Shown one piece after another: positions 1 through 64,000 of a DNA stretch of 64,000 bases. The stretch is from Candidatus Poriferisocius sp. Its GTDB lineage: Bacteria > Actinomycetota > Acidimicrobiia > Acidimicrobiales > Bin134. Position 1 is the stretch's first letter; every line of letters begins with the position of its first letter. The position numbers and the translations under genes were made by a program. Where the stretch lies: contig NZ_OZ241977.1 of the NCBI RefSeq assembly GCF_965204145.1, positions 3,487,811 to 3,551,810 on the forward strand. Direction: 5' to 3'. Below the pieces are notes generated by a model, which did not search any database, was not told where the DNA came from, and saw only the letters and a program-made list of their open reading frames with translations.

Positions 1-95
1 TCCACTTCGCCGGCCCCGGCGACATCTTGACCCAAACCCGCAACCAGGCGCAGCTCATCGCCTGGATCAACACCGAGATCGGCTCTCGCGAATAG
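1..95 (+). CDS. 3' end of an unidentified CDS entering from upstream of the window (...HFAGPGDILTQTRNQAQLIAWINTEIGSRE*)
   Basis: Frame 3 is open from the window edge to TAG at 93-95. Too short to assign a function. Confidence 0.3.
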   Translation, partial: HFAGPGDILTQTRNQAQLIAWINTEIGSRE

Positions 96-101
96 CAGCC
101 T

Positions 102-1082
102 CTAGCGCAGACAGCAGTCGGCGGGGCAGGCTGTCGGCGGGGGGCCCAGCACGAGATCGGCGATCATCTCGACGAACGCGGGGTGGATGCCCACAGTGGG
201 GACTCGGGTGAACCGCAGTCCGAGCATGTCGGCGTGCTGGCGGATTTCGATGTCGAGGTCGTAGACCACCTCGATGTGGTCGCACACGAAGCCGATGGGC
301 ACCACTACCACCGCGTCGGCCCCGCTTTGGGCCTGCCGGTCGAGCTCATCGGCGATGTCGGGCTCCAGCCACGGCACCTGGGGCGGGCCGCTGCGGCTCT
401 GGTAGGCCAGCGACCACTGGCTCGTTGCGGTGCGCTCCGCCACCCGGCGGCAGGCCTCGTGCACCTGGGCCACATAGGGGGCGGCGGCCGCCATCGACTG
501 GGGGATGCTGTGGGCGGTGAACACCACCGGGGCGCTGGGCTCGGTTTGGCGGGCGATGGCCAGGTTCTCGGCCATGGCCGACAAGAATCCCTCCTGATCC
601 CAGAACGGGGGCAGCTTGTGAATCATCGGAGCGTCGGGGCCGGCCGCCGCCCGAGCCCGCTCGATGTCCTCGGCGTACTGGCGGCAGCCGGAGTAGGAGC
701 CGAAGGCCGAGGTGGCGAACCCGATCGCCCGGGAGATCCCGTCGTCGCGCATCTGGGCCACGGTGTCGGCCAGCATCGGCGACCAGTTTCGGTTGCCCCA
801 GTACACCGGAAGATCCACCCCCCGGGAATCCAGCTCCGCGGCCAGGGCGGCGACCAGGTCGCGATTGCACTGGTTGATGGGGCTGACCCCGCCGAACAGG
901 TGGTAGTGCTCGGCCACTGCGGCCAATCGGTCGTCGCCGATGCCCCGTCCCCGGGTCACATTGCGCAGAAACGGCATCACGTCGTCGGGCCCCTCCGGCC
1001 CGCCGAAGGAAACGATCAGGATCGCGTCAACGTCTTGGGCCAGCCTGGGCTGGGCAGGGCCGTTTGAAGGAATAGGGGGCAT
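102..1082 (-). CDS. hemH: Ferrochelatase (actinobacterial coproporphyrin ferrochelatase type, C-terminal Cys cluster)
   Basis: 326-aa ORF. Family-typical stretches include ILIVSFGGPEGPDDVMPFL, FTAHSIP and VVPIGFVCDHIEVVYDLD. The C-terminal CPADCC resembles the [2Fe-2S] ligand region of actinobacterial enzymes. Confidence 0.9.
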   Translation of the reverse strand: MPPIPSNGPAQPRLAQDVDAILIVSFGGPEGPDDVMPFLRNVTRGRGIGDDRLAAVAEHYHLFGGVSPINQCNRDLVAALAAELDSRGVDLPVYWGNRNWSPMLADTVAQMRDDGISRAIGFATSAFGSYSGCRQYAEDIERARAAAGPDAPMIHKLPPFWDQEGFLSAMAENLAIARQTEPSAPVVFTAHSIPQSMAAAAPYVAQVHEACRRVAERTATSQWSLAYQSRSGPPQVPWLEPDIADELDRQAQSGADAVVVVPIGFVCDHIEVVYDLDIEIRQHADMLGLRFTRVPTVGIHPAFVEMIADLVLGPPPTACPADCCLR

Positions 1083-1176
1083 ATTCGGTAGATTTGTGTC
1101 AGCCGGTAGGGGTCTTGCTGCCCTGAAAGGTGTAGCGGGAGACCCGTTTCGAGGGTAGCCGAATTGGGGAGAGAGT

Positions 1177-2079
1177 TTGCGGGCTCAAGAACGCAGTCGT
1201 TTGACGGTTCTCTTCGTTGCGGTGGTGGTCACCGCAGTGGCTGCTGGCGGAGTCGCATTCGGACAGTCGGACAACGGGGGTGAACCCGCCCAGCCTGTCG
1301 CCGTAGAGGCGGTGATACCCCCATGGCGTGATCTGGAACGGGCCCAACAGGATCTGGAGGTAGCGATTGAGGCCCGCGAAGCAGCACAAGTGGCCTTGGA
1401 CCGCACGGTCGACGAACTGCACCGCGAGCTTGCCCGCTTGGATCAGCTCAACGATGTGGATACCGGCAGGCAATTGCTGAAGGACGAGGCCGAAAGGCTG
1501 GTCGTCCAGGAGTACATGTCGGGCGGCGACATCGAGGACTTGGCCTTCATTCTGGAAGTTTCCGAGGCCACCGACGCGCTTTGGCGGAAAGCCCTGCTAT
1601 CGGAAGTGTCCGAGGTGTTCGACCAAGCCTTGGACGCGAGAGAGAACGTGCCCGGAGAGCGGGAGCGAACCGAGGCGCGCGTCAGGCGGCTCGATGACGC
1701 CCTCCCATATCTGAGCAGTCGTCTGGCCGACGTAGAGGAGTCGATCGAAGCGGCCGAGTGGGTGGTGTACATCGCCGAGATCAACGACATGGCCGAACGG
1801 GAGCGGGTTGAGAACGGGTTCATCGAGCCCACTGAGCAGCATTGGTACAACCTGCGATTCTGCGAGTCCACCAACAACTACACCGTCGAGAGCGCCAACG
1901 GATTGTTCTACGGGGCCTACCAGTTCGAGCCCCGGACGTGGAGAACCGTGGGCGGCACCGGAAACCCGGCCCACGCCCCGCCCGAAGAGCAGGATGCCCG
2001 AGCCCGCCTGCTCTACGCCCGAAGGGGCGACCAACCCTGGCCCCGCGACTACTGCGGGCGGTTCCTGCCCCGGAACTAG
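1177..2079 (+). CDS. Secreted Rpf-like (resuscitation-promoting-factor type) transglycosylase with N-terminal TM/signal and coiled-coil region
   Basis: Hydrophobic N-terminus (LTVLFVAVVVTAVAAGGVAF). The C-terminal domain FCESTNNYTVESANGLFYGAYQFEPRTWRTVGG...QPWPRDYCG matches the Rpf/transglycosylase-like pattern (CES ... YGxxQF ... W..GG ... WP..C). The start codon (TTG 1177) is uncertain. Confidence 0.75.
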   Translation: MRAQERSRLTVLFVAVVVTAVAAGGVAFGQSDNGGEPAQPVAVEAVIPPWRDLERAQQDLEVAIEAREAAQVALDRTVDELHRELARLDQLNDVDTGRQLLKDEAERLVVQEYMSGGDIEDLAFILEVSEATDALWRKALLSEVSEVFDQALDARENVPGERERTEARVRRLDDALPYLSSRLADVEESIEAAEWVVYIAEINDMAERERVENGFIEPTEQHWYNLRFCESTNNYTVESANGLFYGAYQFEPRTWRTVGGTGNPAHAPPEEQDARARLLYARRGDQPWPRDYCGRFLPRN

Positions 2080-2091
2080 TTTCTTGACCTG

Positions 2092-4014
2092 ATGAAGCTG
2101 TGGGTGGCGCTGCTCCTTGCCGACTGTGTGCTCGTGGGCATCGGCCTCACCTATCTCACCGGTCTGAAGCTTCGCATCGAGGAGCGGGTGGCCTATGGCG
2201 CGGTGATCGGCTTCATGGCGGTCACCCTGGTGGGATACGCCGCGGGTTGGGCCGCGGGGAGGTTGAACGGAGGGGTGGTGGCCGGGGCGGCCCTGGTGGC
2301 CACCGCGATCTCCGCGGCGGGCTGGCGGGCGGGCATCGGCCAGATCGGCGCCGAGTGCCGTGACTTCGGGCGCCGCCTCATGCGGCCCATCTCCCGCCCC
2401 GACAACCCGGCCCCCCTGCTGATACTCACCGCCCCGGCCTGGGTGCTCACCGTGTGGATCTTGAACCAGGCCTATCTGCCCGACGGGTCGGGGGGTGTGC
2501 TGGCCGGGCACCTCTCGTCGTGGACCGACTGGCAGGCCCACCTCACCTACGCCTCGTCGTTCGCCCACGCCGAGAACTTCCCCCCGGAACTGCCCACCGC
2601 CTTCGGCGTCGATCGGCTGCCCTACCACTTCGGCATCGACTTCTTCGCTGCCATGCTCGACCGGGCTGGCTTGAGCGCCTTCGGTGGCCTGGAGGTGTCG
2701 TCGGGCTACCTCGCCTTCGCCTTTATCCCCACCTTGTATCTGGTGGGGGTGAGGCTGTTCTCCAGCCGGGCAGTGGGGGTGATCGCGGTGCTGGTGTTCA
2801 CCCTGTTCGGCGGGCTGGGCTGGACCCGCTTCTTCCACGATCGGGCCGAGGGCGGCTGGAGCATCATCTGGGACCTGCCCACCGACTACACCCGCCACCA
2901 TGCCGGCAACATCCTTATGGAGAACGCGGTCACCGGGAATCTCTACCCCCAGCGGCCGACCCTGGCCGGGTTCTCTTTGCTGTTGATCGTTGTGGTGCTC
3001 ATGTATGAAGCCCACAAGTCGGGGTCGCGCCGGCTGTTCGCCGCCGCCGGGGTGATCGTCGGGCTGATGCCGATATTCCACGTGTACTCATTTGGGATGG
3101 CACTGGGGTTGGGCTTGATCTGGGCGGTGCTGGCCCATCGCTGGCAGTGGCTGCTGTTCGCCTTGCCGGCGTTGGCCTTCTCGCTGCCCGCGGCACTGTG
3201 GATCAAGCCGCTGAACACCGAGATCGTGTGGGAGACCTGGGTGGACGGACCATGGATGCAGCCCCCCGGCTACTCCGTTGACCACGACAACCTGTTCGAG
3301 TTCTGGTGGCGAAACGCCGGGGTGTTCCTGTTGCTGATGCTGGCGGCGCAGCTCTGGTGGCGCACAATGCCCCGGGTCGTGCTGTGGGGGTCGATCCCGG
3401 TGTGGCTTTGGCTCATCGTGCCCAACTTCGTGCGGGTGGCCCCGTCGCATCCGTGGAACAACACCCACTGGTTCGTCCCGGTGATCCTTTTGGGGTCGCT
3501 GTTGGTTGCCGCCGTGCTGGTTCGGCTGGCCTCGATCGGATGGCCCGGGATCGTGGCGGCGGCCGTGCTGTTCTTCACCCTCACCTTCGCGGGGGCGCTC
3601 GACATCTGGAAGGCGGTCGACCCCGAAGTGAACGTGTGGCCCCACCCGATTGCCTCGGGCGACGGGGTGGCCGCCGGGGAGTGGGCGCGGGACCAGACGC
3701 CAGCCGACAGCGTGTTCTTGATCGGCTTCGAGCACACCCATCCGGTGCCGGCGCTCAGCGGGCGGCAGACGGTGGTGGGATTCGCCGGTTGGATCAACGA
3801 CCTCGGGGTGACCGACTGGCCGACACGGCATCAGCAGGCCCGCACCATGCTCGGCGGTTTCGAGGGAACCGAGAAACTGCTCGATGATTACGGAGTGGAC
3901 TATGTGGTGGTTGGGCCGATCGAGCGCCGAGCCGGGGTCAACGAGCAGTTCTGGGCGGCCCGAGGCACCCCGGTCTTTGCCCAGGGCACATATACCGTCT
4001 ACGAAGTGGACTGA
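2092..4014 (+). CDS. Large polytopic membrane protein, possibly a GT-C-fold glycosyltransferase (function unassigned)
   Basis: 640-aa ORF with more than 10 hydrophobic segments and a soluble C-terminal region. Lies directly upstream of a TIGR03663-like membrane protein. Confidence 0.6.
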   Translation: MKLWVALLLADCVLVGIGLTYLTGLKLRIEERVAYGAVIGFMAVTLVGYAAGWAAGRLNGGVVAGAALVATAISAAGWRAGIGQIGAECRDFGRRLMRPISRPDNPAPLLILTAPAWVLTVWILNQAYLPDGSGGVLAGHLSSWTDWQAHLTYASSFAHAENFPPELPTAFGVDRLPYHFGIDFFAAMLDRAGLSAFGGLEVSSGYLAFAFIPTLYLVGVRLFSSRAVGVIAVLVFTLFGGLGWTRFFHDRAEGGWSIIWDLPTDYTRHHAGNILMENAVTGNLYPQRPTLAGFSLLLIVVVLMYEAHKSGSRRLFAAAGVIVGLMPIFHVYSFGMALGLGLIWAVLAHRWQWLLFALPALAFSLPAALWIKPLNTEIVWETWVDGPWMQPPGYSVDHDNLFEFWWRNAGVFLLLMLAAQLWWRTMPRVVLWGSIPVWLWLIVPNFVRVAPSHPWNNTHWFVPVILLGSLLVAAVLVRLASIGWPGIVAAAVLFFTLTFAGALDIWKAVDPEVNVWPHPIASGDGVAAGEWARDQTPADSVFLIGFEHTHPVPALSGRQTVVGFAGWINDLGVTDWPTRHQQARTMLGGFEGTEKLLDDYGVDYVVVGPIERRAGVNEQFWAARGTPVFAQGTYTVYEVD

Positions 4015-4017
4015 GCA

Positions 4018-5871
4018 GTGCGAGAGATGATCCGCGAACGAGACGTGCCCCTCGGGGGCTGGAGCCCGGTGAAATTCTGGCGCCGTCGCCCGGAGACGGC
4101 GCTGGCCATTGCCGTCGGGACGATGGCGGTGGCCGGGCTGGTGCTGCGGCTCGTGGAATTGGCCGAGCGCCCCCTGCACCACGACGAGAGCATCGACGCC
4201 TGGTACTCCTGGCAGTTCCTAGAGGGAACCTTCGAAGGGTACGACCCGGTGTACCACGGACCGCTGCGCTTCTATCTGACGGCGGCGTTCTTCTGGGTGT
4301 TCGGGGAGTCGCACACCACCGCCCGCATGGTGGCCGTTTTGGCCGGGGTGGGGCTCATCGTGCTGCCGTGGTTCCTGCGCCGGTCGTTGGGCCCGGTGGT
4401 GACCCTGACGGCTGCTGCGGTGCTGGCGTTCAGCCCGATCGCCCTCTATATGACCCGTCTGGGGCGGGAGGACTCGCTGACCGCTTTCATCACGCTGGCG
4501 ATGATGGTGGTGATCGTCCGATTCCTGGACCGCCCCCGGCTGCTGTTGCCCGCGCTGTTCGGGTTCTTGTTGGCCGCGGGCTTCGCGGTCAAAGAGACCA
4601 CATTCATCTTCGTGTTCATCTTCGGGGGCTTCTTCTTGGCCCTGTTGGCCGAGCAGGCCACCCAGCACAACAGCGAGGGCCGTACCGAGAAGCCGCTGGG
4701 CAGGTTCGCCGGGTGGTCGTGGATGCTGCCGGCCGGACTGGTCCCCATGGGCATCGCCTTCGGAGTCAGCGCCTACTACGACGCAGAGGTCTTCGTCACT
4801 CTGGGCGTCTACGGGGTGCTCATGGCGATGGTCATCCTCATGAGGGCCAGCCCCGCGCAGATCTGGGACCTGCCGGTGGTGCGGGCCGCTCGCGGCGTGT
4901 CCGGGTGGGGGTGGGTGCTGGCCGCCGCGGTGTTCCTGTTCTTCTTCGCCCTGTGGTTCACCGTCTTCTTCACCAACTCAGCGGGCTTTGTGGACGGCTT
5001 CACCGAGGGGATCACCTACTGGCGGGGCGAGCAGGACACCAACCGGGGCAGCGAGCCGTGGCACTACTACCTGTACACCATCGGGCTCTACGAGTACGTG
5101 GTGTGCATCCTCGCGGTGATCGGCGCGATCCATGTCTTCCGCAGCCCCTCATTTGTCGGCAAGCTCATGCTGTGGACCGCGGTAGCCAGTTGGTTCTCGT
5201 ACTCCTGGGCCAGCGAGCGGTTCCCGTGGCTGGCGCTGCACATTCTGGTGCCGATGGGCTTTCTGGCCGGTTACGGCGTCCAGGTGCTGTGGCAGGCCCG
5301 GAGAAGAGTGTGGATGGTCCCGGTATGGGTGGTGCTCGCCGGTCTGCTGGCCACCACGCTGTTCGTCTCTTGGCGGGTCAACTACGACAACCAGCGGGAT
5401 CCGCGAGAACTCCTGACCCAGGTCCACACCACCGATGACTACCTCGACACCGTGCACCGCATCGAGGCTCTCAACGAGTACAGCAAGTCGATCGGCGAGG
5501 GTCCGGTGACAGTGGCGGTGGACACCGCCATCTCGGTGCCCAACCTGTGGTATTTCCGGGATTACGAGGCCCGCACTTGGACAGATTCCGCCTCGGCGCA
5601 ACATGTGTCGGCCGATTTCGTGCTCCACCTCCCGGAGAGCAACATCCTCGGTGTCGCCGCTGAACTGGCCGACCACCAGACCACCCGTTTGCCGCTGCGG
5701 GACTGGTGGGCCCCGCAGTTCGAGTCGTACCACGACGGTTGGGTCTCGGGCTGGGCCCGATGGCTGGTGAGCCGGGAGGTGTGGAACGAGGGCACGCTGG
5801 GCAGTACCAACTTCGATCTCTCCGTGAGCCCCCGGGCTCTCGACCTCGAGGCCCGAGTGGCCGCGGGCTAG
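4018..5871 (+). CDS. TIGR03663-like / PMT_2-type polytopic membrane glycosyltransferase family protein
   Basis: 617-aa ORF. The N-terminal RLVELAERPLHHDESIDAWYSW motif is typical of this family as I recall it. Many TM helices. Confidence 0.65.
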   Translation: MREMIRERDVPLGGWSPVKFWRRRPETALAIAVGTMAVAGLVLRLVELAERPLHHDESIDAWYSWQFLEGTFEGYDPVYHGPLRFYLTAAFFWVFGESHTTARMVAVLAGVGLIVLPWFLRRSLGPVVTLTAAAVLAFSPIALYMTRLGREDSLTAFITLAMMVVIVRFLDRPRLLLPALFGFLLAAGFAVKETTFIFVFIFGGFFLALLAEQATQHNSEGRTEKPLGRFAGWSWMLPAGLVPMGIAFGVSAYYDAEVFVTLGVYGVLMAMVILMRASPAQIWDLPVVRAARGVSGWGWVLAAAVFLFFFALWFTVFFTNSAGFVDGFTEGITYWRGEQDTNRGSEPWHYYLYTIGLYEYVVCILAVIGAIHVFRSPSFVGKLMLWTAVASWFSYSWASERFPWLALHILVPMGFLAGYGVQVLWQARRRVWMVPVWVVLAGLLATTLFVSWRVNYDNQRDPRELLTQVHTTDDYLDTVHRIEALNEYSKSIGEGPVTVAVDTAISVPNLWYFRDYEARTWTDSASAQHVSADFVLHLPESNILGVAAELADHQTTRLPLRDWWAPQFESYHDGWVSGWARWLVSREVWNEGTLGSTNFDLSVSPRALDLEARVAAG

Positions 5872-5875
5872 CGGT

Positions 5876-6673
5876 TCACGAAACGTAGGGCAACGACAGA
5901 ACCACCCGCTCGCCCAACTCGCGGTCGCCGGCGAGGGTCACCAGGCTGGCGGCGAGCGCTCCAGCGGGGTCGGTGCGACCGCAGCACAGCGCGTTGTAGG
6001 TGTCCACATCGGTGTGCACGGTTGCGGTGGGGTTGTCGGCCGGGGCCGAGGGCTTGGCCCGGCCGTCGGTCACTGCCACACCCCGGGGACCGTCGGCATC
6101 GCCGTCGATGGCGAACACCACCGTGCTGCCCTCGGGGGCGCCGGCCTTCTTGCCCACCACAAAACCCATGTTGCGGGCATGCCAGTCCAAGCAGTGCTGG
6201 ACCACCGGGCCGCTCAGGTGCCCGGGGATGCCCAGCGCCCGGCGCATGTCCTGTTCGTGAGCCCAGCAGTCGAACACCCGGATGTGCATGAACGTCCGGT
6301 ACGGGGCGTCGCCGATGGGGGTGAAGCCCACCTCGTCCCATTTCTCTGCGGGCAGGTTCCGCAGCATCTCCACCCGCCGGGCGCAGATGTCGCTCATCTC
6401 GGCCAGCACTTCGGCACCGGGCCGGGTACGGCGGGGGGCGATCTGGCCCTCGTTGAAGGCGGCGATGCCCTCGAGCCCGCCTTCGGTGGCGGGCGGCTCG
6501 GGCTTCTCGCCGGCCAGCATCAGCTCAAGGCCGACGATGTGGCTCACCTGATCGCGCACCGACCATCCGGGGCACTCGGTGGGCGTATCCCACTGCTCAT
6601 CGCTCAAATCGGCACCCAACTGGGCGATGGAATCCCAAACCGCCTCCAACAATTCAATGACCGGGTCGCTCAT
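5876..6673 (-). CDS. Maleylpyruvate-isomerase-family mycothiol-dependent enzyme (DinB/TIGR03083-like)
   Basis: The track ORF 5876-7054 was trimmed to ATG 6671-6673 (MSDPVIELLEAVWDSIAQLGADLSDEQWDTPTECPGWSVRDQVSHI...). The upstream part of the ORF is Arg/Gly/Pro junk that overlaps the crotonase gene. An ATGA start/stop overlap joins it to the upstream gene. Confidence 0.75.
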   Translation of the reverse strand: MSDPVIELLEAVWDSIAQLGADLSDEQWDTPTECPGWSVRDQVSHIVGLELMLAGEKPEPPATEGGLEGIAAFNEGQIAPRRTRPGAEVLAEMSDICARRVEMLRNLPAEKWDEVGFTPIGDAPYRTFMHIRVFDCWAHEQDMRRALGIPGHLSGPVVQHCLDWHARNMGFVVGKKAGAPEGSTVVFAIDGDADGPRGVAVTDGRAKPSAPADNPTATVHTDVDTYNALCCGRTDPAGALAASLVTLAGDRELGERVVLSLPYVS

Positions 6674-7428
6674 GTCGCTAGTCCTACCGTGAATGATCTG
6701 GTGTCGTCGTCGAGCATCTGATGGACGGATTCGGCCACCGGGCCTCGGATGATGCGCCGGGTGGCGGCAAAGGCCTTGATCGAGAGGCTCTCGGCCAGCC
6801 CGGCGGCTTCGGCCATTGCCGCCTCCTCCAGCTCGTCTTCGGGCACCACCCAGTCCAAGTAGCCGACGTCGGTGGCTGAGGCGGGCGAGTAGAGCCGGGC
6901 GAGAAGGACAGAGGAGTGGACATGGCGGGGCGAGAGCCGGTCTCGGGCCAGCGTGACCACCGACGTGGGCAGCACCATGCCGATGGCCGTTTCGTTGAGC
7001 CCGATCTTGGCGGGCACGTCGGCGCCGATGCGCACATCGCAGCACATGAGCCATATGGCTCCGGCGGCGAAGGCGTGACCGGTGCAGGCGGCCACCACGG
7101 GGATGGGGAACTCGTACAGCCGGACGAACAAGTCCATGCCCGCCCGGAACAGGTTGCTGGCCGCTTCGGGGCCCGACTGCATCACCTTGAGATCGAATCC
7201 GGCGGTGAACTTGCCCGGTCGGCCCATCAGCACCACCGCTTTGGCCTCGCTTTCGGCCCGGTCGAGCGACTCTTGCAGGGCGGCGATCACCTCGTGGGAA
7301 AGCACATTCACTTTGCCGTCGTCCACCCGGACGAGGGCGACGTCGCCGGTCAGCTCATAGCTGACTGATGGACTGCTTGTGGCTGACATGGGCGATGAGA
7401 ATATCGCGACGGTGCTCGGTAGCATCAT
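6670..7428 (-). CDS. Enoyl-CoA hydratase/isomerase (crotonase) family protein
   Basis: Crotonase-like stretches are VALVRVDDGKVNVL, GKFTAGFDLK and ACTGHAFAAGAIWLMCCD. A start at ATG 7389 (MSATSSPSV...) is equally plausible. Confidence 0.8.
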   Translation of the reverse strand: MMLPSTVAIFSSPMSATSSPSVSYELTGDVALVRVDDGKVNVLSHEVIAALQESLDRAESEAKAVVLMGRPGKFTAGFDLKVMQSGPEAASNLFRAGMDLFVRLYEFPIPVVAACTGHAFAAGAIWLMCCDVRIGADVPAKIGLNETAIGMVLPTSVVTLARDRLSPRHVHSSVLLARLYSPASATDVGYLDWVVPEDELEEAAMAEAAGLAESLSIKAFAATRRIIRGPVAESVHQMLDDDTRSFTVGLAT

Positions 7429-8375
7429 CGGCTGTGCCAGCAGCCATTTCCGCCCAAGGGCTGCGCCGAACCTACGGCGACGTAGTGGCGGTTGACTCCC
7501 TCGACCTGAATGTCGCCGAGGGGGAGGTGTACGGGTTTCTGGGGCCCAACGGCGCGGGCAAATCCACAGTGGTGCGGATGCTGTGCACGCTGGCGTCGAT
7601 GACCGCCGGGTCGGCCTCGGTGGCCGGCTACGACGTGGCCAACCAGGGCGATCTGGTGCGCCTGAGCATCGGCGTGGCCCTCCAAGACGCCGCTCTCGAC
7701 GGCAAGCTCACCGGCCGAGAGACGCTGACCCTGCAAGGCCGCTACTACGGCCTGCACCGGGACGCCGTCATCACCCGCATCGAGGAGTTGGCTCCCCTGC
7801 TGGAGATGGATGCCATCGACCGGCGGGTGTCCACCTACTCGGGGGGAATGAAACGCCGTTTGGATTTGGCCGCCGCGCTGATGCACAACCCCGAGGTGCT
7901 GTTTCTCGACGAGCCCACCACCGGCCTCGACCCCATCAGCCGGGCAGTGGTGTGGGAGCAGATCCGGAGCTTGAACCGAGACCTGGGCATGACCATCTTC
8001 CTCACCACCCAGTACTTGGAGGAGGCCGACGCGCTGACCCACCGGGTGGGCATCTTGGACCAGGGCCGTCTGGTGGCCGAGGGCACGCCCGATGAGCTCA
8101 AGCGAACGGTGGGCTCCGACGTGGTGGTGGCCCGGGTGGCCGGCAATCCCGACGTGGCCGCCCAGGCCATCGGGCAAGTGCCGGGCATCAGTCATATCGA
8201 GGTGTACGGCAACGAGGTGAGCGCGGCCACCAGCGACGGGGCCTCGGTGATCAGCCCGGTGGCGGTGGCCTTGTCGGCTGCTGGGGTCGAGGTGACCGAT
8301 CTGTCGATCCATCCCACCACGCTCGACGACGTGTTCTTGGAGCTCACCGGCGCTCGGATCGAGGTTGAGGAATGA
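7368..8375 (+). CDS. ABC transporter ATP-binding protein (DrrA/ABC-2 exporter type)
   Basis: Walker A GPNGAGKST, signature YSGGMKRRL, Walker B VLFLDEPTTGLD. The start is uncertain (ATG 7368, ATG 7395 or GTG 7434). Confidence 0.9.
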   Translation: MDCLWLTWAMRISRRCSVASSAVPAAISAQGLRRTYGDVVAVDSLDLNVAEGEVYGFLGPNGAGKSTVVRMLCTLASMTAGSASVAGYDVANQGDLVRLSIGVALQDAALDGKLTGRETLTLQGRYYGLHRDAVITRIEELAPLLEMDAIDRRVSTYSGGMKRRLDLAAALMHNPEVLFLDEPTTGLDPISRAVVWEQIRSLNRDLGMTIFLTTQYLEEADALTHRVGILDQGRLVAEGTPDELKRTVGSDVVVARVAGNPDVAAQAIGQVPGISHIEVYGNEVSAATSDGASVISPVAVALSAAGVEVTDLSIHPTTLDDVFLELTGARIEVEE

Positions 8376-9190
8376 GCGAGACCGCTCTCACCAGCCCGGC
8401 CGGAGGCGAGGTCATCCGGGCTCGCCCGTCGGGGTTTTTCGGCGACATGGCCTCGGTGGCCAGCCGGGCCTTGCGGCTGCTGCCCCGAGACCTGGAGGCG
8501 ATCATCCCCGCCATGCTGATCCCCCTGTTCTTTTTGTTGGTGACCATCGGGGCCATCCAGAACCTGGCCGGCGACGTGGTCTCCGACATCGATTACAAGG
8601 CCTTCCAGCTGCCGGTGGCCATCATGACCGCGGTGACCGGCATGTCCCGGGCCAACTCGCTGGTGATCGACATCTCCGAGGGCTACTTCGACCGTCTCCT
8701 GATGACTCCCGTGAACCGCTACGCCCTGCTGTTGGGGCTCATGGTGGCCGACTTCACGCTGTTCGTGGTCATGGCCATACCGGTGATCGCAGTTGGATTC
8801 GCCATCGGGGTGAGCTTCGGCGCCACCGGGGTGGTGGGCCTGGTGGTGTTCGTGCTGTTCGGAGCTTTGTGGGGGCTGGCCTTCACCGGTTTTCCCTATG
8901 CCATCGCGCTGCGCACCGGGAATCCCGCGGCGGTGAACTCCAGCTTCCTACTGTTCTTCCCCTTCATGTTCTTGACCACTGCCTGGGTGAGCCGCGAGGT
9001 GATGACCGACTGGCTGGCCGCCATCACCTGGTTCAACCCCATGACCTACGCCCTGGAGGGAATGCGCTCGCTGTTCTCCGGCTGGGACGGCTGGGCGCTG
9101 GGTCGGGCGTTGCTGGCCATCGGCGTGGTGGGGCTTTTGGCCCAATCACTGGCCTTCCGGTCACTGCGGGGCCGCATCCGCCGCGGCTGA
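8372..9190 (+). CDS. ABC-2 type transporter permease
   Basis: 272-aa, about 6 TM segments. An ATGA overlap with the preceding ATPase gene indicates an operon. Confidence 0.85.
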   Translation: MSETALTSPAGGEVIRARPSGFFGDMASVASRALRLLPRDLEAIIPAMLIPLFFLLVTIGAIQNLAGDVVSDIDYKAFQLPVAIMTAVTGMSRANSLVIDISEGYFDRLLMTPVNRYALLLGLMVADFTLFVVMAIPVIAVGFAIGVSFGATGVVGLVVFVLFGALWGLAFTGFPYAIALRTGNPAAVNSSFLLFFPFMFLTTAWVSREVMTDWLAAITWFNPMTYALEGMRSLFSGWDGWALGRALLAIGVVGLLAQSLAFRSLRGRIRRG

Positions 9191-9247
9191 TCGCGCTTCA
9201 TTCGGCGGTTCAGGCCATGGTGGCAGGGGGCGGGCTCGGGTAGGCTG

Positions 9248-9877
9248 GTGGTCGTGAGCGAAACCGTTGAAGCCCAACTATTCGAGGTAACCGAAGCGGC
9301 CATCGAGAAGGTGCTCGAGATCCGGTCCAACGAGGACGACCCCGAAGCCCTCGGCCTGCGCATCGAGATCACCGGCACCAGCGGCGCCGACTACACCTAT
9401 GACCTGGCGTTCGAGGAGGTGGCCGACTGCACCGAGGGCCACCGCCACATCATCTCTGAAGGGCTCACCGTGATGATCCCTGAGGAGTCGGTGGAAAAGC
9501 TGACCGGCGCCACCCTGGATCTGCCCAACAACCCCATGCAGGGCGGGCTGGTCATTCGCAACCCCAACAAGCCCGATCTTCTGGCCGGTGCCGAGTTGGA
9601 GCTCTCCGGCACCATCCCCGAGCAGCTCCAGCAGCTCCTCGACCAGCACATCAACCCCTCGCTGGCCTCCCACGGCGGGTTCGCCAATCTGTTGGGAGTG
9701 GAGGGGCACACGGCCTACATCACCATGGGCGGCGGTTGCCAGGGCTGCGCCATGAGCGCGGCCACCTTGCGGGAGGGCATCACCGTGATGATCACCGAGG
9801 CCATCCCCGAGATCACCGACGTGGTGGACGCCACCGACCACGAGGCGGGCGACAACCCCTATTTCGCCCGGGCCTGA
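9248..9877 (+). CDS. NfuA-like Fe-S cluster assembly protein (HesB/IscA-like N-domain plus Nfu C-domain)
   Basis: The C-terminal HGGFANLLGVEGHTAYITMGGGCQGCAMS carries the Nfu CxxC motif. The N-terminal half is A-type-carrier-like. Confidence 0.8.
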   Translation: MVVSETVEAQLFEVTEAAIEKVLEIRSNEDDPEALGLRIEITGTSGADYTYDLAFEEVADCTEGHRHIISEGLTVMIPEESVEKLTGATLDLPNNPMQGGLVIRNPNKPDLLAGAELELSGTIPEQLQQLLDQHINPSLASHGGFANLLGVEGHTAYITMGGGCQGCAMSAATLREGITVMITEAIPEITDVVDATDHEAGDNPYFARA

Positions 9878-10001
9878 GGCCTATTTTGTCAATCGCCGCA
9901 CTCGCGGCATAGGCGTTGTCACTGCGGCCTGAAAGCCAACTCATTGGGTTGAATCCCCCTGCCATGTCGTCGTTGTCATCGCGGCCTGGAAGAATGGCCC
10001 C

Positions 10002-11699
10002 ATGCTTGATCTGTTGATTCGCGGGGGCACTGTTGTCGACGGGACGGGGGCCGCACCGACCGTGGCCGATGTGGCGGTGTCGGATGGACGGGTGGCCGCC
10101 GTCGAGAGCCGGATCGATGCCGACGCTGCCGAGGTGATCGACGCCGCGGGCCGCTATGTGACTCCGGGGTTTGTCGACGTGCATACCCACTACGACGGCC
10201 AGGCCACCTGGGATCCGATCATGGCCCCTTCGGCGTGGCACGGGGTGACCACGGTGGTGATGGGCAATTGCGGCGTGGGGTTCGCCCCGGCCGATCCCAG
10301 CCGCCACGACTGGCTGATCGAGCTGATGGAGGGGGTGGAGGACATCCCCGGCGCAGCCCTCCACGAGGGGATCACCTGGCGGTGGGAGACCTTCCCCGAG
10401 TATCTCGACGAGCTGGAGCGGCTGGGCCGGACCATCGACGTGGCCGCCCAAGTGCCCCATGGGGCGGTGCGGGCTTATGTGATGGGCGAGCGGGGGGCTA
10501 CCCCTGAGTCGGCCACCGCCGCAGAGCTGGCCGAGATGGCCCGCATCGTGGGCGAGGGAACCCAGGCCGGAGCGGTGGCGTTCTCCACCAACCGGCTGCC
10601 GATGCATACCTCCCTGTCGGGAGTGCCGGTGCCGGGCACCTTCGCCGACCACGAGGAACTGGCCGCCATCATGGGCGCGCTCGACGGGCAGTCGCTGGTG
10701 GAGGTCGTACCGGCCGGCTCGATGGGCGAGGACCCCGATGCCCCCATCCGCGAGGTGGAGCTCTACCGGCGCCTCAGCCTGGAGACCGGTCGGGCTATCA
10801 CCTTCACCATGGTGCAGGTCCACGTCAACCCCGGCCAGTGGCGTGAGCAGATGGACATCGTGGAGCGGGCCAATGCCGAAGGCGCCCAACTGGTGCCCCA
10901 GGTGCAGGGCCGTCCCGGCGGGCTGCTGGCTGGGTGGGACCAGTTCAACCCGTTCGCCAAGCGCACTGCGTATCAGCCGCTGGACGATCTGCCGCTGGAG
11001 GAGCGCCTGGTCGAGCTGCGCCGTCCGGAAGTCAGGGCCGCCATCTTGGCCGAGGACATTCCGGGCGACCCGGCCATGGGCATCTTGCGCCACTCGCTGC
11101 ACGCCACATTCCCATTCGACGGCGGCCCGGTGTTCGAGCCCGACCCGTCGGAGTCGGTGGCCGCCATGGCCGACAAGACCGGCGCAGACGTGTTTGGGCT
11201 GGTCTATGACCTGATGTGCGAGCGGGGAATGCTCCAGGTGTTCTTCACCGGCTATCGCCACGGTGATCTCGAAGACCTGCGGGAGATGATGGTGCACCCC
11301 ATGACCGTGGTCGGGCTGGCCGACGGCGGGGCCCATTGCAGCGTTATCTCCGACGCCAGCCTGCCCACCTACATGCTTCAGCACTGGGTGCGCGACCGGC
11401 AGCGGGGACCGAAGCTGTCTATTGCCGAGGCGGTGAAGATGCTCACCTCCGAGCCGGCTGAGCTGTACGGCTTCGAAGACCGAGGGGTGCTGGCCAAGGG
11501 CAAGCGGGCCGACATCAACGTGATCGACCTCGACGCCATGCGCCTGCATCTGCCCGAGGTGGTGGGCGACCTGCCCACCGGCGCCCGCCGCCTGTTGCAA
11601 TCAGCCGACGGCTACGACGCCACCATCTGCGCCGGTGAAGTGACCTTCCAAAACGGCCAGCCCACCGGCGCCCGCCCCGGCACCCTCATCCGCCGCTAG
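10002..11699 (+). CDS. N-acyl-D-amino-acid deacylase (D-aminoacylase) family amidohydrolase
   Basis: The N-terminus [13 protein letters not shown]...[13 protein letters not shown] matches the metal-dependent amidohydrolase signature. The length of 565 aa is typical. Confidence 0.8.
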
Positions 11700-11734
11700 C
11701 CGACAGCATCCGCGGCGACGAGCCTGGTGATGCC

Positions 11735-14479
11735 ATGAGAGGGCCGGAGCGCCTGGGCCGAAGCGTCCTCGTTCGCGCGGGGCAGGCTGCGCCGGAGGGG
11801 TGGGAGGGCTGTTCGCGCGTGACGGTTCGTGCAGACCGGTTCGACCCTGAGGTGGGGCGGGAGTTGCGGCGGGGTTGGATCGAGCGCACACCGCTGGTGG
11901 TCGAGTTGGACGGCGACCTGCCCGAGGCTGAGCCGGTGCTGCACGCTCAATGGTGGGAACTCAAACCGGGGCTGACCATGCCGGACGAGGTGGTGCGGCA
12001 TCTGCTGACGGCCAACGCGGTGGATTGGCGCGATTCCGAGCGGCCCAAGTTCGAGCCGCTTGAGCGGGCGTTGGCGTTGGGGGCTCGGTTGGCGGGGGTA
12101 GACGAGCCGGGCGATGTGATGACCGAAGCAGGGCCGGTGTGGTGCGATGGAGGGCCGTTTGACGTGTTCGATCATGACGCGCTGGGCGACGGGTGCGCTG
12201 GGGTTGTTCCAGCGGTGAATCTGGCGGTGGGCAGCCTGACCGCTCTGAACCCGGCACTGCCCCAGGCCGATCTGGCCGACGATCAACAGGCGGCGGTCGG
12301 ACACTTGGGCGGAGCGGCCTGCATCGTGGCCCCAGCTGGGTCGGGCAAGACCCGGGTGCTGACCGAGCGGGCCCGATATCTGGTGCGCGACCTCGGGGTG
12401 GACCCCCGAGCCGTGTGCCTGGTGGCGTTCAACGTTCGGGCTCGGGCCGAGATGCAAGAGCGCACCGCCGACCTGCCCGGCCTGGAGGTGCGGACGCTGA
12501 ACAGCCTGGCGCTGGCCATCTGCAACGGCACCGGACCGTTTGCCAGACCCCGAGACCACGGTCGGGTGGAGGTGGTGGACGAGCGGGGAGTGCGGGACCT
12601 GCTCGACGGGATGGTGACCCGCAGGCGGCGGGCCATGACCGACCAGATCGCCCCCTGGATCGAGGCGCTGGGCGCTTCCCGTCTGGGTTTGCGCGATCCC
12701 GCCGAGGTGGAACGCGATTTCCAGCCCGACGTGCCCGATTTCTCCGAGATTGCGCCCCGCTACGTCGATGTGCTCGACGCCGAGGGGCTGGTGGACTTCG
12801 ACCAGCAGATCATCCGGGCCATCGAAATCCTGCTGAGCGACCCCGCCGCCCGAGCCGCCGCCCGGCGTACCTGCGGCATCCTGCTGGTGGACGAGTTCCA
12901 AGACCTCACCCCGGCCCACTTGCTGCTGGTGCGGATGTTGGCCGGGCCGAGAGCCGATGTGTTCGGCGTGGGCGACGACGACCAGACCATCTACGGCTAC
13001 TCGGGTGCCTCCCCCGAGTGGCTGATCGACTACCACAAGTTCTTTCCCGGCGCTCAGCGCCATGAGCTGCACGTCAACTACCGCTGTCCCCCCGAAGTGG
13101 TGGACGCTGCCTCGAACCTGCTGTCGCACAACCGCCGCCGCATCGACAAGCAGATCACCGCCGTGCCAGGCCGGGCTCGACGAGACGATGGCGACTCAGA
13201 TTCGGCCATCACCGTGGAGTCTGCGTCCGACGGTGCGCGGGTGCTGCGCCGAGCCGTTGAGTCGTTGCTGTCAGCAGGGACACAGCCCAGCGACATCGCC
13301 ATTCTGACCAGGGTGAACAGCACTCTGCTGGTTCCCCAGATCGTGCTGGGCGACATGGGAGTGCCGTCCAATCAGCCGGTGGGCCGCCTGTTCTTGGAGC
13401 GCACCGGGGTGGCCGCCGCCCTGGCCTGGCTCGACATTGCCACCGCTCCCGAGCGCGACCTACCCGACCGGGCCTTGTCGGACGCGGCCCGCCGTCCGCC
13501 CCGGGGCATTTCCCCCCGAGTCATCGAGTGGATCGCCGAGCAGCAGAGCACCTCGCAGATCAAGGCCCTGGCCGGTCGCATCAAAGACGAGCGGTCGTCC
13601 AAGAAGGTGGGCGAGTTCGCCGACGACGTCGAGATGCTGCGGTCAAAGTTCAAGAAGGCCAGCGGAGAAGTCACTACCCGATCGCTGTTGGAGACGGTGC
13701 GAGACGAGATGGGTCTCGGCGGCAGCCTGGACACCCGGTTGGACGCATCTCGCCGCTCGGTTGACCGGTCGGCTCACGGCGACGATCTGCGGGCCCTTAT
13801 TTCAGTGGCCCACATGCATCCCGACCCGACCGACTTTCGGAGGTGGCTGTTCGACCGGCTCGCAGACGGGTTCGAGGGGGAGGGCAGCGGCCACGGCGTG
13901 CAACTTGCCACCGTCCATCGGGTGAAGGGCCGAGAATGGCCCCATGTGATCGTCTACGAGGCATCCAAGGGCTTGATTCCCCACCGCTTGGCCGGCGACC
14001 TCGAAGAGGAGCGGCGGGTGTTCCACGTGGCCATCACCCGATGCTCAGAATCGGTGACTCTCATCTGCGGCGACCCACCCACCGACTTCCACCAAGAGTT
14101 GGCCACCCGCTATCAACCTCCTCCCGAACTCGACCCCGCCACCACAGATGGCCTGTTGACACCCCCGGTTGTGGTCGCCCCGGCCTCATCGCCGAAGCCA
14201 GCCGCCGCCAAACCATCTCGCCGTCCCAAACCCCAGCCCCCCACCGACCCCGAAGGCGCAGCCGCCTACGAAGCTCTGAAGTCCTGGCGGTTTCAGCGCA
14301 GCCGGGCCGACAACGTGCCTGCCTATGTGGTCTTCAGCAACGCCACCCTCGTCGAGCTGGCCACCCGCCGCCCCACCACCGACGCCGAACTCCTGGCCAC
14401 CCCCGGCATCGGCCCCGCCAAACTCGCCGCCTACGGCGAAGCGGTGAAGGAAGTCCTCGGCCGGTTCGCTAGGCCTTGA
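11735..14479 (+). CDS. UvrD/Rep-family (SF1) DNA helicase with C-terminal HRDC-like domain and about 190-aa N-terminal extension
   Basis: Walker A APAGSGKT, LLVDEFQDLTPA and VHRVKGREWPHV motifs. The C-terminus AAYEALKSWRFQRSRADNVPAYVVFSNATLVELA resembles HRDC. The start codon is uncertain. Confidence 0.85.
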   Translation: MRGPERLGRSVLVRAGQAAPEGWEGCSRVTVRADRFDPEVGRELRRGWIERTPLVVELDGDLPEAEPVLHAQWWELKPGLTMPDEVVRHLLTANAVDWRDSERPKFEPLERALALGARLAGVDEPGDVMTEAGPVWCDGGPFDVFDHDALGDGCAGVVPAVNLAVGSLTALNPALPQADLADDQQAAVGHLGGAACIVAPAGSGKTRVLTERARYLVRDLGVDPRAVCLVAFNVRARAEMQERTADLPGLEVRTLNSLALAICNGTGPFARPRDHGRVEVVDERGVRDLLDGMVTRRRRAMTDQIAPWIEALGASRLGLRDPAEVERDFQPDVPDFSEIAPRYVDVLDAEGLVDFDQQIIRAIEILLSDPAARAAARRTCGILLVDEFQDLTPAHLLLVRMLAGPRADVFGVGDDDQTIYGYSGASPEWLIDYHKFFPGAQRHELHVNYRCPPEVVDAASNLLSHNRRRIDKQITAVPGRARRDDGDSDSAITVESASDGARVLRRAVESLLSAGTQPSDIAILTRVNSTLLVPQIVLGDMGVPSNQPVGRLFLERTGVAAALAWLDIATAPERDLPDRALSDAARRPPRGISPRVIEWIAEQQSTSQIKALAGRIKDERSSKKVGEFADDVEMLRSKFKKASGEVTTRSLLETVRDEMGLGGSLDTRLDASRRSVDRSAHGDDLRALISVAHMHPDPTDFRRWLFDRLADGFEGEGSGHGVQLATVHRVKGREWPHVIVYEASKGLIPHRLAGDLEEERRVFHVAITRCSESVTLICGDPPTDFHQELATRYQPPPELDPATTDGLLTPPVVVAPASSPKPAAAKPSRRPKPQPPTDPEGAAAYEALKSWRFQRSRADNVPAYVVFSNATLVELATRRPTTDAELLATPGIGPAKLAAYGEAVKEVLGRFARP

Positions 14480-16322
14480 CGGCCAGCGCTTGGCGGGCTG
14501 CTTCTGCGATGCCGGCGGGGTCGAGGCCGCAGTCGGCGAGGATCTGGTCGGGCTTGCCGTGGGGGATGTACTCGTTGGGCACGCCCAGCACCCGGATGGC
14601 GGGCACGGGGCCCTCGCGGCCCGAGTGGGCCAGGTGATGGGCGATTGAGCTGCCCGCGCCGCCCTCCCGCCAGCCGTCTTCGATAGTGACCACCGCCCGA
14701 TGGCCGCTGGCGTCGTCCAGCATGTCCTCATCCAACGGTTTGACGCTGCGGACGTCCCACACCGTGGCCGATACCCCCTCGGCCTCCAACAGCCCGGCGG
14801 CTTCTTCCGCGGAGGCCAGCATCTTGCCCACCGCCAGCAGGCACACGTCGGTGCCGTCTGCCACCTTGCGGCCCTTGAGCCCGTAGCCCACTTGGTCTTC
14901 GGGCACCGACGGGGCCGCGGTCTTGGCCCACCGTATGGCCACGGGCCCGGTGGTGATCTCCAAGGCGTCGTGCAGCATCTGCTGGAGGTCCTGATAAGAC
15001 GACGGCGCCAGCACGGTCATGCCCGGAATCTTGGTGAGCAGCACCATGTCGAGCACCCCGTGGTGCGACGGCCCGTCGTCGCCGGTGATCCCGGCCCGAT
15101 CCAAGCAGAACACCACCGGTTGGTTGTGCAGCCCCACATCGAGGTTCACCTGGTCGATGGCCCGGGTCAAGAACGTGGAGTAGATGGCCACCACCGGGCG
15201 GAGCCCGCCCATGGCCATTCCCGCGGCGGCGGTTACTGCGTGCTGCTCGGCGATGCCCACGTCGAAGCACCGGTCTGCGAACCGCTCGGCGAACGGCAGC
15301 AGCCCGGTGGAGTCGGGCATGGCCGCGGTGATGGCCACCAGCTCGGGACGGGCCTCAGCCTCTTTGATCAGCGCATTGGTGAACGCCTCGGTGTAGCTCC
15401 CCGGCTTGGCGTACGACGTGTCGTGCATGTTCTTGACCAGGTCGTTCTCGGCCGGCGCGTACCCCCGCCCCTTCTGGGTGAGCACATGCACCAGGCAGGG
15501 GCCCTCCAAGTGGGACACCCGGCTGAACACCCGCTCCAGCTTGCCCAGGTCGTGGCCGTCGAACGGGCCGAAGTAGCTGATGCCCAGCTCGTCGAAGAAC
15601 GTGCGGGGTTCCACCATTTCCCGTACCGCCGCCTTGGTGGCCCCCAGGGCCCGGCCGGCCAGGTCGCCCACCCAGGGGATGTCTCTCAGAACCTTGCGGA
15701 TCTGGTTGTCGGTGCGGACATAGCGGGGGTCCATTCGCACCCGCAGCAGGCTCTCCGACAATCGGGAGATGGTGGGGGCATACGACCGCCCGTTGTCGTT
15801 GAGCACGAGGGTCACATTGCAGCCCGAGTGCCCGATGTTGTTGAGCCCTTCGAAGGCGACCCCTCCGGTGAGCGATCCATCGCCCACCACCGCGATCACC
15901 CGTCGCTGGTCGCCGTCGGCGGCTTGCTGGGCGGTGGCCAGGCCGTGGGCGTAGCTCAACACGGTGGAGGCGTGGCTGTTCTCGATCCAGTCGTGGGGGG
16001 ACTCCTCCCGGCTCGGGTATCCCGAGAGTCCTCCGGGCTGGCGCAGCGTCTTGAAATGTTCGGTCCGCCCCGTCAGCATCTTGTGTACGTAGGCCTGGTG
16101 GCCGGTATCCCACAGGATGATGTCTCGGGGAGAGTCGAACACCAGGTGAAGGGCCAGCGTCAGCTCAACCACGCCCAGGTTGGAGCCCAAGTGGCCTCCG
16201 GTGGAATTCACCGTATCGACAATGAACTCGCGGATTTCCTCGGCCAGCTCGGTCAATTCCTCGTCGCCCAGGCGGCGCAGATCAGCCGGACAGGTGATCT
16301 TCTGAAGATGGTTGGTGTCCAC
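14469..16322 (-). CDS. dxs: 1-deoxy-D-xylulose-5-phosphate synthase
   Basis: 617 aa. Motifs are GHLGSNLGVVELT, WDTGHQAYVHKMLTGR and the TPP motif VVGDGSLTGGVAFEGLNN. Its 3' end overlaps the convergent helicase gene by 11 nt. Confidence 0.95.
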   Translation of the reverse strand: MDTNHLQKITCPADLRRLGDEELTELAEEIREFIVDTVNSTGGHLGSNLGVVELTLALHLVFDSPRDIILWDTGHQAYVHKMLTGRTEHFKTLRQPGGLSGYPSREESPHDWIENSHASTVLSYAHGLATAQQAADGDQRRVIAVVGDGSLTGGVAFEGLNNIGHSGCNVTLVLNDNGRSYAPTISRLSESLLRVRMDPRYVRTDNQIRKVLRDIPWVGDLAGRALGATKAAVREMVEPRTFFDELGISYFGPFDGHDLGKLERVFSRVSHLEGPCLVHVLTQKGRGYAPAENDLVKNMHDTSYAKPGSYTEAFTNALIKEAEARPELVAITAAMPDSTGLLPFAERFADRCFDVGIAEQHAVTAAAGMAMGGLRPVVAIYSTFLTRAIDQVNLDVGLHNQPVVFCLDRAGITGDDGPSHHGVLDMVLLTKIPGMTVLAPSSYQDLQQMLHDALEITTGPVAIRWAKTAAPSVPEDQVGYGLKGRKVADGTDVCLLAVGKMLASAEEAAGLLEAEGVSATVWDVRSVKPLDEDMLDDASGHRAVVTIEDGWREGGAGSSIAHHLAHSGREGPVPAIRVLGVPNEYIPHGKPDQILADCGLDPAGIAEAARQALAVKA

Positions 16323-16351
16323 GTCCCTCCCGAATAGTTGGGAGATTCAGG

Positions 16352-17134
16352 TTACTCGCGGTTTCTCCATTTGTGGAAGCCCCTTGCCCCGGCCCAGCCC
16401 AGGCCCAACGCCCCCAGCCCGCCCACCGCGTCGATCCAGTAATGGTTGGCGGTCACCACGATGGCGAACAGGGTCAGCCAGGGGTAGGCGGCGATGGCCC
16501 ATTTGGCCACCGGGTTCACCAGATGCTTGCGCAGCGCCAGAAAACACCACATGGCCCAGGCGAAGTGCAGGCTGGGCATGGCGGCGTACTGATTGGAGAG
16601 CGTTTCGGCCGCTCCCTCGGTAAACGACCACAGCCCGCCCAGATCGGCCACGGTGTCGACATACCCGGTGTCGGGCAGGTTGCCGCCGTAGCGCCCGCCC
16701 ACCGACAGCAGGCGAGGGGGCATCAATGGGAACAGGGCGAACCCCGCCAGAGCCGACCCAGTGGTCAACAGGCCAGTGGTGCGCCAGAACGGGTAGTGCC
16801 GGGGGAAGCGCCAGTAGAGCCAGATGAGGGTGAAGGCGGTGACCGCGAAGTGGAATAGCCCGTAGAACAGGTTCCAGAACTGGATGAACGACACCCAGCC
16901 GATGAACAGGTCTTGCAGGTCGCGCTCGAAGTACAGCCCGATGCTGCGCTCCCAGTCGATCACCAGCTCGGCATTGGCCTGCGCCTCGCCCGGCTCCACC
17001 GCGGCGGAGCCGAACTGGTTCCGCACCCAGGAGTAGATGCCGTAGAAGGCCCCGATGACCGCCAACTCCAGGTACCAGCGGGGCCGGGTGCGGCTCTTGG
17101 AACCGATGCGTGGCTTCAAAGTGGACAGCTTCAT
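16352..17134 (-). CDS. PAP2-superfamily membrane protein (inositolphosphotransferase/PAP2_C-like)
   Basis: 260 aa and multi-TM. SLHFAWAMW and HYWIDAVGG are His-containing motifs typical of PAP2-like lipid phosphotransferases. Confidence 0.6.
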   Translation of the reverse strand: MKLSTLKPRIGSKSRTRPRWYLELAVIGAFYGIYSWVRNQFGSAAVEPGEAQANAELVIDWERSIGLYFERDLQDLFIGWVSFIQFWNLFYGLFHFAVTAFTLIWLYWRFPRHYPFWRTTGLLTTGSALAGFALFPLMPPRLLSVGGRYGGNLPDTGYVDTVADLGGLWSFTEGAAETLSNQYAAMPSLHFAWAMWCFLALRKHLVNPVAKWAIAAYPWLTLFAIVVTANHYWIDAVGGLGALGLGWAGARGFHKWRNRE

Positions 17135-17155
17135 GGGAGTCCGGGGCGGACTGGG

Positions 17156-18151
17156 TCAGTCCCTTTGTTGAGAACGGCTGGCCCGTTGCCAGTGGCGGCC
17201 GCCGAAGACCAGCGCCGGCAACCCCACCAGGCTGCCGGCCACGGTGAGGAAGTAGAGCAGCAGCCCCATGGCGATGGCCCGCTCGTCGATCACGCCCAAG
17301 TCGCGGAGGAACAGCACCAAGAACCCCTCCCGCACGCCAAGCCCTCCCAAGCCAACGGGCAGCACCTGGATGATGAGCACCGCGGGGATGAACGCCATCA
17401 GCTCAGTGGGCCCCAAGCCGTTGATCCCCACCACCTTGGCCGCGCACCCGGCGGCGGCCAGCATTATCGCCTGGTAGATGAAGGCGGTGACCAGCACTCG
17501 GCCGGTGTCGCGGGGCTTGGCCCGCAGCTCGTCGATGCCCATGTGCAGTCCGTTCACAAAGCGGACCCAGCCGTTGCGCCGGCTGACCCATCGGCCGAAC
17601 CACTGATTGCCCACCAGCAGCAGGATCAGTCCGAGAGCCAGCAGGGTGACGCCGGCAGTAATCGCCGCCACTCGGGAGGGGGCGCCCAAACCCCGCAGCT
17701 CTTCGTTGAGCGCCAAGCCCAACAGCGTGAACACCGGCAGCACGATCCAGCCGCTGAGCCGCTCCAGCAGCACCGAGGCGAAGCTGTGGGGGCCGTCGCC
17801 GGTGTCGTTGGACAAGCGGGATATCCGCAGCACGTCGCCCCCCACCGTGGTGGGCACGAAGTTGGAGATGAACATTCCCGCCATGTAGTGCGAGAACATG
17901 CGCCGGGGCTTCACTTCCAGCCCCAGGGCGATGGCCACCTCATACCACCGGGCGGTGGCCGCCATGTTGCCGATCACGGTGAGCATGAGCGCGCCGATCA
18001 GCCAGAACGGCGTGGCCGAGTTGAAGTCGGGCCACAGTTGGCCGGCGTCGAACGAGGGCAGCCACCAGATCAACAAGAAGAACAGGGCCACGCTGATGCC
18101 CACCCGGAGCACGACGCTGAGCACCCGGCGGGTGGTGTGCTTCTCAGTCAA
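17156..18151 (-). CDS. UPF0104 / lysylphosphatidylglycerol-synthase-TM-region-like (flippase-like) membrane protein
   Basis: 331 aa, about 8 TM. Family-like stretches are FVPTTVGGDVLRISRL and LPVGLGGLGVREG. Confidence 0.6.
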   Translation of the reverse strand: MTEKHTTRRVLSVVLRVGISVALFFLLIWWLPSFDAGQLWPDFNSATPFWLIGALMLTVIGNMAATARWYEVAIALGLEVKPRRMFSHYMAGMFISNFVPTTVGGDVLRISRLSNDTGDGPHSFASVLLERLSGWIVLPVFTLLGLALNEELRGLGAPSRVAAITAGVTLLALGLILLLVGNQWFGRWVSRRNGWVRFVNGLHMGIDELRAKPRDTGRVLVTAFIYQAIMLAAAGCAAKVVGINGLGPTELMAFIPAVLIIQVLPVGLGGLGVREGFLVLFLRDLGVIDERAIAMGLLLYFLTVAGSLVGLPALVFGGRHWQRASRSQQRD

Positions 18152-18234
18152 GCCCGGGCTCGCAAACGTGTAGGGGTGACTCCGGGCACGCGCATCCGGT
18201 TGAGGCGGCCATCGGGGTCATTCAGTAAAGGCTA

Positions 18235-19908
18235 TTGCCCCGCCGCGCCCCTATGGATATTACGGTGAGGCCAATGTCGGGAAAACAGGTCACCGGCCAC
18301 GGGGGCGATCAGGTGCTGGCTGCGCTGGCCCCCTTCGGCGTGCAGGAGCTGTTCACCCTGTCGGGGGGCCACATCTTCCCGCTGTACGACGCCGCGGTGA
18401 AGCAGGGCGACGTGGTGCTCTACGACGTGCGCCACGAGCAGACCGCGGTGTTCGCGGCCGAGGGGCTGGCCAAGCTGACCCGCCGTCCGGGGGTGGCCGC
18501 GGTGACCGCCGGCCCCGGGGTGACCAACTCGGTGAGCGCGGTGACCACTGCCTGGCTCAACGGCGCGCCGCTGGTGGTGCTGGGAGGCCGGGCCCCGGAG
18601 GCCCGCTGGGGGTCGGGCTCGCTCCAAGAGCTCGACCACGTGCCCATCCTGGCTCCGGTCACCAAGCAGTCGCTCACCGCGGGAGGCGGCGACGATCTGG
18701 CCGAGGCCACCTATCGGGCAGTGCAGGCCGCCATGACCCCCCACCGCGGCCCAGTGTTCGTGGACTATCCCATGGACGTGATCTTCTCCGAGGGCTCCGG
18801 CACCGTGCCCGACGAGCCGATGCCGGTGGGCGAGGCCCCCGACCCCGACGGAGTGGCCGCGGTGGCCGGCATGGTGGCTGCCGCTCGCTGTCCTGCGGTG
18901 CTGGTGGGCACCGACGTGTACTGGGACGGTGCCTGGGACGCGCTGCGGGCCTGGGTGGAGGCCCAGCGGCTGCCCGCGTTCGCCAACGGTCTGGGCCGGG
19001 GATGCCTTCCCGCCGACCACGAGCTGTTCTTCAGCCGCACCCGGCGCCAGCTGCGCACCGACGCCGACCTAGTGATCGTGGTCGGCACCCCGCTTGACTT
19101 CCGGCTCTCGTTCGGCCGGTTCGGCGATGCCCAGGTGGTGCATCTCACCGACAGCGCGGAGTCGGTGTCGACCCACGCCCAGCCCGCGAAAGCGGTATCG
19201 GGCGATCTGGTCCGGATGCTGACCGCTCTGGCCGAGGGCCCCGCGCCGGCCCACCCGTCGGAACGCGACCAATGGGTGGCCAAACTGCACGATGCAGAAG
19301 ACGCGGCCCGCGCCGACGAGGAGGACCTGCTGACCACCGCCGCTGATCCAATCCTGCCCACCCGGGTGTACGGGGAGCTGCGCCAGGTGCTCGACCGGGA
19401 TGCGGTGGTGATCGGCGACGGCGGCGACTTCGTCTCCTACGCCGGGCGTTTCGTGGACTCCTACCTGCCGGGCCACTGGCTGGATCCCGGTCCCTACGGC
19501 TGTCTGGGCACCGGCATGGGCTATGCCATGGCTGCTCGGGTGGCCCATCCCGACCGCCAGGTTGTGCTGCTGTTGGGCGACGGGGCCGCCGGGTTCTCGC
19601 TGATGGACGCCGACTCGCTGGTGCGCCACAACCTGCCGGTGGCCATCGTGGTGGGCAACAACGGTTGCTGGGGGCTGGAGAAGCACCCCATGCGCCAGAT
19701 GTACGGCTACGACGTGGCCGCCGACCTCCAAGAGGGGTGCCGCTACGACCAGGTGGTGTCAGCCCTGGGCGGCGCCGGAGAGACGGTGGAGCGCCCCGAC
19801 GACATCGCCCCCGCCCTCAAGCGGGCCCTCGACGCCGGTGTCCCCTACGTGGTGAACGTGATCTGCGACCCCGAGCACGCTTACCCCCGCCGCTCCAACT
19901 TGGGCTGA
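18235..19908 (+). CDS. Thiamine-pyrophosphate-dependent enzyme (acetolactate synthase large-subunit / oxalyl-CoA decarboxylase family)
   Basis: RHEQTAVFAAEG, TAGPGVTNSV and LLGDGAAGFSLMDADSLVRHNLPVAIVVGNNGCWG form the TPP-binding GDG..NN motif. The start may be at MSGKQ (18274). Confidence 0.8.
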   Translation: MPRRAPMDITVRPMSGKQVTGHGGDQVLAALAPFGVQELFTLSGGHIFPLYDAAVKQGDVVLYDVRHEQTAVFAAEGLAKLTRRPGVAAVTAGPGVTNSVSAVTTAWLNGAPLVVLGGRAPEARWGSGSLQELDHVPILAPVTKQSLTAGGGDDLAEATYRAVQAAMTPHRGPVFVDYPMDVIFSEGSGTVPDEPMPVGEAPDPDGVAAVAGMVAAARCPAVLVGTDVYWDGAWDALRAWVEAQRLPAFANGLGRGCLPADHELFFSRTRRQLRTDADLVIVVGTPLDFRLSFGRFGDAQVVHLTDSAESVSTHAQPAKAVSGDLVRMLTALAEGPAPAHPSERDQWVAKLHDAEDAARADEEDLLTTAADPILPTRVYGELRQVLDRDAVVIGDGGDFVSYAGRFVDSYLPGHWLDPGPYGCLGTGMGYAMAARVAHPDRQVVLLLGDGAAGFSLMDADSLVRHNLPVAIVVGNNGCWGLEKHPMRQMYGYDVAADLQEGCRYDQVVSALGGAGETVERPDDIAPALKRALDAGVPYVVNVICDPEHAYPRRSNLG

Positions 19909-20021
19909 GTTATTGGCGGGGCCCTGTTCCCGGTTTGAGGAAGGGGGTGGGTAGGCTACGGCGGCAAGACAAAGGGAGACGTTGTGATCGACGAGCTAGG
20001 TGAGAGACGGGGAGCACAATT

Positions 20022-21413
20022 GTGATCGACGAGTCTGTGGTTTCGAGCACGCTGAGTGAGGCGCTGCGAACAGGAGGCGAGTTCGCCGAGGTCTTTGCGG
20101 AGGATCGGCGCTCGTCGTCGGCGCTGCTGGATGACGGCAAGGTGGAGGAGTTGAGCTCGGGGCGCACCCGGGGCGCGGGGATCCGCGTGGTGGTGGGGGA
20201 GACCACCGGTTTCGCCCACACCTCCGACCTGACCGAGGCCGGTCTGGCCAAGGCAGCTCGGGCTGCGGCGGCCGCCGCCCGAGGCGGAGGCGGAGGCCGC
20301 CAAGTAGTGGCGCTCGACCGGGTTGACGCTCCGGCGCCCAACGAAATCGAGGTGCTGCCCGAGACCGTGGCCAAAGCCACCAAGGTGGATCTTTTGGGCC
20401 GGGCCGACGAGGCCGCCCGGGCGGCGGGATCGGCCATCTCCCAGGTGTCGGCCCGCTACGCCGACGGCCGCCGCCGCATTTTGGTGGCCAACAGCGACGG
20501 GCTGCTGGCCGGCGACGACCAGGTGCGCACCCGATTCGCGGTGTCGTGCGTAGCGGTGGGCGACACCGGCATGCAGACCGGCTTCGAGAGCGTGGGCCGC
20601 CCCATCGGCTTCGAGCTGTTCGACGAGTACGAGGTAGACGCCCTGGCTCGCACCGCGGCCAATCGGGCGCTCACCAAGCTGGCCGCCCAGCCCGCGCCCA
20701 GTGGCTCGATGCCGGTGGTGATCGGCCCCGGCGGCGGCGGCGTGCTGTTCCACGAGGCCTGCGGACACGGCCTCGAGGCCGATCTGGTGGCCAAGCAGGC
20801 CTCGGTGTTCCGCGATCGGGTGGGCGAGCAAGTGGCCCATCCCGAGGTCACCCTCATCGACGACGGCACCATGGCCCGGGAGTGGGGGGCCTACGCCATC
20901 GACGACGAGGGCCGCCCCGCCCAGCGCAACGTGCTCATCGAGAACGGGGTGCTCACCGACTACATGTGGGATCTGCTCCGGGCTCGCAAAGAGGGGCGGG
21001 AGAGCTCGGGCAACGGCCGCCGCCAGAGCTATCAGCACCTGCCCATGGTGCGGATGACCAACACCTATCTGGCCAACGGCACCGAGAATCCCACCGACAT
21101 CATCGCGGCCACCGATCGCGGGGTGTATGTGGCGCATTTGGGCGGCGGCCAGGTGAACACCGCCACCGGCGATTTCGTGTTCGGGATGAGCGAGGCCTAC
21201 CTGATCGAGAACGGCCAGATCGGCCCCCCGATCCGGGAGGGCAATCTCATCGGCAACGGCCCCGAGGTGCTGGCCGGAATCGAGGCGCTGGGCAACGATT
21301 TCGCCATGGGTTCGCCCGGCACGTGTGGAAAGGACGGCCAAGGCGTCCCGGTGGGTGACGGCACTCCCACGCTGCGGGTGGCGTCGATGACCATCGGCGG
21401 AACGGCCGCGTGA
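20022..21413 (+). CDS. tldD: Metalloprotease TldD
   Basis: 463 aa with the HEACGHGLE zinc motif. The C-terminal GTCGKDGQ stretch is typical of TldD. GTG start. Confidence 0.9.
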   Translation: MIDESVVSSTLSEALRTGGEFAEVFAEDRRSSSALLDDGKVEELSSGRTRGAGIRVVVGETTGFAHTSDLTEAGLAKAARAAAAAARGGGGGRQVVALDRVDAPAPNEIEVLPETVAKATKVDLLGRADEAARAAGSAISQVSARYADGRRRILVANSDGLLAGDDQVRTRFAVSCVAVGDTGMQTGFESVGRPIGFELFDEYEVDALARTAANRALTKLAAQPAPSGSMPVVIGPGGGGVLFHEACGHGLEADLVAKQASVFRDRVGEQVAHPEVTLIDDGTMAREWGAYAIDDEGRPAQRNVLIENGVLTDYMWDLLRARKEGRESSGNGRRQSYQHLPMVRMTNTYLANGTENPTDIIAATDRGVYVAHLGGGQVNTATGDFVFGMSEAYLIENGQIGPPIREGNLIGNGPEVLAGIEALGNDFAMGSPGTCGKDGQGVPVGDGTPTLRVASMTIGGTAA

Positions 21414-21453
21414 CCGGTCGCCGATCGCGGACCGGCATCGACGGGACTGTTGC

Positions 21454-22800
21454 GTGAATCCCGAGGAGCTACTGGAGATCGCTGAGCGCATCGTGGGCTG
21501 GAGCCGCGACGGCGAACAGATCGAAGCAGTGGTCGGCCACAGCCAGGAGACCGAGGTGCGGGTGTACGAGGGCGAGATCGAGTCGCTGTCGGTGGCCGAA
21601 TCGCAGGGAGTGGGCATCCGGGTGATCGCCGACGGCCGCCAGGGATTTGCCCACGCGGGCACCCTCGATCCCGATGTGCTGGAAGAGACCCTGGCCGAGG
21701 CCCGCGACAACACCGTGTTCGGCTCTCCCGACGAGTTTTTCGGACTGGCCGAGCCCGACGGGGTGGACCCTCCCGAGCTCGACCTCTACAACGAGGCTCT
21801 GCTGGAGTTCAGCACCGAGGCCAAGATTGACTTGGCCCTGGAACTGGAGCGGTTGGTGCAGGCTGGAGATTCCCGCATCGTGGGGGTGGAATCGGCCGAC
21901 TACGGCGACGCGGTGAGCGCCGATGCCATCGCCACCACCACCGGCATCCGCAGCACGGGGAGGGACACCTCGTGCTATCTCACCGCCTACTCGCTGGCCT
22001 CAGAGGGCGACGAGACCCAGACTGGTTTCGGCTTCTCGGTGGGCCGAGAGCCGAGCACCCTCGATGTTGCGGAGGCGGCGGGCGACGCGGTGGAGCGGGC
22101 CACTCGGATGCTGGGGGCCACCCAGCCCCCCACCGAGCGTGTCACCGTGGTGCTCGACCCGTTCGTGACCGCCCAGTTCCTGGGCATCATCGGCGGCACC
22201 CTGTCGGGCGAGGCAGTGCTCAAGGGCCGGTCGCTGTTCGCCGACCGCCTGGGCGACCAGGTGGCCGCCGCCATCGTCACCCTGGTGGACGACCCCACCA
22301 ACCCGGAGGCATTCACCGCCTCCGACGCCGACGGCGAGGGCCTCGCCACCCGGCGCAACCAGCTGATCGGCGGCGGCGGACTCGAGCGGTTCCTGCACAA
22401 CAGCTACACCGGGCGGCGGTCGGGATCGGCCTCCACCGGGTCAGCGGTGCGAGGCTACGCCAGCACCCCCGGCGTGGGCTGCCAAGCGCTGTCGCTGGTA
22501 CCCGGCGACCGGACGCCCGATGAGCTCATCGCCGGCATCGACAACGGGGTGCTGGTGCAGGGCGTGTCGGGCCTGCACTCGGGGGTGAACCCGGTGAGCG
22601 GCGACTTCTCCACCGGCGCCGAGGGGCTGCGCATCCGCAACGGGGAGCTGGCCGAGCCGGTGAGGGAGATCACCATCGCTTCCACCCTCCAGCGAATGCT
22701 GCTCGACGTGGCCGCGGTGGGATCCGACCTCACCTGGCTGCCGATGAGTTCGGCCGGAGTGTCCCTGGTGGTGACCGAAGTCACCATGTCGGGTGCATAG
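21454..22800 (+). CDS. pmbA: TldE/PmbA-family metalloprotease partner
   Basis: 448-aa TldD/PmbA-fold paralogue lacking HExxxH, immediately downstream of tldD. Confidence 0.85.
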   Translation: MNPEELLEIAERIVGWSRDGEQIEAVVGHSQETEVRVYEGEIESLSVAESQGVGIRVIADGRQGFAHAGTLDPDVLEETLAEARDNTVFGSPDEFFGLAEPDGVDPPELDLYNEALLEFSTEAKIDLALELERLVQAGDSRIVGVESADYGDAVSADAIATTTGIRSTGRDTSCYLTAYSLASEGDETQTGFGFSVGREPSTLDVAEAAGDAVERATRMLGATQPPTERVTVVLDPFVTAQFLGIIGGTLSGEAVLKGRSLFADRLGDQVAAAIVTLVDDPTNPEAFTASDADGEGLATRRNQLIGGGGLERFLHNSYTGRRSGSASTGSAVRGYASTPGVGCQALSLVPGDRTPDELIAGIDNGVLVQGVSGLHSGVNPVSGDFSTGAEGLRIRNGELAEPVREITIASTLQRMLLDVAAVGSDLTWLPMSSAGVSLVVTEVTMSGA

Positions 22801-22815
22801 TCGGTAGCAAGGGCC

Positions 22816-23652
22816 ATGTCGGTCCTGCACGCCATATTGCTGGGCATCGCCCAGGGGCTGACCGAGTTCCTGCCGGTGTCGTCCAGCGGGCACCTCCAGA
22901 TCATTCCCTGGCTGGCTGAGTGGGATGATTTCGAGGGCCGAGACGACCTCAAGAAGGCATTCGACGTGGCTCTCCACTTGGGCACGCTGGTCGGGTTGGT
23001 GGCCTGCCTTCGCCGAGAAGTATGGGCACTGGTGCGTGACGGCATCGCCGCTGTTGTCAGCCGTCGAGGCCCGATGACTGATGAGGGTCGGCTGGCGTGG
23101 CTCTTGGTGCTGGCCACCGTGCCGGCCGCCGCCGTGGGGGTGGGACTGCGGTCGGTGATCGACGAGGCCGACGACGAGGTGTGGCTCACCGCGGTGATGC
23201 TGGCAGTGTTCGGCGTGCTGTTGTGGTGGGCTGACCGGCGCCAGGGGCGGCGAGAAACCAGTGCCGTCGGGGTGCGCGACGCCGTGCTGCTGGGGCTGGC
23301 CCAGGCCTGCTCTCTCCAGCCGGGAGTGTCGCGGTCGGGAGTGATCATCACCGCGGGGCGACTGCTCAGCTTCGACCGGGAGGCGGCGGCCCGCCTGGCC
23401 ATGCTGATGAGCGTGCCGGTGATCGCCGGTGCCGCGGTGTACCAGTTCATCGACATCGGCGGATGGGGGGGCATTCCCGCCGATGCCCGAGCCGGGTTCG
23501 CGTGGGGTACCGCAGCGTCGGCGGTCACCGGTTTCGCCGCGGTCAAAGGGCTGCTGGCCCTGGTGCGCACCCGCAGCTTCGGCCCGTTCGCGGTGTACCG
23601 GGTGTTGGTGGCCCTGCTGGTGCTCAGCCTCATAGCGGCTTCGGTGCGCTAA
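22816..23652 (+). CDS. uppP: Undecaprenyl-diphosphate phosphatase
   Basis: GLTEFLPVSSSGHL and SRSGVIITAG motifs of the BacA/UppP family. 278 aa, multi-TM. Confidence 0.92.
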   Translation: MSVLHAILLGIAQGLTEFLPVSSSGHLQIIPWLAEWDDFEGRDDLKKAFDVALHLGTLVGLVACLRREVWALVRDGIAAVVSRRGPMTDEGRLAWLLVLATVPAAAVGVGLRSVIDEADDEVWLTAVMLAVFGVLLWWADRRQGRRETSAVGVRDAVLLGLAQACSLQPGVSRSGVIITAGRLLSFDREAAARLAMLMSVPVIAGAAVYQFIDIGGWGGIPADARAGFAWGTAASAVTGFAAVKGLLALVRTRSFGPFAVYRVLVALLVLSLIAASVR

Positions 23653-24290
23653 CCGGATTGCACCAGAGCCAGGGTGACCGAGCCCTGGATCACCGCCGAA
23701 GCGACGGGGAGCAGCTCTTGGTCGGTAACTGCGATGGTGACGGCGTGCTCAGCTTTGTCGGTGACCACCGCGGCGTTGGCCACGGTGAGAGTGGCCTGGG
23801 TTTGGGCACCACTCTCATCGGAGATCGGCAGGGTCACCAGCACGTCCACCCGGTCGCCCGCGGCCAGCGGGGGCATGGCAGTGTGGGCAGGAACGGCCAC
23901 CTCGGTTCGATCACCGATGGGGATTCCCCCCAGTCGGGCCGCGGTCACCACATCACCGACGTGAAGGGCAGCCGAGGCCACCTCGTCGCCGGTAAGGGCC
24001 GACATCGCATCGGGCGGCAGCACTCCCACGGGGTATCGGCGGGTCTCGGTATTTGCCTCGTCCAGTGGTTGTCCGGCCTCAATGGTCTGGATGGCCACTA
24101 CCACGGGGGTGAGTTCCCCCAATGAGGGGCCACCCCCCGCCATCCCGGCGACGGCCGCCACCGCCAGCCCGGTGATGCCCGCGGCCGCGGCCACCACCAG
24201 CCAATAGCTGCGTCGCCCACCGGGCAGCCGGGCCAGCAGAGAGCCCCGCCACGTCAGGGGTTGGTCAACACTTTCAGCAGATGCGTCCAC
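23649..24290 (-). CDS. SAF-domain / CpaB(RcpC)-like membrane-anchored protein
   Basis: One N-terminal TM (YWLVVAAAAGITGLAVAAVAGMA) followed by VVAIQTIEAGQPLDEANT and LHVGDVVTAARL, which resemble a SAF/CpaB beta-clip. No other tad/cpa genes are nearby. Confidence 0.5.
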   Translation of the reverse strand: MDASAESVDQPLTWRGSLLARLPGGRRSYWLVVAAAAGITGLAVAAVAGMAGGGPSLGELTPVVVAIQTIEAGQPLDEANTETRRYPVGVLPPDAMSALTGDEVASAALHVGDVVTAARLGGIPIGDRTEVAVPAHTAMPPLAAGDRVDVLVTLPISDESGAQTQATLTVANAAVVTDKAEHAVTIAVTDQELLPVASAVIQGSVTLALVQSG

Positions 24291-24660
24291 CGGCGCGCCT
24301 CCGCCATGGAAGAAATAGGGGAAGCACGGCCCAGGTTAGCGGCTGAGTGGTGGCGTTTGGAACACACCAGAGAGATTGCCGAATCATGGTTCGGTTGTGG
24401 CGGCTTGGCGTTGGCGCGGTGTGTTCCGGTTGGCCGCGAGGTGGTCCGCCTGGTGGCCGGTTTTCTGGTTTGGAGTGGTGTTCCCGGTTTTTTTCTCAGG
24501 GTTGCCCGGCCTAGCCGCGGTTGTTGCCGGCCGGGGTGTTTTGCCTGGTTGACGCTAGTTTCGCCGGCTTCTCAGCGGGACTGGGTCAGCGGTGGGGGCG
24601 CGGTGGGGTGTGGTTGGGGCTTGACTCCGGGGGGGGTGCGGGGCTGTAGCCCAGTGCGGC

Positions 24661-24906
24661 ATGAGGCGTCGTCTTGTTGTTCTGGCGGTTTGTGTTTGCG
24701 TGCTCGGGGCGGGTCTTGCTCTGGCTGGCTCTGGCTCGGAGCCGGTTGCGGAGGCCCATGATTACACCGTGCCGGTGAAGAGGAAGAGTGTGCGAGGAAA
24801 CATGGAGCGAATCAGTCAACGTCCGAATGAAACCACTCGCAAGCTGGCAACAACTCTATATAGTACGGGCATACAATCGTGCAACCGGAGAGACCATAGT
24901 GTTTGA
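24661..24906 (+). CDS. Sec-type signal-peptide ORF (81 aa) that overlaps the next ORF by 119 nt in another frame. It is possibly the frameshifted 5' part of that gene.
   Basis: MRRRLVVLAVCVCVLGAGLALAGSGSEPVAEA is a classic n-h-c signal peptide in GC-rich DNA. After about 24780 the ORF continues into AT-rich DNA as a hydrophilic, low-complexity sequence. Confidence 0.35.
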   Translation: MRRRLVVLAVCVCVLGAGLALAGSGSEPVAEAHDYTVPVKRKSVRGNMERISQRPNETTRKLATTLYSTGIQSCNRRDHSV

Positions 24907-25252
24907 TGGGATTAACTATACCGTACCGGTCATCGCTGCTGCTTTAGCATGGTTGGCTGGCGGATCTGCACTTGTTGCTTCGGTTAAGGTTGTTGCTACA
25001 CTTGTAGCTGCTTGGGCTCTAGCAGAGACTGGCGTAATCATCTATCGGGAGCAGTCTGGGCAAGACTGGGCGAGATTGTTCCCTGAACAAGCAGCAGTGC
25101 ATACTAATGGCGACAAATACTGTATGCCCGGCACTGATACACACAACAACAAGAAATGGAAGAGGCACCAGGAGTCAGTTACGAGCACTGATCTCGTAGC
25201 TGGTTACAAGACGGAAACAGTTGCCTCGATTAGTTTCTGTAAGGAGGCCTAG
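24788..25252 (+). CDS. Islet ORF1: unknown small membrane protein (about 154 aa, 2 predicted TM, Cys-containing C-terminal tail ...GYKTETVASISFCKEA)
   Basis: Longest ORF in the AT-rich islet. Hydrophobic helices are VPVIAAALAWLAGGSALVASV and VVATLVAAWALAETGVIIY. The tail is conserved with ORF2 at the protein level but not the nucleotide level. Start (GTG 24788) is uncertain. Confidence 0.6.
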   Translation: MCEETWSESVNVRMKPLASWQQLYIVRAYNRATGETIVFDGINYTVPVIAAALAWLAGGSALVASVKVVATLVAAWALAETGVIIYREQSGQDWARLFPEQAAVHTNGDKYCMPGTDTHNNKKWKRHQESVTSTDLVAGYKTETVASISFCKEA

Positions 25253-25256
25253 TTCT

Positions 25257-25544
25257 GTGGTCGACGACATCTGCAAGACGAAGAAGACCGCTTCGCTGAA
25301 TGGTGCTGAGAAGATCTTGGTTTGCATCATTTCGACCATTGTGGTGTTAAGCACCGTTGGATTCTTGCTGGTTTCTCCATACAAATACTACTTGTTAGGG
25401 TTCAACTACGTTCTTGTCGCAATAGGTATCAATTTAGCAATAAAAATAAGATTGAAGCGCCGACGAGAGAGCAGATCAAATGAAAGCGTTGATGGCTACA
25501 AGACACGAACTCAGTCAACTGTCAGCTATTGCAAAGAAACTTAG
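25257..25544 (+). CDS. Islet ORF2: unknown small 2-TM protein (95 aa) with tail ...GYKTRTQSTVSYCKET
   Basis: GTG 25257 lies 9 nt downstream of a perfect AAGGAGG (25241-25247). Two hydrophobic helices are present, and the C-terminal 28 aa are paralogous to the ORF1 tail. Confidence 0.65.
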   Translation: MVDDICKTKKTASLNGAEKILVCIISTIVVLSTVGFLLVSPYKYYLLGFNYVLVAIGINLAIKIRLKRRRESRSNESVDGYKTRTQSTVSYCKET

Positions 25545-25785
25545 AACATTGAAACCACAACAGAACAAGCCTAGGGCCACCACCATAGTCCTCATCAGCA
25601 TTATCCCTGCTGGAATTGTTGGGATATTAGCTGGTATATTGGGAGAGATCCTAGAATACCCAATGTTTTACGTAGTATTTTATCCAATTGTCGTTGTGAT
25701 CGTGATAGTTGCTTCGATTTGGGCACGGGCATGGAAGCAAAGGCACTTAGTTGAAGAGCCCGCCCCACGATCTCCAGAAATATGA
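25480..25785 (+). CDS. Islet ORF3: unknown small 2-TM protein (101 aa from ATG 25480, or 79 aa from TTG 25549)
   Basis: Helices are IVLISIIPAGIVGILAGILGEIL and MFYVVFYPIVVVIVIVASIWA. An ATG 25480 start would overlap the conserved ORF2 tail by 65 nt in another frame, so the TTG 25549 start is a real alternative. Confidence 0.55.
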   Translation: MKALMATRHELSQLSAIAKKLRTLKPQQNKPRATTIVLISIIPAGIVGILAGILGEILEYPMFYVVFYPIVVVIVIVASIWARAWKQRHLVEEPAPRSPEI

Positions 25786-25800
25786 GATACGGTAGCTACT

Positions 25801-26049
25801 ATGAGTTTTGTAAAGAGGTATAAGATCTTGATGGCAACAGGAATAAAGGGATTACTGCGGACAAAGACACCGCGTTCACTCTATTTGGTTCCTGCGTCGT
25901 TTTGTTTTGGATTTATGATTCTCCGAGAATTCGTTGAGGAGAATTTAATTTACTATCCAATATTTTCAACAGTGTCTGTATTGCTTATCTTGTGGGCCTT
26001 TTGGTTCAGGAAACGCACGCTGGCTTTGGCACGCATCAATCAAACCTGA
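25801..26049 (+). CDS. Islet ORF4: unknown small 2-TM protein (82 aa)
   Basis: ATG start with strongly A/T-biased codons. Helices are LYLVPASFCFGFMIL and IYYPIFSTVSVLLILWAFWF, and both termini are basic. Confidence 0.55.
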   Translation: MSFVKRYKILMATGIKGLLRTKTPRSLYLVPASFCFGFMILREFVEENLIYYPIFSTVSVLLILWAFWFRKRTLALARINQT

Positions 26050-26165
26050 ACGTGGCTAAGCGTTAAACTCTATCGATGGTCACGACAGGTCGGTCTTGAT
26101 CGCAGGCGATGTGTTGCTCAGGGTGTCTCCGTTGAAAGCATCGGCAACTTGGGAGGTTTTGTTGG

Positions 26166-26257
26166 GATGGGTTCGGTTTGAGGGCTGTCTGCGTTGTTTT
26201 GCCGTCCTTCTCGTGGTGTAGGCGTGCGGCGCAGGCAGCTCTCAAACCGAACCCATC
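26166..26257. repeat. Long inverted repeat / stem-loop (28-bp arms 26166-26193 and 26230-26257, 36-nt loop)
   Basis: Base-by-base pairing gives 26 Watson-Crick pairs plus 2 G-T positions over 28 consecutive positions. It sits between convergent islet ORF4 and mtnP, and no U-tract follows on either strand. Confidence 0.85.
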
Positions 26258-26297
26258 ATAGCGCTATGGTGTATACGCCGTGGTCTTCGCCGCCCCT

Positions 26298-27092
26298 CTA
26301 GGGCAGGGGTGGGTCGATGTTGTTGGTTTGCGCGGAGCAGTCGGGGAGGTTGTGGGCGATGGCCCGAATGGCGCCGAAGAGAACGGCTCGCATTCGGTCG
26401 AGGTTCTGGGCGAAGAAGGCGAACACCTCATCTTGAGTGACCGGCTGGATGCGGGGATCGTCTTCCAGGCCCGCGTCGTAGTCGGTGACCAGAGCGGCGG
26501 TGGCGTAGCAGATGCCCAGTTCGGCGGCGAGGGCGGCCTCGGGATACTGAGTCATCCCCACTACGTCCCAGCCGTTGTCGCGGAACCAGCGCGACTCGGC
26601 CCGGGTGGAGAAGCGGGGGCCCGAGATCACCGTTATGGTGCCTCCGTCGTGGGCGGTCATGCCCTCGGCCCGGGCGGCCTGGAGCAGTGCCTGGCGGAGC
26701 TCATCGCAATAGGGATCGGCCAGCGAGACGTGGTTGGTGACGGTGTCGAAGTAGGTGTCGGCCCGACCCGAGGTGCGGTCGACCAGCTGATCGCACACCA
26801 CCACATCGCCGGGGGCCAGCTCGGGGCGGAGCGAGCCGCAGGCGCTGGGGCCGAAAATGGCCTGCACGCCAGCCTGGCGCAGGGCCCACAGGTTGGCCCG
26901 GTAGTTGACCTTGTGGGCCGGGAAGCGGTGGCCGGGGCCGTGCCGGGGCAGAAAGGCCACCTCGATATCGTCCACCGAGCCGATGGTGAGCGGACCCGAC
27001 GGTGGCCCGAATGCGTCGTCGCCCGGAACTTCGACTGCGTCGTCTAGCAGGGAATAGAGACCGGAGCCGCCGATGACGCCGATCTCGGGCAT
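26298..27092 (-). CDS. mtnP: S-methyl-5'-thioadenosine phosphorylase
   Basis: 264 aa. Motifs are IGVIGGSGLY, FLPRHGPGHRFPAHKVNYRAN and GMTQYPEAALA. Confidence 0.9.
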   Translation of the reverse strand: MPEIGVIGGSGLYSLLDDAVEVPGDDAFGPPSGPLTIGSVDDIEVAFLPRHGPGHRFPAHKVNYRANLWALRQAGVQAIFGPSACGSLRPELAPGDVVVCDQLVDRTSGRADTYFDTVTNHVSLADPYCDELRQALLQAARAEGMTAHDGGTITVISGPRFSTRAESRWFRDNGWDVVGMTQYPEAALAAELGICYATAALVTDYDAGLEDDPRIQPVTQDEVFAFFAQNLDRMRAVLFGAIRAIAHNLPDCSAQTNNIDPPLP

Positions 27093-27101
27093 GACTGCCA
27101 G

Positions 27102-27470
27102 CTAGTCGTCGGAAGAGCCTGAGGCGGCCTTGGCCGGCTCGCGGCTGGAGGACTCCGATGAGCTGTTGTCGGACTTCTCGGTGCTGGACTTTTCTGACCC
27201 ATTGGAGCTGTCGCCGTTGGAGGAAGAGCCGGCCACAGTGGACGACTTGGCTCCCGAGCGGCTGTCGTTGCGGTAGAAGCCGTCACCCTTGAAGGTGATG
27301 CTGGGGACGCTGAAAACCTTGGCCACTTCGCCCTTGCCAGGCTGGGTGCAGGCGGCGGGGCTGGCGATGGAGTCGGCTTCGGGGCAGCGGGTTAGGGAGT
27401 CTTCGGAGAACGACTGGATGACCTCGAAGCGGGTGCCGCAGGTCTGGCAGCTGTAGTCGTAGGCGGGCAC
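27102..27470 (-). CDS. FmdB-family zinc-ribbon protein with Ser-rich acidic tail
   Basis: The track ORF was trimmed to GTG 27468-27470, giving VPAYDYSCQTCGTRFEVIQSFSEDSLTRCPE... This is the typical FmdB N-terminus (xPxYxYxCxxCG..FE..QS). The upstream part of the ORF is Pro-rich junk. Confidence 0.75.
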   Translation of the reverse strand: MPAYDYSCQTCGTRFEVIQSFSEDSLTRCPEADSIASPAACTQPGKGEVAKVFSVPSITFKGDGFYRNDSRSGAKSSTVAGSSSNGDSSNGSEKSSTEKSDNSSSESSSREPAKAASGSSDD

Positions 27471-27537
27471 GGATTTAAAGGATAGGGGTGGCGGTTGTTT
27501 TTTGGCTATCTGAGGGGTCTGGATCCGTTTCACTACG

Positions 27538-28125
27538 ATGTGGCCCGTGGACTGGGCTTGGTGGCTTGTGCTGGCCGGGTATGCGTGGGGGACGTTTCCG
27601 GGCGCGCTCTTGGTGGGGAGGTATACGGGGCACGATCCGACTCGGGAGGGATCCAAGAACCCGGGGGCCAGCAACGTATACCGGGTGGCGGGGCGGTGGC
27701 CGGCCGCTTGGGTGCTGCTCAGCGATGTGGGAAAGGGATTCATTGCTGCCGGGTTGGGCGTGCTCTTTGGGGACCAGTTGATTGGAGCTGTGTGCGGGGC
27801 GGCGGCTGTGGTGGGCCACATTGTGCCCCTGGGTCGCTATCGCGAGGGGGGCAAGGGGGTGGCCACCTTCGGGGGGATGCTGCTGGCGCTGACCCCAGTG
27901 GTGGGCGTGATCCTCATTGGCGTATGGGCGCTGGCCCTTGCAGTAACCAAGCGGGCCGGGGCGGCCTCGATAGCGGCCACGGCGGCGGCACCGGCCTCAG
28001 TGGCCATTCAGGGTTGGCCTGCACTGGAGGTGGTGGTGGTTATCGGGGTTGCGGTGGTGGTTATCGCCCGCCACCATGAGAACATTCGTCGCATGTTGCG
28101 TAGAGAAGAACCGGCGCTCTGGTGA
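27538..28125 (+). CDS. plsY: Glycerol-3-phosphate acyltransferase PlsY
   Basis: 195 aa, multi-TM, with the GSKNPGASNV motif and HIVPLG. Confidence 0.9.
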   Translation: MWPVDWAWWLVLAGYAWGTFPGALLVGRYTGHDPTREGSKNPGASNVYRVAGRWPAAWVLLSDVGKGFIAAGLGVLFGDQLIGAVCGAAAVVGHIVPLGRYREGGKGVATFGGMLLALTPVVGVILIGVWALALAVTKRAGAASIAATAAAPASVAIQGWPALEVVVVIGVAVVVIARHHENIRRMLRREEPALW

Positions 28126-28162
28126 TGTCTCACCCAAGATGTGCCGATTCGGTTGACAGGAG

Positions 28163-29374
28163 TTGGCAATGATTCCGCTTTCTGAAGCCCAAGAGCTGGT
28201 ACTGGCGGGCTGCGACGTGCTGGACGAGGCAGTGGTGCCCGTCGACCACGCCCGAGGACTGGTGACCACCGAGACAGTGCTGGCCCCCGAGTTGGTGCCC
28301 CCGTTCGACAACACGGCGATGGACGGATTTGCCGTGCGGTCGGCCGATGTGGCCGATGCCCCGGCGACCCTGGGCATTGCGGGAACAATCCCCGCGGGGG
28401 TGGCGCCCGACATCACCGTGGGAGCTGGGCAGGCGGCGCGCATCATGACCGGTGCGGTGATCCCGCCCGGTGCCGACGCAGTGGTGATGGTGGAGCTGAC
28501 CGAGGCCAGCGCCGACGGAACGGAAGTGACCGTGGCCCAGTCGGTGCCCGAGGGCAACCACATTCGCCGGGCCGGCGAGGATCTGACGGTGGGCCAGACG
28601 GTGTTCGGTCCGGGAGAGGTGCTGACCCCCGGGCACTTGGGGGTGCTCACCAGCCTGGGCATGTACGAGGTGAAGGTGCGGCCGAGGGCCCGAGTAGGGG
28701 TCATGTCCACCGGCGACGAGCTGGTGGAGGGGCCGCAGCCGCTGGAGAAGGGCCAGATACGCGATTCCAACCGGCACACGCTGCTGGCCTTGCTGGCTGA
28801 GGCCGGATGCGACCCAGTGGACCTGGGCAGCATGGCCGACGACGAGGATGAGATCACCGCCGGGATCAGGGCCGGTGTTGAGAAGTGCGACGCCCTGTTG
28901 ACCTCGGGCGGGGTGAGCATGGGCGACTACGACTACGTGAAAAAGGTGCTCGACGAGATTGGCGATATGTCCTGGATGCAGGTGGCCATCAAACCGGCCA
29001 AGCCTCTGGCCTTCGGGTTGGTGGAGGGGATCCCGGTGTTCGGGCTGCCCGGCAACCCGGTGTCGTCCATGGTCTCGTTCGAGCTGTTCGCCCGGCCTGG
29101 TTTGCGCAAGATGATGGGCCACCCCTCGGGGTCGTGGCACCGTGCGCCGATTATGGGCCGGGTGGCCGAACCGCTGCACCGCCGCCCCGACGGCAAGACC
29201 CATTTCGCCCGGGTGCGGGTGGAATATCACGATGGCGAGTACCGGGCTCGCTCGGCCGGGGGCCAGGGATCGCACCAGCTTTCGGCTATGGCCGCGGCCG
29301 ATGCCCTGGCGGTGCTGCCCGATGGTGACGGCCTCGACGTCGGCGAACCAGTGTCGCTGCTGATCCTTCGCTAG
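28163..29374 (+). CDS. moeA: Molybdopterin molybdotransferase MoeA
   Basis: 403 aa. Motifs are FDNTAMDGFAV, IMTGAVIPPGADAVV, SGGVSMGDYD and GLPGNPVSS. Confidence 0.9.
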   Translation: MAMIPLSEAQELVLAGCDVLDEAVVPVDHARGLVTTETVLAPELVPPFDNTAMDGFAVRSADVADAPATLGIAGTIPAGVAPDITVGAGQAARIMTGAVIPPGADAVVMVELTEASADGTEVTVAQSVPEGNHIRRAGEDLTVGQTVFGPGEVLTPGHLGVLTSLGMYEVKVRPRARVGVMSTGDELVEGPQPLEKGQIRDSNRHTLLALLAEAGCDPVDLGSMADDEDEITAGIRAGVEKCDALLTSGGVSMGDYDYVKKVLDEIGDMSWMQVAIKPAKPLAFGLVEGIPVFGLPGNPVSSMVSFELFARPGLRKMMGHPSGSWHRAPIMGRVAEPLHRRPDGKTHFARVRVEYHDGEYRARSAGGQGSHQLSAMAAADALAVLPDGDGLDVGEPVSLLILR

Positions 29375-29444
29375 GCGCGGCCCCGTCCAAGCCGGTTTGG
29401 CTTTCCACAGTGTGCTCGGCGGTTTATTCGGCCAGAATGGGGGA

Positions 29445-30428
29445 GTGAGCGTGCCGCTGATCGACAGCTTCGGGCGGGTCCACCGGGATCTGCGCATCTC
29501 GGTGACCGACCGGTGCAACTTCCGTTGCACATACTGCATGCCGGCCGACGGGCTCGACTGGCTGCCCCGCGAAGACCTGCTCACCTTCGAGGAGATCGAG
29601 CGCATCGCCGCACTGATGGTGGACCGGTTCGGCATCGACAGCATCCGGCTCACCGGCGGGGAGCCCACCGTGAGGGCCAACTTGCCGGTGCTGGTGGAAA
29701 AGCTCGCGGCATTGGACGTCGATCTCGCCCTCACCACCAACGGGGCCACCCTGGGCCTTCTGGCCGACAAACTGGTCGCCGCCGGGCTTCGGCGAATCAA
29801 CATCTCGCTCGACTCCCTTCAGCCCGATCGGTTCGAGCGACTCACCCGCCGCAACGACTTGGACCGGGTGCTCGACGGTATCGACGCCGCCCTGGCTGCC
29901 GGCTTGAACCCGGTGAAGATCAATGCGGTGATGATGCGGGGCATCAACGACGACGAGATCGTGGATTTTGCCCGGTTCGGCCGTGACAAGGGCGTGGAGG
30001 TCAGGTTCATCGAGTTCATGCCGCTGGACGCCGACCTGTCGTGGAGCAACGACAAGGTGGTCACTTTGGACGAGATCGTGTCCACGGTGGCCGAGGCGTT
30101 CCCGCTGGCCCCGGTCGAGCGATCGCACTCGCCGGCCGCGGTGTGGCACTACGCCGACGGCCGGGGCTCGTTCGGGGTGATCGCCAGCGTGACCGACGCC
30201 TTCTGCGGGAGCTGCGACCGGGTGAGGCTCACCGCCGAGGGCATGTTCCGCAACTGCCTGTTCGCCGTGGACGAGCACGATCTTCGGGAACTGCTGCGCT
30301 CGGGGACAAGCGACGATGAGATTGCCGCGGTCATCTCGGGTGTGGTGATGGACAAGTGGGCTGGGCACGCCATCAACCAGGTGCACTTCATTCGCCCCGG
30401 CCGTTCGATGTCCCAGATCGGGGGGTGA
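29445..30428 (+). CDS. moaA: GTP 3',8-cyclase MoaA (radical SAM)
   Basis: LRISVTDRCNFRCTYCMP is the CxxxCxxC radical-SAM motif. The C-terminal cluster is FCGSCDRVRLTAEG. Start chosen is GTG 29445 (the track ORF opens at 29397). Confidence 0.9.
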   Translation: MSVPLIDSFGRVHRDLRISVTDRCNFRCTYCMPADGLDWLPREDLLTFEEIERIAALMVDRFGIDSIRLTGGEPTVRANLPVLVEKLAALDVDLALTTNGATLGLLADKLVAAGLRRINISLDSLQPDRFERLTRRNDLDRVLDGIDAALAAGLNPVKINAVMMRGINDDEIVDFARFGRDKGVEVRFIEFMPLDADLSWSNDKVVTLDEIVSTVAEAFPLAPVERSHSPAAVWHYADGRGSFGVIASVTDAFCGSCDRVRLTAEGMFRNCLFAVDEHDLRELLRSGTSDDEIAAVISGVVMDKWAGHAINQVHFIRPGRSMSQIGG

Positions 30429-30463
30429 CATGACATGGAGCCTGGCGTGGCGAAGAGGGTGAC

Positions 30464-30967
30464 ATGACCGACGTCGGCTTCACCCACCTGGACCCCCTCG
30501 GCCGGGCCCGCATGGTGGACGTGACCCCCAAGGATCCGACGCACCGCCGAGCCATCGCCCGGGCCAAGGTGTTCATGAGCGCCGACACCGCGTCGGCAGT
30601 GGCCCGGGGAGCCATCGGGAAGGGGGACGTGTTGGCGGTGGCCCGAGTGGCGGGCATCCAGGCGGCCAAGCGCACTCCCGAGCTGATCCCGCTGTGCCAC
30701 CCGCTGCTGGTGGGGGCGGTGCTGGTGAATTTTCGGATCGAGGACGCCTATATCGAGATCGAGGCCGAAGTGGAAACGGTCGATCGAACAGGGGTGGAGA
30801 TGGAAGCTCTCACCGCCTGCTCGGTGGCCGCGTTGACCGTCTACGACATGTGCAAGTCGCGGGACAAAGAGATGGTGATCGGCGAGGTAGCCCTGTGGGA
30901 GAAGACGGGTGGGCGCTCGGGCCACTACCGCCGCCAGGAGGATGCCGACGCGGCCCACGACGACTGA
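30464..30967 (+). CDS. moaC: Cyclic pyranopterin monophosphate synthase MoaC
   Basis: 167 aa. Motifs are THLDPLGRARMVDV, IPLCHPL and TVYDMCK. Confidence 0.9.
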   Translation: MTDVGFTHLDPLGRARMVDVTPKDPTHRRAIARAKVFMSADTASAVARGAIGKGDVLAVARVAGIQAAKRTPELIPLCHPLLVGAVLVNFRIEDAYIEIEAEVETVDRTGVEMEALTACSVAALTVYDMCKSRDKEMVIGEVALWEKTGGRSGHYRRQEDADAAHDD

Positions 30968-31174
30968 CCGCCTCCGACGTCCAGCCTGCGGTAGACGGGC
31001 TGGCGCGGGTGGACTTTCTGTAGTAGAACTGTAACAAGTGTCAAGGCCTTGTAATGTCCGTCGGCTGGCGGTCACGAATCGTTCACACGTTTTTCAGTCG
31101 GGGTCGGGGCGCGACCATCCACCAATGAGTGCGTCCGAGGGGCTTACCATTAATTCTGCAAGGGACTCCCTAGA

Positions 31175-31702
31175 TTGGTGACATCAGTGTTGCTCATGAT
31201 CTTGGCAGCTGCTTGGGCTGCCTTTTTGCTTCCGCCCCTGATCCGCCGAGCGCGCAACGGTCAGTTCGGGAGCCGGCGCCGGTCGCCGCAGCTAGGTTTT
31301 GGCACCCCCCTTCGCTCGGTGCACCCCCGCTTGGCTGAGCGGGGTGCCATGGCGGCTCCAGTGGTGGCCCTTCGGCCCAATATCGCCTTGCCGCCTCGGG
31401 TGTACGCTACTCAGATGGCTTCGAACTCGAATCGGGGCATTCCCCGCACGTCGATCGACGCCCGCCGTCGTCGGCGCCGCATCTTGGTGACACTCATCGT
31501 GGGTGCGCTGGCCTCGTTTGTGCTCGCCGTCTATTTGGGCGGTTTCGCCCTGGTGGTACACCTGCTGATCGACGCGCTGCTGCTCGGCTACGCCATGCTG
31601 CTGGTGCAGCATCAGAGGACCCGCGAGGATCGGCTCAATCCAATCGACGTGGATGCCCCGCAGACCGGCCCCTGGGACGTGGCCTCCGGCGGCGAGCGCT
31701 GA
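31175..31702 (+). CDS. SepX/GlpR-like small membrane protein (actinobacterial divisome-associated family, tentative)
   Basis: The N-terminal helix LLMILAAAWAAFLLPPLIRR resembles the SepX/GlpR N-terminus as I recall it. Two C-terminal TM helices follow an RRRRR stretch. Start uncertain (TTG/GTG/ATG at 31175-31196). Confidence 0.45.
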   Translation: MVTSVLLMILAAAWAAFLLPPLIRRARNGQFGSRRRSPQLGFGTPLRSVHPRLAERGAMAAPVVALRPNIALPPRVYATQMASNSNRGIPRTSIDARRRRRRILVTLIVGALASFVLAVYLGGFALVVHLLIDALLLGYAMLLVQHQRTREDRLNPIDVDAPQTGPWDVASGGER

Positions 31703-31768
31703 TCTCCTTTTCCTGCTGATTCCAATCGTTTCCCGGCAGCGGCCCCCACTAATCTGTGCGGCGTCTTT

Positions 31769-31842
31769 GGGGCTGTAGCTCAGTTGGCTAGAGCGCCTCG
31801 TTCGCAACGAGGAGGTCGGCGGTTCGAGTCCGCTCAGCTCCA
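31769..31842 (+). tRNA. tRNA-Ala (anticodon CGC)
   Basis: Hand-folded cloverleaf: acceptor GGGGCTG/CAGCTCC with the G3:U70 Ala identity pair, anticodon arm CCTCG-TTCGCAA-CGAGG, T arm GGCGG-TTCGAGT-CCGCT. CCA is not encoded. Confidence 0.93.
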
Positions 31843-31873
31843 CTCAGCCTTGCGCTACTAGCGTGACCCGTCG

Positions 31874-32878
31874 ATGGGGAGCGATTTCGATTCAGCACTG
31901 GAGGGGTTCATCCGGCGGCGTCTGGGGGATGTCGGCGGGCTCCGGGTAGAGGGCGAGGCTCGAGTCACCGGCGGGCAGTCGAGGGAGAACTGGCCGTTCG
32001 ATCTGTTCTGGGAAGAGGGCGGGCAGTCGCACCATCGCCGCCTTTTCCTTCGACGCGATCCGGTGGGCAGCGTGCTCGAGACCGACCGCAGAGTGGAGTT
32101 CGAGGTGCTGCGGCGGTTGCACGACCAGCCGGTGCGGGCCCCCGAGGTGGTGTGGCTGGATGCCGACGGGTCGGAACTGGGCCGCCCCGCGATGGTTATG
32201 ACCCGCTATGACGGGCACAACGACCACTACATACTTCAGGGAGGCAGCAGCCAGCTCGACGAGGACACCCGGGCCGGCATCGCTTCGCAGATGGTGGACC
32301 TGATGATCGAGATCCACGCCCTGGACTGGAAGGATGCCGGGCTCAACGATGTGCTGGCCGTGCCCGCCGACCCGGCGGAGGCGGCCATCGACGAATGGGC
32401 CGCGGTGGTCGAACGCCAGTCGTTGGAGCCTCAGCCGCTGCTGGCCCTGATTGAGCAGTGGCTGCGGCGGAACCGGCCGGAACCCGGTGAGATCACCGTT
32501 GTCCACGGAGACATCAAGCCGGGCAATGTGCTGTTCGAGGGCGACCAGGTGCAGGTCTTGCTGGACTGGGAGACAGTCCACTTGGGGGACCCGGCTGAGG
32601 ATTTGGGGTGGGTGACGAATCCGGTTCGCCGGATTGAGCACCAGATTCCCGGACGGTGGGAAGCAGATGATCTGCTGTCGGCCTATGAGGCTCGCACTGG
32701 CCGGACCGTCGACCGGGATGCGGTGCGATTCTGGCAGGTGCTGGCCAACTACAAGCTGGTGGCCATTGTCATGACCGGAGTGCGCAGCTTCTGTGACGGT
32801 CGCACCCTTCGGGTGTGGTCCGGGGCTGGACTTCTTGAAAATGTGTTGTTGGCCCAAACCGCGGAGGAGTTGAGATGA
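31874..32878 (+). CDS. Phosphotransferase (APH/choline-kinase-like) family protein
   Basis: VVHGDIKPGNVLF (catalytic loop) and LLDWETVHLGDPAEDL (DxD/Brenner-like) motifs. Confidence 0.8.
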   Translation: MGSDFDSALEGFIRRRLGDVGGLRVEGEARVTGGQSRENWPFDLFWEEGGQSHHRRLFLRRDPVGSVLETDRRVEFEVLRRLHDQPVRAPEVVWLDADGSELGRPAMVMTRYDGHNDHYILQGGSSQLDEDTRAGIASQMVDLMIEIHALDWKDAGLNDVLAVPADPAEAAIDEWAAVVERQSLEPQPLLALIEQWLRRNRPEPGEITVVHGDIKPGNVLFEGDQVQVLLDWETVHLGDPAEDLGWVTNPVRRIEHQIPGRWEADDLLSAYEARTGRTVDRDAVRFWQVLANYKLVAIVMTGVRSFCDGRTLRVWSGAGLLENVLLAQTAEELR

Positions 32879-32915
32879 CATTTTCGCCACTGGCCCTGAC
32901 TAGGCGGGATTTGCT

Positions 32916-33284
32916 ATGAGACCCACGCTGAGTGAGCAGATTGAGGGCGCCCGCCAGGTACTGGTGGAGTTGGCCGCGCCCGAGGTGACTGACCCCTATG
33001 TGCAGGAGCAGATCACCTTCGCGGCCGCCGCCCTGGAGCGCGCCGCGACACGATGGCCCGAGGTGCTGCCCGACCTGGTGACCGACGTCCGTGCTCTAGA
33101 AGAGGTCTTGGGCATCGAACCCGCGGAGCTGGTCGAAGCCGTGCCCGGGGTGGCCCACCTGGCCGCCGCCGAGGAGTATCACCGGAACCTTCGGGCTCGG
33201 CTGACCGAAGAGATCATGAGCGGGTCTGTGCCGTCTCCTGCGGTGCGGGCCTACCTGGCCAACTCGACAGAAAGGCTGAAGTAG
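32916..33284 (+). CDS. Hypothetical protein (122 aa, helical, acidic)
   Basis: Clean ORF in host composition between the phosphotransferase and the next ORF. No recognisable motif. Confidence 0.55.
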   Translation: MRPTLSEQIEGARQVLVELAAPEVTDPYVQEQITFAAAALERAATRWPEVLPDLVTDVRALEEVLGIEPAELVEAVPGVAHLAAAEEYHRNLRARLTEEIMSGSVPSPAVRAYLANSTERLK

Positions 33285-33286
33285 CC

Positions 33287-34396
33287 ATGCTCGGACCCCT
33301 TGACGACACCCTCTGGCACCAGATCGCCGAGCCGTTCGAGCACGTCGGCACCTCTGATCCCCGCTTCTTCGACCGCTACTGGTTCGCGGTCTACGACCCG
33401 GCCGGGCAGGCTGCGGTGCAATTCACCATGGGGTCGTACAACAACATGAACGTGATCGACGGCGGGGTGGTGATGGTGCGGGGCGGTACCCAGCACAACC
33501 TGCGGGCGTCGCGGGCACTACGTCCCCGCTTGGAGCCCGAGGTCGGGCCGATGCGGGTGGAGCCCACGATCCCGCTGGAGGAGCTGCGGGTGATCCTGGC
33601 TCCCGGCGACCACTCCATCGCCTGCGATCTGGTGTGGCGGGCCGAGCTGGCCCCCGAGATCGAAAAGCCCCACGTGGAGCGGGAGCGGGGCCGGGTGGCC
33701 CAGGACTATCAGCGGTTCAACCAGGTGGGAGTGGTGGACGGCTGGATCACGGTGGGCGACGAGGGCCTGACGGTGGACGGCTGGTGGGGCGGTCGAGACC
33801 ACTCCTGGGGAGTGCGGCCCGCGATGGGTATTCCCGAGCCGGTCACCGGCCCGCCCCGACAACACAGCGAGGTCGGCACGCTGTTCTACTTCCTGTTCTT
33901 CTCCACCAACCGCCGGGCCGGCCATGTGCAGATCATGGAGCGGGGATCGGAGCGGGTATACCTCACCGGGCTCATCCGAGACCGGGATGCCCCTGATACC
34001 GATCGCCACGTCACTCGGGCCGAGCTATCGCTCGACTTCTTCGACGGCACTCGGCGGTTCTCATCGGCCGGTATGGCGGTGAGCCTGGACGACGGGCGCT
34101 CGCTGCGGCTCGGTTCAGCGCCGCTGGGCTCGGCGGTGGCCATGGCCGGACTGGGGTACAGCGGCGGGTGGAACGATGAGCTCGGCCTCGGCGTTTACCG
34201 GGGTGAGTCCTACATCGAGCACGAGGTCTGGGACGTGAGCCATCCAGCCGATGTGGTGAGGGCCTCAGGCGAGGTGTTCACCCCGATGCACCGCATCGCC
34301 CCGGTCACCGTCACCACCGATGACCCCGACGAGACCGGCACCGGCAGCCTGACCATGATCGCCAACGGCCGCCTCCCCCAGTACGGCCTGGATTGA
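33287..34396 (+). CDS. Conserved-looking hypothetical protein (369 aa)
   Basis: The track ORF 33053-34396 was trimmed to ATG 33287 (MLGPLDDTLWHQIAEPFEHV...), 2 nt after the preceding stop. The upstream part overlaps the previous gene in another frame. Confidence 0.65.
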   Translation: MLGPLDDTLWHQIAEPFEHVGTSDPRFFDRYWFAVYDPAGQAAVQFTMGSYNNMNVIDGGVVMVRGGTQHNLRASRALRPRLEPEVGPMRVEPTIPLEELRVILAPGDHSIACDLVWRAELAPEIEKPHVERERGRVAQDYQRFNQVGVVDGWITVGDEGLTVDGWWGGRDHSWGVRPAMGIPEPVTGPPRQHSEVGTLFYFLFFSTNRRAGHVQIMERGSERVYLTGLIRDRDAPDTDRHVTRAELSLDFFDGTRRFSSAGMAVSLDDGRSLRLGSAPLGSAVAMAGLGYSGGWNDELGLGVYRGESYIEHEVWDVSHPADVVRASGEVFTPMHRIAPVTVTTDDPDETGTGSLTMIANGRLPQYGLD

Positions 34397-34399
34397 GAG

Positions 34400-35230
34400 T
34401 TAGGGGGAGTCGGGGAGGTTGGTGAAGCCTCGGCCGTCGGCGCGGCGGTACCAGCCTTGGGCGGTCATCGTGCCGCCGTCCACCGGGATGGTCTGGCCGG
34501 TCATGAAGCGGGACTGGTCAGAGGCCAAGAACAGGGCCACCTCGGCGAAGTCGTCGGGGTTGCCGAAGCGGCACAGGGGGATATTCCGGGTGACCTGCTC
34601 GAGGGGGCGCTCCCGCAGCATCTGGTCCAGCGGGGTTTGCAGAGTGACGGCCATGTCGGGAGCGATGGCGTTGACCCTGATGTTCTGGTCGGCCATCTCC
34701 AGGGCGATGGATCGGGTGAACGCGATGATGGCGGCGTTGGACGCCGAGTACACCGCGATTCGGGGCATGGCCCGCATCGCCTCCACCGTGGACACGTTCA
34801 CGATGGTGCCGCCGCCTCCCTCCACCATGGTGGGCAGAAAGGCATGGGTGCAGCGCAGCACATGGCGGAAGGTGATGTTGATCTGGGCGTCCCAGTCGGC
34901 CTCGGTGGTCCGGATGAACTTGCCCGCCCCCGGCCGATAGTCGCCCACGTTGTTCACCAGCACGTCTACTCGGCCGTCGCCGAACTCCACCGCGGCCCGG
35001 TGGAAGTCGGCTACCATCGCGGCGTCGGTGATGTCGCCCACCACGGCGATGGCCCGCCCCCCGGCATTGGTGATGTCGTCCACCGCGGCGTTGGCCCGGT
35101 CGGCGTCGATATCGTTGACCACCACCGCGGCACCGGCCTCGGCGAACAGCCGGGATATTCCGCCCCCGATTCCCCCGCCTCCCCCGGTGACGGCCGCGAT
35201 CTTGTTGGCTAATGGCGTTGCGCTCGGCAT
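34400..35230 (-). CDS. SDR-family oxidoreductase (atypical: YSASN instead of YxxxK)
   Basis: Cofactor motif VTGGGGGIGGGI and NNVG are present. The catalytic region reads VYSASNAAIIAF. Confidence 0.8.
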   Translation of the reverse strand: MPSATPLANKIAAVTGGGGGIGGGISRLFAEAGAAVVVNDIDADRANAAVDDITNAGGRAIAVVGDITDAAMVADFHRAAVEFGDGRVDVLVNNVGDYRPGAGKFIRTTEADWDAQINITFRHVLRCTHAFLPTMVEGGGGTIVNVSTVEAMRAMPRIAVYSASNAAIIAFTRSIALEMADQNIRVNAIAPDMAVTLQTPLDQMLRERPLEQVTRNIPLCRFGNPDDFAEVALFLASDQSRFMTGQTIPVDGGTMTAQGWYRRADGRGFTNLPDSP

Positions 35231-35321
35231 CCGGGTTTTCTAGCGCATCCCGTGTAGTGCTGCTCACATCGTGGAGTCGTTCGCGTTGGGCCGCCGCCGG
35301 AGTCGTTGCCAAGATGTCGGC

Positions 35322-36134
35322 ATGAGCAATCGCTTGAGCGGACGGGTGGCCATCGTCACCGGAGGGGCCAACGGATTGGGAGAGGCCATCGCCGGCAAGT
35401 TCGCCGCCGAAGGCGCAGTGGTGGTGATCGCCGACGTGGACGAGCCGGCCATGGAACAGGTGGGCGGCGAACTGGGAGTAGAGACCTCCCACTGCGATGT
35501 GTCCGATCGGGCGTCGGTGCAGGCGCTGGTGGACGGGGTGGTGGAGCGCCACGGGCGGCTCGACATCATGGTGGCCAATGCGGGCATCGCCAACTCCCCC
35601 AAGTATTTGGACATAGACGACGAGTTCTGGGGCCGGATGATCGACGTGAACCTGACCGGGGTGTTCTTGTGCAACCAGATCGCGGCCCGCCACATGGTGG
35701 CACGAGGCAATGGCGGCGTGTTGTTGAACACCGCGTCCATTCTCGGGGCGGAGGGCAATCCCCAGACCCCGGCGTACGCCGCCTCGAAGGCTGGGGTGAT
35801 CTCGCTGACCCGCAGTGGGGCCATGGCGCTCGGAGAGTTCGGCATCCGGGTGAATGCGGTGGGGCCGGGATACATGAAGACCCGAATGACCGAAGGGTTG
35901 CGGGCGGTGCCCGAGTTGGAGAAGTCGCTGGCTGAGATGGTGCCGCTGAACCGATTCGGCGAGGCCGGCGACATCGCCGATGCCGCGGTGTTCTTGGCCA
36001 GCGACGAGGCCTCCTACATCACCGGCCACACCCTGTTCGTGGACGGCGGCTGGCTCACCCACCACCTTCCTGCCCGCACCGAGGAGCAGGAGGAGATCCG
36101 CGTCCGCGCCCAGGCTGAGGCCGAAGCCCGCTGA
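35322..36134 (+). CDS. SDR-family oxidoreductase
   Basis: MSNRLSGRVAIVTGGANGLG, NAGI and YAASKAGV motifs. Start trimmed to ATG 35322. Confidence 0.85.
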   Translation: MSNRLSGRVAIVTGGANGLGEAIAGKFAAEGAVVVIADVDEPAMEQVGGELGVETSHCDVSDRASVQALVDGVVERHGRLDIMVANAGIANSPKYLDIDDEFWGRMIDVNLTGVFLCNQIAARHMVARGNGGVLLNTASILGAEGNPQTPAYAASKAGVISLTRSGAMALGEFGIRVNAVGPGYMKTRMTEGLRAVPELEKSLAEMVPLNRFGEAGDIADAAVFLASDEASYITGHTLFVDGGWLTHHLPARTEEQEEIRVRAQAEAEAR

Positions 36135-36150
36135 CGCGGCTCGGAAGGGG

Positions 36151-37161
36151 CTATTTGCGGCGGCGTCGGGCCCGGTCGAGATCCTGGTCGGCCAGTTCTT
36201 CGGCCAACTCCAAATAGCGCCGCAACCGGCCCGGATCGACGTTGCCGGCCACCGCGCAGCCGGGCTCTCCTTGGTGCCAGCAGTCCTCGGCGAACCGGCA
36301 ATCCTGGTCGAGAGCGTCGATCTCGGCGTAGGCCGCGGCCAACCCCTCCCACGCATCCCATGGCCCCACAGCCCGGATGCCCGGCGTGTCCACTATTGCC
36401 CCGCCGCTGGGCAGTGAGATAAGCCGCCTGGCGATGGTGGTATGGCGGCCCCGGGCATCGCCTGCCCGCACTTCCTGGGTGGCCTGGACCTCGTCCCCGA
36501 CCAACGCGTTGATGAGCGTGGACTTGCCCACTCCCGACGGCCCCAGCAGCGCCAGGGTCCGGCCCCCTTCCAGCAGGGCGGTCAGGTCGTCGAGGCCCTC
36601 GCCCCGCAACGCGGCAGTGATCACCACCGTGGCCCCCGGGGCCAGAACAGCGGCCTTGTCGGCATCCCGCTCGGGATGGCGGCGAAGATCGGCTTTGGCC
36701 AAGATCACCGCAACCGCGGCGCCCGATTGCCAGCCGACCACGCAAAAGCGCTCCAATTGGGCCGGGTTGATGCGCCGGTCGAGGCCGTGTACCACCCCCA
36801 CCACATCGGCGTTGGCCACCAGCGTCTGGGCACGGGCGTGCTCAGCCGGGTCTCTCCTCACCACCAGCGTGCGCCGCTCCAGTACCTGCTCCACCGCGAG
36901 GTTGCCGTCGGGGCCGGGGCCGATGGTGACCCAGTCCCCAGTCACCGGGGCCACATCTGCTTGGGCTCGCTGAGAATCGGACGAGACCCTGATCTGGCCT
37001 TCGTCGGTAACCACCTCGCACTCGCCCCGGTCAACCTGCACCACCCGGCCCAGTTGTCCCGCCTGGCTCCGGGCCAACTCCCGCCACCGCTGGTCGGCGC
37101 CCAAGGCCTCCAACGGCGTCATTGGGTGCTGATTAGCGTGAGTGCCATATTCCGGCTCCAT
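36151..37161 (-). CDS. rsgA: Ribosome small-subunit-dependent GTPase A
   Basis: GPSGVGKSTLINAL (circularly permuted GTPase) and DTPG motifs. The C-terminal zinc motif is CRFAEDCWHQGEPGCAV. Confidence 0.9.
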   Translation of the reverse strand: MEPEYGTHANQHPMTPLEALGADQRWRELARSQAGQLGRVVQVDRGECEVVTDEGQIRVSSDSQRAQADVAPVTGDWVTIGPGPDGNLAVEQVLERRTLVVRRDPAEHARAQTLVANADVVGVVHGLDRRINPAQLERFCVVGWQSGAAVAVILAKADLRRHPERDADKAAVLAPGATVVITAALRGEGLDDLTALLEGGRTLALLGPSGVGKSTLINALVGDEVQATQEVRAGDARGRHTTIARRLISLPSGGAIVDTPGIRAVGPWDAWEGLAAAYAEIDALDQDCRFAEDCWHQGEPGCAVAGNVDPGRLRRYLELAEELADQDLDRARRRRK

Positions 37162-37259
37162 GTGGTGGGTCTATTGGCCCAAACGGTGGAAAATCACAAT
37201 AGCCTTAGTGCCACACAGCCGGATAAAGAACAACCGGCCTAGCTGATCGGAATACAGCA

Positions 37260-39035
37260 ATGAGCGAATCCGAAGCAACCGCACCAGCCGGACGGCGGGC
37301 GGCAATCTCACCGTTTCAAGCGATCTCCGCGGGCATCGTGGCCGCCGGGGCTGCGCTGGGCTTGAGCGAGATTCTGTCGGGGCTGAGCCGCAAGATCCCG
37401 TCGCTGGTGGTGTCGGTGGCCGAGGAGATCGTGGACATCACCCCCGGGTTCATTGCCCGCTGGTCCATCGACACCCTGGGCAGCGCGCAGAAGCCGGCGT
37501 TGGTTTGGGGCATCGTCATCGTGTCGATTCTGCTCGGCGCGGTGTTGGGTTGGCCGTCTCGGAAGCGCTGGTGGGTGATGCCCGCCGGACTCGTGGCGTT
37601 TGCCGTGGTTGGCGGGTGGGCCGCGGCCCGCAACCCGCTGTCCAGCGACGGTTTGGGGTGGATGTCGGGCCTGGTGTCGGGTGCCTTCGGGATCGCGGTG
37701 TTTCTGAGTCTGTATGCGCTTGCACTGGCTGCAATTCCATCGGGCGAATCCCAAGAACCTGCCAGAGAGCGGCGAGTGCCTATGGTGGGCCGGGGCCGCT
37801 TCAACGACCGGCGCCGCTTCGTCGGAGCGGTTGGCATCATGGCTGGGGCTTCGCTGGCCGGCGGCCTGCTCGGGCGATGGCTGCGGCGGCGCGACACTGT
37901 GGAAGGAGCTCGTGAGGGGGTTGCCGAGGCTCTCCAAGGACGCACAATTGCCACACCGACTGCCCGACCCACTCCGGTTCCCACTCAGCAGGCGAGGGCA
38001 GAGCCCGTGCAATCAGATGCCACCCCAGGGGCGACGCCGGAGGCCACGGCCGAGGCCGGAGCCGATCCGACGGCTGATCCCACCGCTGAGCCCACCCCCT
38101 CAGTCACAGCCGAACCGGTAGGGGAGCCCAACTTCGACTACATCGCCGGGATCGCTCCGCTCATCACTCCCAACGAAGACTTCTATCTGATCGACACCGC
38201 CCTCTCGTACCCTCAGGTGGACCCGGCGGACTGGTCGCTGCGGATTCACGGCATGGTGGACCGAGAGGTGGAGATCAGCTTCGACGAACTGCTCGACCTG
38301 GGTCTGGTTCGAGAGCAAGTGACCTTGTCATGTGTCTCCAACAGCGTGGGCGGACGCCTGGTGGGCAACGCCGAGTGGGTGGGAGTGCCGCTGGCCACCG
38401 TGTTGGACGAGGCCGGGGTGCAGCCGGGGGCCACGCAGATTGTGGGTCGCTCGGTAGATCGGTGGACCGCGGGCTTTCCCACCGAGGTGGCGCTCGACGG
38501 CAGGGTCGCCATGGTGGCCGTGCAGATGAACGGCGAGCCGCTGCCCATCTCCCACGGTTTTCCCGCCCGCCTGGTGGTGGCCGGGCTCTACGGCTACGTG
38601 TCGGCCACCAAGTGGCTGTCGGACATCGAGCTCACCACCTGGGAGGGCTTCAACGGCTACTGGATTCCCCGCGGTTGGTCCAAGGAGGGGCCGATCAAGA
38701 CCCAGTCCCGCATCGATGTGCCCCGCGTGGGCTCTGTCATCGACCCTGGACCCACGGCGATTGCCGGAGTGGCCTGGGCGCCGAGTCGGGCCATCGAAAC
38801 GGTGGAAGTTCAGGTGGACGAAGAGCCGTGGGTGGAGGCTGAGCTCAGCCGTGAGACCACCATCAACTCCTGGCGGCAGTGGATGGTGACGTGGAACGCC
38901 ACCCCCGGCCGGCACCAAGTGCGGGTGCGGGCCACCGACGGCACCAACACCACGCAGACCTCCGAGATCACCGACCCCGCCCCCGACGGCGCCACCGGCT
39001 GGCACACCATCCAAGTAAGGGCGGAGGAGGCCTGA
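37260..39035 (+). CDS. Molybdopterin-dependent (sulfite-oxidase-fold) oxidoreductase with N-terminal multi-TM domain and Pro/Thr/Ala-rich linker
   Basis: VTLSCVSNSVGG (Mo-ligand Cys context), MNGEPLPISHGFPARLVVAGLYG and an Ig-like C-terminal dimerisation region. About 6 TM helices at the N-terminus. Confidence 0.85.
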   Translation: MSESEATAPAGRRAAISPFQAISAGIVAAGAALGLSEILSGLSRKIPSLVVSVAEEIVDITPGFIARWSIDTLGSAQKPALVWGIVIVSILLGAVLGWPSRKRWWVMPAGLVAFAVVGGWAAARNPLSSDGLGWMSGLVSGAFGIAVFLSLYALALAAIPSGESQEPARERRVPMVGRGRFNDRRRFVGAVGIMAGASLAGGLLGRWLRRRDTVEGAREGVAEALQGRTIATPTARPTPVPTQQARAEPVQSDATPGATPEATAEAGADPTADPTAEPTPSVTAEPVGEPNFDYIAGIAPLITPNEDFYLIDTALSYPQVDPADWSLRIHGMVDREVEISFDELLDLGLVREQVTLSCVSNSVGGRLVGNAEWVGVPLATVLDEAGVQPGATQIVGRSVDRWTAGFPTEVALDGRVAMVAVQMNGEPLPISHGFPARLVVAGLYGYVSATKWLSDIELTTWEGFNGYWIPRGWSKEGPIKTQSRIDVPRVGSVIDPGPTAIAGVAWAPSRAIETVEVQVDEEPWVEAELSRETTINSWRQWMVTWNATPGRHQVRVRATDGTNTTQTSEITDPAPDGATGWHTIQVRAEEA

Positions 39036-39060
39036 TCCTCCTCCGTGCCTCACTTACCCG

Positions 39061-39261
39061 TCAGTCTTCGGGCTTGCTGAGTTCCTTGATGATGTGTCTG
39101 GCCAGTCGTTCGTTGATTTCTCGGTGGCGAGGTACAGGCTGATAAGCACCAGTTGCTGGATTGCGGTACCAGTCGTGTTTTGAGCCGTGCCGAACCAGGA
39201 CGGCACCTGCCGCTCGGATCCGCTTGACTAGATCAACCCGCTTCATGCCCGGGTGTGGCAA
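39061..39261 (-). CDS. hicA: HicA-family type II toxin (mRNA interferase)
   Basis: 66 aa. LVKRIRAAGAVLVRHGSKHDWYRNPATGAYQPVPRHREINERLARHIIKEL fits the HicA pattern (GSH..., P.H.EI). It follows hicB with no gap. Confidence 0.85.
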   Translation of the reverse strand: MPHPGMKRVDLVKRIRAAGAVLVRHGSKHDWYRNPATGAYQPVPRHREINERLARHIIKELSKPED

Positions 39262-39558
39262 TCATGCCAGCGTGAGATCAGTGACTCGGCGTACCCCCGG
39301 CAGTTCGCCGCTCGTCAGGTCGGTGTAGAGGTCGCGCAGATGCTGCTTGAGATCGTCCAACGTCTCTCCCTGCGTCCAATAGTCGGGGAACTCTTCCAGG
39401 TATCCGAGCCAACATTCGTCCTCTTGCCAGTAGACCATCTTCGTAGTCGTCACGTCTGCCTCTTCCTTCTGCTCGTTGGCTCGCACTTCCACACGGGCCC
39501 CCATCCCCTCGGTGTCGCCCACCAGTTCACCGTAGCTAAGGCTAACGGTACCTCCCAA
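39262..39558 (-). CDS. hicB: HicB-family antitoxin (N-domain only, UPF0150-like)
   Basis: MVYWQEDECWLGYLEEFPDYWTQGETLDDLKQHLRDLY matches the HicB/UPF0150 core. No C-terminal HTH/RHH is visible. The true start may be ATG 39438. Confidence 0.75.
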   Translation of the reverse strand: MGGTVSLSYGELVGDTEGMGARVEVRANEQKEEADVTTTKMVYWQEDECWLGYLEEFPDYWTQGETLDDLKQHLRDLYTDLTSGELPGVRRVTDLTLA

Positions 39559-39674
39559 TAGGTTGTTCCCAATCGGGAGGCCATCCCCCTACGCTTCTGG
39601 AGCAAGAAGGGTCTGTTAGCTACGACCTCCAAGCCATCAAAACGGCTACTCATGTTGATGGTCGCTGTTGGGGG

Positions 39675-41984
39675 CTAGCCCCAGTGGTCGGCTTGGTACT
39701 CGATCATGTCGTCGCCATGGAGTTGCTTTGTGGCGTTGCCGATGCGGACCCAGAACTCAGATGGGGGGCCTCCTCCCTCTGTTGCCTTGGTGAAAACAGG
39801 CTTTGCTGAGGCAGCAGCGGTGACGACGCAGACATTGCTATTCGCGTATGGCTCAAATTGGATTCGCACCGTTGCGGCGGTTGGGGCAGACAGGGTGTTG
39901 TCCAGGAGTTGACGCAAGAACAGTTCATAGCCATCTGAGTTGCCTTTGCTCCCCAGTGTCCGCATGTCGTCGCCAAGTCCGATCACATTCGCGTCGTCAT
40001 CGACCCCGATCAAGAGCTTGCCTCCTTCGGCATTGAGGAAGCCGCACACAGTCTTGGCAATGACATGCTCCATCCTTTTGTCTGGCTGGCCGGTGTGCAG
40101 GTTGAAGCGAGCGGTGGACTTGAACTCCACGGTCTGCGATTCTCCAGCCGCGATCAGGTCGACCACGGTGGAGGAGGAGTGGTCGTCGCTCTGGCCATCC
40201 CACAGGCGTTCAAAGCCATTCCGAGTCGCTCTGGCCATCAACACCCGGCGCTTCTCCAGAAAGTCTGAGTAGTCCAATTGCTCCCAGCCGACAGGGAGCG
40301 CGTGCCAATGGATCTGCCTTTGCCGCTGATCTGGGTTCAGACGGCTGGACATTGTCGGCCAGTACTCCATGGGGTCATCAGCCCCGATGTCAGAGTTGTC
40401 CGGCCAGTCCAAGAAGGCCATGTTTGCGATGGCATTGACCTGTCGAGTCTCGGTGACTCCCTTGGCATTCAAATGGGCTCTAGGAAACAGGTGATGACGC
40501 TCGACTGATCGAGGTGCACTCTCTCCAGGTTTCAGCATGTCCCTCATCTTGAGGTTGCTGAACAGAAGCTCGGCATCGAGCACGTTCAGGGCGGCCCAGT
40601 AGGCACAGAGAGCAGGGGACTTGGCTGATGAACTGTCGAGCCTGGCCGGAAGCGATACCTCCCAGTAGTCGTTTGTGAAGTTGGCCTTGATTTGCCGGTC
40701 GAGCTCGGCACAGAAAGCTTCAGGATTGTTCGGTTCCAGGGAGTTGATGCGGCCAAGGTCGGCCTCCAAGGCGGTTTCGCTTGATCCCGTATAGCGACCG
40801 GTGGTGTGGGCCATGAAGAACCATCGCGCCATCACGGTCTGAAGAGTCGAGACGCTCAGACCAAAGTCTCGACGGCCGATCAGCCAAATGACATAGCAGT
40901 AGATCAAGGCAGTATCAGATGTGATCATCCGTCGCCCTCGGAAGCCAGCAAGGGTCAGGCATTTGAGGTACTCGTGCCAGTTGGTGAGGTCCAGCACTTC
41001 GTCTTGGGCCAAGCGCAGCCGTTCGAACTGCTCATCTCGGCGAGCAGATGACACCTCTCCGGTGTTGAGGTCCTTGCCTCGTAGAAGGCTGTAAACGTGT
41101 TGTAGGCGAGCCCGGCGGAAGGCGAGGCCAACACCCGCCCGTAGGAGTTGGTCGGGGCTCGGATCAATGAACGTGTTTTTCGGCGAGGGGCCCTGTACTG
41201 AAGGGTCAACGGCGTCGCGGCTGAATCGCTCAAGCTCTCTCCGGCCTTTCTCCCAGTGAACCGACATCAATGTGAGAATGAAGTCTGCTTGGTTGAGCTG
41301 CACCCCTTCTGAGTTGATGCGCACGAAGATTTCCGCAACCTGTTCCTCGTCCGCATTCGCATTCAGTTGGATGACTTGGAAGCGAAAATCCCTGAGGTCG
41401 CGAACTCGGTCTATTCGGCCTTCTAGATCTTCTTCCTCATCCTCGGGCATTTCCTCACCTCGATTCTCGGCCAGCCTGGCCAAGAAGGCGCGCACAGTTG
41501 CCCGATAGCGGTCCTTCCATAGTTCGGTTATGTCGGGAATGAATTCGGGATCTCTTCGAATAGCCGCATCGGCGACTTCAAACGTCTCATCGGATGGCCG
41601 GAAGGCGATCTGGATCTGGCGATTCTCGAAGGACTTGGTGAGCACCCTTTGCCCGGTGAGCACCGCAAACAGGGAGGTCAGGCGTTGCTGCCCGTCAACG
41701 ATGAGTTGCTTGGCAACCCTGTCGTGCTCGCCTCCCCCAACTTGTCGGGTGCTGGTGTCGGCACCGGTTTCCCAGAAGAGCAGTGTCCCAATCGGGTATC
41801 CCCGATACATGGAGTCGAAGAGGTCGCGCACCTTGGCTGATGACCAAACAAACGGCCGCTGGATATCAGGTAGAGCAATCTCGCCGTGCCTGATCTCTTC
41901 GATCAGGTGGGTCAACGAGTAATTGGTGTCTCGGTACAGCGTCGGCGGCATGGGCCGAGAGTCTATGGGGGTGGCTCTGGTCAA
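39675..41984 (-). CDS. DUF262 (GmrSD N-domain, ParB-like) plus His-Me-finger (DUF1524-like) plus C-terminal AlbA_2/Schlafen-like domain fusion protein. Candidate modification-dependent nuclease / defence protein.
   Basis: DIQRPFVWSSAKVRDLFDSMYRGYPIGTLLFWE and IVDGQQRLTSL are the DUF262 signature (residues about 25-240). ERHHLFPRAHL...NAIANMAFLDWPDNSDIG is nuclease-like (about 495-535). ESQTVEFKSTARFNLHTGQPDKRMEHVIAKTVCGFLNAEGGKLLIGVDDDANVIGL resembles AlbA_2 (about 607-755). GC is lower than the flanks. Confidence 0.8.
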   Translation of the reverse strand: MTRATPIDSRPMPPTLYRDTNYSLTHLIEEIRHGEIALPDIQRPFVWSSAKVRDLFDSMYRGYPIGTLLFWETGADTSTRQVGGGEHDRVAKQLIVDGQQRLTSLFAVLTGQRVLTKSFENRQIQIAFRPSDETFEVADAAIRRDPEFIPDITELWKDRYRATVRAFLARLAENRGEEMPEDEEEDLEGRIDRVRDLRDFRFQVIQLNANADEEQVAEIFVRINSEGVQLNQADFILTLMSVHWEKGRRELERFSRDAVDPSVQGPSPKNTFIDPSPDQLLRAGVGLAFRRARLQHVYSLLRGKDLNTGEVSSARRDEQFERLRLAQDEVLDLTNWHEYLKCLTLAGFRGRRMITSDTALIYCYVIWLIGRRDFGLSVSTLQTVMARWFFMAHTTGRYTGSSETALEADLGRINSLEPNNPEAFCAELDRQIKANFTNDYWEVSLPARLDSSSAKSPALCAYWAALNVLDAELLFSNLKMRDMLKPGESAPRSVERHHLFPRAHLNAKGVTETRQVNAIANMAFLDWPDNSDIGADDPMEYWPTMSSRLNPDQRQRQIHWHALPVGWEQLDYSDFLEKRRVLMARATRNGFERLWDGQSDDHSSSTVVDLIAAGESQTVEFKSTARFNLHTGQPDKRMEHVIAKTVCGFLNAEGGKLLIGVDDDANVIGLGDDMRTLGSKGNSDGYELFLRQLLDNTLSAPTAATVRIQFEPYANSNVCVVTAAASAKPVFTKATEGGGPPSEFWVRIGNATKQLHGDDMIEYQADHWG

Positions 41985-42069
41985 GCGCCCCAGAAGTGGA
42001 GCGGGTGGGGGGCGGGTGAACTAGTGGCGGGTGCCACCAAGGAGGGGTGAGGAGAGTCCTTCCCTCTGG

Positions 42070-43752
42070 TTACTCCTCCACGAAGGTGTTGGCAGCCTCG
42101 CCTGACAAGACGGGCTTGAGCACCTTGCCGGAGGCATTGCGGGGAAGGGGGTCGGTGCGGATCTCAACGTGGGCCGGCACCTTGTAGTAGGCCAGCTTCT
42201 CTCCGACGAACTGCTGGATATCGGCGGCGTCGAGCGATGTGTCGGGGTGGGGTACGACCACGGCCTTCACCTCTTGGCCCAGTGTCCGGTGGTCCACCCC
42301 GATGACCGCGGCCTCGTGGATGCCGGGGTGCTCCTCCAACCGGTTCTCGATCTCGATGGGGTAGATGTTCTCACCGCCCCGGATGATCATGTCCCGCACT
42401 CGGGAGGCGATGGTCAGCATGTCGCCCCGCATGTGGCCGAAATCGCCGGTGCGCAGCCAATGCCCGGGAAAGAAGGCAGCCTCGGTGGCTTGGGGCTGGT
42501 TCCAGTAGCCGGGCATCACGTTCGGGCCCCGAACGCACACCTCGCCGACGGTGCCGTCGGGCACCTGTCGACCCTCGCTGTCTCGGATCTCCACTTGCAC
42601 GGTGGGAAGCGGCGTCCCCGCGCAGGTCGGATCATCGAGCAGCATCTGAGAGGTGGCGATGGTGGCCAAGGCGCCGGTCTCGGTGCTGCCGTAGCCCACC
42701 TGCATCTGGGGCGCGGCATCGGGCAGCCGCTCCCGAATGGCCCGCTGAAGCTCAGGCGACCACACCGATCCGCCTCCGCCGCACGCCCGCACCGAGGAGT
42801 GGTCGTAGTCGTTCAGCGCGGGGTGCTCCAACAGCCGCCATACCTGGGTGGTGACCCCGCCCCATCGGCTGATCCGCTCCCACTCGGTGAGCTGGAACAC
42901 CTTTTCGGGGTCGAATCGACCGGTGGTCCATACCGACTTCATGCCGTTGGCCACCATGGCCACCGCGGCCGAGTGCAGCCCCGACACATGGAAGAGAGGA
43001 CTGCTCACCAGCGAGCACGGCTCGGGGGCATCGGGGTCGGCAGGGCGATCGGCCAGGCTGGCCAGCATGGCCGAGCGGGCGCCGGAGAAGGCGGTGATGC
43101 CCAAGAAGGCGATGATGTTGCGGTGGGTGTTGACCGCCCCTTTGGGCCGTCCGGTGGTGCCCGAGGTGAACAGCACCACCGCGGGATCGTCCTCGTCGAT
43201 GGGAACGTCGGGCAGGGGAGCGGTCATGTCGAAGCCCGACAGCCGGTCCTCGAAATCCTCCTCTACAACCACCGTGGCTATCCCGGGATCGGCCCCCTGG
43301 AGGCGGGCCAAGCGCTTCTGGTCGGCGATGAGCAGCTTGGGCTCGGTCAGCTCCAGCCCGTGGACGATCTCGTCACCGGTCCACCAGCCGTTCATGCCCA
43401 CTGCGATGGCCCCCAGCGAGATGGCCGCCCACATCCCGATAACCCACTCCGGGCTGTTGGCCCCCAGCAGGGCCACCCGGTCGCCGGGGCCGATGTCGTA
43501 GCGCTCGGCCATCGCCGCGGCGGCCGACGCCACTAGCCGCTCGTGCTGCACGAAGGTGTAGCGCCGGCCATCGTCCCAGATGAACAGCTCCCGGTCGCCG
43601 TGCTCGACCGATCGGGCCAGCAGCTCCCGGAGCGATCTGGCCCGGTTGGCGAACACCTCGTAGACCTCGCCGTTGACGGTGGCGGTGGTGGTCTCAAAGG
43701 GGCTTCCGGGGGCGCGCAGGAGTTCCTCGGCCTCTTGAAGGGTCATTCCCAT
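42070..43752 (-). CDS. AMP-dependent acyl-CoA synthetase/ligase
   Basis: The track ORF was trimmed to ATG 43750-43752 (MGMTLQEAEE...). LFTSGTTGRPKGA (AMP motif I), YGSTE and TGDFG motifs. The upstream part of the ORF is antisense to the ACAD gene. Confidence 0.88.
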   Translation of the reverse strand: MGMTLQEAEELLRAPGSPFETTTATVNGEVYEVFANRARSLRELLARSVEHGDRELFIWDDGRRYTFVQHERLVASAAAAMAERYDIGPGDRVALLGANSPEWVIGMWAAISLGAIAVGMNGWWTGDEIVHGLELTEPKLLIADQKRLARLQGADPGIATVVVEEDFEDRLSGFDMTAPLPDVPIDEDDPAVVLFTSGTTGRPKGAVNTHRNIIAFLGITAFSGARSAMLASLADRPADPDAPEPCSLVSSPLFHVSGLHSAAVAMVANGMKSVWTTGRFDPEKVFQLTEWERISRWGGVTTQVWRLLEHPALNDYDHSSVRACGGGGSVWSPELQRAIRERLPDAAPQMQVGYGSTETGALATIATSQMLLDDPTCAGTPLPTVQVEIRDSEGRQVPDGTVGEVCVRGPNVMPGYWNQPQATEAAFFPGHWLRTGDFGHMRGDMLTIASRVRDMIIRGGENIYPIEIENRLEEHPGIHEAAVIGVDHRTLGQEVKAVVVPHPDTSLDAADIQQFVGEKLAYYKVPAHVEIRTDPLPRNASGKVLKPVLSGEAANTFVEE

Positions 43753-43779
43753 AGACCCTGACGCTAGAGTCCCGCAAAG

Positions 43780-44970
43780 ATGGATTTCGACCTCAACCCC
43801 GCCGAGAGGGATTTCCGCGACGAGGTGCGGACCTGGCTGGAGGAGCACCTGGTGGGGGAGTTCGCCGGTTTGCGAGGCCGGGGCGGCATGGGCCAGGAGG
43901 ACATTCCCGCCGAGCAGCAGATCGCCTGGGAGCAGGAGATGGCCAGCGGCGGCTGGCTGGGCATCGACTTTCCGGCCCACCTGGGCGGCCGGGAGTGCAG
44001 CTTGTCGGAGCAGGTGCTGTTCCACCAGACCTATGTGGAGGCTCGGGCGCCGGGGCGGCTGCCCAACATGGGGGTCACGCTGTTGGGGCCGACTCTGGTG
44101 GCCTACGGCACGCCCGAGCAGCAGGAGCGATTCGTGCCCCCGATTCTGTCGGGCGAGGAGTTCTGGTGCCAGGGCTATTCCGAGCCCAATGCCGGGTCGG
44201 ATCTGGCCAATGTGGGCACCAAAGCAGTGCTCGACGGCGATCGATGGGTGGTCAACGGCCAGAAGATCTGGACCTCGCTGGCCCAGTATTCCGACTGGTG
44301 CTTCGTGGTATGCCGCACCGACCCGGACTCTGCCCGCCACGCCGGCCTCTCCTACCTGCTGGTGCCCATGGACCAGCCGGGGATAGAGATCCGCCCCATC
44401 GTGCAGATCACCGGCGGAACCGAGTTCAACGAAGTCTTCTTCGACGACGCGGTGACCGATGCCGATCTGGTGGTGGGCCAGCCCGGCCGGGGCTGGGAGG
44501 TGGCCATGGGCACGCTGGCCTTCGAGCGGGGGGCGTCCACGCTGGGCCAACAGACCTACTTCCGCCAAGAGCTGGACGCGCTGTTGGCCGAGGCCAGGGC
44601 CAACGGCACCGCCGATGACCTGGTGGTTCGCCAGGAGCTGGCCCAGGCCTACGCCACGTTAGAGATCATGCGGTACAACAACTTGCGGATGCTCACCGTG
44701 GTGGACGCTGGCGGAGTGCCGGGGCCGGAGATGTCGATCGGCAAGCTGTTGTGGTCCAACTGGCACCGTTCGCTGGGCGAGTTGATGGTGGGGGTGCGGG
44801 GGGCGGATGCCATGGCGGTGGCGGCCGCCGACGGCGAGGAATACTCGCTGGACTCCTGGCAGCGCACGTTCCTGTACAGCCGAGCCCACACCATTTACGC
44901 CGGGTCGAACGAGATTCAGCGAAACATCATCGGCGAGCGAGTTTTGGGCCTTCCCCGAGAGCCGCGATGA
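43780..44970 (+). CDS. Acyl-CoA dehydrogenase
   Basis: 396 aa. WCQGYSEPNAGSDLA and IYAGSNEIQRNIIGERVLGLP are typical ACAD motifs. Confidence 0.9.
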   Translation: MDFDLNPAERDFRDEVRTWLEEHLVGEFAGLRGRGGMGQEDIPAEQQIAWEQEMASGGWLGIDFPAHLGGRECSLSEQVLFHQTYVEARAPGRLPNMGVTLLGPTLVAYGTPEQQERFVPPILSGEEFWCQGYSEPNAGSDLANVGTKAVLDGDRWVVNGQKIWTSLAQYSDWCFVVCRTDPDSARHAGLSYLLVPMDQPGIEIRPIVQITGGTEFNEVFFDDAVTDADLVVGQPGRGWEVAMGTLAFERGASTLGQQTYFRQELDALLAEARANGTADDLVVRQELAQAYATLEIMRYNNLRMLTVVDAGGVPGPEMSIGKLLWSNWHRSLGELMVGVRGADAMAVAAADGEEYSLDSWQRTFLYSRAHTIYAGSNEIQRNIIGERVLGLPREPR

Positions 44971-44997
44971 TTTCAAGTATCGGAAAGAGGAGCAGCC

Positions 44998-46155
44998 ATG
45001 GCTGAGGCATACATCATCGACGCGGTCCGCACCCCGGTAGGACGACGGGGCGGCAGCCTCTCGGAGATCCACCCGGCGGATCTGGGGTCCCATCCCATCC
45101 TCGGGCTTCTCGATCGCACTGGTGTCGACCCGGCCGCGGTTGACGACGTGATGTACGGCTGCGTGGACGCCCTCGGCCCCCAAGCCGGTGACATCGCCCG
45201 CACCGCCTGGCTGGCCGCCGGACTGCCCGAGCACGTGCCCGGCACCACCATCGACCGCCAATGCGGATCGGCCCAGCAGGCCGTCCACTTCGCGGCCCAG
45301 GCAGTGATGGCTGGCGTGAACGACATGGTGGTGGCCGGCGGCGTGCAGAACATGAGCATGATCCCCATCGGCGCGGCCATGACCGTGGCCGAGCACGTGG
45401 GGGTGACCGATCCCGACCCCTTCACCGGCTCCGACGGCTGGGTGGACCGCTACGGCACCCAGGAGGTTTCGCAGTTCCGAGGGGCGGAGATGATCGCCGA
45501 GCACTGGGACATCAGCCGGGAGCAGATGGAGGAGTTCGCCCTGGCCAGCCACGAGCGGGCCGCCACCGCCACCGATGAGGGCCGGTTCGACAACGAGATC
45601 CTGCCCCTGGCCGGTTTGGAGTTCGACGAGGGCATCCGGCGGGGCACCACCATGGAGAAGATGGCCGGCCTGTCCACGCTGATCGAGGGCGGGCGGCTGA
45701 CCGCGGCGGTGTCCAGCCAGATCTCCGACGCCGGCTGTGCCATGTTGATCTGCGGGGATCAGGCGGTGGCCGATCACGGGTTGAAGCCTCGGGCCCGCTT
45801 CCACCACCTCTCGGTGCGGGGCGCCGACCCCATCTACATGCTCACCGGCCCCATTCCGGCCACTGAGTACGCCTTGGCCCGTACCGGCATGACCATCGAC
45901 GACATCGACCTGTTCGAGTGCAACGAGGCCTTTGCCTCGGTGGTGCTGGCCTGGATGGGCGAGCACGACGTGCCCCACGAGAAGGTCAACGTGAACGGCG
46001 GGGCCATCGCATTGGGCCACCCGTTGGGGGCCACCGGGGCCCGGCTCATGACCACCCTGCTGAACGAGCTGGAGCGCACTGGCGGCCGCTACGGGCTGCA
46101 AACCATGTGCGAGGGCGGCGGGCAGGCCAACGTAACCATCATCGAGCGGCTGTAG
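44998..46155 (+). CDS. Thiolase (acetyl-CoA C-acyltransferase family)
   Basis: IDRQCGSAQQAV (active-site Cys), NVNGGAIALGHPLGATG and CEGGGQA motifs. Confidence 0.92.
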   Translation: MAEAYIIDAVRTPVGRRGGSLSEIHPADLGSHPILGLLDRTGVDPAAVDDVMYGCVDALGPQAGDIARTAWLAAGLPEHVPGTTIDRQCGSAQQAVHFAAQAVMAGVNDMVVAGGVQNMSMIPIGAAMTVAEHVGVTDPDPFTGSDGWVDRYGTQEVSQFRGAEMIAEHWDISREQMEEFALASHERAATATDEGRFDNEILPLAGLEFDEGIRRGTTMEKMAGLSTLIEGGRLTAAVSSQISDAGCAMLICGDQAVADHGLKPRARFHHLSVRGADPIYMLTGPIPATEYALARTGMTIDDIDLFECNEAFASVVLAWMGEHDVPHEKVNVNGGAIALGHPLGATGARLMTTLLNELERTGGRYGLQTMCEGGGQANVTIIERL

Positions 46156-46162
46156 CCAGGGC

Positions 46163-46900
46163 ATGACCGAGTTCGCCGACAAGGTGGTGATCGTCACCGG
46201 CGCGGCTCGAGGGATCGGCCGGAGCACCGCGGCGTTGTTTGCTGACGCGGGAGCGGTGGTAGTGGGTGCCGACCGCGATGTGGAGGCACTGGAAGCGGTG
46301 GAGGGCCTATCGCTACGACTGGGCGGCGACGTGGGCGACACCCACGATGCGCATGCGATCATCGACGACACCCTGGAGTCCTACGGCCGAATCGATGTGC
46401 TGGTGAACAATGCCGGGGTCTGGGTGCTCAAGCCCACCTCTGAGATCACCCCCGAGGAGTGGGACGACCAACTTTCCACCAACCTGCGGTCGTTCTTCCT
46501 GCTGATCCGCCGGGCCTATCCCGCACTGGCCGAGGCCGGGGGCAACGTGGTGAACGTGGCCTCCATTGCCGCCCTGCGGTTCACCACCCCCCATGTGGCC
46601 TACGCCTCGGCCAAGGCCGGGGTGATCGCCATGACCAGAGACCTGGCCGCCGAGTATGCCCCCAACGTGAGAGTCAACGCGGTGGCCCCCGGCCCCATCG
46701 ACACCATGCACCTCACCGCCTCGATGACCCCCGAGGAAAAGGACGACTTCGGCCGCCGCTACCCGCTGGGCCGCATGGGCGAGCCCGAAGACGTGGCCCA
46801 CGCCATCGTCTTTCTGGCCTCCCCCAAAGCCGCCTACATCACCGGTACCACCCTCCCCGTCACCGGCGGCACCGAACTCGGAGTCCCCAGCCTGTTCTAG
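46163..46900 (+). CDS. SDR-family oxidoreductase (3-oxoacyl reductase-like)
   Basis: VTGAARGIG, NNAG and YASAKAGV motifs. Confidence 0.88.
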   Translation: MTEFADKVVIVTGAARGIGRSTAALFADAGAVVVGADRDVEALEAVEGLSLRLGGDVGDTHDAHAIIDDTLESYGRIDVLVNNAGVWVLKPTSEITPEEWDDQLSTNLRSFFLLIRRAYPALAEAGGNVVNVASIAALRFTTPHVAYASAKAGVIAMTRDLAAEYAPNVRVNAVAPGPIDTMHLTASMTPEEKDDFGRRYPLGRMGEPEDVAHAIVFLASPKAAYITGTTLPVTGGTELGVPSLF

Positions 46901-46904
46901 CCAG

Positions 46905-47954
46905 CTAGCCCTCGATGCGGTCGATGAGGCCCCAGGCCAGGGCGGTGGCGGTGTCGATTTCGGTGTTGGTGAGGGCGAAGTAGCAGAGACGCTGGCGGCC
47001 GATGCGGCGGGCGATGCTGACGGTGCCGCCCGCGCCGGGCACCAGGCCCATGGCCACCTCGGGCAAGCGAAAGGTGGTGTCGGGGTGGGCGGATACATCG
47101 TGGGCGTAGGCGGGAAGCTCCACGCCCGCTCCCACGCAGGTGCCGTGGACCTTGAATCGGGTCTTGGCGGCCAATCGGTCGATCCAGAAGGCGGCGCTGC
47201 GCACTGAGCGGACTCGATGAGCGGTGCCGGGGTCGGGGGTGGTGCCGAACTCGGCCAAGTCGCCCCCGGAGCAGAACGTGGGCCCGGCACCGTCGAGCAC
47301 GATGCCGTCCAAGCTCGGGTCGGCCCACGCGGCCCGGAGCTGCTCGACCAGTCTGTCGCGCATCTCGGCGCTGAAGGCGTTGTGGCGCTCGGGGCGGTTG
47401 AAGGTGAGCCGCAGGGTGGACCCGGTGCGCTCGGCCAGCACTGCGGGCTCAGGGTTGACCGGCACCAGCCGGGTGGGTTGGGCGGCCAGCCATTCCTGAA
47501 ACTGGGGGCCGGATTGAAGGGTGGAGTAGGCCAGCGACTCCGCCACCAGCCCGTCGGCGGTGGAACGGTCTTCGCTTAACCGCAGGAGCTGGACCAAGGC
47601 CACCGCTGCGGCCGGCGACGCCATGGCTGCCGCCGAGATCTGGTCCAGCTCGTCGGGCGGCGCGGCCAGGGGGGCCGGAACTTCGTCTGGAGCCAGCACG
47701 ATGTCGAAGGGTTCGCACAGCTCGGCCAGCTTGGCGGCGTCTTCGATGCCGTCGGGCACGGCCACGGCCACTACCGCGGGCGTGCTCCTGACCAATTCGG
47801 CCAGTTCGCCAGTCGGCCTCTGGGTCAGGTCGGCGGCACTGAGCTGGACGAGGATCACCGGGCAGTCGGCCAGCCCCAAGTCCTCCCCGGCATAGGGGTG
47901 GGACAGAAGCGCGTGGGCCTCAGCCAGGCCCGTGGTCTGTATTGGCGAAGCCAT
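46905..47954 (-). CDS. Enoyl-CoA hydratase/isomerase family protein with about 150-aa N-terminal extension
   Basis: The C-terminal half, LTFNRPERHNAFSAEMRDRL...FCSGGDL...GTCVGAGVELP, has the crotonase fold motifs. Confidence 0.8.
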   Translation of the reverse strand: MASPIQTTGLAEAHALLSHPYAGEDLGLADCPVILVQLSAADLTQRPTGELAELVRSTPAVVAVAVPDGIEDAAKLAELCEPFDIVLAPDEVPAPLAAPPDELDQISAAAMASPAAAVALVQLLRLSEDRSTADGLVAESLAYSTLQSGPQFQEWLAAQPTRLVPVNPEPAVLAERTGSTLRLTFNRPERHNAFSAEMRDRLVEQLRAAWADPSLDGIVLDGAGPTFCSGGDLAEFGTTPDPGTAHRVRSVRSAAFWIDRLAAKTRFKVHGTCVGAGVELPAYAHDVSAHPDTTFRLPEVAMGLVPGAGGTVSIARRIGRQRLCYFALTNTEIDTATALAWGLIDRIEG

Positions 47955-47987
47955 TGCGAGGTAACCGCAGACTATCGCAGGCGGGAA

Positions 47988-49487
47988 TCAGCGGCTTTCT
48001 GCGAGCTCATCGCGCAGGATCCGGCGCAGGAGTTTGCCGGTCTCGTTATAGGGCAGCTCGTCGCGCAGCTCGATGCGGTCGGGGGTGCGAGATGACCGCA
48101 TCTGAGACTTCACGAACTCTTGGAGCTCAGCGATGTCCAAAGTCTGTCCCTTGGCCGGCACTACCACCGCAGCCACCGCCTCTCCCCACTGCTCGTCGGG
48201 CACGCCGACGGCGGCGGCGTCGGCCACCGACGGGTGGCTCAACAGCACGTCTTCGATCTCGCCGGGGGAGATGTTCTCGCCGCCCCGCACGATGATGTCG
48301 TCGATGCGCCCCTCCACGTACAGGTAGCCGTCGGCGTCCAGCGAGCCTCCGTCGTTGGTGGGGAACCAGCCGTCGGGGGTTACCCGGGAGTTCCGGCCCA
48401 GGTACTCGCCGGAGACCTGCTCGCCCCGCACCCAGATCTCGCCGGAGGTGCCGGTGGAAACCGGTTTGCCCTCCTCGTCGCGGATGTCCACCTCGATGGC
48501 GGGCAGCGGCCGGCCGGCCGAGCCCAGCCGGGCCCGCACCGTCGGATCGTCCGAGCGATGGGCCTCGCGGTGTTCCTCGGGGCCGAGCACCGCCACGGTG
48601 GAGCTGGTCTCGGTCAGTCCGTAGGCGTTCACGAAGTTGGCCTCGGGCAGCACGTCGAGGGCCCGGGCGATGACCGGGGCGGGCATCTTGCCGCCGCCAT
48701 AAGAGAGGGCCCGCAGAGAGGGGAGCCCGCCTCCGACGTCCTCCAGGTGGTCCACGATGCGGGCCAGCATGGTGGGCACCACCATGGCGTGGGTGACCCC
48801 CTCGGTCCGCACCAGGTTCACCCAGTCGGCGGGGTCGAAGTTGGGCAGCTGCACGATGCGGCGCCCGGCGTACACCGAGCTCAAGATCGCGGCCATGCCG
48901 GCCACGTGGTAGGGGGGCACCGACACCAGGGTGGCCTCGTCTTCGGCCGCGCCCATGAACTCCACCGAGCCGATGATGTACGACACCAGGTGCCGGTGAC
49001 GCAGCACCGCCGCCTTCGGAGCGCCGGTGGTGCCGCTGGTGTAGAGGAGGATGGCGATTTCCTCGGGGTCCACGTTCCAATCGCTGTCGGGCGCGGCTCC
49101 CTCGGCCCACTGGGCCAAGAAGTCAGGCCGGACAACCGCCTTCACGCCGTCGAGGTCGCCGATGGCGGCGAGGGCGTCGTCGTTGCACACCGTGACCGAC
49201 GGAGCCACCTCGGCGGCCAGATGGCGCAGCTCGGGCACCGTGAGGCGGTAGTTGAGGGGGACGAACGGCACCCCGGCCCAGGCCGAGCCGAACAGGGCGA
49301 TCGGCAGGGCCTCGCTGCTCACGTCCACCATGCTGACCCGGTCGATTCCCGCCTCGCGAAAGCGCATGGCGGTGGCCCCGGCCCGCTGGAAAAGCTGCTC
49401 GTAGGTAAGGCCCCGCCCCTGGGATCCCACCGCGGTGCGGTCGCCGAACCCGCTGGACGCCATCTCCAGCAGCATCATCAGATTCAT
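47988..49487 (-). CDS. AMP-dependent synthetase/ligase (fatty-acid-CoA ligase family)
   Basis: LYTSGTTGAPKAA, YGLTET, TNDGG and RGGENISPGEIE motifs. Confidence 0.9.
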   Translation of the reverse strand: MNLMMLLEMASSGFGDRTAVGSQGRGLTYEQLFQRAGATAMRFREAGIDRVSMVDVSSEALPIALFGSAWAGVPFVPLNYRLTVPELRHLAAEVAPSVTVCNDDALAAIGDLDGVKAVVRPDFLAQWAEGAAPDSDWNVDPEEIAILLYTSGTTGAPKAAVLRHRHLVSYIIGSVEFMGAAEDEATLVSVPPYHVAGMAAILSSVYAGRRIVQLPNFDPADWVNLVRTEGVTHAMVVPTMLARIVDHLEDVGGGLPSLRALSYGGGKMPAPVIARALDVLPEANFVNAYGLTETSSTVAVLGPEEHREAHRSDDPTVRARLGSAGRPLPAIEVDIRDEEGKPVSTGTSGEIWVRGEQVSGEYLGRNSRVTPDGWFPTNDGGSLDADGYLYVEGRIDDIIVRGGENISPGEIEDVLLSHPSVADAAAVGVPDEQWGEAVAAVVVPAKGQTLDIAELQEFVKSQMRSSRTPDRIELRDELPYNETGKLLRRILRDELAESR

Positions 49488-49532
49488 GGGTCCATCCCGG
49501 CTGACGATCCTCCTAGCGGCGCTATTGCCTGG

Positions 49533-49838
49533 CTAGTCGGAGGCGGGGAGGGGCTTGGCCTCTTTCAGGCTGAGGGCAGTGCCTCCCAGCGCCAAAGAGC
49601 CGTCTCCCGGTTTGGTGCACAAAACCTCGAGGGACTCGTCTTCGTTCACATAGCGCTTGCCCAGCGCCGTGCCATCGGCAGCATCGGCGGCAACCTCGCC
49701 ATTGCGCTCAGCGTCGGCCGGATCGGCCATCGGCGCGCCGCCACAAGTGATGTCCATGTCGCCGCTCGGTGCTTTGACCACGATGAGTTCGGTATCGCAT
49801 ACCGAACTCTTGAGGCGGCTACCCGGTTTCAGGTCCAT
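49533..49838 (-). CDS. Small hypothetical protein (101 aa, 3 Cys, acidic)
   Basis: The track ORF was trimmed to ATG 49836-49838, preceded by AGGAGG (reverse complement of 49845-49850). MDLKPGSRLKSSVCDTELIVVKAPSGDMDITCGG... The upstream part of the ORF is Pro/Arg junk. Confidence 0.6.
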   Translation of the reverse strand: MDLKPGSRLKSSVCDTELIVVKAPSGDMDITCGGAPMADPADAERNGEVAADAADGTALGKRYVNEDESLEVLCTKPGDGSLALGGTALSLKEAKPLPASD

Positions 49839-49900
49839 CCCTACCTCCTGAAAGATGTCCTTCAATCTTTTCCCGTCAGACTCAACAGGTACAAACTGCG

Positions 49901-51091
49901 TTGGTGATGGAGTCAACCTTGAGCGGCCGCCATCCGGCTCTTGTTTGGGCCGAGTCTGGTCTGATGGGTTTGAGCGGACCCGAGGACGGGCCTCCGGCGC
50001 TGGCCTCTGGGCGCTGGGTGGAGCGGCTCGACGGCGTGGTGAGCGACATCTCCAGGTTGCGCGGCCAGCCGCTGAGGAGCGATGCCGCCGGTTTTCTGGG
50101 AGAGCGGGCGGCACTCGTGGGCCGCGGTCGAAGAGGCTCTGTGTCAGTGGGGGGCGCATGCCGCATGGTGGCGGCGGCCGACGGCGTGTTGGCCGTATCG
50201 CTGGCCCGCACCAGCGACACCGAAGCGGTTCCCGCCTGGCTGGAGATCGGCGATCTGGGCGGGAGCGATGTGTGGGCCGTAGTGGCCGCAGGGGTGCAGG
50301 ACAAGCCGGTGGCCGAACTGCTAGAGCGGGCCGAGTGGCTGGGTTTGGCGGTGGGGGAGGTGGCCAGGCCGTCACCGCCGGAGGAGTCGTGCCGGTTCAC
50401 CGATGCCGGATCGGCGGAATCAGACCGCAACCTGGTGCTGGACGTGAGTTCGCTGTGGGCTGGGCCGCTGTGCGCGTCGCTGCTGGGCAGCCTCGGATTC
50501 GAGGTGGTCAAAGTAGAGGCACCAGGCCGCCCCGACGGCGCCCGGTACGGTTCGCCGGCGTTCTACGAGCGGTTGAACCGGGGTAAGCAGGACACGGTCA
50601 TCGACTTGGGGTCCGAGGACGGACGCCGCCGGTTCCAGGATCTGTGCCGAGGGTCGGCCGTGGTGGTCGACGGTTTGCGACCCCGAGTGTGGGCCAACTG
50701 GGGTATCGACCCCCTAGAGGTGGCCGAAAGCACCGGGCTGGTGTGGCTGTCGATCTCCGGCCACGGCGACAACCGAGCCGGATTCGGCGACGATGCCGCG
50801 GTGAGCGGGGGCCTTTGGCTGCCAGACCCGGCTGGCGGACTGCCGTGGTTCGTGGGTGACGCTGCCGCTGATCCGGTGGCTGGTCTGATCGCCTGTCGGG
50901 CCGCGGCTGAGACCCTCGCCGCAGGTCGGGCGGGTTTAGTGGAAGTGGCTATGAGCCACGCGGTGAGCTGGGTCCGATCAGGGGATGACCTGAGCGTGGG
51001 CGATGCCGAACTGATCCGCCAAGGTGACGGTTGGGTCGTTCGGGCTGGTGGTGACAAACAGGAAGTGTTGGCCCCCCGAGGAGGGGATTGA
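49901..51091 (+). CDS. CoA-transferase family III (CaiB/BaiF-like) protein
   Basis: VLDVSSLWAGPLCASLLGSLGFEVVKVEAPGRPDGAR is the typical N-terminal Rossmann motif, although here it lies mid-protein. The N-terminal about 165 aa are atypical. Confidence 0.7.
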   Translation: MVMESTLSGRHPALVWAESGLMGLSGPEDGPPALASGRWVERLDGVVSDISRLRGQPLRSDAAGFLGERAALVGRGRRGSVSVGGACRMVAAADGVLAVSLARTSDTEAVPAWLEIGDLGGSDVWAVVAAGVQDKPVAELLERAEWLGLAVGEVARPSPPEESCRFTDAGSAESDRNLVLDVSSLWAGPLCASLLGSLGFEVVKVEAPGRPDGARYGSPAFYERLNRGKQDTVIDLGSEDGRRRFQDLCRGSAVVVDGLRPRVWANWGIDPLEVAESTGLVWLSISGHGDNRAGFGDDAAVSGGLWLPDPAGGLPWFVGDAAADPVAGLIACRAAAETLAAGRAGLVEVAMSHAVSWVRSGDDLSVGDAELIRQGDGWVVRAGGDKQEVLAPRGGD

Positions 51092-51145
51092 ACTACCGGT
51101 TGGTTCTTCCGCCGCAGCACGACAAAAGGGCGGTAGGTTGAGACG

Positions 51146-51871
51146 GTGTTCGCACGTAAGAGCAGCGGCTCGGGGCACTTGGGCGAGGGGCATCACCGAA
51201 ATGTGACCCGGGGCGGGTACCGGGCGGCGGTATTCGGGGTGAGCGACGGCCTGGTGTCCAACGTTGCTCTCATCCTCGGTGTGGCCGGAGCCAGTTCGGG
51301 CCAAGAACTGGTGCGAATTGCCGGTTTGGCCGGGCTGATCGCCGGGGCGGTGTCTATGGCCGCGGGAGAGTATGTGTCCATGCAGGCCCAGCGAGAGCTG
51401 CTGGAGCGGGAGCTGGAGATGGAGCGGCGGGAGCACGTTCGCAACCCGGAGCATGAGGTAGAGGAACTGGCCGAGATTTACGAATCCCGAGGGGTGGATC
51501 CCGACACGGCCCGGGAGATGGCGGCCAACATCATGGAAGATCCGGACAAGGCACTGGAGGTCCACGCCCGAGAAGAGATGGGCATCGATCCCAACGAGTT
51601 GGGCAACCCGGTGTTTGCGGCGACCTCCTCGTTCATTGCCTTCGCCATAGGCGCGGTGCTGCCCCTGCTGCCCTGGTTCTTCACCGGCGGCAACGGCGCC
51701 ATCGTGGGGTCGATCCTGCTCGGGGTGGTGGGCGCAGTGCTGGTGGGCGGTGCGCTGGCCTTGGCCACCAACCGGTCAATCGTGCGGGGATCGCTCCGCC
51801 AGTTGGTCATTGCTGCGGCGGCGGCCGCTATCACATTTGGCATCGGCTCCGCAGTGGGGGTGGGAGTATGA
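51146..51871 (+). CDS. VIT1/CCC1-family iron/manganese transporter
   Basis: AAVFGVSDGLVSNVALILGVAG, a glutamate-rich helix (EYVSMQAQRELLERELEMERRE) and C-terminal TM helices. Confidence 0.85.
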   Translation: MFARKSSGSGHLGEGHHRNVTRGGYRAAVFGVSDGLVSNVALILGVAGASSGQELVRIAGLAGLIAGAVSMAAGEYVSMQAQRELLERELEMERREHVRNPEHEVEELAEIYESRGVDPDTAREMAANIMEDPDKALEVHAREEMGIDPNELGNPVFAATSSFIAFAIGAVLPLLPWFFTGGNGAIVGSILLGVVGAVLVGGALALATNRSIVRGSLRQLVIAAAAAAITFGIGSAVGVGV

Positions 51872-52728
51872 CTGATTGGGAATGGACCTTGGGCGGCCTC
51901 GAGAGCGACAAGCCTCCCGTTTGGAGCGATGACAACGTCTTGGACCCGTCCAGCGTGCTGCTCACCGACAAGGTTGCCATCGTCACCGGCGGCGCTCGGG
52001 GGATCGGAGCGGCCACCGCCGTGGCACTGGCCCGCTTCGGCGCCGATCTGGCCATCTGCGACCGGGAGGCCGACGATATGGCCCGCACCGCCGCCGCAGT
52101 GGAAGCGCTGGGACGCCGCTGCCTCACCGGGCTGTTCGACGTCCGCCATCCCGAGCCTCGGGATGCTTGGCTGGCGGAGGTTGCCGAGACCTACGGCCGG
52201 GTGGACGTGCTGGTGAACAACGCCGGCGGCACGTTCAATTCCCCGTTCGCCGACATCAACCTCAAAGGCGAGGCCGCGCTCATCGCCGAGAACTTCACCC
52301 AGGTCACCGGGTTCATCCGAGGGTGCATCCCGTTGATGAGCGAGGGCGGGTCGATCATCAACGTCACTTCGATCGAGGCCCATCGGGCCGGTCCTGGCTT
52401 CTCCATCTACTCGGCGATGAAGGCAGGTCAGGCCAACCTGACCATGAGCCTGTCTTTGGAGCTGGCGCCGGCCGGTATCCGGGTCAACTGCATCGCCCCC
52501 GACGTGATCCCCACGGAGGGCGAGCGCATGCTCGGCGACGAGAGCACCGACGAGAGATCCCAGTTGGCCCCCCAGCCGTGGCTGGAAGGCGGCTCAGTTC
52601 ACGACTGTGCCGCCACGATTGTGTATCTGGCCGGGGACATGTCCCGATTCGTGACCGGCTCCACCATCCATGTGGACGGCGGCAACATTGGCGCTGCCGG
52701 CTGGAAGCGCCGCACCACCAACCGCTAG
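51868..52728 (+). CDS. SDR-family oxidoreductase
   Basis: VTGGARGIG, NNAGG and YSAMKAG motifs. ATGA overlap with the VIT gene. Confidence 0.85.
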   Translation: MTDWEWTLGGLESDKPPVWSDDNVLDPSSVLLTDKVAIVTGGARGIGAATAVALARFGADLAICDREADDMARTAAAVEALGRRCLTGLFDVRHPEPRDAWLAEVAETYGRVDVLVNNAGGTFNSPFADINLKGEAALIAENFTQVTGFIRGCIPLMSEGGSIINVTSIEAHRAGPGFSIYSAMKAGQANLTMSLSLELAPAGIRVNCIAPDVIPTEGERMLGDESTDERSQLAPQPWLEGGSVHDCAATIVYLAGDMSRFVTGSTIHVDGGNIGAAGWKRRTTNR

Positions 52729-52785
52729 TCCACGTAACCCAACCGCCTAGAGTTCCAGCCGGTACATCACCGCGAAGGAACTGAC

Positions 52786-53853
52786 ATGGACATCGACGTT
52801 GACCGGGTAACCGAGATAGCCGGCGAGGTCGCCACCCACATGGCCGGGGCCACCACCATGGCTATGGTCCACATCGGCGACGAGCTGGGCCTGTATCAGG
52901 CCATGGCGGGAGCGGGGCCGATGACTGCGGAAGCCCTGGCCGACGCCGTCGGCTGCCATCCCCGCCTGGTCACCGAGTGGCTGCGCCAGCAGGCCGCAGT
53001 CGAGTTGGTGGAGATCGACGGCCAGAACGACGACGACGTCACGTTCCGGTTGACCGACGAGGCCGCCGCGGTGCTGGCCTGGGAGGTGAGCCCCGCGTTC
53101 TTGGCCGGAGGCATCGGCATGTTCCGGGCGATGTTCGCCGACATGGACGACATCCTTGAAGCCTTCCGGGGCGATGGCGGTTTGGCGTGGGGTGACCACC
53201 ACCCCTGTCTGTTCACCTCCACCGCCCGGTTCTTCCGCCCTCAATACGAGATGTACCTGGCCAACGAGTGGATCCCGGCCGCCGATGGGATCGACGAGCT
53301 GCTCCGCGCCGGGGCCACCGCCGCCGACGTGGGCTGCGGCTGCGGCGACTCGGTGCAGATCCTGGCCTCGGCCTACCCCGACTCGCACTTCACCGGGTTC
53401 GACTTCCACGGCCCGTCCATCGACCAGGCCAGAGAACTGGCCGCCAACGTCGGGCTTCCCAACGCATCGTTCGAAGTGGCCGACTCCAAGGGCTACCAGG
53501 GCGCCTACGACGTGATCTTCTTCCTCGATTGTCTGCACGACATGGGCGACCCGGTGGGCATTGCCGCCCACGCCCGCAACCAGCTGGCCGAGGGGGGCTC
53601 GGTGCTCATGGTGGAGCCGTTCGCCCTCGACGGCCACGTCCGAAACCTGACCGAGAACCCCATGGCCGCCACGTCATACGGGGCATCCGCCGTGTTTTGA
53701 GTCCCGTGCTCTCTGGCCCAGCCGGTCGGCCTGGGAATGGGTGCACAAGCTGGCGAAGCGGCCATGCGAGAAGTCTTCACCGCCGCCGGATACTCCAGCT
53801 TCGAGCGAGTCACCGAGACCAACGCCAACATCATCTACCAAGCCCGCCCGTAG
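52786..53853 (+). CDS. Winged-helix plus class I SAM-dependent methyltransferase (Rv2258c-like architecture, from memory) interrupted by an in-frame TGA at 53698-53700. Either a selenoprotein or a nonsense pseudogene.
   Basis: The track ORF 52786-53700 (VGCGCGDS SAM motif) stops at TGA. The same frame continues for 50 codons, VPCSLAQPVGLGMGAQAGEAAMREVFTAAGYSSFERVTETNANIIYQARP, to TAG 53851-53853. Confidence 0.6.
53717..53735 (+). promoter_or_regulatory. Candidate SECIS-like hairpin downstream of the methyltransferase TGA
   Basis: CCCAGCC-GGUC-GGCCUGGG forms 7 bp with one bulged C and a GGUC tetraloop starting 24 nt after the UGA. GC-rich hairpins are common in this genome, so the call is weak. 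Confidence 0.3.
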
Positions 53854-53903
53854 TTTTTCGGATCGCCCAAACCCCAAAGAAGCCGGTACACTGCGGCGTT
53901 CCT

Positions 53904-53979
53904 GCCCCGTTCGTCTAGAGGCCTAGGACGCCAGATTCTCAATCTGGTAACACGGGTTCGAATCCCGTACGGGGTGCCA
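53904..53979 (+). tRNA. tRNA-Glu (anticodon CUC), CCA encoded
   Basis: Hand-folded: acceptor GCCCCGT/ACGGGGT, D arm TCGTCTAGAGGCCTAGGAC typical of tRNA-Glu, anticodon arm CCAGA-TTCTCAA-TCTGG, T arm ACGGG-TTCGAAT-CCCGT, 3' GCCA. Confidence 0.92.
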
Positions 53980-54071
53980 AATCTGCGGATGAGCTTGCGA
54001 CCGTATGCACTGCGGTTTTGGCGCGCGAGACTGGCGCCGACCCAAGTACGACAGAGGAAACGGAGCAACTG

Positions 54072-54854
54072 ATGGGCCGAATGGACGGAAGAGTCGCACT
54101 GGTGACCGGAGCTAGCGGTGGGATTGGCATGGCTACGCTGCGCCGGCTGGCGGAAGAGGGCGCCGCGGTGGTGGGCGTCGACTTGGTGGACGAGGCGGGC
54201 GAGAAGCTGGTGGCAGAGTTGACCGAGGGCGGCGCTCGGGCGGTGTACCAGCACTGCGATGTGGGCTCGCTCGACGAGGTGACCGCCGCGGTAGAGCGGG
54301 CGGTGTCGGAGTTTGGCCGCATCGACGTGCTGTTCAACAACGCCGCCACCAGCACCGGGGGCTACATCCCCGAGCTCGACCCCGAGGGCTGGGACGCCAG
54401 CCTGCGGGTGATGCTCACCGCCGCCATGTACGGAATGAAGGCCGCCATTCCCCACATGGCCGCCCAGGGGGGAGGGTCCATCATCAGCACCTCGTCGATC
54501 TACGGAGTGGTGGCCTCGCCGGGCAACGCCCCCTACTGCACGGCCAAGGCGGGGCTCATCAACCTGACCCGCACCGCGGCGGTGGAATGGGGGCGCAAGA
54601 ACATCCGGGTCAACGCCATCTGCCCCGGCGTGGTGGAGACGCCCATGTATGGCGCGGTGCTCGACATCGGCCTCAAGACCCACGAGGAGATCTCCGACAT
54701 GCACGCACTGGGCCGGACCATCAAGCCCGAAGAGATCGCCGATCTGGTGCTCTTTCTGGCCTCAGATGAGTCGTCGGCCATCACCGGCCAGGCCATCGTC
54801 ATCGACGGCGGCCTCCTGTCCGATTGCAATTTGACCGGAGTGCCACCGGCCTGA
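54072..54854 (+). CDS. SDR-family oxidoreductase
   Basis: MGRMDGRVALVTGASGGIG, NNAA and YCTAKAG motifs. Start trimmed to ATG 54072 (the ORF opens at 54018). Confidence 0.85.
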   Translation: MGRMDGRVALVTGASGGIGMATLRRLAEEGAAVVGVDLVDEAGEKLVAELTEGGARAVYQHCDVGSLDEVTAAVERAVSEFGRIDVLFNNAATSTGGYIPELDPEGWDASLRVMLTAAMYGMKAAIPHMAAQGGGSIISTSSIYGVVASPGNAPYCTAKAGLINLTRTAAVEWGRKNIRVNAICPGVVETPMYGAVLDIGLKTHEEISDMHALGRTIKPEEIADLVLFLASDESSAITGQAIVIDGGLLSDCNLTGVPPA

Positions 54855-54905
54855 CGGCCCCCGGGTCTGACGGGCCCGTGATCTTGTGAATGAAGCCCTA
54901 GCTGA

Positions 54906-56162
54906 TCAGCCGGCTTCGATTCCCGTACGGGGTGTCATTGCTTGGGTTCGCTGGTGGTGGAGGGCGAAGAGTTGGCAGGCTAGGGCGGCGGTGCCGTAGG
55001 CGAGGTAGCCGACGCCGACGGGGGTGACTGAGCCGCTGATGGCCCGGTTGATGAAGAAGGCCAGCCCGGCGCCGAACAGGGCCATGGTGAAGCCGAGCAC
55101 GGCGGCGGCGGTGCCGGCCATCTCGCCCATAGGCTCCAGAGCCAGGCTCTGGCCCAGCGGGAAGAATGCCACCATGCAGGCGTTGGCCAGGCTGAAGATG
55201 GTGATCCACAGAATGAACGGCGGCCTGCCTCCGGCGGCCAGGGCCAGGCCCAGCATGGTTCCTGCCGCGCAGATTTGTAGACAGCCCGCCCCGAGCGCCA
55301 CGGAGCGGGCTCGGAAGCGGTGCAGCGCCCGGTTGTTGAGCAGCGTCACCAGGCCCATCCCGGCCGCCATGATCGAGAAGTAGGGGACGAACCAGTGCTC
55401 CTGATCGAAGACGTCGTCGAAGATCAGCTCGGAGCTCGCCAGGAATGAGAAGAAGGCCCCGGCGGAGAACATGGTGGCCAGGGTGTAGCCCAGCGTCACC
55501 GGGTGGGTGGTGACCGACCGGAAGCCTTCCATCGTCGATCGAAAGGCCAGCGGTCGCCGGTGCTCGGGCTTTAGCGTTTCCTCCAGTCGCAGCGACCACG
55601 CCACGATCACCACGGCAGTGAACACGCTGAAGGCCATCACATACCGCCACGACCCCAACTCCACCAGGCCCTTGCCCAGCGGCGGACCGGCCACTGGGGC
55701 CCAGAAGAACACCGCCATGACCAGGGTCATCACCCGGGCCATGGCGTCTCCGGAGTAGTAGTCGCGCACGATGGCCTGGGCGGCGGTTCGGGGGCCAGCC
55801 GCCGCGAAACCCCAAATGAAGCGGCTGACATAGAGCATGCCCAGCGACACCGACAGGGTGGCCATGAGCGACGCCAGGCCGTACAACACCATGCTTCCGA
55901 CGAGGATCCTCTTTCGACCCAGAGCATCGGCCATCGGGCCGTAGACCAGGTTGCCGACACCCGATCCGGCGAAGAACAGTGTGATGGTGAGCGACAGGCC
56001 GGTGGAGTCCTCCGGCAGGTTGAAGGCCTCCCGCATTTCCGAGAATGCCGGGAGCAGGGTGTCGATGGCCAACGCCGACACAGCGCTGACCATGGCGATG
56101 AAGAGGATGAACTCCCGTTCGCCCAATCGGCGACCGGTGTGAGTGGGTGCGGGAGCGGTCAC
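54906..56162 (-). CDS. MFS transporter (Bcr/CflA-like drug-resistance subfamily)
   Basis: 418 aa, about 12 TM. GPMADALGRKRIL is the MFS motif A between TM2 and TM3. Confidence 0.85.
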   Translation of the reverse strand: MTAPAPTHTGRRLGEREFILFIAMVSAVSALAIDTLLPAFSEMREAFNLPEDSTGLSLTITLFFAGSGVGNLVYGPMADALGRKRILVGSMVLYGLASLMATLSVSLGMLYVSRFIWGFAAAGPRTAAQAIVRDYYSGDAMARVMTLVMAVFFWAPVAGPPLGKGLVELGSWRYVMAFSVFTAVVIVAWSLRLEETLKPEHRRPLAFRSTMEGFRSVTTHPVTLGYTLATMFSAGAFFSFLASSELIFDDVFDQEHWFVPYFSIMAAGMGLVTLLNNRALHRFRARSVALGAGCLQICAAGTMLGLALAAGGRPPFILWITIFSLANACMVAFFPLGQSLALEPMGEMAGTAAAVLGFTMALFGAGLAFFINRAISGSVTPVGVGYLAYGTAALACQLFALHHQRTQAMTPRTGIEAG

Positions 56163-56201
56163 ACCGGCCGACTTCTCATAACGGCGTAGCCTGTCCCTCC
56201 T

Positions 56202-56978
56202 ATGGCGAATATGTCAAAGGAGTTAGAGGGCAAGGTGGCGCTGGTCACCGGCGCGGCACGGGGGCTGGGTGCCGAGATCGTGCGGCGCATGGTGGCGGCC
56301 GGGGCCCTGGTGACGGCCGCGGACAAGCGGGTGGACGATGGGGCTGCGGCTGCTGCCAAGGCCGGGGCGCAGTTCATCGAGCTCGACGTGACCGACGCCG
56401 AGCAATGGGCCGCTGCGGTGGATGCGGCTGCCGTCGGCGGCCGCCTGGACATCTTGGTGAACAACGCGGCGATCACCCGGGTGGTTCCGATCTTGGACTG
56501 CGATCCTGCTGAGTTCCGCAAGGTGATCGATACCAACCTGGTGGGCACCTTTCTGGGCATCCGGGCCGCCGCGCCCGCCATGGCGTCGAGCGGGGGAGGG
56601 TCGATCGTGAACCTGAGCTCGCCCAGCGCTTTCGAGGGCACCGCGGGGATGCCGGCCTATTCCACGTCGAAGTGGGGCATCCGGGGGCTGACCCGCACGG
56701 CGGCCCTGGAGCTGGCCGACTTGGGCATCCGGGTCAACGCGGTGGTGCCCGGTGCGCTGCGCACCGCCATGACCCGCCGGCCGGGATGGGAAGACGAGGA
56801 CTACCAGCGCCACTACGGCGCCACCGTGCCGCTGCGGCGCATGGCCGAACTCGGAGAGGTGGCCGACCTGGTGATCTGGCTGGCCTCCGACCAGGCCTCC
56901 TACTGCACCGGAGGCGACTACGCCGCCGACGGCGGCCTGGGAGCGGGCTCGCCCCCGCCTCTACCCGAGAGCGGTTAG
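56202..56978 (+). CDS. SDR-family oxidoreductase
   Basis: VTGAARGLG, NNAA and YSTSKWG motifs. Confidence 0.85.
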   Translation: MANMSKELEGKVALVTGAARGLGAEIVRRMVAAGALVTAADKRVDDGAAAAAKAGAQFIELDVTDAEQWAAAVDAAAVGGRLDILVNNAAITRVVPILDCDPAEFRKVIDTNLVGTFLGIRAAAPAMASSGGGSIVNLSSPSAFEGTAGMPAYSTSKWGIRGLTRTAALELADLGIRVNAVVPGALRTAMTRRPGWEDEDYQRHYGATVPLRRMAELGEVADLVIWLASDQASYCTGGDYAADGGLGAGSPPPLPESG

Positions 56979-57649
56979 TTCGAGTAGTCGGGGTTGAACT
57001 GGACCTCGTCCTCTACTCGGTGGAGCCAGGGGTACAGCTCGGCGGGGCGGCGGGCGATGACCGCCAGCTGGTTGGACTGGCGCTTGAACAGGGCACGGAG
57101 CAACCGCAAAGCAGGCTTGGCCAGTTGTCCGGCCAGACGCCGACGGTGGCCGGTGGCCACGGCTGTGGGCAGGCGCAGGCCGTAGCGGAACTCGATGCGG
57201 GGCTCGCCGGTGGGGTCGTAGGACCGCAAAGTCTTCACCACCTCAGACTCGGTCCAGCGGTACACGTGGTTGGGCACGCCGGTGTTGTCCAGCCCGCCGG
57301 TGCGAAACCCCTGGTCGGTGACCGCGGCCAGCTCGTAGGCGTCGGCCATGCCCACCCGAACGGCCAGCCGCATCAGAACGCTGTCTCGGGCCTCGATGGC
57401 CACGATCCCCTCCCGGCACACCCGGTACATCTCCACCAAGGCCCGGTGGGGGGAGCGGCAGTGGTGCAGTCCTTCCGATACGAACACCCAGTCGAAGGAG
57501 CGGTCGTCATAAGTCAGCGACTGGGCGTCCTGGAACGACCACGCCCCGTCGGGCACCAGCGGGGCGAACGCCTCGTCGAGGTTGGAAATCACCACATCGG
57601 TGAATCCCAGGGAGGACAGCAGCTCCCAGTCCTCGATGCCGGCGCACAC
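56975..57649 (-). CDS. Class I SAM-dependent methyltransferase, apparently 5'-truncated or using a non-canonical start
   Basis: The first canonical start is GTG 57647-57649, inside the probable SAM motif I (..LLAVCAGIEDW..). Protein-like sequence continues 28 codons upstream to an in-frame TGA at 57734-57736. Confidence 0.65.
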   Translation of the reverse strand: MCAGIEDWELLSSLGFTDVVISNLDEAFAPLVPDGAWSFQDAQSLTYDDRSFDWVFVSEGLHHCRSPHRALVEMYRVCREGIVAIEARDSVLMRLAVRVGMADAYELAAVTDQGFRTGGLDNTGVPNHVYRWTESEVVKTLRSYDPTGEPRIEFRYGLRLPTAVATGHRRRLAGQLAKPALRLLRALFKRQSNQLAVIARRPAELYPWLHRVEDEVQFNPDYSN

Positions 57650-57778
57650 CGCCAGCAGGCGAGTATCGGCATCCAGGCCCAGGCTGGTTAAGGTCTCAGC
57701 GGCGAATTTGCGGTCCAGGATCCCTCTCCTGTCTCAGGCGTGGTTAGCCATCGTACGGCGACCGCTAGGTTGCTGAGG

Positions 57779-58594
57779 GTGAAGTTCGGGTTTCCCTTCA
57801 TCTCGCTGCACCCGGGGGCATGGGTGGAGGTGGCCCAGGCTGCTGATGAGGCCGGGTTCGAGTCGTGCTGGATCGCCGACCATCTGGTGTTCCCAGTGGA
57901 GATGGAGGGCTCGCTGGGCGACGTCGACCACCCCAACGTGCCGGCCACCGTGCCGGTATACGACGCTCCGTCCTACCTCTCGTTCCTGGCCGGCCAGACC
58001 TCCCGCATCAACCTGGGTGCGTACGTGTACCTGGCCGGACTGCGCCACCCGTTCACCACTGCCCGGGGCTTCGCTACCTTGGATCACGTGAGCAACGGCC
58101 GGGCGCTGGTCGGCGTGGGGGCGGGATGGCTGCGCAACGAGTGGACGGCCGCGGGGATGGACCCCCGCACCCGGGGGCGCCGGCTCGACGAGGCCCTCGA
58201 CGTGTGCGTGCGGCTCTGGACCGAGCCCGAGGTGGAGCACCACGGCGAGTTCTACGAATTCGAGCCGGTGGCCTTCGAGCCCAAGCCGGTGCAGCAGCCC
58301 CATCCCCCGATATTGGTGGGCGGGCTGTCGGACGCCGCGCTGCGCCGGGCAGCCCGCTACCAGGGGTGGATGGGCATGGGCGACACCTTCGAGTCGGTGC
58401 GAGCCGCGGCCGATCGCCTGGCCGAACTGGGCGCGCCCGACATCGAGATCACCGCCCAAGGACGGTGCGAGACGCTCGACGACTTGCGGCGCTGGGAGGA
58501 TGCCGGCGCCCATCGTCTGGTGGTCACCCCCTGGGAGAGCACCAGCAAGGCGGTCGAATCGCTCCAGCGGTTCGCGGAGCGATTCATCGCCTGA
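57779..58594 (+). CDS. LLM-class (luciferase-like) F420-dependent oxidoreductase
   Basis: VKFGFPFISLHPG... and FESCWIADHLVFP have a typical LLM N-terminus. Start chosen is GTG 57779 (the ORF opens at GTG 57740). Confidence 0.8.
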   Translation: MKFGFPFISLHPGAWVEVAQAADEAGFESCWIADHLVFPVEMEGSLGDVDHPNVPATVPVYDAPSYLSFLAGQTSRINLGAYVYLAGLRHPFTTARGFATLDHVSNGRALVGVGAGWLRNEWTAAGMDPRTRGRRLDEALDVCVRLWTEPEVEHHGEFYEFEPVAFEPKPVQQPHPPILVGGLSDAALRRAARYQGWMGMGDTFESVRAAADRLAELGAPDIEITAQGRCETLDDLRRWEDAGAHRLVVTPWESTSKAVESLQRFAERFIA

Positions 58595-58681
58595 CCATCG
58601 CCGGTTGGAAATGTGTCAAAAACCCCTGGGGAGGGCGTACAATGGCATTTCTGCGCACGCAACGTCTGACTAGGGATTGCC

Positions 58682-58954
58682 ATGGGTCGAGGATCAGAGA
58701 GCTTTCAGAAGCGACAGCGAGAGAAGAACAAGCGAGAGCGGGCTGCGGCCAAGCAGGCCCGCCGCCACGGCAAGCTTGAGGTTCCGTTCGAGGAAGAGGA
58801 TGAGGCGCCTTCCACAAACGGAAAGTCAGAAGCCGAGTTGTACGAAGACTTCCGCCTGCTGAGCGAGAAGTACCAGTCCGGGGGAATGGACGAGGAGACC
58901 TACGAGCAGCGCCGGGCCGAGATCTTCGAGCAACTCGGCCTTGAGGTCCACTGA
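58682..58954 (+). CDS. Small highly charged protein (90 aa), C-terminal SHOCT-like helix pair
   Basis: The N-terminus is Lys/Arg-rich (KRQREKNKRERAAAKQARR). The C-terminus GGMDEETYEQRRAEIFEQLGL resembles SHOCT. Confidence 0.55.
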   Translation: MGRGSESFQKRQREKNKRERAAAKQARRHGKLEVPFEEEDEAPSTNGKSEAELYEDFRLLSEKYQSGGMDEETYEQRRAEIFEQLGLEVH

Positions 58955-58972
58955 CCTCTTGCGGCTCGTTCG

Positions 58973-60019
58973 CTATCCAGCGGGCACTGCCCGACTGGTG
59001 GGCATGCCCAGCATGCACGACAATCCCGCCGACTGAAGCCCGCCCGCGCCACCGGCCACCAGGATCACGAAGTAATCGGGAGAGGGCACGATCGGCACCC
59101 GGTCGTTCTCGATGGCCACACCGAGCTGCTCCAGCACGTCTCTGGTGGGCTGGCGCCGATAGGGGGGGTAGAAGTCCAACGGCACTCGGGCTTCAGCGAA
59201 CAGATGCTCTCGCAGTTCCTGCTTGGTGGGCAGAAGGCTGGCCACCATCTCGGCGATGACCGGGCTCATCACCAGCACGGTTGGGAAGGGGTTGGGGGCG
59301 TCATGGCCCCCGCACGGCCCGCTAATGGCCAGGCCGTTGGTCACGTGGTGCAGCACCTGGTCGGGCTCGTGGTGCATGTCGGTGATGGGCCACATCCCGT
59401 TCACGGCCAGCACGGTGACCACATCCTCGTCGGCGTCGAACCCCAGTTCAGTGTGGTAGGGCGGCCACGGGGAGGCTTCTTCGTTCTCGGCCACGCACAG
59501 CGAGGTGACCTTGCCGGGCCAGCCCAGCGGCGCCTTGTCCACCTCGCCGGGGATGGCCCCGCCGATGTTCACCAGTGCCAGTCGCATCGCTCGTCCGACA
59601 GTGGCGTTGGCGTGCGATCCGGGCCCGAAGCATCCGGCACCGTAGTTGAAGCCCAGACGATGGCGGATCGGGCCGTTCACCACCAGCATCGGGCCCACCG
59701 GGTTGGTGGTGGTCTGCACCCCGTGGGCGTTCATCTGGGGGTCGCAGAAGGCGTCGATAGCGGCTATCAGCACCGGCATCGCCTCAGACGAGCATCCGGC
59801 CATCACCGCGTTGACCGCGATCTTCTCCACCGTGGCTGGCGCGTTCAGCGGGGGCACGTCGCTCACCACATGGTCGGCCGACAGCCCGGAAGCAGCCACT
59901 GCGGCAGCCACCCGCTCAGGGGTGGGGGGAACGACCGGCAGCCCATCGGACATGCCCCGTTCTCGCAGATAGGCCTCGACTTCTTCGTGGCCCCCCTCGA
60001 TTGTGACCCGTTGGGTCAT
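58973..60019 (-). CDS. Hypothetical protein (348 aa) translationally coupled to the UGSC selenoprotein gene
   Basis: Clean host-composition ORF. Its ATG (60017-60019) overlaps the TGA stop (60016-60018) of the upstream gene as ATGA. No family recognised. Confidence 0.75.
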   Translation of the reverse strand: MTQRVTIEGGHEEVEAYLRERGMSDGLPVVPPTPERVAAAVAASGLSADHVVSDVPPLNAPATVEKIAVNAVMAGCSSEAMPVLIAAIDAFCDPQMNAHGVQTTTNPVGPMLVVNGPIRHRLGFNYGAGCFGPGSHANATVGRAMRLALVNIGGAIPGEVDKAPLGWPGKVTSLCVAENEEASPWPPYHTELGFDADEDVVTVLAVNGMWPITDMHHEPDQVLHHVTNGLAISGPCGGHDAPNPFPTVLVMSPVIAEMVASLLPTKQELREHLFAEARVPLDFYPPYRRQPTRDVLEQLGVAIENDRVPIVPSPDYFVILVAGGAGGLQSAGLSCMLGMPTSRAVPAG

Positions 60020-60555
60020 GCCACCAATGCGTCCACGATGTCGTCGAGGCGGGATGCGATGTCGGCTCTGATGTCATCCTCAGACCACTCGTCGTAGCCC
60101 GACGGCAACACGATCAACGGCTGGTTGTCCACCCGCAGGCCCCGGGCAGTGGCCTCGGCCAAGCCCCGGAACTGCTCGGTCACCAAGCCCACTGCCGGAG
60201 TCCCCATGGCTTCCAGCGTGCTGCTGGCGTGGATACACCACGCCGTGCACGAGCCTCAATTGCCCAAACCGCTGATCACCGCGTCGACTTCCTTATGGAA
60301 GGCCTCCATCTCCTGCTGATACTGCTCGGGGTCGGCGCCGTGCATCGGGCCGCTGGCTCGAACCACTACTCCGGCCGCCCCGGCCCGGTTTACCAACTGG
60401 TGGGACAGCTCATCGGCCATGATCGCCATAGACCGCCACATGTCGTTGTCGATGATGCCCACCACCGCGCCAGCCAGCGAGTCCTTGCGAATGGCGAGCG
60501 GCTGGGCCGGCTCGTTCACCTCGCCGGTGGGCAACAAGATGGTGGTCGTTTCCAT
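60016..60555 (-). CDS. UGSC-family selenoprotein (179 aa, Sec at codon 100 encoded by TGA 60256-60258)
   Basis: Track ORFs 60256-60555 and 60016-60207 are in the same frame. Translating through gives ...AVISGLGN-U-GSCTAWCIHASSTLEAMGTPAVG..., which contains the U-G-S-C motif. A SECIS-like hairpin lies immediately downstream. Confidence 0.85.
60217..60251 (-). promoter_or_regulatory. Bacterial SECIS-like stem-loop for the UGSC gene
   Basis: mRNA after the UGA has a lower stem CGUGC/GCACG, an internal loop, a 7-bp upper stem GGCGUGG/CCACGCC and an apical loop UGUAU. Counting from the U of UGA, the loop G and U fall at positions 23 and 24, as recalled for E. coli fdhF SECIS. Confidence 0.75.
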
Positions 60556-60634
60556 GGAAGCTCCTCCCAGAAAACTCTCGACGACTCTGGCGAGCCCTTC
60601 TGGTCCACCCTACCCCGTGCCGTATTGTGTCGCG

Positions 60635-61627
60635 ATGCGCACAACGACGCTTCCCCGGCCCCCGGTCATCATGGAACAGTCCCTGGAAGACCCCGATGTG
60701 CTGCTGGGCATATTGCAACGGCAGTCGCCCCATCCGCTGACGCTGGCCGGCGCAGAATTCGTCGAGAGCCGGGCCGCGCTGCGAGCCGGAGCCCGCACCG
60801 GCGACGTCCCCCCGTTCGTCGATGTGGTTGACGGCGAACCCCGGATCCCACCGGTGTTCCGCACCACGTGGGGTGCCGAACACCAGGCCGTGGAGGGGGC
60901 TGACACCATCGTCAACAACCCCCGGTTCATCGAGGCCGCCCGGCAGCTCTATGGCGCCGAGGTGGTGCGGCCCTATTTCACCTACGTGAACATCAACGCT
61001 CCCAGCGGCCAGTACGCCCGCCACACCGACATTCCCTCCTTTCGGGGGGTCGGCCGCAACGAATACCCCACCTGGCTGCTCAATTGCATGATGCACTCGG
61101 GCTGCTTCGATCGTTGGCGGGTGCGGATCGCCACCGCGGTGTGCTGGTACTACGAGGGCACCGGCGGGGAGTTCACCTATTGGCCCGAGGGTTGGGACGG
61201 CGACATGGTGACGGTGAAGCCGCCCTACAACTACGGCGTTATGGGCGACAACGACTACATGCCCCATCGGGTGGAGACCATCGGCGCCGAGGCCGACTAC
61301 GCCAAATACGGCTTCGACGCCACCATCGCGCTCACTCCCGACCGCCAGTGGATCATCGAAGAGCCCGGCCATGAGCCGGTGATCCACGCCTTCGACGAGG
61401 TGCGGGTGTCGCTGTCGTGGAAGGCCTTCGTGTTCGACGACCCCCAAGAAGCCGAGGTGTACGACAAGCACCTGGACGACCTGGACGAGCCCACGCTGAT
61501 CGCCACGATGGCCGAGGACTGCGCCCGCCGGGGCATGGCTGTGCCCGACGGGCCCGACGCGCTGGCTAATCCCGAATTCGGGGAGCGGATCAGAGAAACC
61601 TACTTGTCCCCCGAATTGCGGTTCTGA
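60635..61627 (+). CDS. Hypothetical protein (330 aa)
   Basis: The track ORF 60419-61627 was trimmed to ATG 60635 because its 5' part is antisense to the UGSC gene. No confident family. HTDIPSF and DNDYMPHRVE hint at a metal-binding cupin/oxygenase-like fold, but this is a guess. Confidence 0.65.
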   Translation: MRTTTLPRPPVIMEQSLEDPDVLLGILQRQSPHPLTLAGAEFVESRAALRAGARTGDVPPFVDVVDGEPRIPPVFRTTWGAEHQAVEGADTIVNNPRFIEAARQLYGAEVVRPYFTYVNINAPSGQYARHTDIPSFRGVGRNEYPTWLLNCMMHSGCFDRWRVRIATAVCWYYEGTGGEFTYWPEGWDGDMVTVKPPYNYGVMGDNDYMPHRVETIGAEADYAKYGFDATIALTPDRQWIIEEPGHEPVIHAFDEVRVSLSWKAFVFDDPQEAEVYDKHLDDLDEPTLIATMAEDCARRGMAVPDGPDALANPEFGERIRETYLSPELRF

Positions 61628-61713
61628 CTGCCGCTGTCCGAACACGAACAGGACGCGCGCTTTCGACTCCTGCGGTACGGTGGTGGCTACTGCCGATACG
61701 GGGGGTTTGTGAC

Positions 61714-63525
61714 GTGTTCGGTCTCAGGCGGGTTTCGAAGTTGGCATGCTGGCGCTGGCTGGCTTTGTTCTGCGCGCTGGCGCTGGTGGCCTCAGCCTGC
61801 GGGGGGGGGAACGACGATGACGCCGGCGATGGCGGCGGTGTGGCCGCTGAGGCCACCGCCGCTCCTGAGGCGCCCTCTGGAGACGGCGACGGTGACGCCC
61901 CCGCTCCCAGCGACGACGGCGAGGACGAAGCCCAACCCAGTACCGATGACAGCGGCGACCAGGGCGATGGAGCAGATGAGGACACCTCAGCCCCCGAGCC
62001 CGCGGCCACGGAGGCGCCCGAAGCAGCGGTGGAGCCCCAGTACGGCGGCACGCTGGTGGTTGGGCTGGAGGCGGAGACCACCAACGGGCTGAACCCGGTC
62101 AATGCCCAGGCCGCAGTGTCCGGGCACATCCTGTTCCGGGCTCTGTACGACACCCTGACCGTTGAGGGTCCCGACGGCGAGGCCGTGCTCAACTTGCTGG
62201 AGAGCATGACCTCCAACGACGACTTCACCGAGTGGACCATGACCCTGCGTCCGGGGATCACATTCCACGATGGGACACCGGCGGACTCGGCTGCGCTGAA
62301 GCGCCATTTCGAAGAGCAGGCCACCGGCACGCTGACTGGCATCGTGGTGAGCGATTGGGATGTCGAGTCCATCGACATCATCGACGATCTGACCATCCAG
62401 ATGAACTTGGGGAAGTCGTTCGCCCCATTACCCAATTATCTGACCAGCCATCTCGGATATTTCGGGGCGCCGTCGATGTACGACTTGGGTCCGGAGGGTT
62501 CGGCCCGCAACCCCATTGGTGCCGGCCCGTTCATGCTGGAGGAGTGGATTCCCAACGAGGTCACCCGGATGGTGCGCAACCCGAACTACTGGCGAACCGA
62601 CGCCGAGGGTCGTCAGCTTCCCTATCTCGACGCCTTGGAGTTCCGGCCCATCCCCGATACCGATGGCCGGTTCGCGGCCCTTCGGTCCGGCGACCTCGAT
62701 GCCAGCAGTGTGAACACCGGTCTCAGAATCGACGACTACAACGAGGAGTTCAAGACCTACTGGCAGAAAGACCGGTACAACGAGACCACCTACCTCCTGC
62801 TCAACAACTCCCGGCCCCCGTTTGACAACGTGGACTTCCGCCGGGCTCTGGCCCAGTGCACCGACCGCCAGACCTTCAACACCATCCGCTGGGACGGGCA
62901 GACACCGTCCACCGGCCCCTTCTCGCCGGGAACCCCCGGCTACTTGGAGGACGCTGGATTCCCGGCCTACGACCCCGGCGCGGGCAGCGCCGCCATTGCC
63001 AGCCTGGGAATAAGCGATGTTGAGATCGGCACAACCAACGATCCGGCCAACCTCCTCAACACCGAGCTGATCGCCGCGATGTGGGGAGACTGCGGATTGG
63101 ACGTGACCATCACCCAGGTCGACCAGGCCGAGTTGATCACCAACGCGGTCTTCGGGCTGTTCACCGCTTTCTTGTGGCGTCAACACGAAGGCTATGACGT
63201 GGGCACAGAGCGGGTGTGGTGGCACAGCAAGTTCAGCCAGGGGATCGCATTGAACTTCGGCCGCATCAACAACCCGACGATTGACGCTGCGCTCAACGAG
63301 AGTCTGATCACCAAGGACCTCGACCGGCGCAGAGAACTCGCCGAGGAGATCAACCGGGCGTTCGCCGAGCAGGTCCACTACATCTGGTTCTACGAATCGA
63401 ACTGGTTGTTCGCAACCCAAGACCATGTACACGGCATCGACAACCTCACACTTCCCGGCGGCGTAGAGCACGAGAAGGTGTTCAGCGGGAGGGTGTTCTT
63501 GACCGAGGCTTGGATCGAGCAATAG
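61714..63525 (+). CDS. ABC transporter substrate-binding lipoprotein, family 5 (peptide/nickel, DppA/OppA-like) with acidic low-complexity linker
   Basis: Lipobox LVASAC. A D/E/G/A-rich linker of about 80 aa is followed by GGTLVVGLEAE, NPNYWR and other family-5 SBP features. Confidence 0.85.
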   Translation: MFGLRRVSKLACWRWLALFCALALVASACGGGNDDDAGDGGGVAAEATAAPEAPSGDGDGDAPAPSDDGEDEAQPSTDDSGDQGDGADEDTSAPEPAATEAPEAAVEPQYGGTLVVGLEAETTNGLNPVNAQAAVSGHILFRALYDTLTVEGPDGEAVLNLLESMTSNDDFTEWTMTLRPGITFHDGTPADSAALKRHFEEQATGTLTGIVVSDWDVESIDIIDDLTIQMNLGKSFAPLPNYLTSHLGYFGAPSMYDLGPEGSARNPIGAGPFMLEEWIPNEVTRMVRNPNYWRTDAEGRQLPYLDALEFRPIPDTDGRFAALRSGDLDASSVNTGLRIDDYNEEFKTYWQKDRYNETTYLLLNNSRPPFDNVDFRRALAQCTDRQTFNTIRWDGQTPSTGPFSPGTPGYLEDAGFPAYDPGAGSAAIASLGISDVEIGTTNDPANLLNTELIAAMWGDCGLDVTITQVDQAELITNAVFGLFTAFLWRQHEGYDVGTERVWWHSKFSQGIALNFGRINNPTIDAALNESLITKDLDRRRELAEEINRAFAEQVHYIWFYESNWLFATQDHVHGIDNLTLPGGVEHEKVFSGRVFLTEAWIEQ

Positions 63526-63578
63526 CGGCCGGTTCCGGCCAGGAAGGGCGCTAGCAGGCCAAGGGGCAGGAGAAGCCA

Positions 63579-64000
63579 GTGCTCCGGTTCTTCGGAACGC
63601 GCTTGGCCCAGCTTGCCCTGGTCGTATTGGCAGTAACGCTGCTGTTCTACTGGATGCTGAACCTGCTGCCCGGCAACCCGTGCGTGGCCGCGTTCGGCGG
63701 GGCGGCCACCCAAGAGCAGATTGCCGAATGCGAGCGGGACCGCAACCTGGACGACCCGGTGATCGTGCAGTGGGCCAAGTGGGGCGGCGATGTGCTCACC
63801 GGGGACTTCGGCAAGTCGTACCTCACCGGGCGGTCATTCGGCGAGGCCCTCAATACCGCGCTGCCCCGAACCCTGCTTCTTTTGGCCTACTCGCAGATCC
63901 TGGCGCTGGGCGCGGCCATTCCCCTCGGCCTGTGGTCGGGGTACAAGCAGAACAGCGTGGGCGACAAGATCGCCAGCGGAGGGGCGTTCGCGCTCTTGTC
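63579..64000 (+). CDS. ABC transporter permease (DppB/OppB-like), 5' part only as it runs off the window
   Basis: GTG 63579 is preceded by AGGAG. VLRFFGTRLAQLALVVLAVTLLFYWMLNLLPGNP... is a typical N-terminus of binding-protein-dependent permeases. Confidence 0.8.
   Translation, partial: MLRFFGTRLAQLALVVLAVTLLFYWMLNLLPGNPCVAAFGGAATQEQIAECERDRNLDDPVIVQWAKWGGDVLTGDFGKSYLTGRSFGEALNTALPRTLLLLAYSQILALGAAIPLGLWSGYKQNSVGDKIASGGAFALL

Follow-up and report, generated by a model that had tools for sequence, protein, structure and literature searches.

In the WapA/WapI system of Bacillus subtilis, WapA is a large Sec-exported wall/surface protein, and in the CdiA-CT(EC93)/CdiI pair the immunity protein of a membrane-acting tip (CdiI-EC93) is a small two-TM protein. 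Pore-forming colicins have an Ala/Gly-rich hydrophobic helical hairpin in their C-terminal domain, which small polytopic inner-membrane immunity proteins recognise within the bilayer. In TspA the C-terminal domain is polymorphic and depolarises membranes, and paralogous membrane immunity proteins are encoded in strings downstream of it (PMC7456083, PMC9484751); Rhs loci show displaced C-terminal tips (PMC2935791). The locus described here lies in a stretch of 64,000 nucleotides (64 kb; "the window") from Ca. Poriferisocius, a sponge-symbiont member of the Acidimicrobiia. We lean slightly towards explaining it as a collapsed surface-protein locus with a swappable tail that resembles such toxin/immunity loci.

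A low-GC islet within an insertion

In a 200-bp profile, GC values of 0.66-0.74 give way to 0.38-0.52 over 24800-26200, summarised as a fall from about 0.69 to 0.38-0.50, and among 1400-bp windows across the 64 kb (mean 0.663, sd 0.035) the minimum, with a GC of 0.46, starts at 24801. The first-pass annotation had described a sharp low-GC islet here, and its three hand counts were reproduced exactly on recounting (0.35 at 25381-25440, 0.40 at 25861-25920 and 0.633 at 23401-23460). Four ORFs (O1 to O4), all on the same strand, fill the islet. As reported from the ORF list, each encodes a hydrophobic hairpin with basic flanks (Kyte-Doolittle), and their GC3 (0.41-0.54 vs. 0.76-0.86 in flanking host genes) bears out the A/T-ending codons that had been called foreign to the host. 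Stop-free same-strand frames cover 98.5% of 24780-26060. This exceeds chance, because none of 2000 dinucleotide shuffles reached that coverage (mean 37%, max 90.5%), and random AT-rich filler, the alternative named at the outset, is not borne out. The source record annotates only O3 among O1-O4; the current annotation misses three of the four ORFs of the islet.

The features of the insertion are as follows.

24363..24660, + strand: left part of the insertion, 5' of the family gene; non-coding, G/T-skewed, host-like GC of about 0.65 (0.64-0.65)
24661..24784, + strand: O0-N, putative N-terminus relic of a large secreted-protein gene (signal peptide and first mature residues, MRRRLVVLAVCVCVLGAGLALAGSGSEPVAEAHDYT...)
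24778..24787, no strand: predicted internal deletion/recombination junction, with a family core of ~560-1100 codons gone
24788..25252, + strand: O1, 154 aa, GTG start; putative complete low-GC C-terminal module (homology to L081 and to family C-termini)
25241..25247, + strand: AAGGAGG, predicted RBS of O2, inside the CKEA codons of O1 and 9 nt 5' of GTG 25257
25257..25544, + strand: O2, 95 aa, GTG start; putative shortened module paralogue (tail similarity to O1)
25549..25785, + strand: O3, putative hairpin-only paralogue (junction geometry and match to O4)
25755..25823, + strand: putative frame-shifted relic of the O3 tail, reading ...RYGSYYEFCKEV*, one base behind the O3 frame (three-frame translation)
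25828..26049, + strand: O4, putative last hairpin paralogue, 73/72 aa from TTG 25828/ATG 25831
26161..26261, no strand: near-perfect long hairpin with 28-nt arms (26166-26193 and 26230-26257)
26262..26297, no strand: right border of the insertion (empty-site alignment)

The gap between mtnP and the cpaB-like gene is 68-121 bp in 27 of 31 related genomes, as against ~2007 bp in the window (orthologous-interval comparison). The first-pass annotation had proposed comparing this interval in relatives, and the insertion is absent from those 27. The inserted DNA measures ~1.93 kb (about 24363-26297, with borders from the empty-site alignment) and is bigger than the islet, which makes up its 3' two-thirds. 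Its left border was placed after GTTTGGAA at 24355-24362, and its right border lies at, or a few nt from, the mtnP stop codon (CTA, 26298-26300, + strand). The left part (24363..24660) lacks codon periodicity (GC1/2/3 = 0.65/0.65/0.65), has no Rfam match and shows no significant fold (z -0.87); within it, 24526-24550 forms a collinear short match to 4869-4893 of L083/L084, at an equal distance (125-126 nt) from the start codon. TTGACT occurs at 24621-24626 in the same part, and the predicted -10 element 5' of 24661 is poor by eye.

At the other end, the arms of the long hairpin are 93% complementary (repeat search) and the palindrome CATAGCGCTATG follows directly at 26257-26268. The RNA fold of 26040-26300 has a z of -6.2, and no shuffle folded as well. 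The hairpin has no second copy in the 64-kb window and no match in 185,579 species genomes. It is probably a terminator, which would insulate the cassette from mtnP and cpaB transcription. By eye, its polarity (GTT...AAC) is opposite to that of attC. The genes flanking the islet (cpaB-like and mtnP) are housekeeping genes, the nearest tRNA does not come before 31769 and there is no PHROG match, in agreement with the initial statement that no integrase, phage gene or tRNA is attached. In sister genomes the surroundings of cpaB hold a toxin-antitoxin pair (in L017, at the same site as the window insertion), a restriction-modification system, IS elements and a copy of the family described next.

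A secreted-protein family with an exchangeable C-terminal cassette

The intact locus is lineage-specific; it was found in a few Ca. Poriferisocius genomes and in sponge-type metagenomes, and the members L083, L084, L087, L012 and L092 were compared. The family is patchy (about 6 of 34 related species genomes). The intact protein has 806-1203 aa and consists of a Sec signal, a weakly FN3-like core (a sub-threshold fn3 match plus repeats), an R-x-C-x3-W-x-E motif, a variable Gly/Ala-rich hydrophobic segment and an extreme C-terminal tail that is conserved in the family (GY-T...[IV]..[FY]C[KE]). An RR follows the hydrophobic segment in L083 and L084, like a stop-transfer anchor, while the C-terminal variant of L012 has no clear transmembrane segment. 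Directly 3' of the intact family gene, with overlapping stop and start codons, lies a membrane-protein gene; these partner proteins are mutually related (E 2e-4 to 1e-29) and carry F-R-[AV]-G-G-W-E after their TM helices. The L083, L084 and L087 loci sit among arylsulfatase genes, neighbours that are typical of sponge-matrix use.

L083 and L087 are 83-100% identical in the core; over the C-terminal module and most of the partner gene the figure drops to 22-58%, and beyond that it recovers to 82-97%. The L087 cassette has a GC of 0.35-0.57, and GC likewise declines into the module and partner gene of L012 and L092. Among intact loci, module and partner gene are exchanged jointly, as a low-GC cassette. 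In L092, a full gene and a partner gene are accompanied by an IS, a small ORF like O4 and a second copy that is truncated at its 5' end and has another C-terminal module; family relics also occur in L011, L090 and L092, and truncated orphan and IS-disrupted copies accumulate.

The N-terminal relic and the lost core

In the window, 24661-24777 aligns by blastp with the N-terminal end of L083, a protein of 806 aa (37 aa at 65% identity, E 7e-12), and 24669-24777 matches L083 5012-5123 (69%, E 4e-5, blastn). The family's N-terminal Sec signal peptide, ending ...G-S-x-P-x-A-x-A-H-D-x-T, is present. Homology to L083 stops at 24777 and homology to L081 starts at 24785; the signal-peptide frame is offset by +1 from that of O1 (read from the sequence), and a TGA at 24776-24778, three codons 5' of O1, shuts the O1 frame upstream. 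The FN3-like core (...AVFKP..., TEVYAQRWEGETYK...) is not in the window, where tblastn of the L083 and L012 proteins matches the signal-peptide segment only, and we interpret the family core as deleted here.

O1 corresponds to the C-terminal module

O1 consists, in order, of R-V-C-E-E-T-W-S-E, an Ala/Gly-rich hydrophobic hairpin (a single ~40-residue Ala/Gly-rich stretch split by Lys) and the tail AGYKTETVASISFCKEA, and so has in common with the family the R-x-C-x3-W-x-E start motif, the hydrophobic hairpin and the GY-T...C tail. The possibility that the ORFs have no homologues, raised by the first-pass annotation, fails: O1 and O2 recur on another metagenome contig (L081) in a different context, with 94.8% nucleotide identity over 692 bp. 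For O1 the identities are 94.8% (nucleotide) and 97% (amino acid), and its dN/dS is 0.09 (15 synonymous and 5 non-synonymous changes, binomial p 1e-6), with 4 of 4 changes 5' of the first ATG synonymous. This pattern points to purifying selection on O1 and implies function until recently. On L081 the module is fused in frame to an upstream coding region of high GC3 (GC1/2/3 0.64/0.56/0.83), and the GC drop begins precisely at the homology border.

Independent and collinear, though weak, matches link the L081 junction and the O1 tail to the C-terminal ends of the L012, L083, L087 and L092 proteins (E 0.005-0.024), and alignment A2 has the invariant columns R1, C3, W7, E9, W56, C113, W125, G140, Y141, T143, I149 and C152. 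The links from O1 to the family C-terminus are each weak alone (E 0.005-0.2; hhalign P 0.008, probability 4.9%). The C-terminal signature (R-x-C-x3-W-x-E, hydrophobic segment, Cys/Trp and the GY-T...[IV]..[FY]C[KE] tail) is found in the window through matches that are individually weak and mutually consistent. We assign O1 to the family's C-terminal module because of their collinearity, their repetition across members and the physical adjacency of O1 to the N-terminal relic. The start context of O1 is poor, and its AlphaFold model (pLDDT 39) is too low in confidence for use.

O2, O3 and O4 as shortened paralogues of the module

The perfect AAGGAGG that had been seen 9 nt before the GTG of O2 was located again (25241-25247, GTG at 25257); it is followed by 2 nt, the TAG of O1, 4 nt and the GTG. 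O2 combines a helical hairpin of N-in/C-in topology with a basic stretch and the tail DGYKTRTQSTVSYCKET. This tail resembles that of O1 (blastp E 2e-7, shuffle p<=0.0005) and those of the L092 proteins (E 0.012-0.029). O2 retains the K-E of the tail through synonymous changes despite loss of the SD (AAAGAAAC at 25533-25540), which points to constraint at the protein level. Its counterpart on L081 (P0002) is 88% identical over 72 aa, and its dN/dS is 0.83.

The junction of O2 and O3 reads TAG-AACA-TTG, with the same geometry as at O1/O2. O3 could start at 25480, 25492 or 25549 (101, 97 or 78 aa); the positionally homologous TTG 25549 gives 78 aa, and the public annotation takes ATG 25480 (101 aa). 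P0001 is identical to O3, and no other of O1-O4 is in the protein collection. O3 resembles O4 (blastp E 1e-4, shuffle p<0.0005). At 25755-25823 a tail relic (FCKEV*) is found in a shifted frame, and within this relic lies the SD-like AAAGAGG for O4 (25812-25818), followed by 2 nt, TAA (25821-25823), 4 nt and TTG 25828 or ATG 25831. With ATG 25801 as a further choice, O4 would have 82, 73 or 72 aa. No family tail follows O4; a distant relative is a 112-aa low-GC two-TM ORF in the L092 family locus (blastp E 0.006). O2, O3 and O4 show no similarity to the partner proteins L083_169, L087_163 and L092_216.

The three junctions (O1/O2, O2/O3 and O3/O4) are identical in geometry (SD-like element, stop, 4 nt, start), and the order of shortening runs from O2 (hairpin and tail) through O3 (hairpin, tail frameshifted) to O4 (hairpin only). 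We therefore read O2-O4 as progressively shortened tandem paralogues of the O1 module, and do not regard the four ORFs as independent genes. The structure of the islet as a collapsed locus of the secreted-protein family is, as far as comparison of sequences goes, largely shown, and the islet very probably is a relic of that locus. The description of the islet as foreign DNA holds for the insertion, absent in 27 of 31 relatives, and does not hold for an isolated unit unrelated to the host lineage: the islet is joined to signal-peptide codons of the Poriferisocius lineage, and O1 is assigned to a family module.

Searches against known families and systems

No Pfam, PHROG, PADLOC or NCBIfam match was obtained for O1-O4, in line with the first remark that the proteins belong to no recognised family. 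The L081 protein and the L012/L083/L084 proteins have no Pfam/NCBIfam/PADLOC match beyond the sub-threshold fn3, and neither LXG, PT-HINT nor known toxin folds were recognised in any of these proteins. Toxin, pre-toxin, immunity and secretion-system domains were recognised in no component. O3 gave very weak sub-threshold matches to two-TM effector models (SLATT, CARF-TM). Searches by tblastn against 50,697 phage and 72,556 plasmid records found no match, and IMG/VR gave none.

Several candidate identities find no support in these results. The flanks of a holin or prophage lysis cassette would here be cpaB-like and mtnP, with no PHROG match, lysin, or phage/plasmid tblastn match, and a phage-exclusion or defence system has no PADLOC match. 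Integron gene cassettes are not supported either, given ORF junctions that are 4-nt gaps inside coding sequence, flanks without an integrase and a hairpin polarity opposite to attC. Type I toxin-antitoxin systems have a single-TM toxin of less than about 60 aa and an overlapping antisense RNA. The proteins here are two-helix hairpins of 72-154 aa, there is no Rfam RNA, and promoter/terminator scans of the sequence are at chance level; an overlapping antisense transcript may nevertheless exist.

Function and alternative explanations

Joint swapping of module and partner, together with orphan truncated copies, is how polymorphic toxin/immunity loci behave, and this leads us to propose a toxin/immunity-type function for the family, with a probability somewhat short of even. 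The module would be a membrane-inserting effector tip carried on the secreted surface protein, and cognate small membrane proteins would neutralise the tip within the membrane. What survives in the window is the upstream region, the first ~40 codons, the +1 out-of-frame O1 and three shortened paralogues. The window strain would no longer have the delivery part; protective hairpin proteins (O2-O4) would be the most that it retains, in a locus heading for decay. Among the roles suggested earlier, an immunity-like one remains the most plausible functional reading, and the holin-like (no PHROG/lysin/tblastn match) and phage-exclusion (no PADLOC match) roles are not supported. Several observations stand against a toxin/immunity function: no component has a recognised toxin, pre-toxin, immunity or secretion-system domain; the L012 C-terminal variant shows no clear transmembrane segment; canonical polymorphic toxins vary to the very C-terminus, whereas the family keeps its extreme tail constant; the likeness of O2-O4 is to the effector module itself, not to the 'FRAGGWE' partner family 3' of intact genes; and no immunity-type gene lies between the four units.

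An unlikely alternative makes the module a membrane anchor and not a weapon: it would provide stop-transfer anchoring and a cytoplasmic tail for a large FN3-like surface adhesin that attaches in the sponge matrix, with the downstream membrane proteins and the tail-sharing O2-O4 as structural or regulatory partners in the producer membrane and with variability from drift, horizontal transfer and relaxed constraint. The Sec signal peptide, weak fn3 match and repeats, the arylsulfatase genes around L083/L084/L087, the RR after the hydrophobic segment in L083 and L084, and the failure to recognise a toxin domain all fit it, and the conserved tail that O2 has in common with the large protein hints at one cytoplasmic binding motif in both. 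However, a sharp-edged swap of anchor and partner into low-GC alleles, next to cores that are 83-100% identical, is difficult to account for unless anchor and partner are specific for each other and under diversifying pressure; the L012 variant has no credible transmembrane segment; and the patchiness of the family (about 6/34), the accumulation of truncated orphan and IS-disrupted copies and the movement of the module between diverged hosts at 95% nucleotide identity also speak against an anchor. Far less probable still, indeed very improbable, is a foreign cassette that stands alone and has no tie to genes of the host lineage, be it a type I toxin-antitoxin array, a phage-exclusion module or a holin/antiholin set from a prophage. 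In its favour are the small N-in/C-in hairpins, whose charged tails recall class II holins, the AT-rich DNA, the toxin-antitoxin pair of L017 at the same site and the faint SLATT and CARF-TM matches of O3, but PHROG, PADLOC and Pfam gave no family match, the phage, plasmid and IMG/VR searches gave none either, no lysin, integrase or antisense RNA signal was seen, and the islet is physically continuous with part of a gene from a chromosomal family of the host lineage, to which it is also homologous.

Whether the copy in the window is active is a separate matter. Because O1 is out of frame with a poor start, the O3 tail is frameshifted and only O3 is annotated, the window copy may be inert, and it is doubtful that O2-O4 still function in this strain. 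Taken further, this becomes an improbable account in which O1-O4 are deletion/recombination fragments in a hot-spot, neither expressed nor selected, whose open frames and low GC persist as the event is recent. A coreless O1 that is shifted by +1 against the signal-peptide frame and has a TGA three codons 5' of it, the missing O4 tail, the O2 dN/dS of 0.83, the poor -10 element 5' of 24661 (by eye) and the further relics in L011, L090 and L092 are compatible with debris, as are the O3 frameshift and the sparse annotation. Against it are four intact frames whose open coverage no shuffle equalled, the retained perfect AAGGAGG and stop-4 nt-start coupling, the O2 tail residues kept through synonymous changes and the purifying selection on O1, which implies function until recently. 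Debris concerns present activity only and is compatible with the structural identification.

Returning to the toxin/immunity proposal, we offer with considerable doubt its widest form: Ca. Poriferisocius might possess an undescribed Sec-dependent polymorphic surface-protein system in which a low-GC, membrane-inserting C-terminal module with conserved motifs on either side swaps with its membrane partner and O2-O4, as hairpin-only copies of the module, are self-derived decoys or immunity proteins, serving strain-level antagonism or allorecognition in the sponge mesohyl, with the window strain 'disarmed but still immune'. What looked like an orphan 'foreign islet' can now be read in evolutionary terms, as the disarmed leftover of a modular locus with C-terminal tips that travel between genomes. 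If the proposed toxin/immunity function is true, a Sec-exported family without a recognised domain joins the polymorphic-toxin repertoire of an uncultured, widespread sponge-symbiont lineage; tip types, partner genes and orphan immunity give a handle on strain competition inside sponges; and the locus exemplifies immunity-like proteins that arose from the membrane hairpin of the effector itself. If it fails, the locus still records uppP-cpaB-mtnP as a recombination hot-spot where toxin-antitoxin, restriction-modification, IS and surface-protein cassettes gather.

Comparison with described systems

With class II holins and actinophage lysis cassettes the islet shares tandem proteins of 70-100 aa with two TM helices, an N-in/C-in topology and charged C-termini; unlike class II holins, it has no endolysin, prophage genes or PHROG match, and its proteins are homologous to the C-terminal end of a surface-protein family encoded on the chromosome. 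The Ala/Gly-rich hydrophobic hairpin in a C-terminal domain recalls pore-forming colicins, with protection by small membrane proteins being the presumed counterpart here, but the module is far smaller, chromosomal, without a Pfam colicin channel match, and outside any lysis-gene or SOS-plasmid context.

As in Rhs/CDI systems, a conserved core ends at a sharp breakpoint before a variable C-terminal tip of deviant GC (here in the relatives, the window keeping the tip side only), tip and downstream gene are exchanged jointly (L083 vs. L087), and 5'-truncated orphan tips occur (the L092 second copy, the window O1 detached from its core, and the relics in L011 and L090). Delivery would be on a large Sec-exported wall/surface protein, as for WapA. 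Unlike Rhs/CDI, the family lacks YD/Rhs repeats, a VENN or PxxxxDPxGL demarcation motif and genes for two-partner secretion or T6SS; conserved motifs flank the variable segment on either side, one of them the extreme C-terminal tail; and the tips in the window lie 4 nt apart with no interleaved immunity genes.

TspA/TsaI of Staphylococcus aureus and the EsxX glycine-zipper toxin differ from the present family in having an LXG-type N-terminus and type VII secretion in place of a Sec signal peptide and a large FN3-like core, and TsaI is a five-TM DUF443 protein, whereas the proteins here are two-TM hairpins that appear to derive from the effector module. With no sequence similarity and no LXG or DUF443 match, what is shared is logic only: a polymorphic, membrane-acting C-terminal domain with one or two predicted hydrophobic helices (PMC7456083, PMC9484751, PMC12744356), the activity being predicted here; as in TspA/TsaI, a membrane-embedded protein encoded immediately 3', which here would be protective; and, again as in TspA/TsaI, non-identical tandem membrane-protein paralogues that are retained even where the matching toxin is absent.

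Composition and coding content of the islet

The islet at 24780-26260 is best read as the disarmed remnant of a modular locus, undescribed so far and restricted to this lineage, and not as a novel stand-alone system. In a 200-bp profile, GC content falls from 0.66-0.74 to 0.38-0.52 across 24800-26200, and the lowest-GC 1400-bp stretch in the 64 kb starts at 24801 (0.46 vs. a mean of 0.663, sd 0.035). GC values counted by hand in the first-pass annotation were reproduced exactly (25381-25440, 0.35; 25861-25920, 0.40; 23401-23460, 0.633). As described there, the islet is occupied by four ORFs on one strand, their codon usage is foreign (GC3 0.41-0.54 vs. 0.76-0.86 in neighbouring genes), AAGGAGG (25241-25247) lies 9 nt 5' of the GTG at 25257, and neither a tRNA nor an integrase or phage gene adjoins it. 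Same-strand stop-free frames cover 98.5% of the islet; dinucleotide shuffles averaged 37% and reached at most 90.5%, with 0 of 2000 as high. The coding features are:

24661-24784, + strand, O0, signal-peptide N-terminus, putative relic of a large secreted-protein gene
24788-25252, + strand, O1
25257-25544, + strand, O2
25549 (or 25480)-25785, + strand, O3
25828-26049, + strand, O4

The proteins were indeed unrecognised, with no above-threshold match for O1-O4 in Pfam, PHROG, PADLOC or NCBIfam; sub-threshold matches of O3 to SLATT, CARF-TM, BacA and others were discarded as noise from hydrophobic composition. O2-O4 are predicted by the positive-inside rule to be N-in/C-in helical hairpins. The AlphaFold model of O1 alone was unusable (pLDDT 39). 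Flp pilins beside a cpaB-like gene were considered and rejected (no Flp_Fap match, wrong strand, G-x4-EY spacing off). Among the islet ORFs, only O3 (101 aa, ATG 25480) has been recorded as a protein of the 3,573,138-bp source contig; a 15-billion-protein collection lacks O1, O2 and O4 with any start codon tried, and public annotation thus overlooks three of the four ORFs.

Relationships among the four ORFs

Internal similarities indicate that all four ORFs are copies of a single module. O1 and O2 have in common a 31-residue C-terminal tail, ...GYKT-T.....S[FY]CKE[AT]-stop (blastp E 2e-7, shuffle p≤0.0005), O3 and O4 a hairpin (E 1e-4), and the geometry is identical at all three ORF junctions:

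Junction geometry (SD-like sequence and position; spacing; stop; spacing; start)
O1/O2: AAGGAGG (25241); 2 nt; TAG; 4 nt; GTG 25257
O2/O3: AAAGAAA (25533); 2 nt; TAG; 4 nt; TTG 25549
O3/O4: AAAGAGG (25812); 2 nt; TAA; 4 nt; TTG 25828 / ATG 25831

At the O3/O4 junction the tail persists only out of frame (...YYEFCKEV-stop), indicating that the O3 tail is frameshifted; O4 has no tail. A C-run (25761-25768) precedes this shifted-frame FCKEV-stop relic, and if the shift is an assembly error a tailed O3 would be intact. The relic takes the place of a reading in which the N-terminus of O4 (MSFVKRY) was aligned in frame with the tail motif. The K-E codons of O2 are preserved via synonymous changes although the SD there is destroyed, so the tail is constrained at the protein level. 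The C-x-x-x terminus was also considered as CaaX-like, which was rejected because the residues are non-aliphatic.

Insertion site and flanking signals

MtnP shares 84-94% identity with its counterparts in 34 Ca. Poriferisocius MAGs, which belong to the sponge-associated Acidimicrobiia. The orthologous interval, whose comparison the first-pass annotation had proposed, measures 68-121 bp from mtnP stop to cpaB-like start in 27 of 31 of these genomes and ~2007 bp in the window. Alignment to empty sites bounds the insertion at ~24363-26297, with the right end at the mtnP stop codon, and no part of the inserted DNA is present in any of the 80 loci examined. The surroundings of the cpaB-like gene, on both the uppP and the mtnP side, are a hot-spot:

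Insertions around the cpaB-like gene in related genomes
L017 6793-7755 (OX638350.1), sister genome, same mtnP/cpaB intergenic site: Gp49/HigB-type toxin and HTH_3 antitoxin
L005, same site as the window insertion: small insert
L027 7638-10671 (OZ220474.1), between cpaB and uppP: low-GC N6/N4 DNA methylase and 236-aa companion (methylase/endonuclease pair)
L011 7517-12780 (OZ242355.1), cpaB-uppP side: IS110- and IS256-type transposases
L012, between cpaB and uppP: 4-kb insert

The toxin-antitoxin pair in L017 implies that the mtnP/cpaB site repeatedly acquires small accessory modules, and the L011 transposases cut short, after ...DDNFWT, one of the genes for the large secreted protein. Elsewhere in the window, a second GC dip (to 0.58, 39000-42000) contains a 769-aa ORF (39675-41984, - strand) with GmrSD_N (E 3e-34) and Schlafen AlbA_2 (E 2.5e-16) domains, likely a horizontally acquired type IV restriction or defence gene.

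The G/T-rich left region of the insertion has no significant fold, an Rfam search returned nothing relevant, and promoter and terminator scans gave no signal beyond chance level. By eye, a TTGAC(T/A) hexamer lies 33-35 nt 5' of the start codon in both the window (24621-24660) and L083 (4960-5003), a locus in another Poriferisocius MAG, a placement that suggests a leaderless-type promoter; the -10 region reads TATTTA in L083, but the window has a poor TGTAGC, and the promoter of the relic may therefore be degraded. On the right, 26161-26268 holds a 100-nt near-perfect hairpin (z -6.2) and, at once after it, the perfect palindrome CATAGCGCTATG. The hairpin occurs once in the window, has no Rfam match, and its arm was not found in 185,579 species genomes; it is therefore not a dispersed repeat, and is a candidate terminator, operator or recombination site. 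An integron attC site was rejected (polarity wrong, no integrase).

A family of large secreted proteins

The host-GC left part of the insertion is not junk. The signal peptide encoded at 24661-24777 of the window and the N-terminus of the 806-aa L083 protein share 65% identity (E 7e-12), and the two loci also show a DNA-level match and collinear upstream traces.

Members of the secreted-protein family
L083: 806 aa
L084: 886 aa
L087
L012: 948 aa, between cpaB and uppP
L092: 1203 aa, JGI metagenome (Ga0209543_1003977)
L011, L090: relics

The family C-terminus has collinear matches to O1 and to a protein on a metagenomic contig (L081). The pre-module region with its R-[TV]-C-x3-W-x-E motif matches three members (E 0.008-0.024; hhalign P 0.008), the tail also matches (E 0.005-0.2), and the whole module aligns to a second L092 variant (E 0.005); Cys, Trp and GY-T...I..C columns are invariant in a family alignment (A2). 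These matches are weak singly; since they recur across members, hold their order and fit the adjoining N-terminal relic, O1 is very probably the C-terminal module of the L083/L012 family and the window insertion a family relic. The window copy has thus lost its entire core. At the junction (24778-24787) the O1 frame is shifted by one base relative to the signal peptide; if this shift is an assembly error, a 195-aa protein of signal peptide and O1 would be intact. A programmed +1 frameshift linking signal peptide and O1 was rejected (slippery or hungry-codon context missing), as was recombination at a YTVPV repeat in O0 and O1 (chance p ~0.01; the O0 copy aligns with family QTERV).

The intact loci of L083, L084 and L087, in three MAGs, are set among arylsulfatase genes (L083 1-4712 and 8690-10600, with equivalents in L084 and L087). 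Genes of this kind are a hallmark of sponge-matrix use, and such surroundings may point to a role at the surface or in host interaction.

A mobile copy of O1-O2 and selection

When 1.84 billion representatives were searched exhaustively with HMMER, the only matches were O3 and a 73-aa protein with 88% identity to O2, the latter on the 2.4-kb Logan contig L081 (SRR33343634). The O1-O2 segment is mobile: L081 209-900 corresponds to window 24785-25473 with 94.8% identity, in surroundings otherwise unrelated to the window, Phd/YefM and PIN fragments included. In L081, O1 extends in frame upstream into host-like coding DNA (GC1/2/3 0.64/0.56/0.83), and the GC drop starts exactly where homology to the window starts. 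O1 is under purifying selection, with 15 synonymous and 5 non-synonymous changes between the copies (dN/dS 0.09, binomial p 1e-6), four of the synonymous ones 5' of the first ATG; for O2 the ratio is close to neutrality (dN/dS 0.83). The L081 DNA downstream of the O1-O2 copy (906-2448) is a further mosaic of accessory fragments: a Phd/YefM antitoxin is found there together with a 46-aa PIN/VapC fragment and, behind a partial duplicate of itself (71% over 28 aa), a multi-TM protein of 179 aa.

A protein homology search with O1, concatenated O2+O3+O4 and the L081 225-aa protein found no homologue, a weak negative given that it missed the recorded O3 (P0001) and the O2-like protein (P0002). Exact-sequence look-ups of O3 and O4 gave no record, a PDB sequence search with O1 and tblastn vs. 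plasmids and phages no match, and a search for O1-related loci in species genomes, IMG/VR and JGI metagenomes no relative. O1 resembles L012_194 and L081_179 only marginally (shuffle p 0.01-0.02), a lead and no more.

Organization of the intact loci

Every intact large gene is followed by a membrane-protein gene (the partner) with overlapping stop and start codons. The partners form a separate family with an F-R-[AV]-G-G-W-E motif (mutual E 2e-4 to 1e-29). Cassettes have been swapped between relatives: DNA identity of L083 and L087 is 83-100% in the core, 22-58% in the tip block (the last ~110 codons of the large gene and most of the partner gene) and 82-97% beyond. In its L087 allele the block has a GC content of 0.35-0.57, and GC falls likewise into the tip and partner gene in L012 and L092. 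In L092 (4817-8459), the intact gene and partner precede an ISL3-like transposase, a two-TM ORF and a 5'-truncated second gene copy. This two-TM ORF (6413-6751, 112 aa, low-GC) is an O4-like hairpin (E 0.006), and the truncated copy carries a different C-terminal module (7968-8459) out of frame directly after TWTCTEHWSEP, the same position at which O1 detached in the window.

Function and comparison with known systems

The tip would insert into membranes via its Gly/Ala-rich hydrophobic hairpin, and the partners would neutralise it inside the membrane. With the delivery part lost, the window would retain at most protective hairpin proteins. Several observations argue against a canonical toxin: no toxin or trafficking domain was recognised, the extreme C-terminal tail is conserved, O2-O4 resemble the tip and not the partner family, and no clear transmembrane segment is evident in the L012 variant. 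A rival explanation for the same loci is an adhesin anchor with structural partners. Another is that the islet is plain debris. Holin or exclusion functions, the ideas of the first-pass annotation, and a type I toxin-antitoxin function are far behind, with no PHROG, PADLOC, plasmid or phage tblastn match. That annotation was accurate as a description; its interpretation holds only in part, the islet being the relic of a host-lineage locus. Interest rests on the parent family and not on the relic itself.

The conserved core, the sharp-edged tip co-varying with the next gene, the deviant GC, the orphan modules and the patchy distribution together constitute the signature of polymorphic toxin/immunity loci. 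C-terminal displacement in Rhs loci (PMC2935791) is a comparable case, as are the strings of membrane immunity paralogues of TspA (PMC7456083, PMC9484751).

Follow-up and report, generated by a model that had tools for sequence, protein, structure and literature searches.

Fusions of a DUF262 domain with a Schlafen (Slfn) domain have been catalogued before. In the survey of Perez Taboada et al. (bioRxiv 2025; Nat Microbiol 2026; PMC13056530), they make up 1.8% of 5,930 prokaryotic Schlafens, and one of them, EcoSlfn7 from E. coli UC4224, acts against a broad range of phages, lowering T7 plating about 540-fold and being most active on T3 and T7, whose DNA is not hypermodified. That study contains no mechanistic work on the class, and the terms GmrSD, DUF1524/HNH and type IV restriction do not occur in its text. 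A second point of reference is BrxU (PDB 7p9k; model HEC-05 in PADLOC), a GmrSD-family type IV enzyme of the pEFER BREX island, which passes through an ATP-driven dimer-to-monomer cycle and, according to Payne et al., no longer confers phage resistance when D474 or H475 is replaced by alanine (PMC8565348). Two further groups share an HHxFP-type core with the protein described below and differ in what follows it: the ParB(DUF262)+HNH+HEPN proteins, exemplified by haloarchaeal VNG7073, have a HEPN RNase tail (Anantharaman et al. 2013, PMC3710099), and other GmrSD proteins have a RAMA or DUF4268 tail (Machnicka et al. 2015, PMC4619093). On the Schlafen side, mammalian SLFN11/13/14 and SAMD9 are antiviral tRNA-cleaving effectors placed under an attached nucleic-acid-sensing module.

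We analyzed a window of 64,000 nucleotides from a high-GC genome of actinobacterial type (Candidatus Poriferisocius sp.; 67% GC) and found in it a further member of the DUF262-Slfn class. The gene is an intact ORF on the minus strand (39675..41984), which, translated from its TTG codon, yields 769 aa and includes all motifs quoted in the original prediction. Almost all homologues are 758 aa long and begin with MPPTLY or MTPTLY; the true start is therefore probably the ATG at 41951 (residue 12), giving a CDS of 39675..41951 and a protein of 758 aa. With EcoSlfn7 it shares, in a comparison that extends to domain composition only, the DUF262 domain, a Schlafen domain with an Ex4(E/D)xK motif and the single-gene format, whereas its genomic background is that of a high-GC actinobacterium-like genome. 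The original prediction had not known this architecture as a characterised one. Because it is common, catalogued as DUF262-Slfn and validated in vivo through its anti-phage E. coli member (PMC13056530), that statement holds by half, namely for the biochemistry.

The surrounding DNA agrees with the expected low-GC context, with a GC content of 0.58 over a stretch of ~3 kb (39–42 kb) compared to about 0.66–0.70 in the flanks. An adjacent toxin–antitoxin pair had also been proposed, and its toxin half is well founded: a 66-aa HicA toxin is encoded at 39061..39261 on the minus strand (Pfam HicA_toxin, E 8.7e-10, 39 bits, cut-off 27; PHROG 353, 'toxin', E 2.4e-11). Directly abutting it on the same strand (39262..39558, gap = 0) lies a 98-aa ORF, probably with an internal real start, that encodes a putative HicB-like antitoxin. 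Since its match to Pfam UPF0150 is below the cut-off (E 0.015), the antitoxin call is soft, and searches of PDB and PHROG with this ORF lent no support to an antitoxin identity; a PDB match to an amide synthase is regarded as chance. Judged from these sequences, the two genes are a probable toxin–antitoxin pair. NCBIfam gave no match for any of the three proteins at the locus. The immediate flanks of the DUF262-Slfn gene are metabolic genes. At the island boundaries, neither convincing direct repeats in the flanks nor a neighbouring tRNA could be found, and the neighbourhoods of relatives, which differ from one another, contain no conserved partner gene and no methyltransferase.

Residues 13–594 constitute a complete BrxU-type GmrSD body, in which a helical linker connects a DUF262 domain to a divergent, DUF1524-like His-Me finger. 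BrxU is the best match by sequence, profile and fold over ~570 residues, at a low identity of about 16% in the structural alignment. An hhalign comparison of the family with BrxU covers residues 5–574 of the latter (98.4% probability, E 9e-15), BrxU is also the best PADLOC model (HEC-05, E 1.6e-38), and a Foldseek search with an AF2 model returned BrxU (E 1.5e-13, 657 columns) and SspE as the top matches of the body. The AF2 model used here was built from a 45-sequence alignment (pLDDT 87; pTM 0.66, so that the inter-domain geometry is uncertain); an earlier model from 14 close homologues (pLDDT 45) was set aside.

The DUF262/GmrSD_N domain (ParB-like NTPase; residues 25–237, 41274..41912, minus strand), recognized in the original prediction, matches Pfam PF03235 with an E value of 3.3e-34 (119 bits, cut-off 33). 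It aligns to the N-domain of BrxU and carries the motifs QR (42–43), RDLFDS (53–58) and DGQQR (97–101). Conservation was assessed across many phyla in a set of 247 full-length homologues (27–98% identity), in which these motifs proved invariant or nearly so. All of them retain D97 and R101, and 244 retain Q99 and Q100. The nucleotide-binding/dimer-switch motif of BrxU is likewise present, R53-D-L-F-D-S58 lying on BrxU R38-LFDS42 with the Arg offset by one residue, and 246 of the 247 homologues retain D57 and S58. The all-helical linker (residues ~245–470; 40575..41252, minus strand), modelled by AF2 with a pLDDT mostly above 90, corresponds to the inter-domain helical region of BrxU, and both the hhalign and the Foldseek alignments continue through it.

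Behind the linker, the divergent DUF1524-like His-Me (HNH) finger (residues ~476–596; 40197..40559, minus strand) contains R496-H497-H498-L-F-P501 together with N517, N521 and N530, and its residues 494–533 are modelled as beta(494–498)/beta(522–526)/alpha(527–533). In the alignment, HHLFP corresponds to D474-H475-IYP of BrxU, and the Asn residues have their counterparts in N505/N509/N518-519. BrxU and the window protein have in common the RLFDS-like motif, DGQQR, the helical linker and, in register, a His-Me finger at the C-terminus. The nuclease motif itself differs, reading HHLFP in place of DHIYP, with the acidic D474 of BrxU replaced by His. HH is a normal HNH variant, as in colicins E7 and E9. 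The block that had been noticed as nuclease-like proved practically invariant in the family: N521 occurs in all 247 homologues, H497 in 243, H498 in 241 and N530 in 239. Pfam GmrSD_C/DUF1524 (PF07510) does not match the window protein at E ≤ 0.1 and matches 6 of 45 relatives weakly (best E 9e-4, below the gathering score), while hhalign with the nuclease region alone finds BrxU in unchanged register at E 1.4e-4 and 52% probability; for these reasons, the HNH assignment leans on the full-length profile and fold matches. Two further matches were discarded, namely a PD-(D/E)XK match at residues 130–205 (E 0.084, zero significant stretches), considered noise, and antibody heavy-chain PDB matches at residues 367–459 (E about 0.03–0.8), considered chance.

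Two more features set the window gene apart from BrxU: it lies outside BREX, and it encodes an extra ~160-aa domain. This tail (residues ~606–768; 39681..40169, minus strand) is a single-lobe Schlafen/AlbA_2 domain, in agreement with the original prediction (Pfam SLFN_AlbA_2, PF04326, residues 615–755, E 2.5e-16, 60.7 bits, cut-off 25.3). Its Foldseek matches comprise 3lmm (DIP2311), SLFN13/14/5/11/12 and the SAMD9 tRNase domain, with the SAMD9 DNA-binding domain (7ksp) also among them. The predicted active site is intact, consisting of E615-SQTV-E620-F-K622 (Ex4ExK) and D663, and aligns at ESxxxEFK and GVDD to mammalian SLFN8/11/12/14 in their catalytic C-lobe rather than in their N-lobe. E615, E620 and K622 are each found in 245 and D663 in 244 of the 247 homologues. 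Given a catalytic motif that is nearly invariant, the domain looks like a second nuclease, a better reading than that of a passive sensor. In human SLFN11 and bacterial RorSlfn5, the Ex4ExK...D site cleaves tRNA, and the SLFN11 tRNase is activated by binding of ssDNA. The fold and the E-E-K...D constellation are common to the window tail, mammalian SLFN11/13/14 and the SAMD9 tRNase domain; the window protein differs in having one lobe instead of a two-lobed horseshoe, in carrying it at the C-terminus instead of the N-terminus and in pairing it with a GmrSD enzyme instead of a helicase.

The DUF262-linker-HNH-Slfn architecture is widespread: the searches retrieved upwards of 240 clusters (90% identity), drawn from many phyla and from haloarchaea. 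Its occurrence is patchy (Actinobacteria, Acidobacteria, Chloroflexi, Planctomycetes, Alphaproteobacteria and haloarchaeal plasmids); a protein search started from the distant member P0257 returned, among the matches listed, only environmental relatives from Chloroflexi and Rokubacteria, and tblastn searches of plasmids and phages with the full protein and with the Slfn domain detected no enterobacterial DUF262-Slfn. The motif filter used to assemble the conservation set excluded 14 length-matched proteins, 13 of them without an Slfn tail and one (P0143) fragment-like with a shifted Slfn position; none of the 14 is an Slfn-bearing protein with a degenerate motif. Database copies 98% identical to the window protein exist, and close orthologues lie elsewhere in the chromosome, at a hot-spot where PIN, Fic and AAA_14 genes are their neighbours. 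Relatives of about 590 aa that consist of the core only, with the same HHxFP motif and no other effector, are numerous. In sister proteins, the C-terminal slot holds HEPN, RAMA or DUF4268 (also Mrr_N) in place of Slfn. Of these, RAMA and DUF4268 resemble readers more than effectors. The Slfn domain also occurs on plasmids, within a gene whose annotation is N-6 DNA methylase.

On balance, we consider it probable that this is a self-sufficient anti-phage protein, spread by horizontal transfer, whose single chain unites two nuclease modules; its defence function would be carried over from the published work on the class, one E. coli member of which protects against phages. A housekeeping or regulatory role in DNA processing (e.g., a repair- or segregation-related ParB-like function), or the status of a decaying passenger of a mobile island, would account for the metabolic flanks and for the lack of an adjacent partner methyltransferase or classical defence operon, and about 30% of pSlfn genes are found away from known defence genes (PMC13056530). 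Such a reading is nevertheless very improbable, because the reading frame is undamaged and has database counterparts of 98% identity, its low GC, patchy cross-phylum spread and differing insertion sites in close relatives argue against it, and its best matches (BrxU, SspE and pSlfn) are experimentally validated defence proteins. We also regard as improbable, if to a lesser degree, a model along the lines of the original prediction, in which the protein is a type IV enzyme and the AlbA_2/Schlafen tail is a sensor-like, non-catalytic nucleic-acid-binding module that targets or gates the HNH site. AlbA_2 domains do bind nucleic acids, with 7ksp and 3lmm among the fold matches, and reader-like RAMA or Mrr_N modules in sister proteins, as well as the plasmid methylase gene, are in keeping with a reader. 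Binding alone, however, needs no Ex4ExK motif and Asp kept in 244–245/247 homologues down to 27% identity, and the alignment to the catalytic rather than the N-terminal lobe speaks against a purely binding role, as does the placement of HEPN RNase domains in the same slot of sister proteins. Moreover, Perez Taboada et al. describe bacterial Slfn domains bearing an Ex4ExK-type motif as active tRNases (PMC13056530).

A stronger competitor, though in our estimation still unlikely, reverses the roles: the GmrSD body would serve as a phage sensor or regulator that does not cut DNA in vivo, and the Slfn tRNase would be the sole effector, acting through translation shut-down or abortive infection. 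This corresponds to the generic model of Perez Taboada et al., in which the fused domains are sensors and Slfn is the effector (PMC13056530). It also matches the way RorSlfn5 operates, the sub-threshold Pfam GmrSD_C score and the strongest activity of EcoSlfn7 being directed against unmodified T3/T7, which would be unexpected for a classical GmrSD DNase. What weighs against a silent body is that HH...N521...N530 shows the same degree of conservation as the active site of the Schlafen tail (239–247/247) and that HH aligns on the very BrxU residues, D474/H475, whose alanine mutants abolish phage resistance (Payne et al.). The core-only HHxFP relatives point the same way: their abundance, together with their lack of any further effector, means that a core must be capable of acting by itself.

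Returning to the two-nuclease defence protein, we infer its substrates, the coupling of its modules and a dimer-mediated pairing of Schlafen lobes as follows. As in BrxU, the body would alternate between an interlocked dimer and NTP-bound monomers during DNA interrogation. Engagement with the DNA of a phage, perhaps modified or in some other way aberrant, would then allow the HNH site to cut DNA. The same conformational or oligomeric switch would bring two Schlafen lobes together in imitation of the two-lobed mammalian nuclease, and the paired lobes would license cleavage of RNA, probably tRNA, adding a translation shut-down arm to restriction. Because the E. coli protein that has been tested acts best on T3/T7 with their unmodified DNA, a simple modification-dependent trigger fits poorly and modification dependence is doubtful. 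We more tentatively put forward, as a possibility, a 'restriction-plus-abortive-infection' enzyme in which DNA recognition by the GmrSD body directly gates the Slfn tRNase through a BrxU-like cycle and lobe pairing, and a C-terminal plug-in slot at which the HHxFP clade has swapped RNase effectors (Slfn, HEPN) and DNA readers (RAMA, DUF4268) time and again.

What the comparison adds, at the level of sequence and predicted fold, is that the 'DUF262' partner of Slfn is a whole HNH-bearing, BrxU-like restriction enzyme and that the slot occupied by Slfn is swappable in sister proteins. Since this partner is complete and its HNH site conserved, the DUF262-Slfn class probably combines a DNA-directed with an RNA-directed nuclease. 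For the window, the result is mainly a better annotation, namely a mobile single-gene candidate defence cassette beside the probable hicAB pair in a high-GC genome of actinobacterial type. For the family, the reframing is that DUF262-Slfn proteins may couple type IV restriction directly to a translation shut-down of the Schlafen type; if this is true, DNA sensing by a bacterial module would control a Schlafen tRNase, in parallel to ssDNA-activated human SLFN11.

The DUF262-Schlafen reading frame at 39675..41984 on the minus strand is present and uninterrupted, and all motifs quoted in the original prediction were found in its translation. The listed start is a TTG codon, giving 769 aa (the numbering used here). 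Nearly all homologues are 758 aa long, and their start (MPPTLY...) corresponds to residue 12 of the window protein, an ATG at 41951; this start and length point to a true product that is probably 758 aa.

Pfam places GmrSD_N/DUF262 at residues 25-237 (E 3.3e-34), and the best-scoring model in the defence library was HEC-05 (E 1.6e-38), which is BrxU according to Payne et al. The Pfam DUF1524/GmrSD_C model did not match the window protein and touched 6 of 45 relatives, every one below threshold. Despite this non-match, profile alignment and the predicted fold support a BrxU-like nuclease domain. A family profile aligned with the whole of BrxU (residues 5-574; 98.4% probability, E 9e-15), placing R-H497-H498-L-F-P on BrxU V-D474-H475-I-Y-P and N517/N521/N530 on N505/N509/N518-519, and the nuclease region alone returned the same register (E 1.4e-4). 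The AF2 model (pLDDT 87) contains a beta-beta-alpha unit at 494-533, and the top structural matches to its body were BrxU (E 1.5e-13, 657 aligned columns) and SspE. This makes residues 13-594 a complete, divergent BrxU-type GmrSD enzyme, with an HNH motif of the 'HH' rather than the 'DH/EH' type.

SLFN_AlbA_2 occupies residues 615-755 (Pfam, E 2.5e-16). The fold of this C-terminal domain matches DIP2311 (3lmm), SLFN13/14/5/11/12 and the SAMD9 tRNase domain, and its sequence aligns with the catalytic C-lobe of mammalian Schlafens, with ESQTVEFK on ESxxIEFK and GVDD on GVDD. By this alignment, E615, E620, K622 and D663 are predicted to correspond to the catalytic Glu, Glu, (Lys) and Asp of SLFN proteins; D663 would match the catalytic Asp D248 of rat SLFN13, given the alignment and the residue numbering of the SLFN13 literature. 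The three domain calls of the original prediction (DUF262, His-Me nuclease, AlbA_2/Schlafen) were thus correct, by Pfam for the termini and by BrxU profile and fold for the nuclease.

A great many full-length proteins carry both Pfam domains. Clusters at least 68% identical to the query number more than 120 and come from Acidimicrobiia, Euzebya, Microbacterium and Demequina, Chloroflexi and Rokubacteria contribute a second subfamily (~30% identical) of >100 additional clusters, and further members occur in Acidobacteria, Gemmatimonadota, Lentisphaerae, Planctomycetes, Alphaproteobacteria and on haloarchaeal plasmids. Among 247 full-length members picked by a motif filter and aligned with MAFFT (27-98% identity), DGQQR (97-101) of the DUF262 NTPase is kept in 244-247 proteins, H497 and H498 of the HNH finger in 243 and 241, N521 in all 247 and N530 in 239; on the Schlafen side, E615, E620 and K622 are each kept in 245 and D663 in 244. 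Of the 14 length-matched proteins that the filter left out, none combined a Slfn domain with a degenerate motif: in 13 the C-terminal domain is another one, and the remaining sequence (P0143) is fragment-like, its Slfn domain being shifted in position. Judged from these sequences, all three catalytic centres appear to be under purifying selection. Conservation across the family is also unusually tight for a defence gene: >100 clusters (90% identity) from several actinobacterial classes and one Acidobacteria MAG share 68-72% identity at 756-758 aa, a pattern that may reflect recent horizontal spread, strong constraint on the whole protein, or the two together.

Representatives at 50% identity, searched exhaustively, show that the core (residues ~13-594) is also found alone, as ~590-aa proteins, nearly all with HH[LI]FP. 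The 71 complete representatives examined comprise 28 core-only proteins, 17 with core plus Slfn and 19 with core plus another C-terminal domain; 18 carry an N-terminal extension, a class overlapping the three C-terminal ones. Alternative domains in the C-terminal slot include RAMA, DUF4268 and HEPN (SAV2148- or Swt1-like; sub-threshold but recurrent), and Mrr_N occurs at the N-terminus. DUF4268 and DUF4357 add-ons to GmrSD proteins were noted by Machnicka et al. 2015 (PMC4619093), and a ParB(DUF262)+HNH+HEPN protein by Anantharaman et al. 2013 (PMC3710099). Slfn-bearing members are scattered among other forms in a rough neighbour-joining tree built from the core without support values, which suggests repeated swapping in the slot. 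Four 1005-aa DUF262-Slfn variants (P0106, P0112, P0113 and P0117; 69% identity) carry a ~245-aa N-terminal extension with a precomputed assignment to Pfam family PF28530. Two plasmids offer further links of these modules with R-M systems: in Pseudoalteromonas nigrifaciens (NZ_CP011038.1, match H49) a Schlafen/AlbA_2 domain like the window's lies within a gene annotated as N-6 DNA methylase, and in Meiothermus taiwanensis (NZ_CP021131.1, match H6) a core-only HHxFP GmrSD homologue adjoins a class I SAM-dependent DNA methyltransferase.

The low-GC part of the predicted context held (0.58 over 39-42 kb vs 0.66-0.70 in both flanks), and the accompanying toxin-antitoxin pair did so in part. The HicA toxin downstream on the same strand is 66 aa long and scores 39 bits in Pfam, against a cut-off of 27 (PHROG 'toxin', E 2.4e-11), while the putative antitoxin, a 98-aa HicB/UPF0150-like ORF directly downstream of the DUF262-Slfn gene and also on its strand, matched below threshold (Pfam UPF0150, E 0.015). 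On either side of the island are metabolic genes: a molybdopterin oxidoreductase spans 37260-39035, and the end of an AMP-binding acyl-CoA synthetase lies at 42070. The 832-aa ORF called for the latter (42070-44568, minus strand) is over-extended, with AMP-binding domains only in its last ~400 aa (42070 to ~43290) and an upstream part overlapping an acyl-CoA-dehydrogenase-like plus-strand ORF (43780-44970). Neither bounding repeats nor an adjoining tRNA were seen around the island within the window, whose tRNA-Ala(CGC) (31769-31843) and tRNA-Glu(CTC) (53904-53979) adjoin no low-GC island. A far stronger anomaly than the DUF262-Slfn island lies at 24800-26200 (~1.4 kb at 38-52% GC vs a 66-70% background), where none of the small plus-strand ORFs (24788-25252, 25221-25544, 25480-25785 and 25801-26049) could be placed in a Pfam or PHROG family, although one shows weak resemblance to membrane proteins.

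Orthologues 87-94% identical (L001, L084, L085) occupy another chromosomal locus, TauD...transglycosylase...P450/SodFe, which variably holds PIN, Fic and AAA_14-DUF4143 genes and an ABC-F-like ATPase and looks like a defence/TA hot-spot. The Euzebya copy adjoins a radical-SAM/UvrD-like/TPR cluster and a NurA-Mre11-Rad50-type cluster (NurA, Metallophos and SMC_N matches). Across the examined neighbourhoods of the gene and its relatives, there was no conserved partner gene or cognate methyltransferase. Their absence fits a single-gene, modification-independent-of-self (type IV-like) cassette moving between hot-spots.

The original prediction knew of no characterised example of the architecture; it is in fact common, already catalogued and, as a class, validated in vivo, and the window protein adds one more member. 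Perez Taboada et al. (bioRxiv July 2025; Nat Microbiol 2026; PMC13056530) surveyed 5,930 prokaryotic Schlafen proteins and defined 55 domain compositions, with DUF262 fusions making up 1.8% of the set. Their DUF262-Slfn protein EcoSlfn7 from E. coli UC4224 lowered plating across a broad phage range (T7 ~540-fold), with T3 and T7 the most affected according to the preprint. Their mechanistic work concerned a different class, the Ig-like, trigger-activated tRNase RorSlfn5. Shared composition and motif, rather than orthology to EcoSlfn7, place the window protein in the DUF262-Slfn class. The words GmrSD and 'type IV' are absent from PMC13056530, and no other paper in the literature searched ties AlbA_2/Schlafen to DUF262/GmrSD.

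The best-supported reading, which we hold with somewhat more belief than doubt, is that of a defence protein with two nucleases. If the DUF262/HNH body works as BrxU does, it would bind NTP, alternate between monomers and an interlocked dimer, and cleave phage DNA. The Schlafen lobe, with its SLFN-type site intact, would cut RNA, most likely tRNA, as has been demonstrated for RorSlfn5 and human SLFN11 (PMC13056530). Mammalian Schlafen nucleases are two-lobed whereas the window protein has one lobe, so body dimerisation would offer a natural route to assemble or disassemble an active RNase, and DNA sensing may thereby be coupled to translation shut-down.

That the body is a sensor only, with Slfn as sole effector, is the main rival; the T3/T7 phenotype of EcoSlfn7 speaks for it, but HH...N...N is conserved as strongly as the Schlafen site and many core-only relatives exist, and we consider it possible though unlikely. 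Conservation of the Schlafen active site likewise disfavours the earlier view of the AlbA_2 domain as a sensor-like binding module, which now seems doubtful at best, and a role outside defence would be very surprising. Two points find no discussion in PMC13056530: the swappable C-terminal slot of the clade, which accepts Slfn, HEPN, RAMA or DUF4268, and a full HNH-bearing restriction enzyme as the Schlafen partner, which would put two nucleases in one chain.

Follow-up and report, generated by a model that had tools for sequence, protein, structure and literature searches.

We identified a gene of the UGSC family of predicted selenoproteins at positions 60016–60555 on the minus strand of the window, the 64,000-nucleotide stretch of DNA analysed here. 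Its in-frame UGA codon is almost certainly read as selenocysteine (Sec) with the help of a conserved hairpin, judging from the pattern of conservation in the sequence. Taken as a whole, the locus very probably encodes a UGSC protein that acquires Sec through this hairpin, acting as a SECIS element, and that acts as the redox subunit of a co-transcribed 348-amino-acid partner. To our knowledge, UGSC was first defined from the Sargasso Sea and GOS metagenomes, has been known since the mid-2000s, and has been included in all prokaryotic selenoproteome lists since those analyses. The window gene is a further member of this long-known predicted family, and the selenoprotein call itself is routine.

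The host is a Candidatus Poriferisocius-like bacterium of the Acidimicrobiia, from a sponge-associated lineage. The predicted UGSC product has 179 residues, with UGA at codon 100 decoded as Sec if the sequence pattern is a reliable guide. The hairpin, whose UGUAU loop lies 18 nt past the UGA on a 7-bp stem, would be the SECIS element that brings SelB and Sec-tRNA(Sec) to the ribosome. The features of the locus are as follows.

58973–60019, minus strand: partner gene encoding 348 amino acids, from a large unnamed family; its ATG (60017–60019) overlaps the UGSC stop codon (ATGA)
60016–60555, minus strand: complete gene for the predicted UGSC-family selenoprotein, 179 residues plus stop; ATG 60553–60555, stop codon TGA 60016–60018
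60217–60251, minus strand: extended hairpin (predicted fold), nt 8–42 counted from the U of UGA; lower stem CGUGC/GCACG (nt 8–12/38–42), internal loop AC/AGCA
60226–60244, minus strand: core of the putative bacterial SECIS, nt 15–33 from the U of UGA; 7-bp stem GGCGUGG/CCACGCC, loop UGUAU
60256–60258, minus strand: in-frame TGA, putative Sec codon for residue 100, the U of U-G-S-C; a TGA/TGC column in homologues
60561–60568, minus strand: Shine-Dalgarno-like GGGAGGAG, 5 nt 5' of the ATG at 60555, read from the sequence

The UGSC gene and its in-frame UGA codon

Two minus-strand ORFs of 99 amino acids (60256–60555) and 63 amino acids (60016–60207) lie in a common frame, and the TGA at 60256–60258 is the sole stop codon inside the 180 codons of the interval. 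Direct reading of the sequence bears out an earlier sequence-only reading, which had described the two ORFs as one frame of exactly this length. Translation through the TGA gives ...ISGLGN-U-GSCTAWCIH..., within the peptide ...VISGLGN-U-GSCTAWCIHASSTLEAMGTPAVGLVTEQFR. The position of GGGAGGAG 5 nt upstream supports 60555 as the true start of the gene. A scan for a sigma-70 promoter and an intrinsic terminator found neither. Of 31 long ORFs in the window that look coding, 17 end in UGA, the commonest ordinary stop codon there and the one that closes the UGSC gene as well; UGA is therefore not reassigned. In a screen of the window, 60256–60258 was the only TGA that combined coding-like flanks with such a hairpin; the screen had been recalibrated, as a version based on GC3 only was swamped by antisense frames and a stricter filter lost the positive control.

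A profile search with the read-through product, in which U was entered as C, matched the Pfam UGSC family (PF24696) with 114.8 bits (cutoff 25, E 6e-33), residues 6–178 aligning with profile positions 2–171 of 172. The NCBIfam equivalog model NF041046 (UGSC_fam) gave 82.5 bits (E 3e-23), which is below its cutoff of 125, and the Cys-containing homologues P0013 and P0014 scored 66.9 and 54.5 bits. By NCBI's own threshold for this model the window protein is a relative and not an equivalog, and the Poriferisocius clade thus constitutes a divergent UGSC subgroup. The U-G-S-C tetrapeptide does name a (seleno)protein family, as the sequence-only reading had stated: NF041046 is entitled 'UGSC family (seleno)protein', and the GOS paper (PMC2398784) reports 255 Sec forms and 21 Cys forms in the GOS metagenomes. 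The function of UGSC is described as uncharacterised in reviews from 2022 and 2026.

The column occupied by the in-frame TGA was examined in 93 homologous genes from several phyla, a check that had been proposed for UGSC-family members, and it holds TGA in 88 and TGC in 5. Among genome loci recovered by motif search the codon is TGA in 74 of 79 and TGC in the other 5, and loci with one or the other occur in Acidimicrobiia, Chloroflexota, Proteobacteria, Myxococcota, and Spirochaetes. TGA is present at this position in every one of the loci L001–L011, L095 and L096, and the full-length, single-ORF homologues P0013–P0016 carry Cys. When the window protein is aligned with these four Cys forms, G98, G101, S102, C103, T104, and A105 are invariant. 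In addition, relatives of the source organism have a second UGSC paralogue, also with TGA.

The hairpin downstream of the UGA codon

The predicted hairpin consists of an upper stem (nt 15–21 paired with nt 27–33) capped by the apical loop UGUAU (nt 22–26), with G23 and U24 inside the loop. The published consensus for bacterial SECIS elements (PMC13188914, Fig. 2A) calls for an apical loop of 3–9 nt with G in one of its first two positions, an upper stem of 4–16 bp, 16–37 nt between UGA and loop, and a minimum free energy of −7.5 kcal/mol or lower. The hairpin conforms in every respect, with a 5-nt loop in which G is second and is followed by U, a 7-bp stem, 18-nt spacing, and a minimum free energy of −12.6 kcal/mol for the core; the extended form reaches −20 to −25 kcal/mol.

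The upper stem and loop are strongly conserved at the nucleotide level. A 29-nt block that spans them is identical in six lineages, third codon positions included, and among 36 distinct orthologue sequences synonymous variation affects 2 of 7 codons within the hairpin versus 82 of 91 elsewhere (P = 5e-4). Across the whole family, 86.9% of cells are paired in the predicted register, compared with 29–47% when the partner strand is slid. Pair 16–32 is GC in 21 sequences and UA in 24, although this switch may be a single event dividing two clades. An average of 6.1 of the 7 stem pairs is kept in TGA forms and 4.2 in TGC forms.

The lower stem is less constant. Pair C8–G42 is lost in 14 of the 36 distinct orthologue sequences (ACG to ACC or ACA) and G9–C41 in 6 of them (TCG to TCA), which leaves U10–A40, G11–C39, and C/U12–G38 as the three of five pairs that are kept. 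The sequence-only reading had called the element a canonical SECIS with a two-tier stem. The two-tier fold is as it stated and the published consensus is matched, but the bottom pairs of the lower tier are often broken in orthologues, and the bulged U17 of the Escherichia coli fdhF element is absent. A further suggestion, to search with SECIS covariance models, brought no support: Rfam models run around the locus gave no SECIS family at the gathering score or at E ≤ 10, only chance miRNA and lncRNA matches. Rfam is reported to miss bacterial SECIS elements likewise in a preprint on Actinomarina, which ascribes this to their poor representation in the database (10.64898/2026.04.03.716425).

The UGA codon could instead be read through without Sec, by near-cognate insertion of Trp, Cys, or Arg or by a SelB-independent signal, with the hairpin as a stimulator or pause site. 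We consider this unlikely. It would accord with the stability of the hairpin, which by itself is statistically unremarkable for a sequence of 66% GC (−25.3 kcal/mol, z = −1.71; 8 of 200 shuffles were as stable), and with our searches for Sec machinery, in which neither tRNA-Sec (ARAGORN) nor SelA, SelB, or SelD (tblastn, E. coli queries) was found in the 64-kb window or in about 1.66 Mb of fragments from related genomes. However, the window covers 64 kb of a 3.57-Mb chromosome, and the absence of sel genes from so small a fraction is uninformative; complete Sec machinery is present in Actinomarinales, another order of Acidimicrobiia (10.64898/2026.04.03.716425). The literature on Poriferisocius and Hopanoidivorans yielded nothing on selenium. 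Read-through without Sec also fits poorly with the classic Sec/Cys pattern of this column, TGA or TGC and nothing else, inside a redox motif of the UxxC type, and with a hairpin that suits the SelB-type consensus in its spacing, loop size, and loop G-U. Moreover, UGSC is counted among the accepted selenoprotein families, and Sec forms prevail among its GOS members, as given above (PMC2398784).

Somewhat less likely again is a selenoprotein gene in which the hairpin is a by-product of coding for T-A-W-C-I-H-A and not a functional SECIS. Protein and RNA constraints are entangled here, because part of the stem, three of its seven pairs, is dictated by the codons for a conserved Trp (UGG) and a conserved His (CAC). 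Pairs 15–33 and 18–30 are open in about 40% of sequences family-wide, and the loop of the paralogue has no G in its first two positions. However, amino-acid constraint cannot explain why third positions in the hairpin are invariant when synonymous variability outside it is 90%. The sole stem substitution among orthologues (CAC to CAT) retains a G-U pair, and it is just in the TGC forms, for which a SECIS is not needed, that the His residue varies (L/K/R/H/R). No other hairpin is conserved farther downstream.

Continuity of the reading frame and its annotation

The earlier proposal that the two ORFs are one gene is upheld by a read-through product that spans the Pfam UGSC domain, by Cys homologues that are single ORFs, and by low dN/dS in both halves. 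The ratio is about 0.03–0.21 on the two sides of the TGA, and in the C-terminal half (0.03–0.20) it is as low as in the N-terminal half; by this measure both halves are under purifying selection.

Gene callers return exactly two ORFs, each of which matches Pfam UGSC, and an ATG at 60207 is preceded by a weak GGAAG. These observations would suit two separate genes, a 99-amino-acid protein ending at the TGA and an independently initiated protein of 63 amino acids, possibly forming a split protein. Yet the 16 codons from the TGA to this ATG, among them the GSC that defines the family, contain no in-frame start codon and are invariant at the protein level in orthologues, as is seen in GSCTAWCIHASSTLE, which lies 5' of any in-frame start codon after the TGA. 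GSCT following the TGA column is kept across phyla, the candidate restart ATG is CTG in the orthologue loci L005, L008, and L010, and the Cys-form homologues are uninterrupted, all of which makes two genes very unlikely. Least credible is a pseudogene, a Cys-type UGSC gene killed by a TGC-to-TGA nonsense mutation, for although these codons are one base apart and Cys forms are known, all 45 orthologue loci that the motif search recovered, which comprise 36 distinct sequences, have TGA, as do the paralogue and genes of other phyla, with neither frameshifts nor second stops and with strong purifying selection downstream.

For a single gene read through its UGA, the existing annotation is incomplete in a systematic way. 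Each of the 12 close relatives found in the protein collection is a fragment that ends at the TGA, as the sequence-only reading had anticipated of gene callers; one is recorded in NCBI as a 99-amino-acid 'hypothetical protein', and an orphan ORF of 56–63 amino acids is annotated in several assemblies. The position of the Poriferisocius clade below the NF041046 cutoff would account for its representation in public records by UGSC fragments only.

The partner gene, predicted folds, and a possible role

The ATGA overlap of stop and start codons indicates that the UGSC gene and the 348-amino-acid gene are probably co-transcribed and translationally coupled. Of 93 UGSC genes, 88 are followed on the same strand, at a distance of no more than 300 nt, by a homologue of the partner, and two more are fused to one, so that 90 of 93 are linked. 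Both of these fusions were verified at the DNA level; L095/L096 and P0143 are natural fusions. Neighbours were scored by targeted tblastn; six-frame ORF clustering had been dropped on account of spurious overlapping ORFs. The partner has no match in Pfam or NCBIfam even at E ≤ 10, and its family comprises at least 4,619 representative clusters (50% identity), with Cys76 and Cys175 invariant among 40 sequences. Among the top 150 representatives of the partner family, 67 are long, and 40 of these contain a UGSC domain, in both domain orders. The only other domains fused to the partner among these 150 are TrxR-like (Pyr_redox_2), FeThRed_B, and AhpC/Redoxin, all rare, and their occurrence in the place of UGSC implies an equivalent role. 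Family III CoA-transferase genes (CoA_transf_3) recur near UGSC loci, in a 12/26 association that may be no more than chance; they hint at an organic-acid or acyl-CoA substrate. An SBP_bac_5 transporter is also a neighbour and would suggest peptides.

Sequence searches of the PDB with UGSC and the partner returned chance-level matches only. An AF2 model of the Cys homologue P0014, which is 31% identical to the window protein, has a pLDDT of 80.8 and five alternating beta-alpha units, and its best PDB matches are flavodoxin, the flavodoxin domains of flavodiiron proteins, MdaB, and WrbA (TM about 0.5–0.58). We therefore predict a flavodoxin-like fold for UGSC, from the model of this homologue and not of the window protein itself. 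On the same model the U-G-S-C centre would lie where strand 3 meets helix 3, the kind of site in which reactive thiols or selenols are typically found. The GOS paper gave UGSC a 'likely Trx-like fold' (PMC2398784); a thioredoxin fold was not recovered here, the model of the 31%-identical homologue being flavodoxin-like. The AF2 model of the partner (pLDDT 89.9) has no convincing PDB match. A Foldseek match to class I fumarate hydratase was too poor to accept (TM 0.28–0.32, rmsd 15 Å).

In the arrangement that we propose, UGSC would be co-transcribed with a partner bearing conserved cysteines and would act as a dedicated selenol/thiol redox subunit, reducing or re-oxidising that partner, which would be the catalytic component of a two-part oxidoreductase that is fused elsewhere. 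The partner is probably the enzyme that UGSC serves; we infer the redox-partner function only from gene linkage and domain fusions. A broader proposal is tentative, and we hold it to be possible rather than expected: UGSC and the protein of ~350 amino acids may form a widespread selenol/thiol-dependent enzyme, two-component or fused, in which the partner is a new kind of catalytic subunit and UGSC a redox module that can be swapped with TrxR-like, FTR-like, and redoxin domains.

Beyond what was known of the family, the analysis adds the linkage and fusions with the partner, a flavodoxin-like model of a homologue, and a clade that falls below the cutoff. It predicts that Sec is used by Candidatus Poriferisocius, which is abundant as a symbiont of sponges and whose relatives carry two UGSC genes per chromosome, and it exposes a systematic annotation gap for the UGSC genes of this clade. 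The association of UGSC with one large, unnamed, and structurally unmatched family offers a concrete experimental route to function. If the two-component enzyme is real, a testable function would be available for a predicted selenoprotein family that ranks among the most abundant in aquatic metagenomes.

Comparison with known systems

The putative SECIS, like the SelB-binding hairpin of E. coli fdhF, lies directly 3' of the UGA inside the coding sequence. G23 and U24 had been said to be placed as in fdhF, and comparison with the real E. coli sequence confirms this: both residues are in the loop, and 18 nt separate UGA and loop in each element. However, the loop is UGUAU (nt 22–26) here and GGUC (nt 22–25) in fdhF, the upper stem is a perfect, GC-rich 7 bp here whereas fdhF has bulged U17/U18, and the sequences are dissimilar.

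The protein shares with the UGSC family (PF24696/NF041046) the full-length domain, U/C-G-S-C at the same column, and a predominance of Sec over Cys forms, for which the ratio is 74:5 in our genome loci and 255:21 in GOS. The selenoprotein B subunits of glycine, sarcosine, and proline reductase (GrdB/GrdF/PrdB) are likewise UxxC selenoproteins with a separate catalytic partner subunit, but they have about 435 amino acids versus 179 for UGSC here. Membership in the GrdB/PrdB family (PF07355) was rejected, with no Pfam GRDB match at E ≤ 10 and a non-significant match of the Cys-form P0014 to NCBIfam GrdF in the Sec region (E 0.13, 10.9 bits, cutoff 800). UGSC also shares U/CxxC beside a helix N-terminus with thiol-disulfide redox modules such as thioredoxin/redoxin, TrxR-like flavoproteins, and the FTR catalytic subunit; it is not a member of these groups by sequence or fold, and the likeness would be a functional one.

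A possible precedent for the partner is the 'UGSC/Unknown_1 fusion' of the GOS paper, in which UGSC is joined to a conserved unknown domain with a conserved Cys (PMC2398784). The partner described here is also a conserved unknown domain (350 amino acids) with invariant Cys, the two being compared by description only. PMC2398784 does not show the near-universal operon linkage, the two domain orders of the fusions, or the replacement of UGSC with other redox domains, all of which come from the present analysis.

The UGSC frame and its TGA codon

We identified a likely selenoprotein gene of the UGSC family on the minus strand, directly followed by a gene that we call the partner.

60016-60555, minus strand: UGSC gene, a single frame of 180 codons with a lone internal stop, TGA, at 60256-60258
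60229-60231: His codon of the motif U-G-S-C-T-x-W-x-x-H, codon +9 after the TGA, a CAC within the 3' arm of the hairpin stem
58973-60019, minus strand: partner gene, 348 amino acids, whose start overlaps the UGSC stop as ATGA

The sequence-only reading had described this frame and its in-frame TGA correctly. A spacer of 5 nucleotides separates the ATG at 60555 from the upstream GGGAGGAG, and read-through of the TGA gives ...AVISGLGN-U-GSCTAWCIHASS.... With U replaced by Cys for the profile search, residues 6-178 of the product correspond to positions 2-171 of the 172 in the Pfam UGSC profile (PF24696), scoring 114.8 bits where the cutoff is 25. The NCBIfam model NF041046, 'UGSC family (seleno)protein', gives a further match of 82.5 bits, which is under its 125-bit cutoff. 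These two matches, the first along nearly the whole profile, bear out the family assignment. The NF041046 cutoff is also missed by the homologous proteins P0013 (66.9) and P0014 (54.5), the latter carrying the family name in one source despite its score. Pipelines that rely on this cutoff would reduce the Poriferisocius clade to truncated 'hypothetical proteins'.

The protein collection contains twelve close relatives (76-100% identity), and in every one the match stops after the N-terminal 55% of the query, so each was called as far as the TGA; one is a 99-amino-acid 'hypothetical protein' in NCBI. In the contigs of relatives a second small open reading frame, also with a Pfam UGSC match, follows the TGA-terminated fragment, and the mis-annotation as two fragments that had been anticipated is indeed found. 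The full-length homologues, of which we found four, do not end at this position with independent genes downstream. Each is a single open reading frame containing GLGN-C-GSCTA, with Cys in the TGA column in every case. Two Cys forms, P0013 and P0015, begin with an additional domain of about 95 amino acids (residues 1-95) that has a CxxC motif and a NifU-like match below threshold (E 0.21).

Related DNA came from Candidatus Poriferisocius and other Acidimicrobiales metagenome-assembled genomes (MAGs) and, at greater distance, from Chloroflexota/Dehalococcoidia, Proteobacteria, Myxococcota, Spirochaetes, and others. The motif was located in 79 genome loci, and the codon is TGA in 74 of them and TGC in five; TGA is also present in all of the related loci L001-L011 and in two loci with fused genes (L095 and L096). 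A second UGSC paralogue, 36-38% identical, occurs on related Poriferisocius-clade chromosomes and likewise contains TGA. Second modules of UGSC and partner genes are found at L054, L058, L060-L062, L064, L067, and similar loci; the one at L054:10001-10450 lies in OZ241383.1, the chromosome that also carries orthologue L041. A Dehalococcoidia MAG (OZ244810.1) has three UGSC genes on one chromosome (L047, L048, and L049), all with TGA.

The annotated fragments could be taken for two separate genes. Comparison of the window with seven orthologues gives dN/dS values of 0.07-0.21 before the TGA and 0.03-0.20 after it. The next in-frame ATG lies 16 codons beyond the TGA; these codons, among them those for the GSC of the motif, lack a start codon yet are invariant among orthologues, and the ATG itself is CTG in three lineages. 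Together these observations exclude a split gene, and the low dN/dS on both sides excludes a pseudogene. A reassigned genetic code is excluded because TGA is the commonest ordinary stop in the window, ending 17 of 31 long coding-like open reading frames. The pattern of codon conservation shows that the predicted translation continues beyond the TGA of the UGSC gene.

The hairpin following the TGA

Downstream of the TGA the RNA forms a hairpin with an upper stem (GGCGUGG/CCACGCC), an apical loop (UGUAU, nucleotides 22-26 counted from the U of UGA), and a lower stem (CGUGC/GCACG). The two-tier fold proposed from the sequence is therefore reproduced; its upper tier is conserved, whereas in the lower tier the two lowest pairs are not. 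Comparison with the real E. coli fdhF sequence, whose apical loop is GGUC at nucleotides 22-25, agrees with the earlier placement of G23 and U24, and the two hairpins also share 18 nucleotides between UGA and loop. However, the bulged U17 of fdhF has no counterpart here. The hairpin agrees with the whole published bacterial SECIS consensus, namely a loop of 3-9 nucleotides, a stem of 4-16 base pairs, G in the first two loop positions, a spacing of 16-37 nucleotides, and MFE <= -7.5 kcal/mol (PMC13188914).

By itself the hairpin is not remarkable in a sequence of 66% GC (z-score -1.71, with 8 of 200 shuffles folding equally well). The covariance-model check suggested by the sequence-only reading gave no match to any Rfam SECIS model; such models are reported to fail on bacterial elements (10.64898/2026.04.03.716425). 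The case for the putative SECIS therefore rests on comparison between genomes. Six lineages are identical over a 29-nucleotide block that spans the upper stem and loop, even at third codon positions. Across 36 distinct orthologue sequences, and among codons whose amino acid never varies, synonymous variation is seen in 82 of 91 codons outside the hairpin versus two of seven inside (Fisher P = 5e-4). The two changes inside are CAC to CAT, which preserves pairing as G-U, and AGC to AGT in the internal loop. In a comparison of 50 distinct TGA-form sequences spanning all clades, pairing holds in 86.9% of cells for the seven upper-stem pairs, versus 29-47% with the 3' arm slid by 1-3 nucleotides. 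Pair 16-32 is G-C in 21 of these sequences and U-A in 24, a switch that may represent one event dividing two clades.

In the five TGC forms 4.2 of the seven upper-stem pairs are in register, versus 6.1 in TGA forms. The His encoded by CAC is near-invariant in TGA forms, and the position reads L/K/R/H/R in the TGC forms (loci L057, L065, L066, L075, and L076). Because this codon forms part of the 3' arm of the stem, the RNA structure may dictate the protein residue. A screen of the whole window picked out four in-frame TGAs flanked on either side by coding-like composition, and only that of the UGSC gene has such a hairpin. The earlier interpretation is supported: this is very probably a single selenoprotein gene recoded via the hairpin, with Sec decoding itself predicted from sequence.

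The downstream partner gene

A partner homologue lies on the same strand within 300 nucleotides downstream of 88 of 93 UGSC genes. Among the remaining five, two are fused to the partner, one is on a contig that ends too early, and two lack a partner. The linkage extends to the paralogue, to distant phyla, and to Cys forms. The only UGSC genes with downstream room but no adjacent partner are L048 (Dehalococcoidia OZ244810.1) and L046 (Chloroflexota). In both fusions verified at the DNA level, a single reading frame of about 530 codons opens at the UGSC start, passes an in-frame TGA (GIGN-U-GGCTAW), and continues into the partner domain.

L095:2647-4245: UGSC-partner fusion, Sec form
L096:2620-4221: UGSC-partner fusion, Sec form

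The partner family comprises 4,619 representative clusters (50% identity) at E <= 1e-3. Among the best 150 representatives, 67 exceed 375 amino acids and 40 of these 67 contain a UGSC domain. Both domain orders are present, and protein ends suggest that some fusions were cut at the TGA by gene callers. The only other domains fused to the partner among the best 150, in one representative each, are pyridine-nucleotide-disulfide oxidoreductase, ferredoxin-thioredoxin reductase catalytic, and AhpC/Redoxin domains. In these rare members the substitute redox domain stands N-terminally in the place of UGSC (P0176 and other members of the partner-family alignment A8). The partner domain is tandemly duplicated in P0138 and P0139.

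By sequence the partner matches nothing in Pfam, NCBIfam, or PDB, and its AF2 model (pLDDT 89.9, pTM 0.90) has no convincing PDB neighbour (best TM 0.28-0.32). Residues invariant among 40 aligned sequences include D25-G26-L27-P28, P32-T33, Cys76 (A-G-C), Cys175, Glu178, and Glu181; across the 150 representatives Cys76 is near-invariant and Cys175 less conserved. The UGSC domain, modelled on the Cys homologue P0014 (pLDDT 80.8), has five alternating beta-alpha units with the C/U position between strand 3 and helix 3. As modelled, it resembles a flavodoxin-like rather than a thioredoxin-like fold. From the linkage, fusions, and structure we infer, with less certainty than for the recoded gene, that UGSC may be a dedicated selenol/thiol redox module of the partner enzyme.

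Other genes surround the module in the window.

53904-53979, plus strand: tRNA-Glu(CTC)
57740-58594, plus strand: luciferase-like monooxygenase (PF00296), just beyond the partner gene
58682-58954, plus strand: gene of 90 amino acids, C-terminus weakly SHOCT-like, likewise just beyond the partner gene
60635-61627, plus strand: 330-amino-acid gene, divergent, 79 nucleotides from the UGSC start
61714-63525: SBP_bac_5 gene, in an apparent operon headed by the 330-amino-acid gene

The tRNA, about 4-8 kb from the UGSC operon, is a syntenic landmark shared with several orthologous loci (L005:18260-18335, L006:14755-14830, L008:18584-18659, and L010:15470-15545). The monooxygenase and 90-amino-acid genes are both syntenic in the Poriferisocius clade, and the former is present close to the module in three distant loci as well. 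The 330-amino-acid gene has no Pfam or NCBIfam match and is conserved only in this clade; ABC permease genes join its apparent operon in related loci. Family III CoA-transferase genes (PF02515) lie within 10 kb of the module in 12 of 26 distant loci, a raw count, and at both DNA-verified fusions, and also at L006:17840-19108 and L010:18792-20018. Four copies and a MaoC-like dehydratase gene surround each of the fusions at L095 and L096.

Relation to known selenoproteins

No tRNA-Sec, SelA, SelB, or SelD was found in the window or in some 1.66 Mb of related loci, together a very small share of any one genome, the window's own chromosome being 3.57 Mb long. Sec decoding has indirect support from the TGA-bearing second paralogue on related chromosomes and from the strict alternation of TGA and TGC in the column. 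A further indirect point is that in Actinomarina, from another order of Acidimicrobiia, selA, selC, selD, and a divergent selB are reported in 84 of 84 complete genomes (10.64898/2026.04.03.716425).

As a predicted selenoprotein family, UGSC has long been established. In the GOS data it ranks among the most abundant selenoprotein families, with 255 Sec and 21 Cys forms (PMC2398784); a genome survey of 2016 lists it with 33 selenoprotein genes from 26 organisms; and reviews of 2022 and 2026 include it, still without a function. A 'UGSC/Unknown_1' fusion is already mentioned in the GOS paper (PMC2398784); our partner family, likewise fused to UGSC, is a candidate for Unknown_1. To this knowledge we add an annotation gap, in which a clade below the NCBIfam cutoff has only fragments in public records. 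Further additions are the lineage, the near-universal linkage to the partner together with the substitution of other redox domains, and the prediction of a flavodoxin-like fold in place of a thioredoxin-like one.
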